Shown piece by piece: positions 1 through 64,000 of a DNA stretch of 64,000 nucleotides. The DNA comes from an uncultured Bacteroidales bacterium (GTDB lineage: Bacteria > Bacteroidota > Bacteroidia > Bacteroidales > UBA932). A program made the position numbers and the translations under genes. Positions within the stretch are counted from its first letter, which is position 1; every line of letters begins with the position of its first letter. The notes below the pieces were generated by a model that saw only the letters and a list, made by a program, of their open reading frames with translations, had not been told where the DNA came from and ran no database searches. The DNA lies in NCBI GenBank assembly GCA_944325505.1, contig CALVAJ010000009.1:2862-66861 (forward strand). The letters are read 5' to 3'.

Positions 1-274
1 AACGGTAACGATGGAAATCGGCAACGCAGTAAAAGAAGTGAAAGCCGGAAAAATCGATTTCAAAGTCGACAAGACCGGAATCGTACACGCAGCCATCGGA
101 AAGGCATCTTTCACTGCACAGCAGATCTGTGAAAACGCTCAGGAGCTGATCTCGGCTATCATGAAGCTCAAACCGCAGACTCTTAAGGGAACATATTTGA
201 TAAGTGCTTCTATCTGCACTACAATGAGTCCCGGAGTTAGTCTTGATATCAAATCATTCAGTAGTGCTGACTAA
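1..274 (+). CDS. rplA: 50S ribosomal protein L1, C-terminal part (5' end lies outside the window)
   Basis: The translation (KAGKIDFKVDKTGIVHAAIGKASF...) matches the L1 C-terminus. It sits directly upstream of rplJ-rplL-rpoBC. Confidence 0.9.
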   Translation, partial: TVTMEIGNAVKEVKAGKIDFKVDKTGIVHAAIGKASFTAQQICENAQELISAIMKLKPQTLKGTYLISASICTTMSPGVSLDIKSFSSAD

Positions 275-288
275 ATATATTCAATGTT

Positions 289-813
289 ATGAGAAAAGAA
301 GACAAAGCCCAGATAATTGAATCGATTTCAGCACAAATCCAGGAGACTCCGAATTTCTATGTTACGGACATCTCCGGTCTGAATGCTGAACAGACGACGA
401 AACTCCGTCGTGAATGCTTCGAAAAGAATATCAAACTCGTAGTAGTCAAGAATACTCTTTTCCACAAAGCGCTCACAAACATGGAGAATGAAGAGGTCAA
501 ACTCATTTTCCCTGCACTTGAAGGCCCTACAGCCATCATGTACACGGAGACCCCTAACGCTCCTGCCAAACTCATCAAAAAATATGCTGATGACGGCGCT
601 GAAAAGCCTGTACTCAAGGCAGCATATGTTCAGGAGTGCTCATTCGTAGGCGCTGACAAGCTTGGCGAACTGTGCAACATCAAGTCTCGTGAAGAGCTCA
701 TCGGTGATATCATCGGACTGCTCCAGTCACCTGCACGCAATGTCGTATCCGCTCTCCAGTCTGCTGGTGGCAAACTGGCTGGCATCGTCAAGACACTTTC
801 AGAAAGAGAATAA
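289..813 (+). CDS. rplJ: 50S ribosomal protein L10
   Basis: 174-aa ORF with L10-like sequence, in the conserved position between rplA and rplL. Confidence 0.92.
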   Translation: MRKEDKAQIIESISAQIQETPNFYVTDISGLNAEQTTKLRRECFEKNIKLVVVKNTLFHKALTNMENEEVKLIFPALEGPTAIMYTETPNAPAKLIKKYADDGAEKPVLKAAYVQECSFVGADKLGELCNIKSREELIGDIIGLLQSPARNVVSALQSAGGKLAGIVKTLSERE

Positions 814-842
814 TTAAGTAAACAAACTAAATAAATTAAATT

Positions 843-1223
843 ATGGCAGATATTAAAGCACTTGCAGAAGAGTTGGTTAACCTTTCTGTAAAAGACGTTC
901 AGGAACTCGCACAGATCCTCAAAGACGAGTATGGAATCGAACCTGCAGCAGCTGCAGTAGCAGTAGCAGGTCCTGCAGCCGGCGCAGGCGAGGCTGCAGC
1001 AGCAGAGCAGACTGAGTTCAATGTAATCCTCAAATCAGCAGGCCAGGCTAAACTCGGCGTAGTTAAAGCTGTTAAAGAGATTACAGGTCTCGGCCTCAAA
1101 GAGGCAAAGGATCTTGTAGACAAGGCTCCTGATGCTGTAATCAAAGAGAAAGTATCTAAAGCAGAGGCTGAGCAGATCAAAGCTGCCCTCGAAGAGGCTG
1201 GAGCAGAAGTTGAAGTTAAATAG
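843..1223 (+). CDS. rplL: 50S ribosomal protein L7/L12
   Basis: 126 aa with an Ala-rich hinge and a C-terminal domain ([24 protein letters not shown]) typical of L7/L12. Confidence 0.97.
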
Positions 1224-1254
1224 CTTCACCTTCCCCCAGATGGGAAACTAAGTC

Positions 1255-1289
1255 AGGTTTAGGGTCTTGTAAGGCCCTAAACCTTTTTG
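1255..1289 (+). terminator. Hairpin plus T-run between rplL and rpoB (likely attenuator or partial terminator)
   Basis: AGGTTTAGGG-tcttgtaagg-CCCTAAACCT followed by TTTTT. An rplL-rpoB attenuator is a known feature of this cluster in bacteria. Confidence 0.6.
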
Positions 1290-1326
1290 TCGTATTTAAG
1301 TTTTTCTCTATACAAAGGCTGATAAG

Positions 1327-4300
1327 ATGTCTCTACAACCAAAAACACAGCGAATATCTTTCGCATCATCGAAAATTCTCCTTGAGTATCCTGACCTGCT
1401 GGAGGTACAGCTGAAATCGTTCCAGGATTTCTTCCAGCTGGATACTACACCGGAGAACAGGCGCAATGAAGGCCTGTACCAGGTGTTTCAGGAGATATTC
1501 CCGATCGAAGATACAAGAAACAATTACAAACTTGAATTCATCGATTATTTCATAGATCCGCCGCAGTATTCCATTGATGAATGCCTCGAGCGCGGATTGA
1601 CCTACAATGTGCCTCTGAAAGCGAAACTACGACTTTCCTGCAGTGATCCCGAGCATGAGGATTTCGACACAAGAGTCCAGGACGTATATCTTGGCAATAT
1701 CCCTTACATGACACCGGGAGGCACATTCATAATCAACGGTTCAGAAAGGATCATTGTTTCACAGCTTCACAGATCTCCCGGCGTATTCTTCGGACAGAGC
1801 GTACACGCAAACGGGACAAAACTGTATTCAGCCAGAATCATCCCGTTCAAGGGTTCATGGATAGAATTCGCGACTGACATCAACAATGTCATGTATGCAT
1901 ACATTGACCGCAAGAAAAAACTGCCTGTAACAACCCTGCTCAGAGCCATTGGATTCAACGGCGACAAGGACATTATAGACATATTCGGACTGGCAGACGA
2001 GATCGAGGCCACTCCAGAGGTCCTTAAAGCTAACGAGGGAAGGAAACTCGCGGCAAAAGTACTGAAAACATGGATTGAAGACTTCGTGGATGAGGACACG
2101 GGAGAAGTCATTCCCGTAGAAAGGACAATGCCTATCGTAGAACGTGGAGAAGTCCTTTGCGACGAGACGATACAGAAGCTTGCCGAAACTGATGTAAAGA
2201 CCATACTTCTGCAGAAAGAAGAGGCGAATGTCAATGAATACGCCATCATCTACAATACCCTGCAGAAAGACCCTACCAACACGGAAACCGAAGCTATCAA
2301 TTACATATACAAACAGCTCCGCAACTCTGAACCGCCTGATGAAGCTACGGCAAGGGATGTCATAGACAAACTGTTCTTCTCGGAGAAACGCTATGACCTC
2401 GGAGATGTCGGAAGGTACCGTCTCAACCAGAAACTGAATCTCAGCACACCGGACAATGTCCGCGTACTGACCAATACCGACATTATAGAAATCATAAAAT
2501 ACCTGATACTGCTGATCAACTCCAAGGCTACTGTCGACGATATCGACCACCTGAGCAACAGACGTATCAGGACTGTCGGCGAACAGCTTGCAAACCAGTT
2601 CAGCGTCGGCCTTTCAAGAATGGCAAGGACCATCCGCGAAAGGATGAACGTAAGGGACAGCGAGCAGTTCTCCCCTATCGACCTTATCAATGCAAAGACA
2701 CTGTCGTCAGTCATAAATTCCTTCTTCGGCACCAGCCAGCTGTCACAGTTCATGGACCAGACCAATCCGCTTTCAGAGATGACCCACAAACGCCGTCTCT
2801 CTGCACTCGGACCTGGAGGTCTTTCCCGTGACCGCGCCGGATTCGAAGTCAGGGACGTGCATTATACACATTACGGCCGTCTGTGCCCTATCGAGACGCC
2901 GGAAGGCCCGAACATCGGTCTGATATCTTCTCTGTGCGTTTATGCAAGAATCAATGACCTCGGATTCATTGAGACGCCTTACCGCAAGGTAAAGGACGGC
3001 AAGGTTGACCTCAGCCACGACGGATGGGTCTACATGAGTGCTGAACAGGAGGAAAACAGGATGATCTCCCTTGCCAATGTCAAGATGGACAACGACGGGA
3101 ATATCCTCGAAGACAGGATACAGTGCCGTCTGGGAGCAGACTTCCCTGTCGTGACCAAAGACGAGGTAAACCTGATGGACGTAGCTCCGAACCAGATAGC
3201 GTCAGTGGCCGCATCCCTGATTCCGTTCCTTGAGCATGACGATGCACACAGGGCGCTGATGGGTGCGAACATGATGCGTCAGGCAGTTCCTCTGCTCAAT
3301 CCGGAGTCCCCGATCGTAGGAACCGGACTCGAAGAAAGGGTATGCCTTGACTCAAGGACGCAGATTACCGCCGAAAGGAAAGGTGAAGTCGTATACGTGG
3401 ATGCAAACGAGATCCATGTGAAATACGACCGTACGGACGATGAAAAATTCGTAAGCTTTTCTCCTGACATTACCGTATACAAACTTCCGATTTACAGGAG
3501 GACGAACCAGAGCACCACTATCCTGCTCAAACCGATTGTCCGGAAAGGCGATACCGTGGAGAAAGGCCAGATAATGACCGAAGGATATGCAACGCAGAAC
3601 GGAGAGCTTGCACTCGGAAGGAACCTGAAAGTGGCATTCATGCCTTGGAAAGGATACAACTACGAGGACGCCATCGTTCTGTCGGAAAGAATGATCCGCT
3701 GGGATATCCTTACCTCGGTACATGTAGACGAATACATCACTGAAGTGCGCGACACCAAGCGCGGAATGGAAGAACTGACATCCGATATTCCAAATGTCAG
3801 CGAAGACGCTACCAAAAACCTTGACGAGAACGGTATAATCAGGATCGGTGCACATATCGAACCGGGAGATATCATGATCGGCAAGATCACCCCTAAGGGA
3901 GAGAGCGACCCTTCTCCTGAGGAAAAGCTTCTGAGAGCCATCTTCGGAGACAAGGCAGGTGACGTGAAGGACGCATCGCTTAAGGCGACTCCGTCACTGA
4001 GCGGAACCGTAATAGGAACAGCCCTCTACTCAAAAGTGGCAAAAGAGAGCAACCGAAAAGGCGCAAAGGCCGACCAGAAGGCAAAAATCGACAAGATCGA
4101 GGAAGAATTCAACACGAAGGCGGAAGCACTCAGGACCAGGTTCCTCGACAAGCTTTCCGCACTTGTCGAAGGGAAGAAGAGCGCCGGAATCAGTGACCTC
4201 TACGGGGTCGAAATCATCCCTAAGGACAAGACCATCGCATTTGCCGATATCCGCGATATCGATTACGAGAACATAAACTCAAGCAAGTGGACTGCCGACA

Positions 4301-5148
4301 AGAATACCAATATGCTTGTCCGCGAACTGATCAACAACTACTGTATTGCCTACAAGGAAGCAGCAGCAAAACACCGCCGCGCGGTCGACAAGATCAAGGT
4401 GGGCGACGAACTTCCTAACGGGGTGATGCAGCTGGCCAAAGTCTACGTCGCCAAGAAAAGGAAAATCAGGGTCGGAGACAAGATGGCCGGACGCCACGGA
4501 AACAAAGGTATTGTCGCCAAAGTTGTAAGAGACGAGGATATGCCGTTCCTTGAGGATGGTACTCCTGTAGACATAGTCCTCAACCCTCTCGGTGTGCCTT
4601 CCCGTATGAACCTCGGTCAGATATATGAGACCGTGCTCGGATGGGCAGGCGAAGAACTCGGACTCAAGTTCAGCACGCCGATCTTCGACGGTGCGAGCAT
4701 CGACAGCATCTGCCAGTACACCGACAAGGCAGGACTTCCACGATTCGGAAAGACCTACCTCAGGGACGGCGGTACCGGAGACTGGTTCGACCAGCCTGCT
4801 ACCGTAGGAGTGATCTATATGATCAAGCTCGGCCACATGGTAGATGACAAGATGCATGCAAGATCCATCGGACCTTACTCTCTGATAACCCAGCAGCCTC
4901 TCGGAGGAAAGGCACAGTTCGGCGGACAGAGATTCGGAGAGATGGAGGTGTGGGCTCTTGAAGCATTCGGAGCTTCCAACGTGCTGCAGGAAATCCTTAC
5001 TGTCAAGTCGGATGACGTAAACGGCAGGTCGAAGACCTACGAGGCCATCGTCAAAGGAGACCTGATGCCTACCCCTGGTATTCCGGAATCCCTCAACGTG
5101 CTGCTGCACGAACTCAGGGGCCTGGGACTCAAGGTTACATTGGACTAG
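1327..5148 (+). CDS. rpoB: DNA-directed RNA polymerase subunit beta
   Basis: 1273-aa ORF with canonical RpoB motifs (e.g. [23 protein letters not shown]-like region). Confidence 0.99.
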
Positions 5149-5179
5149 TTTATACACAGACAATTAGAAATATTGGGAT

Positions 5180-9424
<4,245 letters not shown>

Positions 9425-9442
9425 GATTTTCCTGCTCCACGT

Positions 9443-9485
9443 AAATAATAATGGCTGGCCCGCAAAGGTCAGCCATTATTATTTT
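9443..9485. terminator. Bidirectional rho-independent terminator shared by convergent rpoC and folD
   Basis: AAATAATAATGGCTG-ggcccgcaaaggt-CAGCCATTATTATTT. A/T runs on both sides give a U-tail on either strand. Confidence 0.75.
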
Positions 9486-9501
9486 CATCTGGGAAATACG
9501 G

Positions 9502-10353
9502 CTACTGCCCCATCTTCTTCAGGAAACACTCGATAGTGTTCTCCATCAGGCAGCAGATGGTCATAGGACCGACTCCGCCCGGGACAGGTGTGATTACCGA
9601 TGCTTTCGGCTCGATGGCAGCGAAGTCGACATCACCGCAGAGCTTGCCCGTGACAGGGTCCCGGTTGACTCCGACATCTATCACTGCAGCACCTTCGGCA
9701 ACCATATCGGCAGTCACAAATCTCGGCCTGCCGATAGCTACAACAAGGATTTCAGCCTGACGTGTAATGGAAGGAAGGTCGACAGTCCTGCTGTGGGCAA
9801 TCGTCACCGTGGCGTTCTCGTCAAGAAGAAGCTTGGCGACAGGAAGGCCCACAATGTTGCTGCGGCCGATAACCACTGCCCTTTTGCCTTTGATCTCCAC
9901 ACCTGCAGCCTTCAGCATCTTGATGATCCCTTTAGGAGTACACGGAAGGACACACGGCTGTTTCTGCCAGAGGGCAGCTACATTCAACGGATGGAAACCG
10001 TCCACATCCTTTGCCTTGGATATGGTCTCTATTACTTTGGCCTCGCTGATATGGTCCGGAAGCGGGAGCTGGACGAGAATCCCGTCAACGGTATCATCTT
10101 CGTTAAGCTGCCTGATGAGATCCAGAAGTTCTGCTTCCGATATGTCGGCAGGCTTGCGTATTGTAGTGTTCCTTATTCCTACGACCTCGGAAGCCTTTGC
10201 CTTGCCTGTCACATACGACACGCTCGCAGGGTCATCCCCGACAAGAATGACAACCAGATGTGGCACCCTGCCGTATTTTTCAGGAAAGGCGGCCACCTGC
10301 TGCGCCATCTCCGCCTTCAGTTTAGCTGATAATTCTTTACCGCTTATTATCAT
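9502..10353 (-). CDS. folD: Bifunctional methylenetetrahydrofolate dehydrogenase/methenyl-THF cyclohydrolase
   Basis: 283 aa with FolD-like sequence (ASVSYV..K.KA, GRSNIVG.P, TPVPGGVGPMT). Confidence 0.95.
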   Translation of the reverse strand: MIISGKELSAKLKAEMAQQVAAFPEKYGRVPHLVVILVGDDPASVSYVTGKAKASEVVGIRNTTIRKPADISEAELLDLIRQLNEDDTVDGILVQLPLPDHISEAKVIETISKAKDVDGFHPLNVAALWQKQPCVLPCTPKGIIKMLKAAGVEIKGKRAVVIGRSNIVGLPVAKLLLDENATVTIAHSRTVDLPSITRQAEILVVAIGRPRFVTADMVAEGAAVIDVGVNRDPVTGKLCGDVDFAAIEPKASVITPVPGGVGPMTICCLMENTIECFLKKMGQ

Positions 10354-10400
10354 AGTATCCCTTAAAATTATTAATCCCTGAAATTCCTCTTTATTCCATG

Positions 10401-10523
10401 TATAAACTAAATAAAAAGAGGAATTTTAAGGCGTCCGAAGATCCGGAAGCCGGAGTTACCTGCCGGTAATGAGGATTTCCGGAACAAGGACAACGAGAAA
10501 ATTACCTTTTTATTTAGTTTATA
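10401..10523. repeat. 123-bp palindromic element in the purD-folD gap (18-bp perfect arms)
   Basis: TATAAACTAAATAAAAAG (10401-10418) is the exact reverse complement of CTTTTTATTTAGTTTATA (10506-10523). The interior has small GC hairpins (TCCGG-aag-CCGGA, TTACC-tgcc-GGTAA). The right arm overlaps the purD stop codon. Confidence 0.8.
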
Positions 10524-11793
10524 AGACGCGCCAGCCGATATCACGGCGATAGAACAGATTATCACACTTGATCTTACCTACTGCTTCCAGAGCCTTGTCA
10601 TGTGCAGACTTGAGTGTATCACCCGAGCCGATAACCATCAGGACACGGCCTCCGGCAGTAAGTATCTTCCCTTCTTTTTCAGCTGTTCCCATGTGGTAGA
10701 TCCTCACATCCTGGTCTGAAAGCGCATCTTCAAGGCCTTCAATGACATGCCCTTTATCATAAGAGCCCGGATAGCCTTTGGAAGCCATGACAAATCCCAT
10801 GGAAGACTTTGCTTCCCACTTGATTTCAGGCATAGGACCGCCATCGGCAACAGCCGAGAATATGTCATAGATATCGGATTTCAGGAGAGGCAGCACCACT
10901 TCTGTTTCAGGATCTCCGAAACGGCAGTTGAATTCAATGACCTTGATGCCGGAAGGGGTCTTCATCAGGCCTCCGTAGAGAACGCCTTTGAAAGGACGGC
11001 CTTCCTTGACCATTGCAGAAGCTACCGGTTTCATGATATGCTCCATAGCATATTCCTTGTCTTCATCGGAGATGAACGGGAGCGGAGAATACGCACCCAT
11101 TCCACCGGTATTCGGGCCCTTGTCACCTTCGTATGCCCTCTTGTGATCCTGGGAAAGTGCCATAGGATAGACCTTCTCGCCATCTACGAAGCACATGAAC
11201 GAGAATTCGGGGCCGGTAAGGAATTCCTCCACCACGACCTTGCCTTTGCCGAACTTGTCATCGAGAAGCATATCCTTGAGTGTATGCTCAGCCTCTTCGA
11301 AAGTCTCGGGAATCACTACCCCTTTCCCGGCTGCAAGCCCGTCATATTTCAAAACGACAGGGAATGAGCCGTTCCGGACATATTCCAGAGCGGCATCGTA
11401 GTCCTCAAATGTGCGGTATGCGGCAGTCGGGACATTGTATTTGGCCATCAGCTGTTTGGCGAAATCCTTGCTGGATTCGATGACGGCCGCAGCTTTGGAC
11501 GGGCCGAAGATACGCAGCCCGGCGGCAGTGAACACGTCCACAATCCCGGCGGCAAGCGCCACCTCCGGTCCTACGACCGTAAGGTTCACTCCCTTTTCAC
11601 GGGCAAAGTCCCTCAGCTGTTCGACCTGTGTCTCTTTGAGCGGGACACACTCCGCCTGGGCGGCAATCCCGGCATTGCCAGGAGCGCAGTATATCTTGCC
11701 TACCTGCGGCGAACGGGAAAGTGCGTCCACTATCGCGTGACAGCGACCGCCGCCGCCGACCACCAGGACAACAGCCTCTTTCGGATGCTCCAT
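10519..11793 (-). CDS. purD: Phosphoribosylamine-glycine ligase
   Basis: PurD-like ATP-grasp sequence. I chose the start at MEHPKEAVVLVVGGGGR (ATG at 11793, preceded by AAAGGAG). The ORF is open up to 11871, so the start is uncertain. Confidence 0.93.
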   Translation of the reverse strand: MEHPKEAVVLVVGGGGRCHAIVDALSRSPQVGKIYCAPGNAGIAAQAECVPLKETQVEQLRDFAREKGVNLTVVGPEVALAAGIVDVFTAAGLRIFGPSKAAAVIESSKDFAKQLMAKYNVPTAAYRTFEDYDAALEYVRNGSFPVVLKYDGLAAGKGVVIPETFEEAEHTLKDMLLDDKFGKGKVVVEEFLTGPEFSFMCFVDGEKVYPMALSQDHKRAYEGDKGPNTGGMGAYSPLPFISDEDKEYAMEHIMKPVASAMVKEGRPFKGVLYGGLMKTPSGIKVIEFNCRFGDPETEVVLPLLKSDIYDIFSAVADGGPMPEIKWEAKSSMGFVMASKGYPGSYDKGHVIEGLEDALSDQDVRIYHMGTAEKEGKILTAGGRVLMVIGSGDTLKSAHDKALEAVGKIKCDNLFYRRDIGWRVL

Positions 11794-11882
11794 TTCGACT
11801 CCTTTCACGATTTTGGTATAGACTGCAGCATGGCCGTCAGGTCCTGGCTGCAGATGGTTTATTATTTCCATTATAAATTCCT

Positions 11883-13433
11883 TTAATGCTTAAAATGGCG
11901 CATACCGGTAAACAGCATCGCAATGCCGCATTCGTTGGCCTTGACGATAGAATCATTGTCGCGGATGCTGCCGCCCGGCTGGACAATGGCTTTCACTCCG
12001 TATTCCGCTGCCGTAGTTACACAGTCATCGAACGGGAAGAAACCGTCGGATGCCAGCACAAGACCTGCCTTGCGGACATCTTCACCTTTTTCCTTATAAG
12101 CAGCCTCCGCCTCTTTCAAGGCAATTTCGGCTGAGCCGATACGGTTCATCTGGCCGGCGCCTACTCCGAGGGTCATGCCGTTCTTCACGACTACTATAGC
12201 GTTGGATTTCACGTGTTTTACGATTCTCCATGCAAAGTTCAGGTCTGCCATTACGGACTCGTCCGGCTTGGTTTCGGTGACGCACATTTCGGGAACTACA
12301 GTCTTGGTAGTGAGGTCCTGGTCCTGTACGAGAAGACCGCCGTTCATGCTGACATATTGCTTATGAGGAGTGTTGTCCTTTGTCATGTCGACTTTCAGCA
12401 GGCGGAGATTCTTCTTGGTGCAGAGGACTTCAAGCGCTTCCGGAGTGAATGACGGAGCCATGATGATTTCAAGGAATACAGGTTTCATGAGAAGGGCGGC
12501 CTCCTTGTTGATTTCCTGATTGGTAGCCACTATTCCGCCAAAGATGCTGACCTTGTCAGCCTCGAATGTCTTCTGCCATGCTTCCACTACATCTTTTCCG
12601 ATGGCGGCACCGCACGGATTCATGTGCTTGAGACCTACGCAGAAAGGCTCGTCGAATTCACGGACAATATTGAGGGCGGCATTGGCGTCCTGGATATTGT
12701 TGTAGGAGAGTTCCTTGCCGTTAAGCTGCTCTGCAGTAGCGAGAGAGAATGGCACTTTCTCCATTGAGGCATAGAACCTGGCCTCCTGATGAGGGTTTTC
12801 ACCATAGCGGAGCGACTGCCTGAGGTCGTATTCAAGGAAGAGTTTTTCATTCAGCCCGGCCTGTTTCCTCATGTAGGAAGCGATCATCATGTCGTACTCT
12901 GCAGTATGGGTATAAGCCTTGGCCGAGAGCTTCAGACGGGTCTCCGGAGTGGTATTCCCCGTGTTCTTGATCTCGTCTATGACAGTCTGATAATCAGAAG
13001 GGTCGCATACGACTGTGACATCTTTCCAGTTCTTGGCCGCACTGCGGAGCATTGAAGGGCCTCCGATATCGATGTTCTCGATGGCGTCGGCCATGGTGAC
13101 ATCCGGCTTGGAAATGGTCTGTTTGAAAGGATAGAGATTTACGCATACCATGTCGATATACTCTATCCCGTTCTCTTTCAGTTCCTTGCGATGGCTTTCC
13201 AGATCGCGTCTGCCCAGAAGGGCACCATGAACTTTCGGATGAAGGGTCTTGACCCTTCCGTCACAGATTTCAGGGAAGCCTGTTATCTCACTGATGTTGA
13301 TTACTTTAAGTCCGGCTTCCTGAAGGAGTTTCATTGTTCCTCCGGTAGCTATTATCTCCCAACCGAGGGATTCGAGGGCGGCAGCGAATTTGGCGACGCC
13401 CTGCTTATCACTTACAGAAAATAATGCTCGCAT
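11883..13433 (-). CDS. purH: Bifunctional AICAR transformylase/IMP cyclohydrolase
   Basis: PurH-like sequence from MRALFSVSDKQG. The upstream extension of the ORF to 13529 runs through a palindromic repeat and is not credible coding. Confidence 0.95.
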   Translation of the reverse strand: MRALFSVSDKQGVAKFAAALESLGWEIIATGGTMKLLQEAGLKVINISEITGFPEICDGRVKTLHPKVHGALLGRRDLESHRKELKENGIEYIDMVCVNLYPFKQTISKPDVTMADAIENIDIGGPSMLRSAAKNWKDVTVVCDPSDYQTVIDEIKNTGNTTPETRLKLSAKAYTHTAEYDMMIASYMRKQAGLNEKLFLEYDLRQSLRYGENPHQEARFYASMEKVPFSLATAEQLNGKELSYNNIQDANAALNIVREFDEPFCVGLKHMNPCGAAIGKDVVEAWQKTFEADKVSIFGGIVATNQEINKEAALLMKPVFLEIIMAPSFTPEALEVLCTKKNLRLLKVDMTKDNTPHKQYVSMNGGLLVQDQDLTTKTVVPEMCVTETKPDESVMADLNFAWRIVKHVKSNAIVVVKNGMTLGVGAGQMNRIGSAEIALKEAEAAYKEKGEDVRKAGLVLASDGFFPFDDCVTTAAEYGVKAIVQPGGSIRDNDSIVKANECGIAMLFTGMRHFKH

Positions 13434-13464
13434 ATTGTTATAATTATTTAATTCTTTAACCGGC

Positions 13465-13553
13465 AGCAGTATGCAGATATAATGCAACCCCCGCCGGCAA
13501 AGCCGGCACCCCCTAGCCGGGGGCGGCACGTCACATTATATCTGCATACTGCT
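13465..13553. repeat. 89-bp palindromic element in the purM-purH gap (20-bp perfect stem, GC-rich interior)
   Basis: AGCAGTATGCAGATATAATG (13465-13484) is the exact reverse complement of CATTATATCTGCATACTGCT (13534-13553). The interior contains GCCGGC-aaa-GCCGGC. No U-run follows on the transcribed strand. Confidence 0.8.
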
Positions 13554-13571
13554 TTCATACAAAAAAAATGA

Positions 13572-14597
13572 TTATTTTATAAGCACACCGGGCTGGTCGG
13601 TAATGCGGCCGATGACCGATGCCTTTTCCCCATGGGACTGCAGTATGGAAACGGCCTTGTCCGCTTCGGACTCGTCGAGGGCGAGGACCATACCGATACC
13701 CATATTGAATATATTGAACATCTCCCTGTGCGCCACCTTGCCGTATTTCTCCAGGAACCGGAAGATAGGAAGGATTTCCCATGAGCCTTCGTTTATCTCT
13801 ATCCCCTGTCCTTCATGAAGAATGCGCGGGATATTCTCGTCGAATCCGCCGCCGGTGATATGGGCCACGCCATGGACATCGCAGTTGCGGATGACATCGA
13901 GAACCTGCTTTACGTATATCCTTGTAGGGGTAAGAGCCACCTCTCCGAGTACACGGCCCCCGAGCTCAGGATATGAAGCATGGAGGTCAAGGTTGTTGTC
14001 AGAAAAGATCTTGCGCACAAGACTGAAACCGTTGGAATGAACACCCGAAGAAGCTATTCCTACGAGGACATCCCCGACCTTCACTTTCGACCCGTCGATC
14101 AGTTTTGATTTCTCGACGACCCCGGTAGTATAGCCGGCAATATCATATTCACCGTCAGAATACATGCCTGGCATTTCGGCAGTCTCGCCGCCTACAAGCG
14201 CACATCCTGCCTGACGGCAGCCTTCCGCGACTCCTGCCACAATGGCTTCGATCTTTGCGGGTTCATTGTGGCCTACAGCCACATAATCAAGGAAGAAAAG
14301 AGGCTCAGCCCCCTGTGCAAGCACGTCATTGACACACATGGCCACCGCATCGATTCCGATGGTGTCATGCTTGTCCATCGCAAATGCTATCTTGAGCTTG
14401 GTCCCGACTCCGTCCGTTCCGCTGACAAGGACAGGTTCTTTGACATTGAGGGCCGAAAGGTCGAACATTCCGCCGAACGACCCGATGTTTCCCATCACGC
14501 CGAGGCGTGAAGTAGATGCGACATGACTCTTGATCCTGCGGACTACTTCGTAGCCTGCCTCAAGATTCACACCTGCTTTTTCGTAACTGACTGCCAT
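13572..14597 (-). CDS. purM: Phosphoribosylformylglycinamidine cyclo-ligase (AIR synthetase)
   Basis: 341 aa with PurM/AIRS-family sequence ([19 protein letters not shown]). Confidence 0.96.
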
Positions 14598-14626
14598 AAT
14601 CTTATAGTTTTATTAATATTATATTT

Positions 14627-15448
14627 TCATTCTGCAACTCTCCGGCTGAGAGCGGCACCCAGGGCAGTGCGGAACTCGCGATGCTCCGGGAAATGGAATT
14701 CAATCCCGTACAGTTCCGCTATCCTCCTGAACTGAGAGGTACACTGAGGAAGCAGAGACATGTTCCCTATCAGGACGAAATCGGTCACACCCGTATTCCG
14801 TGCTATGAAGTTCGCCGAACTGCCGATAGTCTGGTATATCATGTTGACAAGCCCTGCGGCTATATCTTCCCGGGAGGAAGTCTGGTCCGCCTTGCCGAAA
14901 TTGGATGCCGTGACATCCAGAGGAAGGCCGGGAAGTTCTTCACGGCATATGTCCCCTATATTCAGATCTACATTCCGCACATCCCCTTTCTCCGCCAGAT
15001 CCGTTACCTTTCTGATATCGGACGTTTTCAGCAGCAGGCCGGAAAGTCCGCGAAGAGTACCTCCTCCTACCGCCAGTCCGCCAAGATGCGTAACGCTGTC
15101 CCCGTCTACCAGGACAAACGATGTTCCGGTTCCCATGCTCACTACGACCATGCGGTCAAGTCCGCTATTGTATCTCGCCCCTCTTGCATTCGCCAGGAAC
15201 TCATCGACCCTGGATGTCGGCAGCCCATAGAGAGGTCCGGATACACAGGCACTGCCTGCACCTGTAATCATGACACGGTCTATGTTGCCGAGACTTATTC
15301 CATTGTCATAGATATATTTGCCGAAGGCACCGAAAAGCGAGGTAACCGGATCCGCCGCAGTTATGCACTGCGGGGAACGTATCTGCCCGTTCTCCACACC
15401 TACTATCTTGGTGGTACTGCCGCCGACGTCTATACCCAATGTTATCAT
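14627..15448 (-). CDS. ASKHA-fold kinase resembling type II pantothenate kinase (CoaW-like)
   Basis: 273 aa. It has N-terminal GIDVGGSTTKIV, then GTGTS, GGGTLRGL, GD..NVDL and LTASNFG-like motifs, in the order I recall for Staphylococcus-type PanK-II. The assignment is from memory, not from a search. Confidence 0.6.
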   Translation of the reverse strand: MITLGIDVGGSTTKIVGVENGQIRSPQCITAADPVTSLFGAFGKYIYDNGISLGNIDRVMITGAGSACVSGPLYGLPTSRVDEFLANARGARYNSGLDRMVVVSMGTGTSFVLVDGDSVTHLGGLAVGGGTLRGLSGLLLKTSDIRKVTDLAEKGDVRNVDLNIGDICREELPGLPLDVTASNFGKADQTSSREDIAAGLVNMIYQTIGSSANFIARNTGVTDFVLIGNMSLLPQCTSQFRRIAELYGIEFHFPEHREFRTALGAALSRRVAE

Positions 15449-15452
15449 ATCA

Positions 15453-16859
15453 TTAAAATTTTCCGTCCTTGTTGGCCTGCTCTACAGGCTGGTAAAGTCT
15501 GGTCGGGTATTTCCCGTTAAAGCAGGCAAGGCACAGCTGGCTGCGCTCCCCCGCCTTGAACAGGGCTTCTTCAGAGAGGAATGCCACGGAGTCTACATCC
15601 AGGATACTTTTCACCTCGTCCAAAGTCTTGTGGGCGCATATGAGTTCTTCATACGTAGACATGTCCACTCCATAAAAGCAAGGACTCTTGATCTGCGGGC
15701 TGGCAATCCTCAGATGAACCTCCTTCGCACCTGCTTCCCGCAGAATCTGCACTATCCTTTTCGATGTGGTTCCCCGTACGACCGAATCGTCTATCAGGAC
15801 CACCCTCTTCCCCTTCACTATCGAAACCACTGCGGAAAGCTTCATCCTGACACCTTTCTCCCTCATCTCCTGGGAAGGCTGGATGAATGTCCTTCCTATA
15901 TAGCGGTTCTTTACCAGCCCCATTTCGTAAGGAAGGCCCGATGCCTCGCTGTATCCTATCGCGGCACTGAGGCTCGAGTCCGGGACTCCGACCACGATGT
16001 CGGCGTCCGCCGGTGCCTCCTTATACAGAAGACGTCCTGATTCCTTTCTGAAACTATGGACGTTACATCCTTCTATGTCGCTGTCCGGACGGGCAAAATA
16101 TATGTATTCCATCGCGCACATATGGTGCGAGCAGTCATCCGTGTATTTCCTGCTTCTGATGCCGTGATGGTCGATAGTGACTATCTCCCCGGGCTCGATA
16201 TCCCTTATGTACTCGGCCCCTATAACATGGAATGCACATGTTTCGCTGCTGACCACGTATCCGTCTCCGAGACGCCCCAGAGCCAGAGGCCGGAGGCCGT
16301 ATCTGTCACGGCAGGCATATATCCTGTTGGCGGTCATTATAAGGAATGCAAACGCCCCGTCCACTTCATTGAGGGCGCTTTCGATGGAAAATATCCTGGG
16401 CTTATGAGCTTCAGCACTGTCTTTCTTTATAAGGTGCGCCAGCACTTCGCTGTCGGAAGATGACTGGAACAGGCTTCCCTTGTCCTCCAGTGCCTTGCGC
16501 AAAAGCGCGTAGTTCACCAGATTTCCGTTATGCGCCAGTGCGAAATCCCCGGTATGGTGCCTGAAAAGGAAAGGCTGGACATTCTCTATGCCTCCGCCGC
16601 CCGTAGTGGAATAACGCACATGCCCTATCGCCATGCTTCCCGGAAGGGAGGAAAGTTTCTGTCCGTCGAATACCTCTGTCACCAGACCTTCCCCCTTGAT
16701 CCTTTTCATGCTCCCGTCAGGGGCGGCAGCTACAATCCCGCAGCCCTCCTGTCCCCTGTGCTGCAGGGCATGAAGGGCATAATATGCAAGGTTTGCAGCA
16801 TCCGGAACACCCCAGATGCCGAAGACACCACACTCTTCATTCAAACCTCTGTCAAACAT
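15453..16859 (-). CDS. purF: Amidophosphoribosyltransferase
   Basis: 468 aa with an N-terminal Cys nucleophile context (ECGVFG) and a PRTase motif (VVLIDDSVVRGTT). Confidence 0.97.
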   Translation of the reverse strand: MFDRGLNEECGVFGIWGVPDAANLAYYALHALQHRGQEGCGIVAAAPDGSMKRIKGEGLVTEVFDGQKLSSLPGSMAIGHVRYSTTGGGGIENVQPFLFRHHTGDFALAHNGNLVNYALLRKALEDKGSLFQSSSDSEVLAHLIKKDSAEAHKPRIFSIESALNEVDGAFAFLIMTANRIYACRDRYGLRPLALGRLGDGYVVSSETCAFHVIGAEYIRDIEPGEIVTIDHHGIRSRKYTDDCSHHMCAMEYIYFARPDSDIEGCNVHSFRKESGRLLYKEAPADADIVVGVPDSSLSAAIGYSEASGLPYEMGLVKNRYIGRTFIQPSQEMREKGVRMKLSAVVSIVKGKRVVLIDDSVVRGTTSKRIVQILREAGAKEVHLRIASPQIKSPCFYGVDMSTYEELICAHKTLDEVKSILDVDSVAFLSEEALFKAGERSQLCLACFNGKYPTRLYQPVEQANKDGKF

Positions 16860-16863
16860 AAGC

Positions 16864-19800
16864 CTATTTCCCTCTGAAATAATTTACAGCGTTTACAAAG
16901 AGCGGCTGCTCCAGCTCCTCCTCAATATTCTTGAACAGGTTCTTCTCGTAACGCTCGGTATGACCCATCTTTCCGAGTATCTGTCCGTTACGGCTGATGA
17001 TACCTTCGATGGCATAGTAAGAGCCGTTAGGGTTGTACGGTGACTCCATCGTGACTTCTTCCGTCACCGGATCCACATACTGGAAAGCCACCTGGCCGTT
17101 TGCGAACAGTTCTTTTGCAAGTTCCTCGTTCACAACGAATTTCCCTTCGCCATGACTGACCGCTATAGTATGGAGGTCCCCTATGGAGAAACCTGAAAGC
17201 CACGGAGAATTGGTCGTCGATACCCTTGTGGTCACCATCTGGGAAATATGACGGTTGATATCATTCCTGAAAAGTGTAGGAGAATCCTTGGTCACCATGC
17301 CCAGGCGACCGTATGGCAGCAGGCCTGACTTGACCAGTGCCTGGAACCCGTTGCAGATACCGAGGATAAGTCCGCCACGGTCAAGAAGTTTGTGTATTTC
17401 CTCAGCGATTTCCTTGTTGTTCAACACATTCGCTATGAACTTACCGCTTCCGTCCGGCTCGTCACCGGCAGAGAATCCTCCGCAAAGGGCGAGAATGTTA
17501 CACTCCGAAATGTTCTTTTTCATCTCGGCGATCGACCTGAAGACATCCTCCGGAGTAAGGTTACAGAATACTCCGAAGCGGACTTCGGCGCCGGCTTTGC
17601 GGAACGCCTTGGCCGTGTCATAGTCGCAGTTGGTCCCCGGGAATACCGGAAGGAACGCTACCGGATGCTCTACCGGCTCGCCTTTATACCTGAGTTCGGA
17701 CTTCTTTACTTTAAGAGGCTTGATTTCCGGCATTCCAGACGGGGCGACCTTCTTGAACGAAGGCTCGCAGCTGTCCGGATAGACCTGTGAGAACTTAACT
17801 CCGTTCACCTCCATCAGTTCAAAGACCGACAACGCCTTGCCGTTGATATGGAGCATCCCGTCCTCGCCGGAAGTGACCGTACCAAGATATTCGGCGGCAG
17901 GATAGTCAAGTTCCTTTTCAGATTCCACCACAATGGAACCGTAACTGTAATTGAACAGGTCTTCTTCCGACACCTTCACATCGATTCCGAATGCGTTGCC
18001 GAACGACATCTTGCACAGGGCCTCGGCCACTCCGCCGAATCCTACCGCGTATCCGGAAACTATGTTCCCCGCTTCTATCTGACCCGTCACGTACTCGAAG
18101 TTCTTCTTCAGCTGCTCCGTGTCAGGCATACGGTTCTTAAGCGGCGTATGACGGATAAGATAGAGCCTGTTGTCTTCCCATTTCAGTTCAGGAGATATGA
18201 CCTTGCCGGCATTTACTGTCGTTATACCGAAAGCCATAAGCATAGGAGGCACATTGATATGCTCGAACGTCCCGCTCATGGAGTCTTTTCCTCCGATGGA
18301 CGGAAGGCCGAGCTCCACCTGCATCTTTATAGCACCCAGAAGTGCCGCAAGCGGCTTGCCCCATGATTTCGGATCATGCGTCATCCTCTCGAAATACTCC
18401 TGGTATGAGAATCTCATGTTCTTATATGAAGCGCCTGCCGCAACGACTTTTGCGCAGGCCTCGACTACAGAATATGCGGCTCCGTGGTACGGGCTCCATG
18501 TGGAAATGTAAGGGTTGTACCCGAACGCCATGATGCTGGCAGTATCGGTATACCCGTCTGTAGGAAGTTTCTGAACCGATACCTGCGTCTCGGTGGTCTG
18601 CAGACAGCCTCCGAACGGCATGAGGACAGTCGAGCGGCCTATGGTCGAGTCGAACATCTCGATAAGGCCTTTCTGTGAAGTGACATTGTATTCCGTGAGA
18701 TCCGAGAAAATCTTTTCCTTAAGGTCGTTGCCTTTGACTTCCTTCTTGAACGGATCGCGGTCCTCCACCGCACCTACAAGCGCCTTTGCATAGTGCCTGG
18801 CTCCTGCACTGTCTATGAACTCACGAGAAATATCGACTACGAGTTTCCCTCCATTATACATACGGAGGCGCTCGGTATCAGTAACATCGGCCACATGGGT
18901 AACTTCTACGTTCTCGCTGCGGCAGTATTCCTCGAACACTTCCCTGTCTTTTGCTTCCACCACTACCGCCATCCTTTCCTGGGACTCACTGATGGCAAGT
19001 TCAGTGGAGTTGAGTCCGCTATATTTGACCGGAACCCTGTCCAGATAGATGTCCAGTCCGTCCGTAAGCTCTCCTATGGCTACGCTGACGCCGCCTGCAC
19101 CGAAGTCGTTGGACTTCTTGATAAGGCGTGTCACTTCCGGACGGCGGAACAGCCGCTGGAGTTTCCTCTCTTCCGGCGCGTTACCTTTCTGCACTTCACT
19201 GCCGCAAGTTTCAAGGGATGCTTCGGTATGCTCCTTAGAAGAACCTGTAGCCCCGCCTATCCCGTCGCGGCCGGTACGGCCTCCGAGCAGGAGGATCACA
19301 TCTCCCGGCACCGGACTCTCCCTGCGGACATTCTCAGCCTTCACTGCACCTACCACAGCCCCGACTTCAAGCCTTTTGGCCACATAACCCGGATGGTAGA
19401 TTTCGCGCACATGGGTAGTTGCAAGCCCTATCTGGTTTCCATAGCTGGAATATCCGGCCGCAGCCTTGCGGCTTATGACCTTCTGCGGGAGCTTGCCGGG
19501 CATGGTGTCGGCAACTTTCTGGTAGATGTCACCCGCACCTGTAACCCTCATGGCCTGGTAGACATAGCTTCTGCCTGAAAGAGGGTCACGGATGGCGCCT
19601 CCCAGACATGTGGCGGCACCTCCGAAAGGTTCTATTTCCGTAGGATGGTTATGTGTCTCGTTCTTGAACTGGAGAAGCCATTTCTCTATCTCCCCGTCCA
19701 CATCCACATCGACATAGATGCTGCAGGCATTGTTCTCCTCGCTTACCTCCATGTCATCCAGAAGGCCTTTTGACTTCAGGTAACGGGCTCCTATCGTAGC

Positions 19801-20607
19801 CATATCCATAAGGTTCAGTCCCTTATGCTCACGGCCCAGTTCTTTGCGCATCTTCAGGTAAAGGTTGAGCGTACCTTCTATGTCCTCCTTGATGAAAGAG
19901 TCCTCAACCCCGATTTCTTCAAGTTCAGTAGTAAATGTCGTATGGCGGCAATGGTCGCTCCAGTATGTATCCAGAATACGGAGCTCCGTCTCGAACGGAT
20001 CCCTGCCTTCTTTCCGGAAGTAGTTCACCACCTCGCGCAGGTCATCCGCATTCATCGCCAGCCCCATCTTCTTGCAGTACGGCTCCAGTTCTTCGTCTTT
20101 CAACGCCGTAAGCCCCTCAAGCACAGGCACCGGAGCCACAGGAGCCTGCTCTGTATCGGTCAGCTTGGAAAGATCCTTCTGACGGGACTCTACCGTATTT
20201 ATACAATAATGTTTTATCCTGGCGATATCCTCCTCGGAAGTGCCAGGATCGAGGATAATCAGTTTCGAACTTTTGATACGGACATCGGCATCTGGCTCGA
20301 TAAGCTTTACGCAGTCCACTGCCGAAGCCGCCCTCTGGTCAAACTGCCCCGGGAGATATTCTATGGCAATATATTTCTTCCCTTCAAGGTCGCATTCATC
20401 CGTAACGCTGTCCGTTACAATCTCTCCGAACACGGAATACCTGCTTTTTTCCAGCAGTTCCGGAGTAAATCCGAACAAATCATAGACATTCAGAAGTCTG
20501 AGGCTCTGCAGGGAAAGCTGCAGATTCTCGTTAAGTTCATTCTTAAGGCTCCTGGCCTCGACCTGGAACTCTGGGTACTTTTCTACGAAAACTCGGTAGT
20601 TGCTCAT
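16864..20607 (-). CDS. purL: Phosphoribosylformylglycinamidine synthase, single-chain large form
   Basis: 1247 aa with fused PurS-like, FGAM synthetase and C-terminal glutaminase (GICNGFQ) regions. Confidence 0.95.
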   Translation of the reverse strand: MSNYRVFVEKYPEFQVEARSLKNELNENLQLSLQSLRLLNVYDLFGFTPELLEKSRYSVFGEIVTDSVTDECDLEGKKYIAIEYLPGQFDQRAASAVDCVKLIEPDADVRIKSSKLIILDPGTSEEDIARIKHYCINTVESRQKDLSKLTDTEQAPVAPVPVLEGLTALKDEELEPYCKKMGLAMNADDLREVVNYFRKEGRDPFETELRILDTYWSDHCRHTTFTTELEEIGVEDSFIKEDIEGTLNLYLKMRKELGREHKGLNLMDMATIGARYLKSKGLLDDMEVSEENNACSIYVDVDVDGEIEKWLLQFKNETHNHPTEIEPFGGAATCLGGAIRDPLSGRSYVYQAMRVTGAGDIYQKVADTMPGKLPQKVISRKAAAGYSSYGNQIGLATTHVREIYHPGYVAKRLEVGAVVGAVKAENVRRESPVPGDVILLLGGRTGRDGIGGATGSSKEHTEASLETCGSEVQKGNAPEERKLQRLFRRPEVTRLIKKSNDFGAGGVSVAIGELTDGLDIYLDRVPVKYSGLNSTELAISESQERMAVVVEAKDREVFEEYCRSENVEVTHVADVTDTERLRMYNGGKLVVDISREFIDSAGARHYAKALVGAVEDRDPFKKEVKGNDLKEKIFSDLTEYNVTSQKGLIEMFDSTIGRSTVLMPFGGCLQTTETQVSVQKLPTDGYTDTASIMAFGYNPYISTWSPYHGAAYSVVEACAKVVAAGASYKNMRFSYQEYFERMTHDPKSWGKPLAALLGAIKMQVELGLPSIGGKDSMSGTFEHINVPPMLMAFGITTVNAGKVISPELKWEDNRLYLIRHTPLKNRMPDTEQLKKNFEYVTGQIEAGNIVSGYAVGFGGVAEALCKMSFGNAFGIDVKVSEEDLFNYSYGSIVVESEKELDYPAAEYLGTVTSGEDGMLHINGKALSVFELMEVNGVKFSQVYPDSCEPSFKKVAPSGMPEIKPLKVKKSELRYKGEPVEHPVAFLPVFPGTNCDYDTAKAFRKAGAEVRFGVFCNLTPEDVFRSIAEMKKNISECNILALCGGFSAGDEPDGSGKFIANVLNNKEIAEEIHKLLDRGGLILGICNGFQALVKSGLLPYGRLGMVTKDSPTLFRNDINRHISQMVTTRVSTTNSPWLSGFSIGDLHTIAVSHGEGKFVVNEELAKELFANGQVAFQYVDPVTEEVTMESPYNPNGSYYAIEGIISRNGQILGKMGHTERYEKNLFKNIEEELEQPLFVNAVNYFRGK

Positions 20608-20675
20608 ATTGTCTATATAAATTATTTCTTTTACTTATTCTGTTCCTCAGGTTTCGGGATCCGCCTTCCGCACGA

Positions 20676-21971
20676 CTATACGAAACGGGCCGCCCAAACG
20701 GACCTGAACTCATCCGGTGTCATGGGTGTGAAAGTGATATGTCCCATCTTGCGTTTCGGACGCGACTGGGACTTTCCGTACAGGTGCACATAAACACCTT
20801 TACCGGCTTCTCCGCAGAACGCGTTGTCAACATCCTCCGGGGAGTCCACGCTCACTCCAGGTCCGGCGCCTTTAAGGGATTCCGCCACAATAGCCTTTGC
20901 CGCCTCCAGATCCTGGCCGAGAATATTCTTCATTACGGTCGGAGCCAGCAGCTTCGGAGTCTCAAGCGGCTGGCCGAGGAGGAAACGGCACAGTTCCCTG
21001 TACTGGTTGGTGCTGCAGCCTTCTATGGTGTAATGGCCGCTGTTATGAGGACGCGGAGCCATCTCATTGAAATAGAAATCATCGCCTTTTATAAAAAGTT
21101 CGACAGCCAGTATCCCCTTGTACCCGCAGCTTTTCATGAAGTCTTCGCAGGCTTTTGCGATTCTTGCCCCGGCCGGGCTCTCGCGAAGTCCGTCAGACAA
21201 TCCCGGAGCCGGGACTATGCTCAGATCAAGGATACCTCCGGTGTGTATATTTCGCCCGATAGGGAAATGGATGATTTTATCCCCGTCATTTACCATGACG
21301 ACACTGGCCTCATAGTCGAAACCGACGAATTTTTCAAGTATGCACGGAACTTTCAGCAGCTCCGATGCAGTCTCTATGTCCTGTTCCCCTTTTATGACCG
21401 CCTGGCCGTGACCGTCATATCCGAGGGTCCTGGTCTTCAGGACACACGGCATGCCGAGAACAGACACGGCCTTTTCAAGCTGCGAGAGCCTCTCCTTTCT
21501 GGAAAGAGACGCGGCATCTTCAGCCGACATAGGGACAGGAAACTCCGGATTTCCGGGGAACGGCTCCTCCCCTTCTTCCGGAGTAATGAAATCAAGGGCA
21601 GGCACCGGAATGAAATCCGGGGTACGGAGACCGTGTATACGGGCATTGGCCTTCTCCCTGAGCCTGTCCTGGGAATCGAACAGAGGGGCTACCCCCTGCT
21701 TTATGTTGTATTTGCCTTCAATATGCCTGAGAACCTCGCCCGGGACATTCTCGAACTCGTATGTAACGACGTCACTTCCTTCACAGAGTTCCTCAAGGGC
21801 CTTTATGTCATCATACGCCCCGACGACATGTCTGTCCGCCACGGCGAAAGCAGGCGCATCCGGAGAAGGGTCAAGCACTGCGACTTCCGCGCCGAGGTCA
21901 TGCGCTTCCTGCGCTATCATGAGGCCCAGCTGGCCGCCTCCTATTATTGCGATTGTCTTTTTATTGTCCAT
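20676..21971 (-). CDS. purK: 5-(carboxyamino)imidazole ribonucleotide synthase (ATP-grasp)
   Basis: 431 aa, PurK-like (IAIIGGGQLG..., ATP-grasp core). It carries an acidic/Pro-rich insertion of roughly 50 aa relative to typical PurK length. Confidence 0.88.
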   Translation of the reverse strand: MDNKKTIAIIGGGQLGLMIAQEAHDLGAEVAVLDPSPDAPAFAVADRHVVGAYDDIKALEELCEGSDVVTYEFENVPGEVLRHIEGKYNIKQGVAPLFDSQDRLREKANARIHGLRTPDFIPVPALDFITPEEGEEPFPGNPEFPVPMSAEDAASLSRKERLSQLEKAVSVLGMPCVLKTRTLGYDGHGQAVIKGEQDIETASELLKVPCILEKFVGFDYEASVVMVNDGDKIIHFPIGRNIHTGGILDLSIVPAPGLSDGLRESPAGARIAKACEDFMKSCGYKGILAVELFIKGDDFYFNEMAPRPHNSGHYTIEGCSTNQYRELCRFLLGQPLETPKLLAPTVMKNILGQDLEAAKAIVAESLKGAGPGVSVDSPEDVDNAFCGEAGKGVYVHLYGKSQSRPKRKMGHITFTPMTPDEFRSVWAARFV

Positions 21972-22020
21972 TGGTTTCCGATTCTTGTTCTGCCTGACTT
22001 CCGTTTACTGCCGTCCTAAT

Positions 22021-22488
22021 TCAGATTTCAGCTTTCAGGACAGACTCCGTCTGGTCTTTACGGAACTTTTCAAGCTTCTCCGCAATGCCTCTGTCCTGGA
22101 GGGCAAGAATAGAAGCCGCTATGAGCGCAGCATTCTTCGCCCCGTTAATGGCCACCGTTGCAACCGGCACCCCGCCAGGCATCTGCACTATGGAAAGGAG
22201 TGAATCGAGACCGTTGAGAGCCCTGGATTTCACCGGCACTCCGATGACCGGCAGCGTAGTCATGGCAGCCACCATTCCGGGAAGGTGCGCAGCTCCGCCG
22301 GCTCCCGCGATAATGACGGATATTCCCCTGTCTTTGGCCGTCTTCGCGTATTCATACATAAGCTCCGGAGTACGGTGTGCGCTGACAACGCGTTTCTCGA
22401 ATTCAATCCCGAGTTCCGCAAGCATGTCCACCGCTCCCGACATCACTTCGTAGTCACTGGTAGACCCCATGATAATCCCGACTTTCAT
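22021..22488 (-). CDS. purE: N5-CAIR mutase
   Basis: PurE sequence from [16 protein letters not shown] (ATG at 22488). The ORF extension to 22629 overlaps the promoter region and is rejected. Confidence 0.95.
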
Positions 22489-22517
22489 AGCAGTTCGATT
22501 TAAATTTACATATCGTG

Positions 22518-22525
22518 CAAAGATA
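22518..22525 (-). promoter_or_regulatory. Bacteroidota -7 promoter motif (TATCTTTG) for the pur operon
   Basis: The reverse complement of CAAAGATA matches TAnnTTTG about 30 nt upstream of the purE ATG. The implied leader is too short for a riboswitch. Confidence 0.6.
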
Positions 22526-22606
22526 CGGAAAGAAAATGAGATTCCGTTTTGATTCGTCATATTAAAATGACTATATTCGCACGATTTATCAATATTTCCT
22601 GAAAAT

Positions 22607-24169
22607 ATGAGAGATTTATATATCACCAACTCCCTTTCGAGGAAAAAGGAACTGTTCGTACCGCTTCAGAAAGACCATGTGGGACTCTATGTCTGCGGAC
22701 CTACCGTATACGGTGACGCGCATCTGGGACACGCACGCCCGGGAATCACATACGACGTATTTGTCAGGCTGCTGCGCCATCTCGGATATAAAGTACGTTA
22801 TGTCCGGAATATAACCGATGTAGGACATCTTGAACACGATGCAGACGAGGGCGAGGACAAGATAGCCAAAAAGGCAAGGCTGGAACAACTGGAGCCTATG
22901 GAGGTGGTCCAGACCTACACCCTGCGGTACCACGAAGCGATGAGGATGCTGAACGTGGCGCCTCCGTCCATAGAGCCCCGCGCGTCAGGGCATATAATAG
23001 AGCAGATAGAGCTGGTGCAGAAGATACTGGACTCCGGCTACGCATATATCAGCAACGGATCGGTATATTTCGATGTACGGAAATACGACCGGGACCATAA
23101 ATACGGCATACTTTCCGGCCGCACGCTGGATGAAACCAGGGAAGGCACACGCGAGCTGGACGGACAGGGCGACAAGCATGCGCCGTACGATTTCGCACTC
23201 TGGAAAAAAGCATCTCCGGAGCATATAATGAAATGGCCTTCACCGTGGAGCGAAGGCTTCCCGGGCTGGCATCTGGAATGCTCTGCTATGAGTGAAAAAT
23301 ACCTCGGGAAAGAGTTCGACATACACGGCGGAGGGATGGACCTGATGTTCCCCCACCACGAATGCGAACTGGCTCAGAATACAGCCTCGCGCGGCGAAGG
23401 CGGCGTGCGTTACTGGATGCACAACAACATGATCACCATCAACGGCAAGAAGATGGGCAAGTCCCTCGGGAATTTCATCACCCTGCAGGAACTGTTCTCA
23501 GGATCACACAAGCTGCTGGAGCAGGCTTACTCTCCAATGACCGTCAGGTTCTTCATCCTCCAGGCTCATTACAGGAGTACCCTGGATTTCAGCAATGAAG
23601 CTCTTCAGGCAGCAGAAAAAGGACTTAGAAGAGTCATGCTGGCGGCAAAGGACCTTCGGGAAATGGCTTCCGCCGGGGTCGCATCGGAAGTACGGGGGAC
23701 GGAAGGGCATGGACCCGGAGAACTGTCATACGGGGAATTCATCACCGACACCGCTCCGGAAAATTTCGACGGCGCATCAGCCGAGATAAAAACCTTGTGC
23801 GAAAATGTCTACGAAGCCCTGTGCGATGACCTCAACACCCCTGTAGCGATAGCGCATATCTTCGATGCCGTAAGAATCATAAATTCAGCCAAAGACAGGA
23901 AGGCTTCCCTTACAAAAGAAGACCTCTGCACCCTCCTCAGACTTTTCGATGATATAATTTTCGGCGTGCTCGGACTGAGAGACGAGGAAGCCGCAGGAGG
24001 AAAGGCAGAGAAGATCATAGACGGACTTATGGGAATGGTGCTGGAGGAGAGGAAGGCCGCCAAGGAGGCGAAGGACTGGGCCACCAGCGACCGTATCAGG
24101 GACGCCCTGAAAGCACTCGGCATCCAGATCAAGGACACCAAGGACGGCGCCACCTGGTCTATAGAATAA
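22607..24169 (+). CDS. cysS: Cysteine-tRNA ligase
   Basis: 520 aa with HIGH-type (GDAHLGHAR) and KMSKS-type (KMGKS) class I motifs. Confidence 0.97.
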
Positions 24170-24262
24170 AACGGCAAACGAATGACGAATACCGCAGCAT
24201 ACCGATGTATGTGAGGATATGAGGAGAGAAGTTTAACGCAGTTATTACAAAAAGAAATAAAA

Positions 24263-25024
24263 ATGGGGAGAATAAAACTCGTTTCATGGAATGTCAACGG
24301 CCTCCGCGCCTGCGCCTCCAAAGGCTTCGCCGACAGTTTCAGACAGCTGGATGCCGACTTTTTCTGCCTGCAGGAAACGAAAATGCAGGAAGGACAGCTG
24401 GATATGGAATTCGAGGGGTACAGGTCTTACTGGAACTATGCGGAGAAAAAAGGATATTCCGGAACTGCGGTATTCACGAAACATGAACCTGTGAATGTAA
24501 CATACGGCATAGGCATTGGCGAGCATGACCATGAAGGCAGGGTCATCACGCTGGAAATGGATGATTTCTATCTTGTCAATGTTTACACTCCCAATTCACA
24601 GGACGAGCTGGCAAGACTCGATTACAGGATGAAATGGGAAGACGATTTCAGGAACTATCTTCTCGGACTTGAAAAAACAAAGCCTGTGATTGTATGCGGC
24701 GACCTCAATGTAGCACATAAGGAAATAGACCTGAAGAATCCGAAGACCAACAGGAGGAATGCAGGCTTCACGGACGAGGAAAGAGCCAAATTCTCCACTT
24801 TATTGGAAAGCGGATTCATTGACACTTTCCGGTATTTCTATCCTGATGCAGAAGGCATATATTCCTGGTGGTCATACAGATTCAGGTCCAGAGAAAAGAA
24901 TGCGGGGTGGAGGATCGACTATTTTCTGGTATCCAAGGGCCTGCAGGAGAGAATAGAAGGGGCGGCAATCCATAACGAGATATTCGGGTCGGACCACTGC
25001 CCCGTAGAACTGACATTACGGTAA
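24263..25024 (+). CDS. xth: Exodeoxyribonuclease III
   Basis: 253 aa, ExoIII/APE family (SWNVNGLRA, CLQETK, SDHCPV). Confidence 0.95.
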   Translation: MGRIKLVSWNVNGLRACASKGFADSFRQLDADFFCLQETKMQEGQLDMEFEGYRSYWNYAEKKGYSGTAVFTKHEPVNVTYGIGIGEHDHEGRVITLEMDDFYLVNVYTPNSQDELARLDYRMKWEDDFRNYLLGLEKTKPVIVCGDLNVAHKEIDLKNPKTNRRNAGFTDEERAKFSTLLESGFIDTFRYFYPDAEGIYSWWSYRFRSREKNAGWRIDYFLVSKGLQERIEGAAIHNEIFGSDHCPVELTLR

Positions 25025-25077
25025 GCAGATTCTTCGACACTGGCTCTATCCCTCTATTCTGAATAACATTTGAAGGT

Positions 25078-25122
25078 GACTTTCGAGTCAAGCATAACGT
25101 AGAAAGTACCCTTTTGTGTCAC
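25078..25122 (+). repeat. Left copy of the 45-nt inverted repeat flanking the TonB-dependent receptor gene
   Basis: GACTTTCGAGTCAAGCATAACGTAGAAAGTACCCTTTTGTGTCAC matches the reverse complement of 27760-27804 at 38 of 45 positions (hand alignment, no gaps). Confidence 0.8.
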
Positions 25123-25124
25123 TT

Positions 25125-27710
25125 TCACAGTCTGGATTCTTCATCAAGACTACCCACATTACGGTGACGCTGCTGCCCGTTTGACCCGAACCTCCAGGTG
25201 AAAGCTACGGTCGCACCGCCCTGGGTCTGGCGCTGTACGATAGAATACGTCCTTATACCGTTGTTTTCCATATAAATGTCGCTGTCACCGGTATTCAATA
25301 TATCATAGACATACAGGGCCAGAGTGCCTTTCCCGTCCCAAAGGGTCTTGATCAGACTGACATTGAGTTGGCCGAGGGCCTTCATATTGAAATATCCGGC
25401 CGACTGCGGAGTCGACATCCATCCGTCAAGTCCGAATTTGAAGTCCTTGGGCAGGAAGAAAGTCGTTGACATATATGCATTGAGACTGTTCATTTCATTG
25501 CTGTACGGCTCTCCGTACACCTGCTGCGCGAGCTCGTCATAAGCGTTGAACTTGCAGTAAGAATAAGTCAGATTCGCCGTAAGGTTCCACCATTTTGTAA
25601 GCGGAAGTTCTGAAAGGGAAACGGTCGCGTATGCGGTATGCTGGACTCCGGCATTGGAATATATCAGTCCCATCACGCCTGTAGACTGGTCCAGATTAGG
25701 GGTCTGTATGTCGCTGAAATTTGTAGTATAGTTGTACCCGGCAGAGACGGACAACCTGCTGAACAGGACAGCCGTCAGGGAAGCATTGTGGCTGTACGAA
25801 GGCTCCAGTTCTATATTCCCCTGGGTGTATGAAGTAGCCGAAGCATAGTCCTTGAACGGATTGAGCTGCCAGTATTTCGGTCTGCTGATACGGTATGAGT
25901 AACTGGCTGACAATATTGCCTTCTGCGAAGGCGTATAGCTCAGGAATACGCTCGGGAAAAAGTCGAAATAGTCCTTGTGGCTCTGCCTGCTCTGCTCGGA
26001 GGTCATGAGCCAGTCACCGTCCTGTACCGTATATTCTCCCCTTACCCCCGCCTGGGCGTTCCATTTGTCGGAAAATTTTTTCGCTATATTGAAATATCCT
26101 GCGTAGACCTGCTCGTCATAGGTAAAGTCGTTCCGTTCGGAAAGAGAACTCTGGCCTTGCGCAATAAAATCATAGTCATACTTGCCGTACCGGTTTTTCG
26201 TAGATGAATACGCAGCCTTGACACCTGCTTCTATCCTGCCCGTCTGGGAAAAGACCGCCTGCGAGTAATCCGCCTTGAAGGAATAGAGGTCCAGGACATT
26301 TCGAGTATTGTCATCGAAACCATAGCTTTCCACACCGTCCGCCTCCGCTTCTTCGGAAAGGAAGGAATATTCGTTCCGCTGGCTTCCACTGACACGTCTG
26401 TCAGTCCTGTAATAATCGGCATTCAGTGTCAGCTCCTGATTCCTGTCCTCGTCGAAGGTCCTGGTATAGTTGAGGTTAAGAGAATAGGACGGATTGTGTT
26501 CTTCAGAACGGTCGCGGCCCGACAGGCTGCTGTACAGCTTTTCCGCCGCAGTTCCTGCATCGATATAATTGTCTATGGTATAGGGAGTGACTTCCCTGTC
26601 CTTTTCATCCGTTGCTGAGAAGCGGAATATGACCCCGAGGATGTCCTTGTCCGATATGTTCCAGTCATTACCGAGCCTTACATTATGCGACATCCACGTG
26701 CTCCGGCTCGATGTCACGCTTTCTTCCCGCATGGGACGGTCATTACCATAGAGTTTTGTCTGGTCGGCCTCGAATCCGTACCCGCTGTAGACGGGAGTGT
26801 AATGGAAATAAGTATTGGTCTTGTCAGTACGGTACATGACATTGGCGGAAATGCTGCTGTTGGCAAGCACGCCCGGAGCATATCTCACGCCAAGGCGGGT
26901 CCCTACCGTACCGCTCAGGCCTTTCAGAAAAGCCTTCCTGGTCTTGATATTGATGATTCCTCCGCTGCCTTCCGCATCATATTTTGCCGAAGGATTGGTG
27001 ATAAGTTCCACTTTTTCAATGGATGACCCTTCGCTTCCTTTCAGATATGCCTCCAGGTCGGTCCCTGACATGTTGGACGGGCGCCCGTCAATCCATACGG
27101 CTACCATAGAACCGTTTAGCTTGATATTGCCGTCATTGTCGACTGTCACTCCCGGTGAGCTTTTAAGCACATCCAGCGCATCACCCGTCTGGGCCACAGC
27201 CAGTTCGGACACGTTCAGAACCAGACGGTCGAACTGGTGTTCTATCAGGGGCCTGTCACCGGACACTTTCGCCCCTTCCAGCATCTGCGTGTCCTCTTCC
27301 AGGGCGACAGGACCGAGCTCCATCACCCCGCCTCTGACCGTACATTCGGGAAGGCCGGCGCCGTACTGCCTGCTGTCTGCCGCCTGTTCCAAGTCCTGAA
27401 AGCTGAAAGATTTTTCCTTATATCCCACCAGTGAAAACACCAGCCTGTTTGTCATGGACGAACGGCTCCTGTCGGAGATTCTTATCGAACAAGTGCCTGT
27501 CGAGTCCGTCGTGGCTCCGGCAGATACTCTTCCGGAAGTATCCGCCAGCGCCACTGTCACGAACTCCAAAGGCTTCCCGGTCCCTGCTTCTATGACTGTA
27601 CCCTTCAGAGCCAGAACCTTCTCCGGCTGTGGCTTCGGGGAAGCCGAAATTCCAGAACAAACAAAAACGGACACCAGTCCCGCAATCAGACATTTCATAT
27701 TCTTTTCCAT
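25125..27710 (-). CDS. TonB-dependent outer-membrane receptor (CarboxypepD_reg-like N-domain, plug and beta-barrel)
   Basis: It has a signal peptide, a GTVIEAGTGKPLEFVTVAL-type carboxypeptidase-regulatory-like domain, a plug region and a long beta-barrel ending in an aromatic-rich C-terminus. The start could be 27728, 27710 or 27698. Confidence 0.85.
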   Translation of the reverse strand: MEKNMKCLIAGLVSVFVCSGISASPKPQPEKVLALKGTVIEAGTGKPLEFVTVALADTSGRVSAGATTDSTGTCSIRISDRSRSSMTNRLVFSLVGYKEKSFSFQDLEQAADSRQYGAGLPECTVRGGVMELGPVALEEDTQMLEGAKVSGDRPLIEHQFDRLVLNVSELAVAQTGDALDVLKSSPGVTVDNDGNIKLNGSMVAVWIDGRPSNMSGTDLEAYLKGSEGSSIEKVELITNPSAKYDAEGSGGIINIKTRKAFLKGLSGTVGTRLGVRYAPGVLANSSISANVMYRTDKTNTYFHYTPVYSGYGFEADQTKLYGNDRPMREESVTSSRSTWMSHNVRLGNDWNISDKDILGVIFRFSATDEKDREVTPYTIDNYIDAGTAAEKLYSSLSGRDRSEEHNPSYSLNLNYTRTFDEDRNQELTLNADYYRTDRRVSGSQRNEYSFLSEEAEADGVESYGFDDNTRNVLDLYSFKADYSQAVFSQTGRIEAGVKAAYSSTKNRYGKYDYDFIAQGQSSLSERNDFTYDEQVYAGYFNIAKKFSDKWNAQAGVRGEYTVQDGDWLMTSEQSRQSHKDYFDFFPSVFLSYTPSQKAILSASYSYRISRPKYWQLNPFKDYASATSYTQGNIELEPSYSHNASLTAVLFSRLSVSAGYNYTTNFSDIQTPNLDQSTGVMGLIYSNAGVQHTAYATVSLSELPLTKWWNLTANLTYSYCKFNAYDELAQQVYGEPYSNEMNSLNAYMSTTFFLPKDFKFGLDGWMSTPQSAGYFNMKALGQLNVSLIKTLWDGKGTLALYVYDILNTGDSDIYMENNGIRTYSIVQRQTQGGATVAFTWRFGSNGQQRHRNVGSLDEESRL

Positions 27711-27759
27711 ATTTTTTCCGTTCAACAACAGTCCCGAAGGACCTTGGATTATCGCGATG

Positions 27760-27804
27760 GCGACTCAAAAGGGTACTTTCGTCGTTACGCTTGATTCGAA
27801 AATC
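27760..27804 (-). repeat. Right copy of the 45-nt inverted repeat, immediately upstream of the receptor gene
   Basis: See 25078-25122. This copy is in sense orientation relative to the receptor gene and lies about 50-60 nt from its start. Confidence 0.8.
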
Positions 27805-27910
27805 CTCATGTACGACAGTACACTGCGGTTTTCTCATCTGCGCAAGCCTTGAAATTCCTCCTTTTGGAGTCACCCTCATTGGTATTTGCATGCGATAATG
27901 AGACGGATGG

Positions 27911-27956
27911 AACAGAAAAAATGTTGCGACAGGAATGATTTATTCTTTCCTGTCCT
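27911..27956 (-). terminator. Hairpin plus T-run at the 3' end of the UPF0104 gene
   Basis: On the minus strand, GACAGGAA-agaataaatca-TTCCTGTC is followed by GCAACATTTTTT. The stem overlaps the stop codon. Confidence 0.5.
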
Positions 27957-28998
27957 TACGGCAAAGAGTCTCGTACAGATATGACCCGCCGCCGCAGACA
28001 GCCATTGTAATGGCCTGTGATTCATGTGAAAGGGTAGCGAAGATGATACCCAGCTCAAACGGGATTCCGTAGATGGTGCTCAATGCGATAGATACGACGA
28101 AATGGAAAGCGCCGAATCCTCCCGGCACGGGCACGAGCCATCCGAGGCTCCCGGCCACCATCAGGAACAGGGCGTCGACAATATTCAGGGCGTCAAGATC
28201 CGGCAGGGCCCACATCGTAGAAGCGCTCATAAGCCAGTACATTGCCCATATTATCGCCGTGTAGGCGATGAAAAGCCATTTATGGGGCATCTTCAAGCAG
28301 CTGCCCACTCCCTGAAGGAGCCCGCGGCAGATGGAAAAAAGCCTGCTGCAGAATGCGTTGTTGTTCCTGTACCTTATTATCAGGAATACCGTTGAAACAA
28401 TGATGACAATGGCGGAAAGGACAATCCACCATACACTGAATGAAATGGACTTCTCCAACGGGGTCCACATCTTTTCAGCGAAAAAACCCCCGAACTTATC
28501 CCAGCGGAACGCCAGAAGTCCGAGCAGGAAAATCAGCATGGTCACCATATCCCAGCTTCTTTCAAGGACGACCGTACCGAGGACTTTGTCATATGAGGCC
28601 AGGCGGCGCATCCCCTCTCTGCCGTTTTCCTTCATGGAGGCAACGGTGTCCGGACTCCTGACCACAGCGGAATTCCCTGTTATGACGCCGCAGCGCACGA
28701 ACTCTCCTATCCTGGGGAATACGAAATTGGCTATATAGCCTATATTCACTGCATTGAAAACCGTTATGCGTCTTATGGACGGGTCTATGGGCAGCAGCAG
28801 TTCGCGCCATCTGAGACCTCTGACGTAAAACGCGACAATACTTGCCGCCATGGAAAGCAGTATATATTCCCATCTGCAGGATTTCAGTCCGGCAATGAAA
28901 TCGTCCCATTTCACCCCCCTGAATGAAAACCACATCAGGACAAGCGCGACAGCAAGGGAAACTATATATTTGAACGGTCTGGAATAACTGTTGCTCAT
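27940..28998 (-). CDS. Integral membrane protein, UPF0104 / lysyl-PG-synthase-TM (flippase-like) family
   Basis: Polytopic membrane protein with family-like sequence. The start is set at MSNSYSRPFKY (28998) because the longer ORF start overlaps the promoter motif. Confidence 0.7.
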   Translation of the reverse strand: MSNSYSRPFKYIVSLAVALVLMWFSFRGVKWDDFIAGLKSCRWEYILLSMAASIVAFYVRGLRWRELLLPIDPSIRRITVFNAVNIGYIANFVFPRIGEFVRCGVITGNSAVVRSPDTVASMKENGREGMRRLASYDKVLGTVVLERSWDMVTMLIFLLGLLAFRWDKFGGFFAEKMWTPLEKSISFSVWWIVLSAIVIIVSTVFLIIRYRNNNAFCSRLFSICRGLLQGVGSCLKMPHKWLFIAYTAIIWAMYWLMSASTMWALPDLDALNIVDALFLMVAGSLGWLVPVPGGFGAFHFVVSIALSTIYGIPFELGIIFATLSHESQAITMAVCGGGSYLYETLCRKDRKE

Positions 28999-29031
28999 AT
29001 TTTTGTCTGTAGAGTCCTTACGGACGGACTG

Positions 29032-29039
29032 CAAATTTA
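29032..29039 (-). promoter_or_regulatory. TAnnTTTG -7 motif (TAAATTTG) for the UPF0104 gene
   Basis: Reverse complement of CAAATTTA, about 34 nt upstream of the ATG at 28998. Confidence 0.5.
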
Positions 29040-29102
29040 CTATTTTTCCCTATCAATATCGTTCGAACTCCGATGTTTCGGGATATATGTTCCAATTTAT
29101 CG

Positions 29103-29110
29103 TATATTTG
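29103..29110 (+). promoter_or_regulatory. TAnnTTTG -7 motif (TATATTTG) for mscL
   Basis: Exact consensus match 31 nt upstream of the mscL ATG. Confidence 0.55.
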
Positions 29111-29140
29111 CGACTTGTAACCATTTAATTATTTACGGAA

Positions 29141-29605
29141 ATGAAGACAAACGCAATGGCCAAGGGAGCCGGTGAAAAAGCAGGCAGGTTCCTCGATGAA
29201 TTCAAGAAATTCGCAATGAGAGGCAATGTAATCGATATGGCAGTCGGTGTCGTTATCGGAGGCGCTTTCGGCAAAATAGTGACTTCACTCGTCAACGACG
29301 TAATCATGCCTCTGATAGGTCTTGTGAGCGGAGGTCTGGACTTTACCTCATGGAGATGGGTAATCAGAGAAGCCCATACCACGGAATCCGGCAAACAGAT
29401 TGCCGAAGCCTCGCTTAACTACGGCAACTTCATCCAGACTGCTGTCGACTTCACCATTATCGCTTTCTCCATTTTCATAGTCATCAAACTTATCAACAAT
29501 TTCAAAAAGAAAGAAGAAGCCAAGGCTGCACCGGCTCCGAAACCGGCAGATGTCGCCCTTCTCGAGGAGATCCGCGACCTGCTCAAAGAACAGAACGGGA
29601 AATAG
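29141..29605 (+). CDS. mscL: Large-conductance mechanosensitive channel
   Basis: 154 aa with the FKKFAMRGNVIDMAVGVVIGGAFGKIVTSLVNDVIMP signature of MscL. Confidence 0.96.
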   Translation: MKTNAMAKGAGEKAGRFLDEFKKFAMRGNVIDMAVGVVIGGAFGKIVTSLVNDVIMPLIGLVSGGLDFTSWRWVIREAHTTESGKQIAEASLNYGNFIQTAVDFTIIAFSIFIVIKLINNFKKKEEAKAAPAPKPADVALLEEIRDLLKEQNGK

Positions 29606-29649
29606 GCACAATCTCTCCATAAGTCGGCACTTTTCAAAATTGTCATGAA

Positions 29650-30645
29650 ATGAAATCTATACTCGGCATGGGGAACGCACTGACAGATATTCTTGCCGTG
29701 CTTCCCGACGACTCTTTCCTCAGACAGTTCCATCTTCCGAAAGGCAGCATGCAGCATGTGGACATGGAAACCGGAGACAAGATCTGGCAGACCCTCAAAC
29801 CCATGGGCGTGCAGTATGTAGCCGGCGGTTCAGCCGCAAATACCATTACCGGAACCGCCATATTCGGGATGAAATCAGGATTCATAGGGAAGGTAGGAGA
29901 TGACGAGCTCGGACACCTGTTCAAAAGCGACCAGGAACAGTACGGAATAAAATCCATGCTGCTCAAAGGAGTCAGTTCTTCCGGAAGGGCAATGGTTTTC
30001 ATCACCGCTCCCAATGCAGAGAGGACATTCGCGGTGTATCTCGGGGCTGCTCTCGAACTCGGCCCCGATGACCTCAGGAAAGAATATTTCGAAGGTTACG
30101 ATTATTTCCATATAGAAGGGTATCTGGTCCAGAACCAGAAACTTATCCGGAAAGCCGTGGAGATGGCGAAGGAGGCCGGATGCATAATATCCATGGATAT
30201 GGCTTCATACAATGTGGTAGAGTCCAACGAGGCTTTCCTGCATGATATCGTTGACAAGTACGTGGATATAGTGTTTGCGAACGAAAGCGAGGCGAAGTCT
30301 TTCACCCGGATGGAGCCGCGCGAGGCTCTGGACGAGCTGGCAAGGCACTGCGATATCGCCGTCGTGAAAATCGGCAAGGACGGCTCCATGCTCAAGTGCG
30401 GTGACGAATACCATTATATAGAAGCCTGGCCGGCCGATACCGTCGACGCCACAGGAGCCGGGGACACATATGCGGCCGGATTCCTTTATGCCCATTCCCT
30501 CGGCATGCCGCTGAAAGTGTGCGGAGAAGTCGGGTCCATCATCGCCGCAAAAGTAGTGGAAGTGATAGGCACCAAGATCGACATACCGAGATGGAAAGCC
30601 GCAAAGAAGGAAATCCGGGAACTTATAGCCGCCAACTCCAAATAG
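29650..30645 (+). CDS. PfkB-family kinase, adenosine-kinase-like
   Basis: 331 aa with ribokinase/PfkB fold motifs (GGSAANT, DATGAGDTYAAGFLY). Confidence 0.8.
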   Translation: MKSILGMGNALTDILAVLPDDSFLRQFHLPKGSMQHVDMETGDKIWQTLKPMGVQYVAGGSAANTITGTAIFGMKSGFIGKVGDDELGHLFKSDQEQYGIKSMLLKGVSSSGRAMVFITAPNAERTFAVYLGAALELGPDDLRKEYFEGYDYFHIEGYLVQNQKLIRKAVEMAKEAGCIISMDMASYNVVESNEAFLHDIVDKYVDIVFANESEAKSFTRMEPREALDELARHCDIAVVKIGKDGSMLKCGDEYHYIEAWPADTVDATGAGDTYAAGFLYAHSLGMPLKVCGEVGSIIAAKVVEVIGTKIDIPRWKAAKKEIRELIAANSK

Positions 30646-30652
30646 AAAGCCT

Positions 30653-31183
30653 ATGGCCAATCCGATCAAATCGCTTTTCCGAAAAAGAGACCTTAAGAAA
30701 TATGCATGGAAGGCCAGGACAGGGCTGGTTCCCATATCGGCAATGGACAATGTCTTCGTGCTGGTCGACAGCAATGACCCCGATGCAGACGCCTGCGTAC
30801 CGCTCATAAACGGTTTTTTCCGCAAAGCAGGCATCAGGCCGGACATATTCTTCATAGCATCCGGACAAAGGAAAAAAGGGCGGCTGAAGACAAACCCTGT
30901 CTTCACTTTCCTTCCCAAAGACCTGAACTGGTACGGAAGACTGAAAAAAAGACTGCTGAAGCCGTTCCTGGATGCAAGGCAGGATCTCTATATCGACCTG
31001 ACGGGGCGGCAGGACTTTCCCGTAGAATTCCTGGCAACAGCCGTACCGGCAAAATTCAAAGTAGGATGCCGGCACATAGGGGAAAATATCTTCGACCTGA
31101 CAGTCACGCCATCCCCGGACTCCGGCTTCTCGTCTCCCGAAATGTTCAGGGAAATAGCGGAGCTGCTTCTGAAAGTCAAGTAA
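30653..31183 (+). CDS. Hypothetical protein
   Basis: 176-aa ORF tightly spaced after the kinase gene. I do not recognise a family. Confidence 0.55.
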   Translation: MANPIKSLFRKRDLKKYAWKARTGLVPISAMDNVFVLVDSNDPDADACVPLINGFFRKAGIRPDIFFIASGQRKKGRLKTNPVFTFLPKDLNWYGRLKKRLLKPFLDARQDLYIDLTGRQDFPVEFLATAVPAKFKVGCRHIGENIFDLTVTPSPDSGFSSPEMFREIAELLLKVK

Positions 31184-31220
31184 ACATTTCTTCTGAAGAC
31201 AACAAGAAAGCCAAAATCAA

Positions 31221-32189
31221 ATGAAAAGCATTTTCAATTACCTGATGGTCACTGTAAAAGGCATCTGTATGGGTGCCGCAGACGTAATTCCAGGCGTTTC
31301 CGGCGGCACAATAGCCTTCATGACAGGGATTTATGACACCCTGGTGGGGTCAATCAGCTCCATCAATACGGAGGCTGTCAGACTGCTGTTCACCGGAAAA
31401 ATCGGACAGTTCTGGAAACACATCAACGGGAACTTCCTTTTTTCCCTGATAGCCGGCATTCTGATCAGTATCCTTTCTCTGGCAAAACTGATGCAGTACC
31501 TGCTCAACTATCACCCCATACAGACGTGGGCCTTCTTTTTCGGACTGATAGTAGCCTCCTCGATATTCATCCTCAAAGGAATAGACAGATGGAAAGTCAA
31601 GGATTTCATCCAGCTCGTTTTCGGCATAGCCCTGGGTGTGGTCATATGCACACTCTCCCCTACCGAAACCCCTGACGGACTGTGGTTCATATTCATAAGC
31701 GGGGCCATAGCCATCTGCGCCATGATTCTCCCCGGGATATCCGGCAGTTTCATCCTGCTCATCCTCGGCAAATACGAATACATGATGGGAATCATCGCCG
31801 ACATAGTCTCAGGCAAAGGGGAACTTATGGACTTCGTAACGGTAATAGTGTTCGCTCTCGGAGCGCTCATCGGAATCATCGCCTTCTCCAAGTTCCTCCA
31901 CTGGCTTCTGGAACACTATCACAGACCGACACTGCTTATCCTTGCCGGATTCATCATCGGCTCGCTGGTAAAGGTATGGCCGTGGAGCAACATGCCGGAT
32001 ATCGTATGCTCCCAGTTCCCGGAAGCGGAAGCCCTCATGGAAACGGCAGGCAGCGATACGGTTATAGAAATGTTCTCCTCGCAAATAGATCCACACATCT
32101 GGGGCGCAGTCGTTTTCGCCCTGGCCGGCTTCCTGCTGGTAATCGGCATCGAAACCGCCACCAATATGATAAAGAAAAGCCGCAGTTGA
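31221..32189 (+). CDS. DUF368 family membrane protein (PopT-type putative undecaprenyl-phosphate translocase family)
   Basis: 322 aa, polytopic, with duplicated GVSGGT / GISGSF motifs characteristic of DUF368. Confidence 0.85.
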   Translation: MKSIFNYLMVTVKGICMGAADVIPGVSGGTIAFMTGIYDTLVGSISSINTEAVRLLFTGKIGQFWKHINGNFLFSLIAGILISILSLAKLMQYLLNYHPIQTWAFFFGLIVASSIFILKGIDRWKVKDFIQLVFGIALGVVICTLSPTETPDGLWFIFISGAIAICAMILPGISGSFILLILGKYEYMMGIIADIVSGKGELMDFVTVIVFALGALIGIIAFSKFLHWLLEHYHRPTLLILAGFIIGSLVKVWPWSNMPDIVCSQFPEAEALMETAGSDTVIEMFSSQIDPHIWGAVVFALAGFLLVIGIETATNMIKKSRS

Positions 32190-32252
32190 GCCTATAATAC
32201 CGGCAAACACAGGGCAAAATGAATTTTCATTTGCCAATCAAATAAAAAACAC

Positions 32253-32260
32253 TATCTTTG
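32253..32260 (+). promoter_or_regulatory. TAnnTTTG -7 motif (TATCTTTG) upstream of tRNA-Arg
   Basis: Exact motif 44 nt upstream of the tRNA 5' end. Its reverse complement GCAAAGATA recurs at 32289-32297, giving a 9-bp inverted repeat. Confidence 0.55.
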
Positions 32261-32303
32261 CACCCACTTTCGCTCCCATGGCAAATGAGCAAAGATAAAG
32301 GCC

Positions 32304-32377
32304 GGTCCGGTAGCTCAGCTGGATAGAGCAACAGCCTTCTAAGCTGTGGGTCTTGGGTTCGAATCCCAACCGGATCA
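32304..32377 (+). tRNA. tRNA-Arg (anticodon TCT)
   Basis: Cloverleaf read by eye: acceptor GGTCCGG/CCGGATC, D-arm TAGCTCAGCTGGATAGAGCA, anticodon loop CTTCTAA, T-arm GGGTTCGAATCCC. CCA is not encoded. Confidence 0.92.
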
Positions 32378-32398
32378 CAAGTTAAATAATTGAATTTC

Positions 32399-32428
32399 AA
32401 GCAGTTACAGAGATGTGACTGCTTTTTT
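32399..32428 (+). terminator. Rho-independent terminator after tRNA-Arg
   Basis: GCAGTTACA-gaga-TGTGACTGC followed by TTTTTT. Confidence 0.8.
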
Positions 32429-32472
32429 GTTATGCTGAAATCTGGCTATTTTGCAGGCTTCTGACGCATTCA

Positions 32473-32535
32473 TGTTAGCAGATATGTTAGCAAAATTATC
32501 ATGCTAAACACTTCTGTAGAAGCAATTTGCTACAA
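32473..32535. promoter_or_regulatory. Cluster of four TGTTAGCA-like half-sites (two direct, two inverted)
   Basis: TGTTAGCA (32473-32480), TGTTAGCA (32485-32492), TGCTAAACA (32502-32510) and TTGCTACAA (32527-32535). The function is unknown. Confidence 0.4.
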
Positions 32536-32739
32536 AGTTCGTCCATTTCGTGACAATTTTCCCAGACTTGAATATAGGAGACTCTTTCGGTCTGCCTGTC
32601 ACGATATGATTGACACCAAGCACGTAGATATTGCTGCATAATGATACTATTACACTCAAATATAGCTGAGCATAGGTATATTGCACATCGGTACTGATGT
32701 ACACCGACAAGTAGCACTGATATGCATTGGTACTGTTAC

Positions 32740-32975
32740 ACACCCGCAAATAGTACACATGGAAAAGTCTCTGATAACCAGGCAATCACACGATGTTGTC
32801 ATTTTCCAGGTGTAACATCACTCAGCACACCCGCAGTGACAAATATGCCCTGCAGGCATCTGCATGGCGGTTTTGCTATCGCAGGTGTGTCCAAACATGT
32901 GACACCCGCAGTTGAATCATCCTTGAAACATCATGATTTTCAGACATATGCACACTCTTCCCTACTGCAGGTGTG
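32740..32975 (+). repeat. Motif-array module A (ACACCYGCAG motifs in alternating orientation)
   Basis: Motifs lie at 32740-48, 32804-18, 32827-37, 32881-89, 32899-910 and 32967-75. The order and the 8/43/9/56-nt spacings equal those of module B read on the opposite strand. Confidence 0.85.
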
Positions 32976-33145
32976 CATATGGCCGCACGCTCCAGACGGC
33001 TACACGCCTCATACTGAAAACTATTCATTTGTACTGATGAAAACCCCGATATTACATGATGAGAGGAACTGCCGTGCCAGGTGGACGGCGGGATGAGCCA
33101 CCTGACACGCTTTCGCAGGAAAACCGTGGCAGGGGTCGGGAAAGC

Positions 33146-33598
33146 TCACGCTTTGATTTCCATTCTCAGGAGGGGGAACGGATTGCCCTGGTCATCGGTG
33201 CTGTCACGGCGGAATGTGCGGAATCCCATCCGCTCGTAGAATTTCACAGCCGACGGATTCTGCTCGTTTACATCGACATATTGCACATTCTGCTCTGCTA
33301 TCGCTTTTTGAATCAATACTTTTCCTATGCCTTTACGGAAAAAGGCCGGATGGAGGAACAGCATCTCTATCTTGCGAGCCTGGATACCCATAAATCCGAC
33401 ACACGCACTGTCCTCGTATGACACCCACAGTGTCCCGATCTGCCGGACGGCTTCTTCAGCCTGAGGGTAGAGGCTCCGTATATCTTCCTCTGTCAGAAAA
33501 TGATGACTTGCGCGGACGGAGGCTTCCCATATTCCGAGCAGCCCGGCAACGAGTTCCGGAGTTCTGTCATCCTTTTCAATGCTGTCGACTTTAATCAT
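33146..33598 (-). CDS. GNAT family N-acetyltransferase
   Basis: 150 aa with the acetyl-CoA binding motif region (FFRKGIGKVLI) and a GNAT-like C-terminal segment (VNEQNPSAVKFYERMGF). Confidence 0.88.
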   Translation of the reverse strand: MIKVDSIEKDDRTPELVAGLLGIWEASVRASHHFLTEEDIRSLYPQAEEAVRQIGTLWVSYEDSACVGFMGIQARKIEMLFLHPAFFRKGIGKVLIQKAIAEQNVQYVDVNEQNPSAVKFYERMGFRTFRRDSTDDQGNPFPLLRMEIKA

Positions 33599-33682
33599 AA
33601 TCCTTTTTTCAATTTCGGGCTGCTTCCATTGGCACCTCTACACCTCCATGAACGACACCACAGTAAACTGTCTGCAATGGAA

Positions 33683-35107
33683 TCATTCGGTTATGAAAGC
33701 CACCATGTCCTTCAGGACCTGTCTTGAAACGGTTTCGATAATTGTCCCGTATTCCGACGGGTTGCCTGTAGTACAATGCTGGAAAAGATGGTTCAGTCCC
33801 GGATATTCTTTTATGACAGATCCGCCGTTTTCAGGAAGACGGGCCCTCAAAGCAGACAGATTCATATCGGCATCTACTTGTGTATCAAGACTTCCATTCA
33901 AAGCAAATACAGGACAGGCAATCTTTCCTATGTCCTCTGCCGGATCGTACGCCACGAAACTGTCGACCCAGGCGCCAGTGCCCGAAAGTATGGTTTCAAG
34001 GTTCTTCAGTACGGCATCCGGAAGGTCTGCTCCAGATGATTTTGCAAGTGAATCCAGAATATATCCGGCATTTCCGACAGGCTCGCCAGGACGGACATGC
34101 TCTGCACGGTAATCCAGGACGTCAGCAAGTACCGTACAGTAATCGTCTGTCATCTGTTCAGGCATACCTGCCTGCAGGAGTGCTGTCCTGTTCTGCCGCA
34201 CAAGAATCTCCTTTCCGCTCACCGCTGCACCAGCCAGGCTTATGACAAAGTCGGCTTCACCTTTCCCTCCGAGCATGAAAGCTATCGTCCCTCCTTCACT
34301 ATGACCGAGCACCCCTACTCTGTCGAACCGGCCGAGCGAATCCAGATAACGTAATCCGGCAAGAGCATCTTCCATATTGGACTGTATCGTGACAGAGGCA
34401 GGATCTCCGGCAGATGCTCCGACTCCGCGGTCATCATATCTGAGCGTTGCAATCCCGTTTCTGGCAAAATAGTCAGCAATCACCAGGAACGGCTTATGGT
34501 TGAACAACTCCTCATCCCTGTTCTGCTGGCCGCTGCCGGTAACCATAAGGACAACAGGCACTTGAGCATCAGCCCCAGAGTCATGTCCCACCGGATACGA
34601 AAGCGTGCCGGCAAGCACGGTGTCACCGTTTGAGAAAAACACTTCCTCTGTCCGGTACGGAAAGGGAGGCACAGGTGTCTGGGGCCTTAATATTATCGGT
34701 TTCCCGTATCTGAGTTCCATTGGGAACGAGGCTCCTGACTGGGAAAAGTGCCCGGCCACGGACAATATGGAACCGCTGTCCTGATTCCTGTCGAATGTAC
34801 CTGAAAATGACGCACCGATAGCAGGAACAGATACTATAAGAGAATCTGCTGTGAATTTTTCCACTTCAGCCGGAATCCCTTTCACATTCTGATCTGGGCT
34901 GTCCATAGTACACACAGGGACGCCGTCCCGGCCTTCAGTGAAATTGAAAACGATATTCATGGAAACAGTTCCGACTGTAAGTTTTCCTGACCATGAGCCT
35001 GTCAGTTCCGGAAGTTCAAAGACTTTATCCTGCGCTACAGCATCTCCGCTTGATGCCGATACGGCCGCAAGCAACAGGACAGACACAGAAATCGCAATAT
35101 ATCTCAT
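33683..35107 (-). CDS. Secreted alpha/beta hydrolase
   Basis: 474 aa with a signal peptide, an N-terminal non-catalytic region and a nucleophile elbow GHSEGG. The substrate is unknown. Confidence 0.8.
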   Translation of the reverse strand: MRYIAISVSVLLLAAVSASSGDAVAQDKVFELPELTGSWSGKLTVGTVSMNIVFNFTEGRDGVPVCTMDSPDQNVKGIPAEVEKFTADSLIVSVPAIGASFSGTFDRNQDSGSILSVAGHFSQSGASFPMELRYGKPIILRPQTPVPPFPYRTEEVFFSNGDTVLAGTLSYPVGHDSGADAQVPVVLMVTGSGQQNRDEELFNHKPFLVIADYFARNGIATLRYDDRGVGASAGDPASVTIQSNMEDALAGLRYLDSLGRFDRVGVLGHSEGGTIAFMLGGKGEADFVISLAGAAVSGKEILVRQNRTALLQAGMPEQMTDDYCTVLADVLDYRAEHVRPGEPVGNAGYILDSLAKSSGADLPDAVLKNLETILSGTGAWVDSFVAYDPAEDIGKIACPVFALNGSLDTQVDADMNLSALRARLPENGGSVIKEYPGLNHLFQHCTTGNPSEYGTIIETVSRQVLKDMVAFITE

Positions 35108-35164
35108 TCGACAACAGTATTTTTATTGTCCCTGGCAGGAACTTTGGCAAAGCTATAGAATTTC

Positions 35165-35815
35165 TCAGCAGCCGGAAAGCCTGTTTTTCAGCTTGGTACG
35201 GACCACCTCAAAGACAGCCGGAAGTACCGATATGAAGATAATCGCCACGATAAGGAGCTTCAGGTTTTCCTGCACGAAAGGAAGGTCACCGAAGAAGTAG
35301 CCGACGTAGCAGAAAAGGGCTACCCAAGCGGCACCGCCGACAGCATTGTAAGTAATGAAATATGCATAGTGCATCTTTCCCATACCTGCGACAAAAGGAG
35401 CGAATGTCCTGACTATAGGGACGAAACGCGCAAGGATTATGGTCTTGCCGCCATATTTTTCATAGAAAGCGTGGGTCTTTTCCAGATAGCTCTGCTTGAA
35501 TATCCTTGAATCGGGATTGCTGAAAAGCTTGCGGCCGAAGAAGTGCCCTATCATATAGTTGCATGAATCCCCGAGGAATGCGGCGACAAACACGATCAGC
35601 ACCAGTAGATGAACATCCAGCGGGCATCCTGGCTGGGCTGCAATCGCTCCGGCTACGAAAAGCAGCGAATCGCCCGGAAGGAACGGAGTGAAGACCAGGC
35701 CTGTCTCGCAGAAGATTATAAGGAACAGAATCGCATAGGTCCACATATGGTATTCGTTTACGATATCCACCATATACTGGTCTATGTGAAGTATGAAATC
35801 AATTATAAAATCCAT
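35165..35815 (-). CDS. DedA family (VTT domain) membrane protein
   Basis: 216 aa with DedA-like motifs ([34 protein letters not shown]). Confidence 0.9.
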
Positions 35816-35857
35816 TGTCCTACAATAAATAACGTACCGATAAAATCATGAAAGTCG

Positions 35858-35865
35858 CAAAGATA
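35858..35865 (-). promoter_or_regulatory. TAnnTTTG -7 motif (TATCTTTG) for the DedA-hydrolase-GNAT cassette
   Basis: Reverse complement of CAAAGATA, about 43 nt upstream of the DedA ATG. Confidence 0.55.
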
Positions 35866-36086
35866 GGAATTTATTCCATAATTAAACCGGTCTTGTCTGT
35901 CGATATTCCTCCGAGGATGCAGTTTATCCGCACGTACTTCCGTAAGGCTTTTCAGTCTTTTTCCCACAGAGGCATGTCTATTTGCCACACCGCACATAGC
36001 TGTCTTCCTGAAGAAGACTTTCACTGCCATACTGAAATTTGACGGGCATAGCAGCATTCACAGCCATGCTGATCTCCTCTTCCCGA

Positions 36087-36321
36087 CACACCTGCAGTCG
36101 GACAATACGCATAACATTCTATAAATAAACACATTCCAGCAACAGGCCATTTGCAGGTGTCACACTTTTATGCACACCTGCAGTAACGGATGTGCCCTAC
36201 AGGTGCGTGTAGTGAGGTTTCACTACTGCAGGTGTGTCGGGAAATGTTACACCTGGAATTGACATTCTCCCTGAACTAATTGAATATCAACAATTTCTGC
36301 ATATACATCATTCTCAGGTGT
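36087..36321 (-). repeat. Motif-array module B (inverted partner of module A)
   Basis: Motifs (forward coordinates) lie at 36087-95, 36152-63, 36173-81, 36225-35, 36244-58 and 36313-21. Spacers of 56, 9, 43 and 8 nt mirror module A exactly. Confidence 0.85.
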
Positions 36322-36397
36322 GTGTCCTTGAAAAGTTGACGGGGCATTCGGATCCCAACTCGGTATGGATTATACCGTATTTTGCAGTCCCGCCATA

Positions 36398-36943
36398 ATC
36401 GAGTAGGAGGAAAACGAAGTAGTTTTCTTCCTACTTTCGTTTTCCGACCTCTCACACCACCGTACGTGCCGTTCGGCATACGGCGGTTCCTTAGTGCTGA
36501 TGCAATTTGATATATAAGTCCATAAGGCAAGGGTAGCCTTGAAGTTTCAGTCGCTCATTATTCATAGCTCGGCATAGTATCGGACTTCCTGCCGTGTTCC
36601 AATACCCGCCTCGGGTGTTAGCCCATTGCCAAGCCCTCCACTTGTCGATGCCACATCTAATGAGGTTCTTGAACCTTGTACCAACCTTCTTCCAACTCTT
36701 CCAGACATAACTGCGTATCCGGTGACGAAGCCACTCATCTGTCGTTTGGAGGATATTCCGCATATCAGCCAATTTAAAGTAGTTCATCCAGCCAATGATG
36801 TATAGGTTCAGCCTGCCTTTCAGTTTTTCATACCCCCAACCGTTGCTCCTTGATGTACACCCTTGCCTTGGGCTATACACTTCCCGCTATCGGGCGTGTT
36901 ACGGACTTGCACCGATTAGAGGATGTTCGTGCTGGGCGAACAA
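36398..36943 (-). mobile_element. Group II intron remnant (5'-truncated; maturase tail, domain V and a domain VI-like hairpin)
   Basis: Only the RT thumb/maturase C-terminus remains. Domain V reads CCGCCGTA-TGCC-gaac-GGCA-cg-TACGGTGG (36457-36486) with the classic 2-nt bulge. A long hairpin follows, and a possible bulged A lies about 7 nt before a putative 3' end near 36398. No domain I and no RT finger/palm coding is present. Confidence 0.8.
36491..36880 (-). pseudogene. Group II intron reverse transcriptase/maturase, C-terminal fragment only
   Basis: 129 codons (TSRSNGWGYEKLKGRLNLYIIGWMNYFKLADM...WKSWKKVGTRFKNLIRCGI...) match the X/maturase region. The frame is closed by TAG just upstream and the RT domains are absent. 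Confidence 0.85.
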
Positions 36944-36976
36944 CAAAAAATCCCGAAGTCAGTAGACTTCAGGATT
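36944..36976 (-). terminator. Rho-independent terminator after tRNA-Val
   Basis: On the minus strand, ATCCTGAAGTC-tact-GACTTCGGGAT is followed by TTTTTT. Confidence 0.8.
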
Positions 36977-36999
36977 TTGCTTTGATTTGCCCTTTCGGG

Positions 37000-37077
37000 T
37001 GGTGGGAGCAGAGGGAGTCGAACCCCCGACCCTCTGCTTGTAAGGCAGACGCTCTGAACCAACTGAGCTATGCTCCC
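37000..37077 (-). tRNA. tRNA-Val (anticodon TAC), CCA encoded
   Basis: The minus strand reads GGGAGCATAGCTCAGTTGGTTCAGAGCGTCTGCCTTACAAGCAGAGGGTCGGGGGTTCGACTCCCTCTGCTCCCACCA. The anticodon loop is CTTACAA. Confidence 0.92.
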
Positions 37078-37093
37078 TTTTTTCGTTTCTTTT

Positions 37094-37465
37094 CAGAGAT
37101 TTCTGCGTTATGCTTCGTATCATCAGTCAGTCATTTACGAAAGTAAACTCCTTCCTTCTTCTCTCGCATGCCTTGATCTCTCTGAAAATAAACTTCAAAA
37201 GAACGATGCTTGTCTTTTTGGCGATTACTGCGTTGGACATCGTGTCGTCGGTCAGTCATTTACAGGAGTAAACTCCTTCCCTCCTCCCTTGTCCACCTTG
37301 TACTCACCAAAAACAAACTTCAAAATAACATCATTTATTTCAAGAGATTTCTGCGTTATGCTTCGTATCATCAGTCAGTCATTTACGAAAGTAAATTCCT
37401 TCCTTCTTCACTTGCATGCCTTAAACTCTCCTAAAACAACCTTCAAAAATCTTGAAAGAACTTCC
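37094..37465. repeat. Tandem repeat, 3 units of about 124 bp
   Basis: The anchor CTGCGTT lies at 37103, 37228 and 37351 (periods 125 and 123). Units 1 and 3 share an identical 53-nt run and are similar over about the first 80 nt. Unit 2 is more diverged but keeps TCAGTCATTTAC..AGTAAACTCCTTCC and AAACTTCAAAA. Confidence 0.9.
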
Positions 37466-37485
37466 CGTTTTTGATTTCGGGATTG

Positions 37486-37493
37486 CAAAGGTA
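37486..37493 (-). promoter_or_regulatory. TAnnTTTG -7 motif (TACCTTTG) pointing into the tandem repeat and tRNA-Val
   Basis: Reverse complement of CAAAGGTA, about 20 nt upstream (minus-strand sense) of the first repeat unit. No other promoter motif lies between it and tRNA-Val. Confidence 0.45.
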
Positions 37494-37933
37494 GGAAACA
37501 TTTTTTATTCTGCAAATTTTTTTCTTACCCCTGCTGATTTTTTAAGAAGGGCCACGTACTGTTTTTGCCCTCGTTCAAATAGAGAAGCGACTAACAATCA
37601 ATTTGTTAAAACTAAAACGCAAGTACGCAGTACATGTTTAAAAGTGCGGACCGCGAACCGTTTTGTTCTATCTTTCTTAAATTAAATCACTGATAACCAA
37701 TAGAATAACAACAGCAGTATGGTTCGCAGTGTGGAGCGCGCTTATGAGCGGAGGAATTAAAAGAAAGACCGCTGTTCTTCCGGGCGAAGGTCGGAAACCG
37801 GAGTTGAAGAATCTGTTTGATAGAGGCATGACAACGGTCTGAAGGACTTCGGCGAGCGAAGAAACTGATAGTCTGCAGTATTGCGGTACAGAAAAAATTT
37901 CATATTTTTATTTGTTTTTTCGGAAAAGACAAA

Positions 37934-37941
37934 TAATTTTG
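37934..37941 (+). promoter_or_regulatory. TAnnTTTG -7 motif (TAATTTTG) for the ABC efflux operon
   Basis: Exact consensus match 47 nt upstream of the ATPase ATG. Confidence 0.55.
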
Positions 37942-37987
37942 CATCTGAAATATAGAATACTAATCAACTAATACACTACCAGAATAT

Positions 37988-38692
37988 ATGGTAGAGATTG
38001 AAAACCTGCACAAGACATATAATAACGGTTCTCCCCTTCATGTGCTGAAGGGGATCAACCTGTCTGTAAAAGACGGTGAGTTTCTGTCTATTATGGGGGC
38101 ATCCGGATCCGGGAAATCCACTCTGCTGAACATTCTCGGTATTCTGGACACCTATGATGAAGGGGCGTACTATCTGGCCGGCAGGCTGATCAAGAGCCAG
38201 GACGAGACACAGGCGGCTGCACTCAGGAACGAGATGATAGGGTTCATCTTCCAGTCGTTCAACCTGATAAGTTATAAGACAGCGTTGGAAAACGTAGCCC
38301 TCCCCCTATATTATAAAGGATACCGCAGGAAGAAGAGGAACGGCATGGCGCTGGAGTTTCTCGACAGCCTCGGACTCAGGGACTGGGCTGACCACAGGCC
38401 GAATGAAATGTCCGGCGGACAGAAACAGAGGGTGGCGATAGCAAGGGCACTCATTACCAGACCAAAGCTGATTCTGGCGGACGAACCTACCGGAGCATTG
38501 GACAGCAAGACATCCCAGGAGGTGATGGACCTGCTTAGAAAAGTAAATAAGGATCTGGGGATGACCATCATATGTGTAACGCACGAAAAAGGTGTGGCCG
38601 AACAGACAGACAGGACGGTCTACATCAAGGACGGAGTTATTGAGGGAGAGGAACTTAATCATCCTGAGACGGTCCACACCATGCTGAAATAA
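37988..38692 (+). CDS. ABC transporter ATP-binding protein (MacB/LolD-like)
   Basis: 234 aa with Walker A GASGSGKST, signature LSGGQKQRVAIAR and Walker B LILADEPTGALD. Confidence 0.95.
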   Translation: MVEIENLHKTYNNGSPLHVLKGINLSVKDGEFLSIMGASGSGKSTLLNILGILDTYDEGAYYLAGRLIKSQDETQAAALRNEMIGFIFQSFNLISYKTALENVALPLYYKGYRRKKRNGMALEFLDSLGLRDWADHRPNEMSGGQKQRVAIARALITRPKLILADEPTGALDSKTSQEVMDLLRKVNKDLGMTIICVTHEKGVAEQTDRTVYIKDGVIEGEELNHPETVHTMLK

Positions 38693-38916
38693 TAGGACAA
38701 GGGCCCGCGACAGAGTAACACAGAAAGTACCATTCTGGGTTGACCTCAACGGCAGATTACAAAATCCTCCGGAACTGAAATCCTTAACGTCTGCCCGACG
38801 GACTCCGGTTATAAAACGGTAAAACATTGAACATAAGTACGATAAAATTAGAATAAATTCGTCAGACTGACGTAAAACAAACAGACAACGACTTACAGAC
38901 AGACACTGACTCCGGT

Positions 38917-40188
38917 ATGCGAGAACTTCTGAGCGAAATATTCGAATCCCTTAAACAGAACAGGATGAGGACTGCGCTGACAGGCTTTTCCGTGGCGTGG
39001 GGGATTTTCATGCTTGTGGTGCTGCTCGGCTCGGGCAACGGGCTGAAGAACGGGCTGATGTCCAACTTCGGTTCGCAGATGATAAACAGCGGCTCCATAT
39101 ACGGAGGGTACACGACCATCAGCTACGGGGGATTCAATACATACAGGGAAGTATTCCTCAGAAACGAAGATCTGGATATAATTCTGGACGAGTTCGGCGA
39201 TTATGTGAAGGACATAAGTGCACAAGAGTGGTACAACAGTGTCACCGCCCGATATGACGACATGACCATCACCGCAGGAGTAACCGGAGTCACCCCTGAA
39301 CTTGCTCCGATGCTCGGGGAAGAAATGCTCCATGGCCGGTACATCAATGATCTGGACATGAAGGACAGGAGAAAAGTGGCGGTCGTGGATGAAAATATTG
39401 TAAAAGTACTGTTCAAAGGAGACAACCCGGTCGGAAAGACACTCATGATGAACGAGGTGCCGTACAAGATTGTCGGAGTCCTGAAAACGGACAAGTTCTC
39501 CACGTGGCCGAACATAAGCATCCCGCTTTCCACAGGGCAGCTCATCTATTCGAAAGGCGATGAAAAGCTCTCCGAAGCCACATTCGTGTTCCATGACAAC
39601 ATTACCGAAGACGATGTCCCTCAGTTCGAGCAGGCACTGAGGACAAGGATGAGCAAGAAATACGGATTCTCCCCTGACGACATGTCGGTATTCTACATCT
39701 GGAACAACATGGAAGGCTATAAATCCGTCATGACCGTGTTCCGCGCCCTGACCATTTTCATATGGATGATAGGTCTTGGGACCCTGATGGCCGGAATCGT
39801 AGGAGTAGCCAACATAATGCTTGTGACCGTAAGGGAACGGACGTTCGAGATAGGGATAAGAAAGGCTCTTGGGGCCTCTCCGAGATCCGTTGTGGGCATG
39901 ATCCTGGCCGAAGCGGTAGTAATCACCGCACTTTTCGGGTACATAGGCATGTGCGCAGGTGTAGGGGTGATGGAAGGGGTCAACCAGTACCTCATAAACT
40001 CAGCCGGGAATGAAGACCAGGGCGGAATTTTCAGCAGCATCTCCTTTTTCCAGAATCCCACACTTGATATTTCAATTGTCATAAGCGCTACATGCGTACT
40101 GGTGATTGCAGGTGTGATTGCCGGATACATTCCGGCAAGAAGAGCGGCCAGAGTAAAGACTATAGACGCCTTGAGAGACAGCCTATGA
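38917..40188 (+). CDS. ABC transporter permease (MacB periplasmic domain plus FtsX-like 4-TM)
   Basis: 423 aa with an N-terminal TM, a large periplasmic domain and a C-terminal FtsX-type TM bundle. Confidence 0.9.
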   Translation: MRELLSEIFESLKQNRMRTALTGFSVAWGIFMLVVLLGSGNGLKNGLMSNFGSQMINSGSIYGGYTTISYGGFNTYREVFLRNEDLDIILDEFGDYVKDISAQEWYNSVTARYDDMTITAGVTGVTPELAPMLGEEMLHGRYINDLDMKDRRKVAVVDENIVKVLFKGDNPVGKTLMMNEVPYKIVGVLKTDKFSTWPNISIPLSTGQLIYSKGDEKLSEATFVFHDNITEDDVPQFEQALRTRMSKKYGFSPDDMSVFYIWNNMEGYKSVMTVFRALTIFIWMIGLGTLMAGIVGVANIMLVTVRERTFEIGIRKALGASPRSVVGMILAEAVVITALFGYIGMCAGVGVMEGVNQYLINSAGNEDQGGIFSSISFFQNPTLDISIVISATCVLVIAGVIAGYIPARRAARVKTIDALRDSL

Positions 40189-41459
40189 TACGGATATTCG
40201 ACATAGAATGGTGGAACGAGATATTCCAGAGTCTGGGCAGGAACAGGCGCAGGAGCATTTTTACGGCTCTCGGGGTCGTATGGGGCACGTTCATGCTCGT
40301 GCTGCTGCTCGGCGTGGGAATGGGACTGTCTGACATCATCGTAGGCGAAATGGCGGACAACGCCTCCAACAGCACTTTCATGTTCCCGCAGCAGACTTCC
40401 ATACCGTATAAGGGGATGAAATCAGGACGCTGGTGGAACATGAGATACAGCGATGTGGAAGAACTGGCCGGGCTGCCGGGAGTGAAGACCGCAGGGGCTC
40501 TCGGGCCGACAAGGAATTACAAGCTCATCTACAACAGCATAGCACATGACTCGTATACCGCCGCCTATGATCTCGGATTCCAAGAAACGGACGGCATCCA
40601 GGCATTTGAAGGAAGGCTCCTTAACAGGATCGACATGAAGGAAATGCGCAAAGTCTGCCTTGTTCCCAAGGCAATGGCAGAAAGGATAGATCCCGGGCAT
40701 TCCATGATAGGCAAGGCCGTCAAACTCGGCAACACATACTTCACGGTAGTGGGAACCTATGTGAAAACCAACCAGATGTTCAATATGACAAACCCCGACA
40801 GGACCGTCATAATTCCTTATACTACAGATAATTATATTTTCAGCCAAGGCAGTCTGTACGTAACTTCCGTAGCCGTTACAGGGTATATCAACGCAGACCT
40901 TTCAAAAATCGAACGTGAATGCAGGAAAGTCATATCTGAAAACCATCTCGTCTCACCTGACGATGACAAGGCGATATACTCCTTCAATGCCAAGGAACTG
41001 CTTGACAAGATCAAAGGCCTGTTCAACGGGGTGATTTTCCTTACATGGTTCGTAGGGGCAGGAACCCTGCTTGCCGGAATAATCGGCATCAGCAACATAA
41101 TGCTCATTATCGTCAGGGAAAGAAGACAGGAAATAGGGGTCAGACGTGCATTGGGCGCAAAACCGAAAGAAATCATCGGACAGGTACTCGCTGAAAGCGC
41201 GGTCCTGTCTCTTACGGCCGGGGTGCTGGGCTTGACAATGGCCGTACTGGTACAGGGAGTATTGGACAAGTTCCTTCTTCCGATCATTCTCCAGCAGGCC
41301 TATATAGAAGACATGTCGCACCTGTACACATTGCAGCTGCCGTTCGGAACGGCTCTGCTGGCATTCGGACTGATACTGGCAGGAAGTCTTGCCGCCGGGA
41401 TACTGCCTGCTTATAAGGCGATAACCATCAGTGCAGTAGATGCCCTGAGAGAAGAATAG
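40185..41459 (+). CDS. ABC transporter permease (second MacB/FtsX-like paralog)
   Basis: Same architecture as the preceding gene. The start at MIRIFDIEWW gives an ATGA overlap with the upstream stop codon. The longer ORF start at 40092 is rejected. Confidence 0.88.
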   Translation: MIRIFDIEWWNEIFQSLGRNRRRSIFTALGVVWGTFMLVLLLGVGMGLSDIIVGEMADNASNSTFMFPQQTSIPYKGMKSGRWWNMRYSDVEELAGLPGVKTAGALGPTRNYKLIYNSIAHDSYTAAYDLGFQETDGIQAFEGRLLNRIDMKEMRKVCLVPKAMAERIDPGHSMIGKAVKLGNTYFTVVGTYVKTNQMFNMTNPDRTVIIPYTTDNYIFSQGSLYVTSVAVTGYINADLSKIERECRKVISENHLVSPDDDKAIYSFNAKELLDKIKGLFNGVIFLTWFVGAGTLLAGIIGISNIMLIIVRERRQEIGVRRALGAKPKEIIGQVLAESAVLSLTAGVLGLTMAVLVQGVLDKFLLPIILQQAYIEDMSHLYTLQLPFGTALLAFGLILAGSLAAGILPAYKAITISAVDALREE

Positions 41460-41482
41460 GAATAAAATAAATTTGAACTGAT

Positions 41483-42583
41483 ATGAAAAAGTTTTTCAGA
41501 GTCTTCTGGATTTCATTGCTCGTCCTGATATTCATCGGGACAATGGTTTTCCTATGGATAAAAAGCAGGCCGCAGGTACAGACCTACCAGCTGCTTTCGC
41601 CTCAGACCCGGAACATCGAGAATTCCATAATCGCCACGGGGAAAGTAGAACCGAGCAATGAAGTTCAGATCAAGCCGCAGATTTCCGGTATCATAGACGC
41701 AATTCATTATGATCCGGGAGATGACATCAAGGTGGGAGACGTGATAGCCACTATCAAGGTCGTGCCGGAAATGAGCTCCCTGAACAGCGCGGAAGGCCGG
41801 CTCAGGGTAGCCGAAATCAACTATGACAAGGCTTTGAGAGAACATCAGAGAAATGAGGAACTGTTCGGGAAAGGGATATTGTCCCAAGAGGAATTCGAGA
41901 CTTCCAGGACAACTCTGGACAATGCCAAGGAGGAAGTGGACAACTCAAAAGATGCCCTGAAGATCATAACTGACGGAGTTTCAGAAAAATACGACCATCT
42001 GAGCAACACTCTGGTACGTTCCACCATCACAGGCAAGATCCTGGATATCCCGGTAGAAGTCGGGAATTCCGTCATCCAGGCCAATACATTCAATGACGGA
42101 ACCACCATCGCCACTGTCGCTGACCTCGGCAACATGCTGTTCCGCGGCAATATAGACGAGTCCGATGTCGGCAAGATATCCGACGGCATGCCTGTCAAGG
42201 TGAAGATCGGAGCGCTGCAGGGGATAGATTTCAATGCGACACTCACCTATATCTCACCAAAATCCGAGGAGGTGAACAATGTGGTGATGTTCGAGATCGA
42301 GGCCGGGCTGGAAATACCTGATTCCGTGTTTGTCCGGGCAGGCTACAGCGCCAATGCCGAGATCATCACAAGCCGCAAGGAAAACGTGATGTCCATCGAA
42401 GAAAGCTGCATAAAGTTCGCAGGTGACACCTCATATGTGGAGATTCTGAAAGGCATGGACAAGAAAGAACAGATTTTCGAAAGGAAAGACGTGAAGACGG
42501 GAATGTCCGATGGAGTATATATCGAGATACTCGAGGGCCTGACCACGGAAGACAAGGTAAAAGGCAATCTCCAGATGAAATAG
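41483..42583 (+). CDS. Efflux periplasmic adaptor (HlyD/MacA family)
   Basis: 366 aa with an N-terminal TM, a lipoyl-like motif, a coiled-coil hairpin and beta-barrel regions. Confidence 0.9.
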   Translation: MKKFFRVFWISLLVLIFIGTMVFLWIKSRPQVQTYQLLSPQTRNIENSIIATGKVEPSNEVQIKPQISGIIDAIHYDPGDDIKVGDVIATIKVVPEMSSLNSAEGRLRVAEINYDKALREHQRNEELFGKGILSQEEFETSRTTLDNAKEEVDNSKDALKIITDGVSEKYDHLSNTLVRSTITGKILDIPVEVGNSVIQANTFNDGTTIATVADLGNMLFRGNIDESDVGKISDGMPVKVKIGALQGIDFNATLTYISPKSEEVNNVVMFEIEAGLEIPDSVFVRAGYSANAEIITSRKENVMSIEESCIKFAGDTSYVEILKGMDKKEQIFERKDVKTGMSDGVYIEILEGLTTEDKVKGNLQMK

Positions 42584-42631
42584 CGGAACTGCAGGAAAGG
42601 ACCTTCTGGAAACAAAACATGAATATAGGAC

Positions 42632-43975
42632 ATGAATCTTAAAATCATATTCTGTACAGCGGCAACATGCTGCATCATACAGGTTTACGGACAGTCTCCA
42701 CTTCAGACCGCAGGAGAAGCGGCTACGGATGAATGGACCTTGGAAGAATGCATAGACTACGCGCTCGCGCACAATACGGATGTGGCTACCGGCAAGATAG
42801 AAGTGGAAAGCGGCAAGATAGCGCTGAACTCTGCCAGGATGTCCAGGCTTCCGGACCTGTCGGCTTCTCTTGGAGGCAATGTCTACTTCGGCCGAAGTCC
42901 GTCAAGAGACGCATCCTACATAGACAACTCACAGATCTCCGGATCTCTGGGGATATCGGCCAATATACCTGTGTATCAAGGGTTGAAAATCAAGCATGAA
43001 ATAGACAAGGCCAAGATAGACTTCGAAGCGGCGACACAGAATCTTGCACTGGCACGCAAAAACGTATCCCTGAACATAGCTTCCCTATTCCTCCAGGTAA
43101 TGTATGACAAGGAACTGGTGGCGATAGCCAGAAGCCAGCTGGAGCTCAGTTCAAGCCAGCTGGAGCTGTCCAAGGGGCAGTTCGAGAGCGGACGGGTCGC
43201 CCATAGCGAAGTGGTCAGGAACGAATCACTGGTCGCGGCAGACCGTGCTTCCCTGATACAGAACGAGAATACATACACGCTTGCACTCCTGGATCTGCGT
43301 CAGGCGATGAACTTGCCTGACAGCATCTCGCTCTCACCTGTCATGGACACCGGTGAACTGCCGCGCCTCGAGGATATACCGGCCCTGTCCCAGATCTACG
43401 AGCAGTCCGTCAGGCTGCATCCATCCATAAAATATGCGGAAGCATCACTGCAGAGCAGCCGGTTCGCGCTGAAATCAGCAAAGAGTTCATACCAGCCTTC
43501 GGTCTTTTTCTCGGCAGGCTACGGAAACAGCGTATACAGCAACCTCACCGACAGGAGCATGAACACAAGTTTCTGGAACCAGCTGCAGGGCAACGGAAAC
43601 GAATACATCGGGCTGTCGATATCCATACCTATCTTTTCAAGGAATTCCGTCAGGAACAATGTAAAGCTGTCAAAACTGTCCGTCTCCAGGCAGGAACTTC
43701 TACTCAGCGAGGCCCAGAAATCCCTCAAGAAAGAGATCGAGCAGGCATATTACGGTGCCATTGCAGCCTACAGCACACTTGATTCATCGCAGAAAGCCCT
43801 TGAAGCCGCACTGCTTAATTTCGAGAACGAGAAGGCAAGCCTGGACTCCGGCCGCTCCGACATGTACGATTACGCCAATGCAAAGGCCGAAGTCGAAAAG
43901 GCACAGGCGACCCTTGCTCACAGCAAATACGACTTCATCCTGCGTGTCAGGATCCTGAAATTCTATATGATCTGA
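42632..43975 (+). CDS. TolC family outer-membrane efflux protein
   Basis: 447 aa with a signal peptide and two TolC-type repeats. Confidence 0.9.
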   Translation: MNLKIIFCTAATCCIIQVYGQSPLQTAGEAATDEWTLEECIDYALAHNTDVATGKIEVESGKIALNSARMSRLPDLSASLGGNVYFGRSPSRDASYIDNSQISGSLGISANIPVYQGLKIKHEIDKAKIDFEAATQNLALARKNVSLNIASLFLQVMYDKELVAIARSQLELSSSQLELSKGQFESGRVAHSEVVRNESLVAADRASLIQNENTYTLALLDLRQAMNLPDSISLSPVMDTGELPRLEDIPALSQIYEQSVRLHPSIKYAEASLQSSRFALKSAKSSYQPSVFFSAGYGNSVYSNLTDRSMNTSFWNQLQGNGNEYIGLSISIPIFSRNSVRNNVKLSKLSVSRQELLLSEAQKSLKKEIEQAYYGAIAAYSTLDSSQKALEAALLNFENEKASLDSGRSDMYDYANAKAEVEKAQATLAHSKYDFILRVRILKFYMI

Positions 43976-43998
43976 AAAAATAACTTAATACAAAAACA

Positions 43999-44937
43999 AT
44001 GTTTATGAAATTTTCGGATAAAATAATCCTGACAGTCATAGCCGCAGCGGCATTCACTGTCTCTACAGTAACTGAAACCTTTGCACAGAACCTTACTGTA
44101 GCCTCGTACAACATCAGGTACAAGAACTCCGGAGATGAAAAGGCCGGCAACGGATGGGACAGGCGGTGTCCTTGGATATGCTCTCTCATCGAATTCGAGG
44201 GTATAGACATCTTCGGGGCACAGGAAGTTCTGGAGCCTCAGCTGAACGACATGCTTGATGCAATGCCGGAATACGGCTACATCGGAGCCGGGCGTGACGA
44301 TGGAAAGACAAAGGGGGAATATGCCCCGATATTCTATGCCTTGGACAGGTTCAAGGTCCTGGACAGCGGTTGGTTCTGGCTGTCTGAAACCCCGGAAACA
44401 CCGTCGAAGGGATGGGATGCAGCCTTGCCGAGAATATGCACATGGGGACATTTCAAGGACATGGAGACAGGCAAAAAGATATGGTTTTTCAACCTGCATA
44501 TGGACCATGTCGGCATCAAGGCCCGCGCGGAAGGGGCAAAACTGGTAGTAAGCCGGATAAAGGAATGGTGCGGCAAAGGGGAGAAAGTATTCCTGACCGG
44601 AGACTTCAATGTGGACCAAAACAATGAAATCTACTCCACATTCACAGAATCCGGCATCCTGAAAGATTCGTTCGCCATCGCAGAAAAGAAATACGCCCCG
44701 AACGGCACTGCAAACGGATTCAACCCGGACGCGAAGACAGACAGCAGGATAGACCATATATTCGTGACCCCTGGAATAGAAGTCATGAACTATGGAGTAC
44801 TTACAGAGACATACAGAAGCGAAAATGACGGAGATTCCTACAAGTCAGGCAACTTCCCCAAGGAAATCAGCCTGCAAAGGCATCAGGCAAGGATACCTTC
44901 CGACCACTTCCCTGTCATAATAAAGGTCCAGCTGTAG
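43999..44937 (+). CDS. Secreted endonuclease/exonuclease/phosphatase (EEP) family protein
   Basis: 312 aa with a signal peptide and EEP motifs (SYNIRY, GAQEV, GDFN, SDHFPV). Confidence 0.85.
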   Translation: MFMKFSDKIILTVIAAAAFTVSTVTETFAQNLTVASYNIRYKNSGDEKAGNGWDRRCPWICSLIEFEGIDIFGAQEVLEPQLNDMLDAMPEYGYIGAGRDDGKTKGEYAPIFYALDRFKVLDSGWFWLSETPETPSKGWDAALPRICTWGHFKDMETGKKIWFFNLHMDHVGIKARAEGAKLVVSRIKEWCGKGEKVFLTGDFNVDQNNEIYSTFTESGILKDSFAIAEKKYAPNGTANGFNPDAKTDSRIDHIFVTPGIEVMNYGVLTETYRSENDGDSYKSGNFPKEISLQRHQARIPSDHFPVIIKVQL

Positions 44938-44944
44938 TAGCATC

Positions 44945-44969
44945 TCCGGCAGATTACAAATCTGCCGGA
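44945..44969. repeat. Perfect 11-bp-stem hairpin between convergent EEP and miaA genes
   Basis: TCCGGCAGATT-aca-AATCTGCCGGA. No U-run follows on either strand. A near-copy lies at 38750-38775. Confidence 0.7.
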
Positions 44970-44981
44970 ACAGATAGCAGA

Positions 44982-45956
44982 TTATGTGATATGTATCCAA
45001 TGGATACATATCCCTTTTCGTTCCATCCCGCGGAACCAGGTCATCTGCCGCTTGGCGAACTGATGGATGGCTATGGCAAGCTTTTCTTTCATTTCCCCGT
45101 AACCGAGCTGGCCTGTAAGATATAAGGTAACAAATTTGTATTCAAGACCATAATAGATAAGATCCTCTGCAGGAATCCCGCTATCAAGGAGACCCCGGAC
45201 CTCATCTGCCATACCTTCCTGAAGTCTTGACTCCAAACGCCGGTCAATCCTGGCATTGCGCTCTTCTCGGCTGACGAGCGTACCGATATAAAAAGTATTC
45301 TTAGGCAGGAAATGTGTCCTGTCGACAATGTGATCCGATTCATAAATGGCAATCTCGAGCGCACGGATGAGGCGCTTGCGTGTATCGTAGTCGGTGGAGT
45401 TGTGCAGAGGCTTGAGGGCAGCAAGCCGTTCAATCAGTACAGGCGTGTCCTCCTTTTCAAGTTCTGCACGCAGGACAGGATCTGCAGGGACATCTGGCAG
45501 GGAGTAACCGCAGGTCGCAGCCTCTATATAAAGGCCTGATCCTCCGCAGAGTATCGGCACGCATCCCCTGGATACAATATCCCGGTATGCCTTTTCGAAA
45601 TCCCTCTGATATTCGTAGATATTGTATTTGGTTCCGGCATCGGCTATATCTATCAGATGATACGGGACTCCGTCATATTCCGACAGGTCCTTGCCTGTTC
45701 CGATATCCATCCCGCGATACACCTGACGGGAATCGGCGGACAGGATCTCGGCCCTGCGCCTGCCGGCTTCCGCACCTGATCCTCCGGTCTCATGCTCTGC
45801 CAGCAGGCGGTCTATCTCCTTTGCGAGTCTTACGGCATATTTCGTCTTGCCTGATGCAGTAGGACCCAGTACACATATAAGGTCAATGCTGCTGTCCAGA
45901 AAGGACTGTAGCACATTGGCGACATCTATTTCCTCCGGTTCAGGCAGCTCCGCCAT
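44982..45956 (-). CDS. miaA: tRNA dimethylallyltransferase
   Basis: P-loop GPTASGKT and MiaA-like sequence. The start is ambiguous (45956, 45989 or 46088); the longer options overlap the 3' end of ahcY. Confidence 0.9.
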   Translation of the reverse strand: MAELPEPEEIDVANVLQSFLDSSIDLICVLGPTASGKTKYAVRLAKEIDRLLAEHETGGSGAEAGRRRAEILSADSRQVYRGMDIGTGKDLSEYDGVPYHLIDIADAGTKYNIYEYQRDFEKAYRDIVSRGCVPILCGGSGLYIEAATCGYSLPDVPADPVLRAELEKEDTPVLIERLAALKPLHNSTDYDTRKRLIRALEIAIYESDHIVDRTHFLPKNTFYIGTLVSREERNARIDRRLESRLQEGMADEVRGLLDSGIPAEDLIYYGLEYKFVTLYLTGQLGYGEMKEKLAIAIHQFAKRQMTWFRGMERKGICIHWIHIT

Positions 45957-45978
45957 GGGAGAGACCCCGGTCTTCAGC

Positions 45979-47232
45979 CTATTCTCCATACAGGTATTTC
46001 CTCTGCTGCGGAGTGAGAGTGTCGATTTCGCAGTTCCAGAATGCCAGTATACGGCGTGCAACCTCCTGGTCGATGCTGTGAGGCACATTGTGAAGCATAT
46101 GCCAGACTTTACGCTCTATCCTGTGTCCGTTCCGGACAAGGTATCTCGCACTCAGGGCCTGGATGGCGAACGACATGTCCATTATCTCGGCCGGATGGCC
46201 GTCTCCTGCAGCCAGATTCACCAGGCGTCCCTCGGCGAGAATGTAAATCCGGTGCCCGTTCCCGAGAAGATATCCTGTGATGTTCTTTCTGGCAGGCTTC
46301 ACCTCAACCGCCATTTCAGACAGTCCAATAACATCTACCTCGACATCGAAATGTCCTGCGTTGCAGCAGATGGCACCGTCTTTCATGAGGAGGAAATGCT
46401 CGCGGGTTATCACCTGCTCGCATCCCGTCACTGTGACGAATATATCTCCCAGCGGGGCCGCCTGTTCCATTTTCATGACCGTAAACCCGTCCATAAAGGC
46501 CTCCATAGCCTTTATAGGGTCCACTTCCGTCACTATGACCTTGGCCCCCAATCCTTTGGCCCTCATAGCCACACCTTTGCCGCACCAGCCGTAACCTGCG
46601 ACTACTACATTCTTCCCGGCAACGATAAGGTTTGTGGTCCTGTTGATGCCGTCCCAGACAGACTGTCCGGTACCATAGCGGTTGTCAAACAGATGCTTGC
46701 AGTCCGCATTGTTCACCAGCATCATAGGGAACTGCAGTTCCCCGGCCCTGTCCATGGCCTGAAGGCGGAGTATGCCGGTGGTAGTCTCTTCACATCCGCC
46801 GATCACATCCGGTATCAGATGCGTGAACTCCGTGTGCATGAGGTGCACGAGATCTCCTCCGTCATCTATGATTATGTTCGGGCCCGCCTCAAGTACTTTT
46901 CTGATATGGGCTTCATACTCATCCCGGGTCGCACCGTACCAGGCGAATACGTTCAGCCCTTCATGCGCAAGAGCGGCGGCGACGTCGTCCTGGGTGGAAA
47001 GAGGGTTGCTTCCCGTGACATACATTTCGGCCCCTCCCGCGGCAAGAGTCTCGCACAGATATGCAGTCTTGGCTTCCAGATGCACGGAAAGCGCGATTTT
47101 CAGTCCTTTGAAGGGCTTTTCACAGGAGAATTCCTTTTCCAGTCCGTTAAGCAGCGGCATATGGTGCCGCACCCATTCGATTTTAAGACGGCCGTCCGGC
47201 CAGAGATTGATGTCACGGATTTCGCTTGGCAT
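45979..47232 (-). CDS. ahcY: Adenosylhomocysteinase (short form, about 417 aa)
   Basis: SAHH sequence from [10 protein letters not shown] with the NAD-binding GYGWCGKG motif. The ORF extension to 47298 is rejected. Confidence 0.95.
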
Positions 47233-47346
47233 GATTTCTAAAATATTACGTGGGTTTGTACAGATTGTCCTCTTCCTCGGGACATTTGCCGGAAGCAAAT
47301 GTAATGAGAATCGGCGCCCTTTGCAATTTTATGTAGAAAATATAAG

Positions 47347-47354
47347 TATCTTTG
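47347..47354 (+). promoter_or_regulatory. TAnnTTTG -7 motif (TATCTTTG) for smpB
   Basis: Exact consensus match 36 nt upstream of the smpB ATG. Confidence 0.55.
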
Positions 47355-47389
47355 CAGTCCTTAATCCGAAAACAGAAGGGAGAACAGCC

Positions 47390-47839
47390 ATGCCGAAAGC
47401 AAAAAGCAAAGTAGAGATAAAGAACCGAAGGGCCTCATTCGACTATGAGTTCCTGGAGACTTATACTGCAGGCATCGTGCTGAGCGGCTCCGAGATCAAG
47501 TCCATCAGGGCAGGCAAAGCATCGCTGGCGGATGCATTCTGCTATTTCAACAACGGGGAGCTGTATGTCAAGAACATGCATGTGGCAGAATACTTCTGGG
47601 GCAGTTGGGGCAAGCAGGATCCTCGCCGCGACCGCAAACTGCTCCTTACCCGCAAGGAATTATCCAGACTCCAGAGGTCAGTCAAGGAAAAGGGACTCAC
47701 TATCGTAGCCGTCAGGCTGTTCATTGCCGACAACGGATACGCCAAACTCTTCATTGCGCTTGCCCGCGGGAAAAAACAGTTCGACAAACGCCAGTCTATC
47801 AAGGAAAAGGATCTCAGGCGGGAAATGGAACGGATGTAA
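47390..47839 (+). CDS. smpB: SsrA-binding protein
   Basis: 149 aa, [21 protein letters not shown]..., typical SmpB. It is the 3' part of a longer spurious ORF that starts at 46772. Confidence 0.95.
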
Positions 47840-47840
47840 A

Positions 47841-48626
47841 TCAGCGTTCCCAGCGATCTTCATCGAAGTCCGGAGCCTCATACGGACCGTCATGATCAAT
47901 CACGAATGACATATAGGTAATAGGAATCCCCTGCGCAAGATACTGGGACTCATAGAATGTCTGCACCTGAAAAAGCGCCTCGACGGCATCGCGTCCGCAG
48001 ACAGACTCCAGAGGCGTACCGTAAAGCTTTTCCTTATCCGCCCCGTATATGTCGGTCGCCGATGCAAGGATCTTCAGCCCGTTCTGCGTGGCTGCGGCCA
48101 TCGTATATTCGTGCAGGAGCCGGCTGTCGGTCTTCAGATGGACGATGCCTCCTTTTTTAAGAATACCCCTGTATCTTTCCAGAAACAGTGGCGAGGTCAG
48201 CCTTTTTTTCGGTTTCTTAAGCTGCGGATCGGCAAAGGTTATCCATATTTCCGAAACCTCTTCCGGAGCGAAAAGAGAGCTGATGAACTCTATCCTTGTG
48301 CGCAGGAAAGCGACATTGGCAAGGCTGTGCTCCGTGGCATATTTGGCTCCCTTCCAGAGTCTGGCTCCCTTGATATCCACGCCTATATAATTGAAAGCAG
48401 GGTTCCGCAGAGCCAGATCTATGGTGTACTCCCCTTTCCCGCATCCGAGTTCTACGACTATCGGATGGCCGTTGCCGAACATACCGTCATTCCAATGCCC
48501 TTTGAGCGGATGGTCCGCACCGAGGACTTCCGGTGTGGCAGGCTGTACCAGACACGAGAACGTTTCATTCTCCTTGAATTTCCTGAGCTTGTCTTTTCCC
48601 ATAAATGTTTTTTCAAAGTTTTTCAT
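47841..48626 (-). CDS. trmB: tRNA (guanine-N7)-methyltransferase
   Basis: 261 aa with a SAM-binding motif (VVELGCGKGEY) and TrmB-like sequence. Confidence 0.88.
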   Translation of the reverse strand: MKNFEKTFMGKDKLRKFKENETFSCLVQPATPEVLGADHPLKGHWNDGMFGNGHPIVVELGCGKGEYTIDLALRNPAFNYIGVDIKGARLWKGAKYATEHSLANVAFLRTRIEFISSLFAPEEVSEIWITFADPQLKKPKKRLTSPLFLERYRGILKKGGIVHLKTDSRLLHEYTMAAATQNGLKILASATDIYGADKEKLYGTPLESVCGRDAVEALFQVQTFYESQYLAQGIPITYMSFVIDHDGPYEAPDFDEDRWER

Positions 48627-49086
48627 GCTTAAGGCCGAGGCCCCGGAGGCCCTTGAACCTTTCTTCTCCCGGAATCATGACTCTCACGGACCACTGCCCG
48701 TACTCGGACGGAGAGAATCCGCTCCTGTAGAGCGGCTCATACCGCCTTGAATAAAAGGACGCTTTCGAAAAACCGTCTTTCCTGATACCGACATTCTCCA
48801 TATAGACCTTGCCTGATGGAGAGACGGCCTTCACCTGTAAAGGAATGATATCCGGCATCTTTTCAAAAACGGAAGGAGACGCATCAATCATTGTATAAAA
48901 ATACAGAGCATGCAGACACAGGCTGTCACTCATATCGACGGAAAACACATAGCCGTCCGATGTCTTTCCGGACTGCCGTACAAATTCCCCCTTTTCCGCC
49001 GGTGCCCCGCAGGACAGGACAGACAAAAGCAGGCAGGCCGCCAAAGACGGAAGCAGGACAGAATGAAGAACCCTTGTGTCCATCAT
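48613..49086 (-). CDS. Small lipoprotein, GldH-like by size and context
   Basis: It has a lipobox (LSVLSC) and is about 157 aa. It lies downstream of PSP1 and holB, an arrangement I recall for gldH in Bacteroidota. The family call is tentative. Confidence 0.5.
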   Translation of the reverse strand: MMDTRVLHSVLLPSLAACLLLSVLSCGAPAEKGEFVRQSGKTSDGYVFSVDMSDSLCLHALYFYTMIDASPSVFEKMPDIIPLQVKAVSPSGKVYMENVGIRKDGFSKASFYSRRYEPLYRSGFSPSEYGQWSVRVMIPGEERFKGLRGLGLKHEKL

Positions 49087-49093
49087 CCGGCCG

Positions 49094-50266
49094 TCAAGAG
49101 TCAGACTTCGGATTGCGCGGCGGTCTGCCGCCTCCTTTCCCCGGCTTTCCCGACCTTCTCTTTTTCTTCTTCCTGGTCTCGTCAAACCGTGTTATGCTGT
49201 CATCTCCCACGGCAGAGACAAATTCAGGGGTAGAGACATCAGGCTCGGTCTTCAGGGATTCAGGCTTTTCTCCGTTCCTGTTCATCCGTATGATATCTCT
49301 GACATCTGATGCCGGCAGCGCGAAAAGGTTGGCCAGGGAATTCGGATCATATGAAAAATACATCACCTCTTTAAGGATATCCGTCTTCATGAGGAATGCC
49401 TGTCCGTCCTGGAACTCAAGAGGTGCCGTTACCTTAGGAATCCGCGACTGGGCATCTATGTAGGCTGCCGTCTCATAATTCAGGCAACATTTCAGTTTTC
49501 CGCACTGGCCGGCCAGTTTCTGAGGGTTAAGAGACAGGTCCTGGCATCTTGCTGCCGTAGTGGAGATAGACTGGAAGGCCGATATATAGTTGGAACAGCA
49601 CAGCTCCCTTCCGCAAACGCCGAGTCCGCCGATAAGCCCGGCTTCCTGACGGGCGCCGATCTGCTTCATCTCTATCCTTATCCGGAACTCATCTGCAAAT
49701 ACCTTGATCAGCTGCCGGAAATCGACCCTGCCGTCAGCGATATAGTAGAAAATGGCCTTCGTACCGTCCCCCTGGAATTCCACATCACCTATTTTCATCT
49801 CCAGACCGAGTTCCTCGGCTATCTGGCGGGCCCGGATCATGGTATCATGCTCCCGGGCTATCGCTTCCTGCCATTTCTCCAGATCGAAGGCCTTGGCCTT
49901 GCGGTAGATACGTTTAAAATCGGCAGTAGCCGGATCGATTCTCTTGCATGCCATCTGACGTGCCACCATCGGTCCTTCCAGAGTAACGATGCCGAGATCA
50001 TGTCCGTTCGCCGTCTCGACTATCACCATGTCTCCGGTCTTTATAGTCTGACCTGACCTGTTAATGTAAATGCCTTTGCGCGTATTCTTGAAACGCACTT
50101 CAAAATAATCTTTATACTGCTCCTGCGCAACCCCCGGAAGCCAGTCATAGACCTCCAGTTTGCAGCAGCCCTGACGGTACGTGCAATGAAGGGCTCCTTC
50201 ATCGTCCCTTTCTACCGTACAGCCGCGCGAACAGTCGAATTTTCTGATCTCGTTATCCGTATCCAT
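49094..50266 (-). CDS. PSP1 domain protein (RicT/YaaT-like)
   Basis: 390 aa with a PSP1 C-terminal domain and a Cys-rich segment (GVCGRELCCSN..., GKLKCCLNYE). Confidence 0.88.
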   Translation of the reverse strand: MDTDNEIRKFDCSRGCTVERDDEGALHCTYRQGCCKLEVYDWLPGVAQEQYKDYFEVRFKNTRKGIYINRSGQTIKTGDMVIVETANGHDLGIVTLEGPMVARQMACKRIDPATADFKRIYRKAKAFDLEKWQEAIAREHDTMIRARQIAEELGLEMKIGDVEFQGDGTKAIFYYIADGRVDFRQLIKVFADEFRIRIEMKQIGARQEAGLIGGLGVCGRELCCSNYISAFQSISTTAARCQDLSLNPQKLAGQCGKLKCCLNYETAAYIDAQSRIPKVTAPLEFQDGQAFLMKTDILKEVMYFSYDPNSLANLFALPASDVRDIIRMNRNGEKPESLKTEPDVSTPEFVSAVGDDSITRFDETRKKKKRRSGKPGKGGGRPPRNPKSDS

Positions 50267-50270
50267 AGTC

Positions 50271-51401
50271 TCAAATACTTAAAAAAATCCTGTCAGCCAG
50301 GTCGCAGAATACTATTCTGGCATTTACATTCCTGTCTATAAGAGCCGAAGCCCTGTCCAGCTGACCCAATATCCTTTCGCAGAAAGAAGGACTGCACCAC
50401 TGTGCGGCGGAAACGAAGAAAGCCGTTTCCTGCTGTCTCATATTGGCAATGGCATCCATCCCCTGCTGAACCATATATATTTTCCGGAGACTGTCTCCGG
50501 AAAATGAACAGAACGCCTTCTGCTTCTCTCTTGAATCAAGAGCGGCAATATGCTCAGATACCTCCAGTACGGAAAAAAGGTTCTTCTCATGCGCTCCGCG
50601 CAAAAGGTCGGAAAACATGTCCATATACAAACTGTACTCTTCGGTTTCGCCTGCCTCGCGAAGCGCCGTCCCTATACTTCCTCCCGATATGTTCGCCAGA
50701 GCTGCCGCTTCCTCCCCGCCTAAAGAAAATCTTTCTGACAATACCCTGCCGACCTCAGCCTTTGAAGCAGGCAGCACCCTGAAACTCTGGCATCTGGAAG
50801 AAATGGTCTGCAATATCTTTTCCGGCGCATGGGTGATAAAGATGAAAACCGTTTTCCCGGGAGGCTCCTCGACTACCTTGAGAAGCCTGTTTGCAGCCTC
50901 CGCATTCATCCTCTCCGGAAGCCAGACCAGGACGCATTTATAACCGTCCTCGACCGATGTCAAAGAAAGCTTTTCCAGAATATACTTTGCTTCAGCCACT
51001 GTGATGTTTCCTGATTTATTTTCTATTCCGAGAGTTTCATACAACTGACTTTCAAGAAAATACGGATTTTTCAGAACAAGTTCCCTCCATAGCGGGAGAT
51101 AGGTCTCCGATGTAGGACGGGCCGAAGCCTGGACTTTGGAACCGGAATTGACAGGAAAGATAAAATGAAGATCCTGATAGATCAGTTTCGATATCCTGTT
51201 GCAGACAGGACATTCACCGCAGGAGTCTCCGTCATGACGGTGGGGACAATTCAGATACTGTACATAAGCAAGGGCAAGAGGCAGTGCCCCGCAACCTTCA
51301 TTCTCATAAAAGAGCATGGCATGGGCAACCCTGCCGGTGTCGGCCATTGACACCAGCGCCTTTTTTATATCTTCACTGCCTATGATATCAGCAAATCTCA
51401 T
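50271..51401 (-). CDS. holB: DNA polymerase III subunit delta'
   Basis: 376 aa with an AAA+ clamp-loader fold, a Cys cluster (CGECPVC) and SRC motif (SRCQSF). Confidence 0.88.
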   Translation of the reverse strand: MRFADIIGSEDIKKALVSMADTGRVAHAMLFYENEGCGALPLALAYVQYLNCPHRHDGDSCGECPVCNRISKLIYQDLHFIFPVNSGSKVQASARPTSETYLPLWRELVLKNPYFLESQLYETLGIENKSGNITVAEAKYILEKLSLTSVEDGYKCVLVWLPERMNAEAANRLLKVVEEPPGKTVFIFITHAPEKILQTISSRCQSFRVLPASKAEVGRVLSERFSLGGEEAAALANISGGSIGTALREAGETEEYSLYMDMFSDLLRGAHEKNLFSVLEVSEHIAALDSREKQKAFCSFSGDSLRKIYMVQQGMDAIANMRQQETAFFVSAAQWCSPSFCERILGQLDRASALIDRNVNARIVFCDLADRIFLSI

Positions 51402-51482
51402 TTTCTTTACCCAATTACTTCAAGCATACCCTTCAGCTACGGTCCGGCGGCCACATTCAGGATGAGAGCGGAAAGGCACAGG

Positions 51483-52472
51483 CTATCTGGAGCGGACTCC
51501 TACATATCTGGCGACATCCGCAAGCATTTCCCTGTAGGGGGAATCCGGAAGAGTCTCTACTGCGGCGACGGCTTCTTCTATATATTCCGAAAGTTTCCTT
51601 TCAGCATAGGCAACTCCTTCATGTTCCTTTACGAAATCCATGATAACATCCTTGTTATGCGGTTTTTCATGGATTTCGGTCACGAGTTTTCTCATATCAG
51701 CGGCGATCGGTTCCGGAACCTCCCTGAGCGCTCCGAGCAGGGGAAGCGTTATCTTCTGCTCAAGTACATCCACACCTACAGGCTTGCCTATAGCCTGGTC
51801 AAGGGAATAGTCGAAAATATCATCCCTTATCTGGAATGCCAGGCCCAGTGCGGTGGAAAATCCGGTCACGGCCCGCTCCATTCCGGGAGACGCCCCAACG
51901 GAAATCGCGGCAGAAAGACAGGCAGCCACAAAAAGAGATGCCGTCTTGTTGTATATTATGCGGATATAGTCATCCTCCGAAGTATCTCCCGTATCCGCCT
52001 TCTGCAGCTGGAGCATCTCTCCTTCGGCAAGGTCCGACAGTGTCTTGGAAAAGATATGCAGCACCCTGTCTCCGTGGTTGTCAGCCGAAAGGATCAGTCC
52101 CATGGCCTTCACCAGCCAGTAATCGCCCACAAGGACAGAGACAGAAGGGCCCATAAGTGAACGTATCGTAGGATATCCACGGCGCCGGTCACTGTTGTCA
52201 GCCACATCATCATGGAGAAGTGTGGCGTTATGGAGAAGTTCTGCGGCTGCGGCATAACGGCAGCTGTCTTCGGAAGCCTTGCCTCCGGAACAGGCCATTG
52301 CGACAAGCATCGACAGCAGCGGGCGCAGCTGTTTTCCCCCATGGGACAGTATCTTTTCATTAAGGCTCTGCAGCAGACCTATGTCAGAGCGGAGCGAATC
52401 CTTTATATAGGATTCGACTCTCAGCCACCGGTCCCCAAGGACTGCCTTTATGTCATCCGGTCTCATGCGCAT
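51483..52472 (-). CDS. Polyprenyl diphosphate synthase (octaprenyl-diphosphate-synthase-like)
   Basis: 329 aa with two Asp-rich motifs (LLHDDVADNSDRRRG and QIRDDIFD). Confidence 0.9.
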   Translation of the reverse strand: MRMRPDDIKAVLGDRWLRVESYIKDSLRSDIGLLQSLNEKILSHGGKQLRPLLSMLVAMACSGGKASEDSCRYAAAAELLHNATLLHDDVADNSDRRRGYPTIRSLMGPSVSVLVGDYWLVKAMGLILSADNHGDRVLHIFSKTLSDLAEGEMLQLQKADTGDTSEDDYIRIIYNKTASLFVAACLSAAISVGASPGMERAVTGFSTALGLAFQIRDDIFDYSLDQAIGKPVGVDVLEQKITLPLLGALREVPEPIAADMRKLVTEIHEKPHNKDVIMDFVKEHEGVAYAERKLSEYIEEAVAAVETLPDSPYREMLADVARYVGVRSR

Positions 52473-53005
52473 CCGATTTTTTCAAGAATCTCTTCCGGGG
52501 AACTGCAGAAAACAATCATTTCCCTGTGTCGGATTTCAAGCATACCCGTATCCACATAATGGTCGAGCAATGCTTCCAAAGGCTTGTAGAAGCCTTTCCA
52601 GTCCAAAACGAAAACGAGCCCGCAGTAAAATCCCAGTTTCTTCTGTGTAAGAGTCTCAATCACCTCGTCCAGGGTGCCTATTCCACCTGGAAGAGCCACT
52701 GCAGCCACTGTTCCTTCCCTCATTGCCGCCTGCCTGGCCGACATGGTGTCGGTCCAGTGCAGCTCCGAAAGGCCTGGAGCCGCTATATCCTTCATGAAAC
52801 GCGGGACTATCCCGATATGGTATCCCCCGCATTCCGACAGCTCCCTGTCGATCTCCCCCATCGTACCTTTCACCGTGCCTCCGGACACTATGTCATATCC
52901 ACGCAACGAAGCCGCACGGACGAAATCACGTGCGACTTTGTTGTATTCAGGATCTATATTATCGCTTGCCGAGCAAAAGACGGCTATTTTATCATGCTTC
53001 CGCAT
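52463..53005 (-). CDS. LOG family (TIGR00730-type) nucleotide phosphoribohydrolase
   Basis: 180 aa with PGGIGTLDE and GGTVKGTMG motifs. Confidence 0.85.
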   Translation of the reverse strand: MRKHDKIAVFCSASDNIDPEYNKVARDFVRAASLRGYDIVSGGTVKGTMGEIDRELSECGGYHIGIVPRFMKDIAAPGLSELHWTDTMSARQAAMREGTVAAVALPGGIGTLDEVIETLTQKKLGFYCGLVFVLDWKGFYKPLEALLDHYVDTGMLEIRHREMIVFCSSPEEILEKIGCA

Positions 53006-53007
53006 AT

Positions 53008-53682
53008 TCAGAACAGCAATGAAAGGGTCAGGGTAAATCCCCCGAGGTTGCGCCCCTTTGAAAACGCCTCCCTCATTATCCCGACTAAAGAAAAATCCGG
53101 TTCTGAAGCATCGTCTCTTGCATACAGGGAACCGAAATTCCAGTTATAGCGGCCGATTACCTGAAACTTCCATATCTCTATGCCGACTCCCACGCCAAGA
53201 CCGTACTCGAACCTGTTGAGTTCGGTCCAGTCGTTCCTGACAGGATCCCTGGGTCTGAAATTTTCAATATAGGCGTCCATCCTGTTGTTCAGCCCGCATC
53301 CTATGTAAGGGGTGACGTCGAGAAACGGACGGAAAAGGAGCAGGTCAGGCCCCCACTGTACCGATACCGGAAGTTCCAGATAGCCTATGGTAAGGTCACA
53401 GGTATTGTTCAGGTCCGTATCCCTGATAACATCCCCGAGCTTGGCCCCTTTCACATGATACTGGAGGGACGGCTGGATAGAAAAGCCGAAAGGAAGTTTC
53501 AGCTGATAAGTGACCCCGACATGGTATCTGTTCATCGTGCTCCTGTTCAGGGACTGCTGCTCGGCAGTGGAGAAAGTCATTCCCCCTATGACGCCGAAAC
53601 GGCCCTGCGCAGATGCACTCGAAGCCGGAAGGACAAGAAACGCCGCTGCAGACAACAGCAATATGACAAGTATCCTTTTCAT
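53008..53682 (-). CDS. Outer-membrane beta-barrel (porin-family) protein
   Basis: 224 aa with a signal peptide, alternating beta-strand pattern and C-terminal F. It is a paralog of 54035-54643. Confidence 0.75.
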   Translation of the reverse strand: MKRILVILLLSAAAFLVLPASSASAQGRFGVIGGMTFSTAEQQSLNRSTMNRYHVGVTYQLKLPFGFSIQPSLQYHVKGAKLGDVIRDTDLNNTCDLTIGYLELPVSVQWGPDLLLFRPFLDVTPYIGCGLNNRMDAYIENFRPRDPVRNDWTELNRFEYGLGVGVGIEIWKFQVIGRYNWNFGSLYARDDASEPDFSLVGIMREAFSKGRNLGGFTLTLSLLF

Positions 53683-53691
53683 GCTGTCACT

Positions 53692-54006
53692 CTAAAGAAG
53701 AGAATCCAGTTTCCCGGCAAGTTCGCTCTTGGGAGCCGCTCCGACCATCCTGTCGACAAGCTGTCCGTTCTTGAAGAACAGCAGCGTAGGGATATTCCTT
53801 ATTCCGTACTGCATAGGGATGTCCTGGCACTCGTCGACATTGCATTTGGCGATGACGGCACGGCCTTCATACTCATTTGCAAGTTCTTCGACTACAGGAG
53901 CTATTGCACGGCACGGGCCGCACCATGTAGCCCAGAAATCCACCATGACGAGCTTGTCTGTAGCAAGTATATCATTAAAATTCGAGTCAGTTACTTTAAG
54001 TTCCAT
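53692..54006 (-). CDS. trxA: Thioredoxin
   Basis: 104 aa with the WCGPC active site. Confidence 0.97.
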   Translation of the reverse strand: MELKVTDSNFNDILATDKLVMVDFWATWCGPCRAIAPVVEELANEYEGRAVIAKCNVDECQDIPMQYGIRNIPTLLFFKNGQLVDRMVGAAPKSELAGKLDSLL

Positions 54007-54034
54007 AATGTATATTATATTAAATGATTAACAA

Positions 54035-54643
54035 TCAGAAAATTATCGCAAGCGAAACCGTATATCCGCTGAAGTTCGACTCGTCGAATACACGTTTGAA
54101 CTCCTGCTCTGCAAAACCGGAATTGACCAGATCCCCCATGCTCCAGTTATACTGTCCTACAATCTGGAAATGACTCCACAGCTGTACGCCGAGACCGGCG
54201 CCGACACCGTATTCAAACCTGTTGATATTCTTCCAGTCATAAGACTCTCCTTTGGCGTTTTTCATATCCTTGGATATGGCATAGCCGATAAAAGGAGAAC
54301 CCTGGACGAAGATACGGAAACGGTCATCGCTGAATCTCGGTCCCCACTGGATATTGACCGGTATCTCAAGATAACCGAGGCCGAAAGCCTGGGCTCCGGA
54401 TTTCGCTGAAGTCGATGCCTGGCCTCCCTTCACATGGAAAAGCAGTTCAGGCTGGACAGAGAACCACAACGGAAGGTCGCACTGTACGGCGATTCCTGCC
54501 TGATAGCCGAGATTGGTCTTGACATCAGACTTCGGGTCGGAAAAGTTTATCCCGGCCTTCACTCCGAAATGCTGTGCCGCAGCACCGGACGGCAGGCACA
54601 TGAACAGTACCGCCGCTGCAAGTATGATGTAAATCCTTTTCAT
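54035..54643 (-). CDS. Outer-membrane beta-barrel (porin-family) protein
   Basis: 202 aa. It shares GYLE(L/I)PV..QWGP, NRFEYG.G.G and FQ..G.YNW blocks with 53008-53682. Confidence 0.75.
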   Translation of the reverse strand: MKRIYIILAAAVLFMCLPSGAAAQHFGVKAGINFSDPKSDVKTNLGYQAGIAVQCDLPLWFSVQPELLFHVKGGQASTSAKSGAQAFGLGYLEIPVNIQWGPRFSDDRFRIFVQGSPFIGYAISKDMKNAKGESYDWKNINRFEYGVGAGLGVQLWSHFQIVGQYNWSMGDLVNSGFAEQEFKRVFDESNFSGYTVSLAIIF

Positions 54644-54696
54644 ATTTCTTTAATTTAGAATTACTCAACTTGCAAAGATAATATAAAAAACTGTTT

Positions 54697-54990
54697 TTAC
54701 AAGGAACGCTCTGCCGCCCAGACGAACGCCCTGATGCCGAGCTCGGGAGTAAGGGCGTCCTTCTCCCTTATGCCTTCCAGGACTGCATCGACCTTGTCAT
54801 CATCTACAAAAGTGAGGACAGCGTTGTTGAGCGTAGGCCATGCGTGGTTGCCAAGGTGAGGCTCCCCTGTCTCGGAACCGCGGCCTTCTATATCCTCCCA
54901 CATGGTATATCCCCGGCAGCCGTTGGCTTCGAGAAGTTCCACTATTTCAGTATAATAGGCCTGGTTGTATGCTATGAATATCGCTTTCAT
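54697..54990 (-). CDS. Small PII-like transporter-associated protein (PG0541-like)
   Basis: 97 aa, overlapping the RND gene stop by 4 nt. I recall this family as accompanying Bacteroidota RND pumps. Confidence 0.6.
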   Translation of the reverse strand: MKAIFIAYNQAYYTEIVELLEANGCRGYTMWEDIEGRGSETGEPHLGNHAWPTLNNAVLTFVDDDKVDAVLEGIREKDALTPELGIRAFVWAAERSL

Positions 54991-57900
54991 GATCTGAGTC
55001 TTTTAAGTTTATGCTTCTCCTGCATGGTGGCGAACGAGCAGTAGATAGTAGGGATCAGCACCAGTGTCACAAGTGTCGAGACCGAAAGTCCCCAGCAGAC
55101 GGTCATACCGAGCGAGCGCCACATTTCCGAGCCTTCACCCTGCCCTACTGCCATAGGCACCATACCTATTACCGTGGTGAGGGTTGTCATCAGGATAGGG
55201 CGGAGACGGGATTTTCCGGCAAGGACTACAGCATCGGCTATGCTCATTCCCCTCTCCCTCAACAGGATAGTATAGTCGATAAGCACGATTCCGTTTTTCA
55301 CCACTATACCCATAAGGATGATGATTCCGATCATGGCCATCAGGCCGAGAGCAGTCCCGGTAATAGTCAGTCCGAGGATGACACCGGTAAGCGCGAACGG
55401 GATGGAGAACATTATCACGAACGGGCTCATGAACGACTCGAACTGCGAAGCCATCACCATATAGACCAGAATCACGATGAGGATGAGCAGGACAAACAGA
55501 TCCGAGAACGTATCCTGCTGGTCCTCGACATCTCCGGCGATGACCACTGAAAGTTCCGAAGGTATGTCCGTCTCTCTGATGACTTTCTGTGCGGAAGCAT
55601 AAACATCGCTCAATGCATAGCCGTTACCCACGACCGCACTTACGGTGATGGTCCTCTCGCGGTTCTTCCTTTCGATGGTAGGAGGGGTCATGTCCTCCAC
55701 CACGGTACCGAGGTCCTTAACCCTGATTCCGCGTCCGGTGGAATTGTACACCAGAATGTTCTCGATATCCTCCACACTTGTCCTGAACTCGGGAGCGTAA
55801 CGCACTCGGATATTGTACTCGTCACCGTCCTCCCGGTAGAAAGACTGGGTGGAACCGTTGATGGCCGCATTGACATAAGAAGCCGCGGTTGTGCTGTTCA
55901 GGCCGTTGACAGCCAGTTTTGTCCTGTCGAAATCCACCTCGTATTCAGGTGTGTACTCGTCCCGGCTGATTGTCACCTGTGAAGAGTTTCCTTCCTCCCT
56001 CATCTTCCCGGCTATGATCCCGGCAAGACGGTCGGTAGAGTCGAAATCATACCCGTATATCTCAATGTCAACAGAGCTCTGGCCGCCCATTCCGCCTTCG
56101 CCTTCGGTCACTTCGTATTTCTTGATTTCAGGATAGCTTGCCAGGTCGGAACGGATTATATCGGCGATTTCGGTACATGACCGCTCGCGCAGCTCCATAC
56201 TGCCGATATTGAAACTGAATGAAATGATATGGGTCCCGGTATTCTGCATGGAGCCCCACGCATTGTCGGTGTCCGCCTGGCCGAGAGTATAGCTGCAGAC
56301 TTCCATCTCTGGAATCTCGCCCATGAAACGGTTGTACAGATTCTCGGCAAAGTCCCTCGTTATATACTGCGCCGTACCGACCGGAAGCTCGACGGTCGCG
56401 GATATACGGCCGGAATCCGACTTCGGGAAATATTCCGACTTTATGAACGGCCCGAGGCAAACCATAGATGCGACAAAGATACCCATCGCAATGCAGACCA
56501 CCCATGTCCTGTGCCTTACGGCCCATGCGATAATATGGCCGTAACCTCTTGTTATCCAGTCGATGAAACGGTTTATCGGCCCGAAAATGGCCCTATGGAA
56601 CCTTCCTGTCTTGGGCTTGAACCTCAAGAACTTCGAGCAGAGCATAGGCACGAGAGTAAGCGCACCTACGGTAGAGACTATCATGATGATGCAGACTATC
56701 CATCCCAGCTGCTTGAACATCACTCCGGATATTCCCTGAATGAGTGTCAGAGGGAAGAATACGGCCAGCATGGTAAGTGTGGACGCGATGACCGAGATTC
56801 CCACCTCCTGGGTCGCATGGACGGCGGCCTCCTTCGGCTTTTCTCCGCGCTCCAGATGGGTGGAGATGTTTTCAAGGACCACGATGGCATCGTCCACCAC
56901 CATCCCTATCGCTATGGAAAGTGCGGACAGCGATATGACATTCAGGGTATTCCCTGTAGCATACAGATATACGAGCGAGGCCAGGAGGGAAATAGGGATT
57001 GCAAGGACAATGATAAAGGTGGCCCTCCATCTCCCGAGGAACACATACACGACGAGCATCACCACAAGGAATGTAATGATGATAGTCTCCTTCAGGCTGT
57101 TGATACTGTTGATGATGTTCCTGGAGTTGTCGATCACGGTGGTTATCTTCACATCTGAAGGCAATGACTCCCGGATGGAGACCATGGCTTTTTTCACCCC
57201 TTTGATCACATCGACAGAGTTGGCCCCTGTCTGCTTCTGTATCACGATCTGCGCCCCCTGGACACCGTCAGTGTAGGCTTCCTGGGCACGCTCCTCTTCC
57301 CCGTCATTGACTCTCGCCACGTCTTTCAGATAGACGGCCTGGCAGTTTGAATACCCGACTACTATGTCGAGCATTTCCTCCGCACTTTCGAACTCCTTTT
57401 CCACCCTTACGGAATATGTATCGGAGCCGATGTCTATGCTGCCGCTCGGGACATTCCTGTTCTCGGCAGCCAGCACACTTGATATGGTGCTGATAGACAG
57501 GCCGTAGGCTTCAAGCTTGTTCGGGTCGCAGAAAACCTGTATCTCCCTTTGCGGGGCACCGGTGACAGAGACCGTACCCACGCCGGACACTCTTGCCAGC
57601 GGAGTCGTGACTTTGTCATCCAGTATCTTTTCCAGGGCAGGCAGGCTTTCCCCGGCTGTCGCGGACAGGATCATGATAGGCAGGTCGTCCGCACTGAACT
57701 TGAAAATGACCGGAATCGAAGCCCCGTCCGGAAGCTCCGAATTGACCAGGTCAAGCTTGTCCCTCACATCATTTGTCGCGACGTCTATGTCTACTCCCCA
57801 CTCGAATTCCAGCATGATAAGGCAGATATTCTCCTTGGACTGCGATGTGATGTCCTTCAGGTCACTGACCCCGTTCAGCGCGTTTTCCAGCACCTTGGAA

Positions 57901-58088
57901 AGGTTGGTCTCTATATCTTCCGCGCTGGCACCGGGATATGAGGACATGACCATGATGACGTTGGCGTCAAACTCCGGCAGCTGGTCTATGGAGATATTCA
58001 TCAGGGAGAATACTCCGAATATGGCGCAGGCGGCAAAAACCAGCGCCGTAGTGACCGGGTTGTTGACGGCTTTACGGTATATGCTCAT
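54987..58088 (-). CDS. RND efflux transporter permease (AcrB family)
   Basis: 1033 aa with 12-TM RND architecture and two large periplasmic loops. Confidence 0.95.
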   Translation of the reverse strand: MSIYRKAVNNPVTTALVFAACAIFGVFSLMNISIDQLPEFDANVIMVMSSYPGASAEDIETNLSKVLENALNGVSDLKDITSQSKENICLIMLEFEWGVDIDVATNDVRDKLDLVNSELPDGASIPVIFKFSADDLPIMILSATAGESLPALEKILDDKVTTPLARVSGVGTVSVTGAPQREIQVFCDPNKLEAYGLSISTISSVLAAENRNVPSGSIDIGSDTYSVRVEKEFESAEEMLDIVVGYSNCQAVYLKDVARVNDGEEERAQEAYTDGVQGAQIVIQKQTGANSVDVIKGVKKAMVSIRESLPSDVKITTVIDNSRNIINSINSLKETIIITFLVVMLVVYVFLGRWRATFIIVLAIPISLLASLVYLYATGNTLNVISLSALSIAIGMVVDDAIVVLENISTHLERGEKPKEAAVHATQEVGISVIASTLTMLAVFFPLTLIQGISGVMFKQLGWIVCIIMIVSTVGALTLVPMLCSKFLRFKPKTGRFHRAIFGPINRFIDWITRGYGHIIAWAVRHRTWVVCIAMGIFVASMVCLGPFIKSEYFPKSDSGRISATVELPVGTAQYITRDFAENLYNRFMGEIPEMEVCSYTLGQADTDNAWGSMQNTGTHIISFSFNIGSMELRERSCTEIADIIRSDLASYPEIKKYEVTEGEGGMGGQSSVDIEIYGYDFDSTDRLAGIIAGKMREEGNSSQVTISRDEYTPEYEVDFDRTKLAVNGLNSTTAASYVNAAINGSTQSFYREDGDEYNIRVRYAPEFRTSVEDIENILVYNSTGRGIRVKDLGTVVEDMTPPTIERKNRERTITVSAVVGNGYALSDVYASAQKVIRETDIPSELSVVIAGDVEDQQDTFSDLFVLLILIVILVYMVMASQFESFMSPFVIMFSIPFALTGVILGLTITGTALGLMAMIGIIILMGIVVKNGIVLIDYTILLRERGMSIADAVVLAGKSRLRPILMTTLTTVIGMVPMAVGQGEGSEMWRSLGMTVCWGLSVSTLVTLVLIPTIYCSFATMQEKHKLKRLRS

Positions 58089-58129
58089 AAGATTTTGTTT
58101 TTCAATTCAAAAAATCAGTTCCGGTTCCG

Positions 58130-59161
58130 CTATTCCACCTTCACCTTTATGCCGGATTTGAGGCGCACCTGGCCTTCGGTAACGACCGTGGCCCCGTTAT
58201 CCAGACCGGAAAGTATCTCATAGGTGTAATTCATGCGGCGTCCCGGGATGACCTTTGTGTAAGTGACGGTGCTGTCCGCATTGAGGACATATACGAAACG
58301 GTCACCTGACCCTACCTGCTTGACTATTGCCTCGTCCGGAACCACGACACTGCGGTTCACCCCGAACAGGACAGTCACTTTGGCGTACATCCCCGGACGC
58401 AGCATCCTGTCCGCATTCCTAACGACAATCTCGACCGTAAAGGTATGTGTGGCAGGGTCTATCGTAGGGTAGAGCCTGCTGATGCTCCCCTGGAACGTCT
58501 TCCCCGGGAAAGCATCCACGGTTATGTCCACCTTGTCCCCGACATGGACCTTGGTATAGTCGACCTCAGATATGCCGACAAGAAGCTTGACAGGGGTAAT
58601 CTGCTCCACTGTATAAATCGGCTGCCCCAACGAGAACATGTCACCCTTGTCATAATTCCTCGCGGAAATGACTCCGTCCACAGGGCTGAGAAGCACGGTA
58701 TTCTCCAGAAGGTTTTCGTATGAACTTCTGGAAACATTGTATTTCAGTTCCATGGCATCGAGGTCGGACTTTGACAGCCCGCCGGCCTCATAGAGGCCTT
58801 CAAGCCTTGAATATTCGGTAGAATCGTTCACCATCTGGAGCCGGGCCTGCTGGAGGTTGATCGCGTCCATCTCGGCCACCACCTGGCCGGCTTTCACGAA
58901 ATCGCCTATATCTACCTTTATATCCTTGATCCTCATGGATGTCTGAGGAGCGATATTGTTCTTCACATAGGCCTGGACAGTGGATGTGTACACCCCTATC
59001 TGCGGGACATCCTCGGCAAAGACCTGTTTCACTACCACTACAGGGATTTCATCCTGCACGGCTGCCGGCCCTGTATTCCTGTTTCCTCCTCCGCACGATG
59101 CCACCGTAAGGGCAACGGCAACCAGAGAGGCTGTTCTGACAATTTTATTCATGTTTTTCAT
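58130..59161 (-). CDS. RND efflux periplasmic adaptor
   Basis: 343 aa with a lipobox (TVASCGG) and a membrane-fusion-protein fold. Confidence 0.9.
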   Translation of the reverse strand: MKNMNKIVRTASLVAVALTVASCGGGNRNTGPAAVQDEIPVVVVKQVFAEDVPQIGVYTSTVQAYVKNNIAPQTSMRIKDIKVDIGDFVKAGQVVAEMDAINLQQARLQMVNDSTEYSRLEGLYEAGGLSKSDLDAMELKYNVSRSSYENLLENTVLLSPVDGVISARNYDKGDMFSLGQPIYTVEQITPVKLLVGISEVDYTKVHVGDKVDITVDAFPGKTFQGSISRLYPTIDPATHTFTVEIVVRNADRMLRPGMYAKVTVLFGVNRSVVVPDEAIVKQVGSGDRFVYVLNADSTVTYTKVIPGRRMNYTYEILSGLDNGATVVTEGQVRLKSGIKVKVE

Positions 59162-59248
59162 AATTGTTTTTCATTTTGTTGTCCTGCATATCCTCAGGTT
59201 CGGGACTCCTTGCTCCTTTCCTGTCGGCAGGGATGGTTGAATGCGCCG

Positions 59249-60727
59249 CTACCGGATAAAGTCCTGCCCGAGTGTCTGCTCGAGCTGTGATTTGGCAATC
59301 AGGAAGTTATAGATTGCCTGGGAGGCACTCAATTCTGCCTGGGTCAGCGCCAGCTGCGCATCATTCAGCTCCAGAAGGGTGTTCTTGCCTACCTGATAGG
59401 TCTTTTCCGCTATGCTGTAGCCTTTCCGGGCAGAAGCGACAGCTTCCCTGGCGGCATTGTAGGTCTTGATGTTCGTCTCCATCGTCACCAGACTCTGGCG
59501 GATGCTTATCTTCAGATTCCGCTCCGTATCCATAGTCTGGAGCTTCAGCTGCGTAGCCTGGGTCTTCGCCTGGCGAACGTCATTGTATCTCTTGCCCCCG
59601 GAGAAAATCGGGATGGCAAGGCTGACCCCGACATACGAATAAGGGGTCCAACGGTACTGGGAGAATTTGAAATCATTCGTCATCGCATTGATACTGAATG
59701 AAAAAGCGGCAGAAAGCGTAGGGATGTACGCATACTTCTGCATTTTTATCGTATGCGCCAGCTGCTCGGCCTGAATGGCGAGCTGACGCATCGTAGTATT
59801 GTTCTCCAGACTCAGGGAATCAGCCTGGGACGGTTCATAGAAAAGCTGCTGCGAATAGTCGTCCAGAGTGCCGGCCACATCTATGTTCATGTCCAGGTCC
59901 ACCCCCATTACGGCTTTCAGCTGCCACAGGGAAAGGATGACGGAACTTTCCGCGTTGTAGACGTTGGGAACGGCATTGGCCACATTGGTCTTCGCTCTTG
60001 TAAGGTCGTATTCCGTAGCCTTCTGGGCCCTGAACTTCTTTTCTGTCTCCTGACAGTTGGTCACTGCGTTTTCGTAGACATCCTTATACACCTGGAAAGC
60101 CTCCTTGGCCAGCAGGGTGGCGAAAAAGGCCTGCTTGACCTGGGTCACCATATCAAGTCTGGATGAACGGGCCTTCTCTATGGCCAGTTCCACCTCGAGA
60201 CCGGAAATTTTCAGACTTTTCCAGAGCTGGGTATTGACAAGCGGCATCGTTGCGTTCAGGCCTGCCATCCACGTATTCCATCGGCCGACCTCCAGCCCTT
60301 CGCTGGTGTCGAAGCCCGCCAGTGCGCTGTCTTCCGAGCCGTCTCCTGCGGAGCCTCCCTCACCGGAAGCGCCGCCGCTCCCCATGTCAAGATCCATATA
60401 CATGACCTGCTTCTTGATGGTCCTCTGGTAAGATCCCGAAAGATCTATCTGGGGAAACAGTGAAGCATAAGTCCCTTTTTTTGCATAGTCCGTCCTCTGT
60501 ATCTCCTGATCGGCTACCTTTACGGACACGTTTTCGCTGAGGGCTATTTGAAGAGCCTGTTCCAGGGTTATGACCACAGGGACATCCGAAGTATCGGCGA
60601 GCTGCAGGATATTCTCCGCCTCAGTATTTTCTTCCGCCTTCATATCAGTACGGTACTGTGCAATAGCGCAGACCGGAGATAAGGCAAAGACTGCCGGAAT
60701 ACATATTGTATAGACAATTCTTTTCAT
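59249..60727 (-). CDS. TolC family outer-membrane efflux protein
   Basis: 492 aa with a signal peptide and TolC repeats. It is the first gene of the RND operon. Confidence 0.9.
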   Translation of the reverse strand: MKRIVYTICIPAVFALSPVCAIAQYRTDMKAEENTEAENILQLADTSDVPVVITLEQALQIALSENVSVKVADQEIQRTDYAKKGTYASLFPQIDLSGSYQRTIKKQVMYMDLDMGSGGASGEGGSAGDGSEDSALAGFDTSEGLEVGRWNTWMAGLNATMPLVNTQLWKSLKISGLEVELAIEKARSSRLDMVTQVKQAFFATLLAKEAFQVYKDVYENAVTNCQETEKKFRAQKATEYDLTRAKTNVANAVPNVYNAESSVILSLWQLKAVMGVDLDMNIDVAGTLDDYSQQLFYEPSQADSLSLENNTTMRQLAIQAEQLAHTIKMQKYAYIPTLSAAFSFSINAMTNDFKFSQYRWTPYSYVGVSLAIPIFSGGKRYNDVRQAKTQATQLKLQTMDTERNLKISIRQSLVTMETNIKTYNAAREAVASARKGYSIAEKTYQVGKNTLLELNDAQLALTQAELSASQAIYNFLIAKSQLEQTLGQDFIR

Positions 60728-60770
60728 ATCGTTTTTCAGTAAAACGGCATAAAATTATGCATAATTTCAT

Positions 60771-61544
60771 TTAAAGCAAGCCGAAGTGCCTGATAGCATG
60801 AGAAATACCGTCCTCATCAACAGAAAGGGTGACATAATCCGCACATGATTTGACGGAATCCTCGGAATTTCCCATGGCGATTCCCATGCCCGCATATTTG
60901 AGCATTTCGGAATCGTTGCCTCCGTCACCGAAAGCCATGGTCTCCTCACGCGTGATGCCGAATTCAGCTATCGCAGCGGCTATTCCGTCAGCCTTGGACA
61001 GTCCTTTGGAATTCATGTCGAAGAAAGCCGGATACCATCTGGAGACTGTCACTTCTTCGAGTCCTTCCGTAAAATATCTTCTCTCCTGGGATTCGTCAGC
61101 GAAAACGGTAAACTGGCATACGTCCTCATATGCAAGATCATCCCAGGAATAAACGGGCACGTTGCGGAACTTGATCATTTCGAAAGTACGGCGGGTGAAA
61201 TCATTCTGCATGCTTATACCGTAGCTTTTCTTGCAGAACGCCACTGCAGGGATATCCAGTTCCCTGCATCTGCGGCCGACCTCTCGTGCGATACCGGCTC
61301 CGAGCGTCCGGCAGGCAACGATCCTGCCTCCGACATTCACCAGAGCCCCGTTCATGCTTATGTAACCGTCAAACGGGAAATCCTGAAGGTTGTCCATCAC
61401 CATGTAGTGACGGCCGCTGGCGATAAACAGCCTTATCCCCTTTTCCCGAAGGGCATAAAGGTCACTAATCACCTGCGGTGAAATCACATGGGTCTTGAAA
61501 CTCACAAGGGTTCCGTCTATGTCGAAGAATATCGCTTTTATCAT
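60771..61544 (-). CDS. Cof-type HAD-IIB phosphatase
   Basis: 257 aa with the FFDIDGTL motif I and GDGGNDSEM motif IV. Confidence 0.9.
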   Translation of the reverse strand: MIKAIFFDIDGTLVSFKTHVISPQVISDLYALREKGIRLFIASGRHYMVMDNLQDFPFDGYISMNGALVNVGGRIVACRTLGAGIAREVGRRCRELDIPAVAFCKKSYGISMQNDFTRRTFEMIKFRNVPVYSWDDLAYEDVCQFTVFADESQERRYFTEGLEEVTVSRWYPAFFDMNSKGLSKADGIAAAIAEFGITREETMAFGDGGNDSEMLKYAGMGIAMGNSEDSVKSCADYVTLSVDEDGISHAIRHFGLL

Positions 61545-61592
61545 ATTTCACTGTCTTCTTTATGAAAATCCGGATCGGATGGCATGGCACTG

Positions 61593-62219
61593 TCAACCGA
61601 CATCGATCCATTCGAAATCCCCGCCCCAGATGGAAAGGAAACGCATGAAATCCCCGTTGGGGATAATGACGCTCGCCGTATTGTCGCATGGATGGAAACT
61701 CAGTTTCGGGGCGTTCTGCAGGTCCTTGTCAAGGAACAGCTTGACCCTGTGGCCGTTGGGGAACAATTCCTTCGGGGAGGCACCGGGAACTGCCTTCACC
61801 GCATGCGCACTTCCGGCACTTCCGGCCAGCTCTACTTCCTGCGCCCCTTCTGCAGGAATCATGTCATGGATCAGACCGAGCGGAGATACCGAGCCGGGCA
61901 AAAGGCCCAGGCAGCGTTCCATGCGCTCGGCGGAAGCAAAAGACATCTTCCCTTCCTTCATCCTGTGCTCGAACGAATGGATATCGAAATCCTTATGACA
62001 TTCGATGACAACGAGATAGTGCCTGTTGCCCTTATGATTGCGGAAAAACAGGTTCTTACAGTGAGTCGATTCTATTCCGTCCCAATATTTCAGGGCTTCT
62101 TCTATAGTGAAAAGCGGCGGATGGGTATATAAAACATACCTGATCCCATGAGCGTCCATGAAATCAAGTACGTTTCTTATTTTCTGATTTTCAACTGTTC
62201 TCGGATCGGTCGGCAACAT
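61593..62219 (-). CDS. YbaK/ProX-type aminoacyl-tRNA deacylase domain protein
   Basis: 208 aa with YbaK/ProRS-associated domain features (HCKNLF, a GSVSPLG-like loop). It carries a low-complexity insertion of about 35 aa. Confidence 0.7.
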   Translation of the reverse strand: MLPTDPRTVENQKIRNVLDFMDAHGIRYVLYTHPPLFTIEEALKYWDGIESTHCKNLFFRNHKGNRHYLVVIECHKDFDIHSFEHRMKEGKMSFASAERMERCLGLLPGSVSPLGLIHDMIPAEGAQEVELAGSAGSAHAVKAVPGASPKELFPNGHRVKLFLDKDLQNAPKLSFHPCDNTASVIIPNGDFMRFLSIWGGDFEWIDVG

Positions 62220-62225
62220 AAAGAA

Positions 62226-63101
62226 TCATTTTGACCTTGCGTAATGGGTAGGTGCAGGCTTCGGTTTTTCAGGATGCACCACCATGGCAGGCTTGCCCCA
62301 CTTCAGACTGTAGACAATCAGACATATACCGGCAATGATGAACGGGATGCTGAGTATCTGACCCATATTCAGGACCATATTTTCCTCGAATCCGACCTGA
62401 GGTTCCTTTATGAACTCAATAAGGAAACGCATACCGAAAAGCACTATGAAGAAAATGCCGAGAAGGGTACCTCTTTTGAGCTTCGGAAGACGGTATTTAT
62501 ACAATCCCATAAGTGTCAGTCCGAGAATAAGATAGCTCAATGCCTCATAAAGCTGTGTCGGATGCTTGGGAAGAGTCTCTCCCCTGAGGTCGAAAATGAA
62601 ACCCCACGGGAGGCTGGTAACATCACCGTATATTTCAGAGTTGCAGAGATTTCCAAGACGGATGAACATTCCCGCGAAACATACCGGGATGCACAGGTGG
62701 TCGAGCATCCAGAGCAGGTCGAAATCATATTTGCGTCCATAATGGTGCGCATACCACCACATGGCCAGGATAATCGCTATCGTACCTCCGTGACTTGCCA
62801 GACCGCCTTTCCAAGGCATGAAAATCTCCCAGAATCCCTGCCAGCTTCCGAAATAGTAATCAGGCTGGTAGAATATGCAGTGTCCGAGACGAGCACCGAC
62901 TATCGTAGCGATCAGCAGTGTAAAAAGCAGCGGATCAAGAAGGCTGAAAGGAAGCCCTTCCCTCTTGAGGAAGCCTTTGAATATGAACCATCCCAGTACG
63001 AATCCGGTAAGGAAAAGCACCGAGTACCATCGCAACACAAAACCCCCGATATGGATAATATCGGGGTTCATGTGCCAGTGTATTGCAAGCAAATCTGTCA
63101 T
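62226..63101 (-). CDS. lgt: Prolipoprotein diacylglyceryl transferase
   Basis: 291 aa, polytopic, with Lgt motifs (GARLGHC, HPTQLYE). Confidence 0.93.
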   Translation of the reverse strand: MTDLLAIHWHMNPDIIHIGGFVLRWYSVLFLTGFVLGWFIFKGFLKREGLPFSLLDPLLFTLLIATIVGARLGHCIFYQPDYYFGSWQGFWEIFMPWKGGLASHGGTIAIILAMWWYAHHYGRKYDFDLLWMLDHLCIPVCFAGMFIRLGNLCNSEIYGDVTSLPWGFIFDLRGETLPKHPTQLYEALSYLILGLTLMGLYKYRLPKLKRGTLLGIFFIVLFGMRFLIEFIKEPQVGFEENMVLNMGQILSIPFIIAGICLIVYSLKWGKPAMVVHPEKPKPAPTHYARSK

Positions 63102-63110
63102 CTTCCTGTA

Positions 63111-64000
63111 TTATTCTTCCTTTTTTGCCGTTGAAGTGAGGAAAAGTTCGTCCATCTGGATCTGGTCGATGTAAGACGGAGAGTCGATCATCACGTCACG
63201 ACCCTGGTTGTTCTTAGGGAAAGCGATGTAGTCCCTGATGGTCTCCTGACCTCCGAACAGTGCGCACACGCGGTCGAAACCGAACGCAAGACCTCCGTGA
63301 GGCGGAGCCCCGAACTTGAATGCGTTGATTATGAAGCCGAACTTGTACTGGGCATCCTCATCAGAGAAACCGAGGACTTCGAACATCCTCTGCTGGACCT
63401 TGGAGTCGTGAATCCTGATGGAGCCTCCGCCGAGTTCGGTACCATTGAGGACGAAATCGTATGCATTGGCACATACCTTCTCCAGATCTTCCTTCTTGTC
63501 GCTGTAGAACAGGTCGAGATGCTCGGGCTTAGGCGCGGTGAACGGATGGTGCATCGCATAGAAACGCTGAGTCTCGTCGTCCCATTCAAGGAGAGGGAAA
63601 TCAATTACCCACAGCGGTGCAAATGTATGAGGGTCGCGCAGTCCCAGACGGTTTCCCATCTCTATGCGCAGGACTCCCAGCATGGTCTGGGTCTTTCTCT
63701 TCTGACCGCAGAGGACGAGGATAAGGTCGCCCCTGCCAGCCTCCATTCTGGCCGCGATGGCCTGCAGCTGCTCCGGTGTATAGAATTTGTCGACAGACGA
63801 CTTGATGGAACCGTCTTCGTTTATCTTGATGTAGACCAGTCCTTTGGCTCCGACCTGAGGCCTCTTCACCCACTCTGTCAGCTCGTCCAGCTGCTTGCGG
63901 GTATAGCTTGCAAGGCCCGGAACGCAGATGGCTCCGACATATTCCACTGAGTCGAATACCGAAAAGCCGTGTCCCTGGACATCGGAAGTGATCTCATGGA
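63111..64000 (-). CDS. aspS: Aspartate-tRNA ligase, C-terminal part (5' end outside the window)
   Basis: Class II motifs ([29 protein letters not shown]). The reading frame continues to the window edge. Confidence 0.95.

Follow-up and report, generated by a model that had tools for sequence, protein, structure and literature searches.

Two inverted arrays of a short motif lie on either side of three genes in a 64-kb stretch of an uncultured Bacteroidales genome (hereafter the window). Our analysis of these arrays, modules A and B, indicates that they are probably REP/BIME/REPIN-like elements of an atypical kind, on which a RAYT-like enzyme acts in trans. Each module is best explained as a non-coding, non-autonomous 238-bp palindrome with three hairpin-capable units, whose stems are formed by copies of a single site, GCACACCTGCAG. 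While the original prediction had recognized no described element class here, the evidence presented below places the modules among the REP/BIME/REPIN repeats that go with RAYT transposases, and they would accordingly represent the Bacteroidales version of the REP/REPIN repeats of E. coli and Pseudomonas.

Architecture and folding of the modules

The site of about 12 bp occurs in six copies per module, in alternating orientation and with the same spacing in both modules. The motif ACACCYGCA has an expected count of 0.81 for the 64-kb window but was found 10 times; this number was reached in 0/100 shuffles, and eight of the 10 occurrences fall within modules A and B, at the positions originally given for two arrays of the same ordered motifs. 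Measured from start to start, the forward (F) and reverse (R) sites of module A are spaced F(67)R(20)F(55)R(20)F(66)R and those of module B F(66)R(20)F(55)R(20)F(66)R, and the alignment of the two requires one 1-nt gap in all. The location of the arrays was thus correctly predicted, while their extents of ~235 bp need correction: the elements are slightly larger (32738-32976 and 36085-36323) and each is closed by 12-bp inverted termini (GCACACCTGCAG...CTGCAGGTGTGC). The first copy of the site in module B, earlier misread as ACACCTGCA, is actually ACACCTGAG. The features of this region, with the three genes given as context outside the elements, are:

32738..32976, plus strand: module A, a 239-bp putative REP-cluster element of the 'A' subfamily with six sites (motifs, nhmmer, homology); forward ACACCCG cores on the plus strand start at 32740, 32827 and 32902, reverse CAGGTGT cores at 32807, 32882 and 32968
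32977..33059, plus strand: A-subfamily linker from module A to the minisatellite (blastn, 75-91% identity with other A-type copies)
33060..33140, plus strand: remnant of a 52-bp hairpin minisatellite, ~1.5 units of CACCTGG, 23 nt and CCAGGTG (array matches)
33146-33598, minus strand: GNAT gene (Pfam)
33683-35107, minus strand: alpha/beta hydrolase gene (Pfam)
35165-35815, minus strand: DedA/VTT gene (Pfam)
36049..36084, minus strand: B-subfamily right-hand extension (GTCGGGAAGAGGAGATCAG...) and short duplicated flank, lacking in locus L033, where homology resumes at 36048
36085..36323, minus strand: module B, a 239-bp putative REP-cluster element of the 'B' subfamily, inverted in polarity relative to A (motifs, nhmmer, homology); on the minus strand forward cores start at 36321, 36235 and 36160, reverse cores at 36255, 36180 and 36094

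In nhmmer searches the family profile matched 32739-32976 with 197.8 bits on the plus strand versus 107.5 bits on the minus strand, and 36322-36087 with 207.1 bits on the minus strand versus 149.6 bits on the plus strand. Homology of module A to other copies begins at 32733-32739, and the outer edge of module B is marked by the end of homology with the module-free strain L033 at 36324, one base beyond the element terminus. On the GNAT side homology to L033 stops at 33145. The minisatellite remnant comes to within 5 nt of the stop codon of the GNAT gene (33146), and the window segment 33072-33133 within it matches every 52-bp unit of the arrays in L002 (~6 units) and L030 (11.7 units). The linker preceding it is common to L002, L011, L016, L030 and L036, and the right-hand extension of the B subfamily to L041, L053 and L054.

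The modules are dyad-symmetric, degenerate palindromes, such that the family profile matches every copy both ways, with the forward match better by ~20-90 bits. Under a nested pairing model 84% of cells pair, versus 22-50% with slid partners. The fold z-scores range from -2.7 to -4.7, the hairpin loops measure 13-57 nt, and 43% of the positions of spacer 1 agree with spacer 3 in reverse complement (26% random expectation). In module A all three forward sites carry ACACCCG, and the reverse sites CAGGTGT; this C-versus-T asymmetry between forward and reverse copies, noticed originally, is real and extends across the family, with C in 15 forward sites and the equivalent G in 0/63 reverse sites. 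These counts represent only ~5 independent events and are therefore suggestive only, an indirect hint that would fit G-T tolerance on one strand.

A dispersed repeat family and the genes between its two copies

The modules belong to a family of dispersed repeats with sharp boundaries, a fixed length and constrained sites. Dispersal was searched with a strict three-site pattern, and the family profile with nhmmer. The pattern recovered 19 stretches on 19 contigs from five Cryptobacteroides or uncultured Bacteroidales genome bins, with Ca. C. faecipullorum contributing nine of these contigs. The remaining 13 pattern matches are from other phyla, contain three sites only (four in L023 and L024) with no six-site module, and look like chance occurrences. 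The further copies that the original prediction had proposed to look for do exist: more than 20 intergenic copies of the module were found in the genomes of Ca. Cryptobacteroides and of related uncultured Bacteroidales. Cryptobacteroides is a chicken-gut genus.

An alignment of 22 copies, 21 of them distinct, revealed that 17 of the distinct copies are 238 nt long and four 239 nt, and that, across subfamilies, the flanks can no longer be aligned beyond GCACACC... (left) and ...GGTGTGC (right). The part common to different subfamilies is the central R1...F3 core of ~110-125 nt (window 32803-32927). Among the aligned copies the site columns have a median identity of 86%, the spacer columns one of 48%. 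Between modules A and B 61/72 site columns are identical, and the 81/166 identical spacer columns (49%, against a random expectation of 26%) contradict the earlier claim that the spacers are unrelated. Judging from this alignment, A and B are diverged, almost indel-free homologues from different subfamilies. At orthologous loci changes are seen at 13/216 site positions versus 66/497 spacer positions, i.e. sites change at roughly half the rate of spacers. That 21/21 distinct copies retain a length of 238-239 nt despite a spacer identity of ~48% upholds the original proposal that the architecture is under selection and no decaying duplication. Target-site duplications are not visible at ~20 copies, as is expected for HUH enzymes, nor at the indel between L054 and L033, the sole case of presence/absence. 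This indel of 291 bp comprises, in addition to the module, 34 + 19 bp outside it and takes the place of 7 bp, and a clean empty site was not found among the loci compared.

The opposite polarity of the modules around the GNAT, hydrolase and DedA genes had led to the proposal that they are the ends of a non-autonomous composite cassette or an invertible segment carrying these genes. The comparison of the window with L033 speaks in its favor, in that the block between the modules (33145-36048) is 97.3% identical, versus 81-86% for the genes to the right, and the identity breakpoints coincide with the element boundaries. Against it, L033, L053 and L054 show the dedA-hydrolase-GNAT block in synteny, whether or not modules are present. 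L033 has the block but neither module, L035 (with a contig that breaks off just after GNAT) has it without the module on the dedA side, and in L053, a lineage diverged by ~12-14%, both modules are present at orthologous positions, so that recent movement of the modules is unsupported. The chromosomal neighbors of the block are constant, namely ABC/MacB with tRNA-Val at one end and tRNA-Arg with a VCA0040-like gene at the other. Moreover, each module is self-contained and found singly at many unrelated intergenic sites, and the two belong to different subfamilies. With regard to inversion, no inverted arrangement was found among 25 contigs with dedA or VCA0040-like genes, and the longest identical run between A and B is 17 bases, a poor substrate for homologous inversion. 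We hence regard this explanation as extremely unlikely and already largely refuted. On this comparative evidence the three genes are ordinary syntenic chromosome, and the two copies in the window would be separate old insertions of two subfamilies that by chance lie in opposite polarity around them.

The RAYT-like protein associated with the modules

A check for linked enzymes showed that the sole recurrent protein partner of the modules is an HUH/Y1 protein. No RAYT-like gene is present in the 64-kb window; the earlier statement that no transposase lies adjacent thus holds for the window itself, but does not extend to related genomes, which encode a RAYT-like enzyme elsewhere. In L029 a full module is abutted by an ORF of 305 aa (5301-6218, minus strand) that matches the Pfam Y1_Tnp model with E 3.4e-4 and 21.2 bits (curated cut-off 23), and the NCBIfam model NF047646 'REP-associated tyrosine transposase' with E 1.3e-5 and 25 bits (curated cut-off 80). 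Eight of nine family members match Y1_Tnp (PF01797) at E<=0.01, with every score under the curated thresholds. The proteins of this family are 288-305 aa in length and conserve the motifs LMSNHVH, YxYxNP and YPWSS, whose counterparts in the alignment with E. coli TnpA-REP (PDB 4er8) are HMH, YIYINP and WPFST. Profile matches to PDB entries are in the range of E 0.2-0.6. An AlphaFold model of medium confidence (pLDDT 68.7) superimposes on 4er8 with an rmsd of 3.7 A over 125 columns, and the top structural matches recovered by Foldseek (E ~1e-3) are almost throughout Y1 HUH transposases (2ec2, 2xm3, 2a6o, 2vjv), with tRNA-His guanylyltransferases interleaved among them from rank 14 onwards. The protein is accordingly predicted, from these motifs and the model, to be a divergent RAYT-like HUH/Y1 transposase that scores weakly against the RAYT model.

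The gene for this protein is physically associated with the repeats in several lineages. At the four loci of close homologues (L029/L056-61, L055, L064, L065) modules or module pieces are present on both sides of the gene: 1) in L029 and L056-L061 the gene has a full module at its 3' end and, upstream, a 28-bp copy of the module end; 2) L055, a different locus with a protein 61% identical, has full modules at 4624-4858 and 6056-6286, either side of the gene at 5001-5876; 3) L064 and L065, with proteins 63-65% identical, have module pieces on either side. Beyond these, L062 (protein 51% identical) displays, upstream only, a hairpin unit of module design with a different stem, CCCACCTAAAA, and the genes for the distant homologues P0127 and P0128 (L066, L067) have on both sides hairpin arrays with a 52/53-bp period, whose design matches that of the 52-bp array next to module A. 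Of the 18 module-bearing loci from the genome scan that were screened for neighboring proteins, L029 alone contains the RAYT-like gene, and P0121 is found at one locus in 8/8 contigs; across these 18 loci and eight contigs the gene appears to be single-copy. As judged by this arrangement, the gene with its flanking modules resembles a REPtron, in which a RAYT gene lies between REPs of its own.

We propose that the modules are served by a RAYT-like enzyme that is cognate to the module family and encoded by one gene elsewhere in the genome, itself flanked by modules. By analogy to E. coli TnpA-REP and the TnpA of IS200/IS605, this enzyme would recognize the hairpins in single-stranded DNA, for example at replication forks, and cut and rejoin beside them, whereby the repeats would be dispersed and maintained. 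Recognition would rely on unit geometry and on the sequence conserved in the stems, which would explain why the sites and their spacing are kept while the loops drift. From the same analogy we infer the enzymatic action on the hairpins, the strand that would be used and the current mobility of the repeats, and the latter may also be of benefit to the host, e.g. at transcript ends or in transcript stability. Among the three candidates put forward originally, a hairpin-array RNA/ssDNA element comes closest to the evidence, while the cassette ends and the invertible segment fall away.

Alternative explanations and known systems

The fixed spacing of sites separated by freely varying spacers would also be compatible with a phased array bound in double-stranded form by a host protein (a nucleoid-associated factor, an insulator or a global regulator), in which case the modules would have spread by recombination and the RAYT-like gene would be a mere bystander. 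The 52/53-bp periods, close to five helical turns, and the conservation of sites at orthologous loci, which would fit a host-level function, agree with this. It leaves unexplained, however, why modules or arrays with different stems are found beside each examined member of a single HUH transposase family and why the stem sequence changes along with the protein, and the position of the modules relative to promoters is inconsistent; we consider it unlikely. A classical MITE, i.e. a deletion derivative of a DDE-type IS moving as double-stranded DNA, is quite unlikely too. Here F1 and R3 would be the terminal inverted repeats and the four internal sites extra transposase-binding sites. The 12-bp terminal inverted repeats, the sharp boundaries and the multicopy, intergenic distribution are as such an element would have them, and the strict spacing of repeated sites is reminiscent of Mu, Tn7 and IS21, whose ends contain multiple sites. 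Yet the ~20 copies and the L054/L033 indel are devoid of the target-site duplication, no DDE transposase with these termini was found in ~400 kb of loci, and the only recurrent protein partner is of the HUH/Y1 type.

A structured RNA, be it a cis-acting UTR element or an sRNA gene with the F/R stems as helices, could account for the stable predicted folds (z-scores down to -4.7) and for the C/T differences of the A subfamily, which would read as G-U pairs on the strand that is transcribed together with the GNAT operon. Several observations go against it. Compensatory changes in the stems, proposed originally as a check, were not found beyond site conservation (covariation term ~0, covariation score equal to shuffles), and both strands fold about equally well. 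The orientation of the modules relative to neighboring genes is inconsistent, and no TAnnTTTG promoter box of the Bacteroidetes type is conserved within the module. The Rfam search of the window matched only tRNAs and a group II intron domain V/VI, with no match to the modules even at E up to 5. A structured RNA is thus very unlikely.

The REP/BIME-like elements with a RAYT-like enzyme that we favor share several features with the REP/BIME and RAYT (TnpA-REP, 4er8) system of E. coli and other Proteobacteria. In both, the repeats are extragenic, multicopy, hairpin-forming and clustered in alternating orientation, an apparently single-copy HUH/Y1 gene lies between repeats of its own, the HUH and YxxxNP motifs can be aligned, and target-site duplication is seen in neither. 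They differ in that a REP is a tight hairpin of 20-40 nt, whereas the module is a fixed 238-bp assembly of three units with 13-57-nt loops, and in that the canonical 5' GT[AG]G foot is absent at all module stem feet, the module termini reading GCACACCTG. Further, the E. coli RAYT has 165 aa versus ~290-305 aa here, with an extra C-terminal region of ~170 aa, and the cut-off of the curated RAYT model is not reached. The REPINs of Pseudomonas fluorescens and relatives (PMC3116915, PMC3337134), hairpin-forming REP doublets, are likewise non-autonomous, RAYT-served pairs of inverted REPs with a spacer that persist at orthologous loci, and the R1...F3 core is of REPIN-like size. Relative to REPINs, the module adds two outer arms with terminal half-sites, has only weakly complementary spacers (43%), is often joined to the 52-bp minisatellite and is found in a different host phylum.

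IS200/IS605 and its non-autonomous derivatives (PATEs) have in common with the system described here the Y1 HUH fold, to which the best structural matches belong, subterminal hairpins recognized as single-stranded DNA (in our case by analogy) and the lack of target duplication. They differ in having several identical gene copies, versus one fixed locus here, a Y motif with NQ rather than the RAYT-type NP, and one left-end and one right-end hairpin as flanks rather than whole repeat clusters. BrickBuilt, a MITE of Porphyromonas gingivalis with an internal minisatellite, is similarly a modular, intergenic element of the Bacteroidales with ~20 copies. It comprises a 'leader', a spacerless tandem repeat and a 'tail' with small inverted-repeat ends, as compared to module, linker and 52-bp array in the A-type composite, but its repeat is of 23 nt, it has no reported associated enzyme and it lacks sequence similarity to the module (PMC4596501).

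Atypical versions of REP/RAYT have been noted before in Bacteroidetes, and an exception to the GT[AG]G foot is reported also for TnpA-Y1 subclass 2.6 and class 3 (PMC6006769). In Bacteroidetes, subclass 2.6 (RAYT group 5) comprises proteins with a median of 179 aa, the motifs NH[LIV]H, WQ and YIH[QN]NP and an SS tail, and its repeats are given no detailed description (Quentin et al. 2018, PMC6006769). Compared by motifs and length alone, the proteins described here differ from it in having 288-305 aa, YVY[KR]NP and RWPH, and share with it the phylum, an HUH motif of the NH[LIV]H type (NHVH here) and the 'SS' tail (PWSS here).

Architecture of the modules

The two inverted motif arrays on either side of the GNAT, alpha/beta hydrolase and DedA genes each carry six copies of a ~12-bp site in alternating forward (F) and reverse (R) orientation, numbered F1 to R3. 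The window has 10 copies of the word ACACCYGCA where 0.81 would be expected, and eight of these copies lie in the two modules. The arrays described in the original prediction are seen in the sequence and match the layouts below, save that the first copy in module B actually reads ACACCTGAG.

Layout of the cores (F, ACACCYG; R, CAGGTGT; start-to-start distances in brackets)
Module A, 32738..32976, + strand: F(67)R(20)F(55)R(20)F(66)R
Module B, 36085..36323, - strand: F(66)R(20)F(55)R(20)F(66)R

A single 1-nt gap suffices to align the two modules, and the spacers between their sites, previously taken as unrelated, are diverged homologs: 81/166 spacer positions (49%) are identical against 26% at random, alongside 61/72 site columns. 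A comparison of 22 copies, 21 of them distinct, places the left limit of the unit at GCACACCTG and the right limit at CAGGTGTGC, with flanks beyond either limit not alignable between subfamilies. The module is 238 nt long in 17 copies and 239 nt in four, and the median identity among aligned modules is 86% across site columns versus 48% across spacer columns. Since this heavy substitution is accompanied by almost no indels, the spacing is clearly under constraint, in agreement with the earlier proposal of selection on architecture. Orthologous loci display changes at 13/216 site positions versus 66/497 spacer positions; therefore, the sites are still constrained after insertion.

Every copy is matched on both strands by the family profile and is thus a degenerate palindrome, with 43% of spacer 1 positions matching the reverse complement of spacer 3. 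The minimum-energy fold is a rod with the stems F1:R3, R1:F3 and F2:R2 (z-scores -2.7 to -4.7), and 84% of the cells pair, as opposed to 22-50% in slid controls. Stem covariation, which had been proposed as a check, equals the shuffled expectation in an explicit pair count, and the RNAalifold covariation term is -0.05. Pairing without covariation above that of shuffles speaks against selection for an RNA fold and is consistent with conserved stems being recognized by their sequence. A C is found in 15 forward sites and the equivalent G in 0/63 reverse sites, an asymmetry that fits G-T tolerance on one strand and has few independent events behind it.

Several other identities for the modules were set aside. 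Rfam recovered no RNA family on them at gathering or permissive thresholds, and a search for a longer element with the same termini found none. The motif contains PstI and AarI/BspMI sites, as a restriction-site decoy might, but the rest of the window shows no avoidance of these words. As to a promoter, the modules contain no conserved TAnnTTTG box.

The three genes between the modules

The inward-facing modules had been read as the ends of a cassette or an invertible segment enclosing the three genes, all of which are on the - strand. Comparison with contigs from other samples does not bear this out. In L033 the GNAT-hydrolase-DedA block is found with neither module, its homology ending at the GNAT stop codon; L035 has the block without the dedA-side module, and this contig stops just past GNAT. 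Both carry a 1.96-kb segment (HxlR and a 277-aa protein) in place of window 36049-36323, and in L054 the HxlR segment occurs together with module B. L053, from a lineage about 12-14% diverged, has both modules at orthologous positions. The chromosomal neighbors of the block in L053 and L054 are as in the window on the sides covered by the contigs, and L033 has the tRNA-Val side alone in common with it. The block is thus found both without the modules and with both of them in place, and the three genes are ordinary chromosomal genes rather than cargo; how the genes themselves are read is unaffected by the repeat finding.

The sole presence/absence polymorphism, between L054 and L033, is a 291-bp indel (34 bp, the module and 19 bp) replacing 7 bp, with no target duplication; nor were target-site duplications found at the module copies. 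Contigs with identical VCA0040-like or DedA proteins yielded no clean empty site: they either have the arrangement of the window or are broken at the repeats, or they contain a different 1.96-kb segment. The block at 33145-36048 is 97.3% identical to L033 5768-8670, with the ABC/MacB genes to its right at 81-86%, and this mosaic divergence suggests a recent exchange by recombination whose breakpoints lie at the repeat elements. The repeats coincide with points of strain-level rearrangement.

The block and its surroundings vary further among these contigs. A crcB gene (fluoride channel, PF02537) lies between dedA and the hydrolase gene in L053 (1219-1593) and L054 (6468-6842), and the gap in the window (35108-35164) and in L033 is 57 bp with nothing more. 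A 5'-truncated group II intron remnant lies exactly after the tRNA-Val intrinsic terminator; it is missing from L033, L035 and L054, in which the terminator is followed immediately by the equivalent of window position 36395. Tandem 125-bp repeats upstream of tRNA-Val are also present in L033 and L054.

Features of the window on the tRNA-Val side
36396-36941, - strand: group II intron remnant
36398-36488, - strand: Rfam match to intron domain V/VI
36491-36880, - strand: remnant ORF of the maturase (GIIM)
37000-37077, - strand: tRNA-Val
37091-37448: 125-bp unit in 2.9 tandem copies, directly upstream of tRNA-Val

Dispersal and subfamilies

Scanned against one genome per species, a strict three-site pattern matched 32 stretches. 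Nineteen of them, on as many contigs, belong to five bins, namely Ca. Cryptobacteroides faecipullorum (nine), Ca. C. avicola (three) and three uncultured Bacteroidales; most have the complete six-site layout and the remainder one or two diverged cores. The search for further copies that had been proposed thus reveals a dispersed family rather than a local pair. Matches in other phyla have the three-site pattern (four in L023 and L024), not the six-site module, and look like chance. Viral contigs gave no pattern matches, and JGI metagenomes gave one, within a coding sequence and without the module layout, which also looks like chance; no plasmid or phage similarity of the modules was found. All copies are intergenic, with inconsistent orientation to the neighboring genes.

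In the A subfamily the module is followed by a linker of ~85 bp and a tandem array of 52-bp hairpin units. The array has ~1.5 units in the window, ending 5 nt from the GNAT stop codon, ~6 in L002 and 11.7 in L030, and the full A-type composite of about 985 bp recurs at least five times in Ca. C. faecipullorum. Module B represents a separate subfamily with its own short extensions. Between subfamilies detectable similarity is mostly confined to the central R1...F3 core (window 32803-32927). REPINs are outlined in PMC3116915 and PMC3337134 as two inverted REPs with a spacer, mobilized by REP-associated tyrosine transposases (RAYTs, of the HUH/Y1 class). The R1...F3 core has the same size and layout as a REPIN, with two inverted imperfect palindromes and a 43-nt spacer between them. 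The spacer of a REPIN is less conserved than its REPs. Modules A and B come from two subfamilies of an atypical REP/BIME/REPIN-like repeat family that is found in Cryptobacteroides and related Bacteroidales, and they are independent copies.

Four of the ~20 modules have a tRNA gene (Arg, Val, His or Gly) 130-360 bp upstream in the same orientation, with the F1 end always towards the tRNA and unrelated intervening sequences.

Modules linked to tRNA genes
Window: modules A and B
L001: 3617-3691 with 3845-4080
L013: 6868-6941 with 6397-6634

Just outside the left end of B-type modules, a ~60-bp stretch with a GATGAAATGCGCTTCATC hairpin and the sequence GCCAGCGGTGCCC is common to the unrelated loci L013 (6654-6717) and L033 (5715-5773), the module being absent beside the L033 copy; it could be a favored target or belong to a larger composite. 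Many metagenome contigs begin or end within a module (L036, L037, L060, L061, L064 and L065), and the repeats are therefore assembly breakpoints in metagenomes of Cryptobacteroides, an abundant poultry-gut genus, for which they could also serve as typing markers.

A RAYT-like protein and the adjoining repeats

To our knowledge, REP/REPIN-RAYT systems have been worked out almost wholly in Proteobacteria, and for Bacteroidetes we know only of "atypical secondary structures" noted beside some RAYT genes. An all-against-all BLAST of the ORFs within 3 kb of the modules revealed no recurrent neighbor protein, because a RAYT-like gene is present at just one of the loci compared; it surfaced through Pfam searches with the ORFs nearest the modules. 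This ORF (L029, 5301-6218, - strand) overlaps a full module by ~25 nt. Its product matches Y1_Tnp weakly (E 3.4e-4) and the NCBIfam "REP-associated tyrosine transposase" model (E 1.3e-5), in both cases below the curated cut-off, and has the motifs SNHVH (HUH) and VSYVYKNPAGH. An alignment of nine relatives, eight of which match Y1_Tnp, keeps LMSNHVH, YxYxNP and YPWSS, and in a non-significant comparison of the family profile with E. coli TnpA-REP (4er8; E 0.4) these motifs align with HMH, YIYINP and WPFST. An AlphaFold model (pLDDT 68.7; the 115 N-terminal residues are confident) finds as its best PDB matches in Foldseek nearly exclusively Y1 HUH transposases (2ec2, ISDra2, IS608 and 4er8; E ~1e-3), with tRNA-His guanylyltransferases interleaved from rank 14; it superimposes on 4er8 with an rmsd of 3.7 A over 125 columns. 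An exhaustive profile search recovered at least 240 clusters (50% identity) at E<=1e-30, which shows that the full-length architecture is not rare.

Repeats beside genes for RAYT-like proteins (identity to the L029 protein in brackets)
P0121 (identical), L029 and L056-L061: full module at the gene 3' end; the module terminus recurs as a 28-bp copy ~70 bp upstream of the start
P0123 (61%), L055, where the genomic context differs: a full module on either side, site variant ACACCTGGAAT
P0122 and P0124 (63-65%), L064 and L065: pieces of modules flank each gene on both sides, and the short contigs terminate within these pieces
P0125 (51%), L062: a single unit upstream, alike in design but with another stem, CCCACCTAAAA ... 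TTTTAAGTGGG
P0127 and P0128 (22-26%), L066 and L067: hairpin arrays of 52/53-bp period on both sides, with different stems

The P0121 locus is the same in 8/8 contigs, and the arrays beside P0127 and P0128 have the design of the 52-bp array adjoining module A. This is the pattern of a REPtron, a RAYT gene flanked by its own REPs: an apparently single-copy HUH transposase with its own hairpin repeats on its flanks, numerous solo copies at other places, and stem sequences that vary together with the protein. No RAYT-like protein is encoded in the window, and the repeat family is most likely maintained in trans by this divergent RAYT-like HUH transposase. A PLD-like nuclease beside the modules of L010 and L031 does not recur elsewhere. 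The gene for this 173-aa single-HKD protein (PF13091) forms, together with a module, a 1037-bp segment in which Ca. C. avicola and Ca. C. faecipullorum are 88% identical (L010 6526-7559 and L031 6501-7535), whereas the flanks of the segment differ.

TnpA-Y1 subclass 2.6 (RAYT group 5) is mostly from Bacteroidetes (Quentin et al., PMC6006769). It shares the NHVH motif and the SS tail with the proteins described here and differs from them in the Tyr and W motifs and in length (179 aa versus about 290-305 aa). The system differs from the classical REP kind in the fixed 238-bp, six-site, three-unit design of its modules, their large loops and missing GTAG foot, the 52/53-bp arrays and the long C-terminal extension of the enzyme. 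BrickBuilt of P. gingivalis (PMC4596501), of the same order, is an intergenic repeat of modular build that contains an internal minisatellite. The arrays are strictly phased in their geometry, with 52/53-bp periods and the fixed 238-bp six-site module. We regard it as a speculative and rather unlikely combination that, all at once, the 290-320-aa proteins form an uncharacterized Bacteroidales RAYT subclass, that their extra C-terminal region reads hairpin arrays rather than single hairpins, and that the system is domesticated. Under domestication the repeats may be kept because they serve the host, for example to end or insulate transcripts downstream of tRNA genes and operons, as opposed to being selfish DNA. 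These results supply a well-bounded Bacteroidales repeat family with its site sequence, geometry and candidate enzyme, and the recognition of a multi-hairpin array by an HUH transposase is therefore directly testable.

In L029 (6219-6300), L055 (4860-5000), L064 (100-169) and L065 (140-204), the interval from the upstream module end to the RAYT-like gene start contains a conserved stretch, AAACGGATAAT...TAGCTTTG, and its TAGCTTTG fits the Bacteroidetes TAnnTTTG -7 promoter box.
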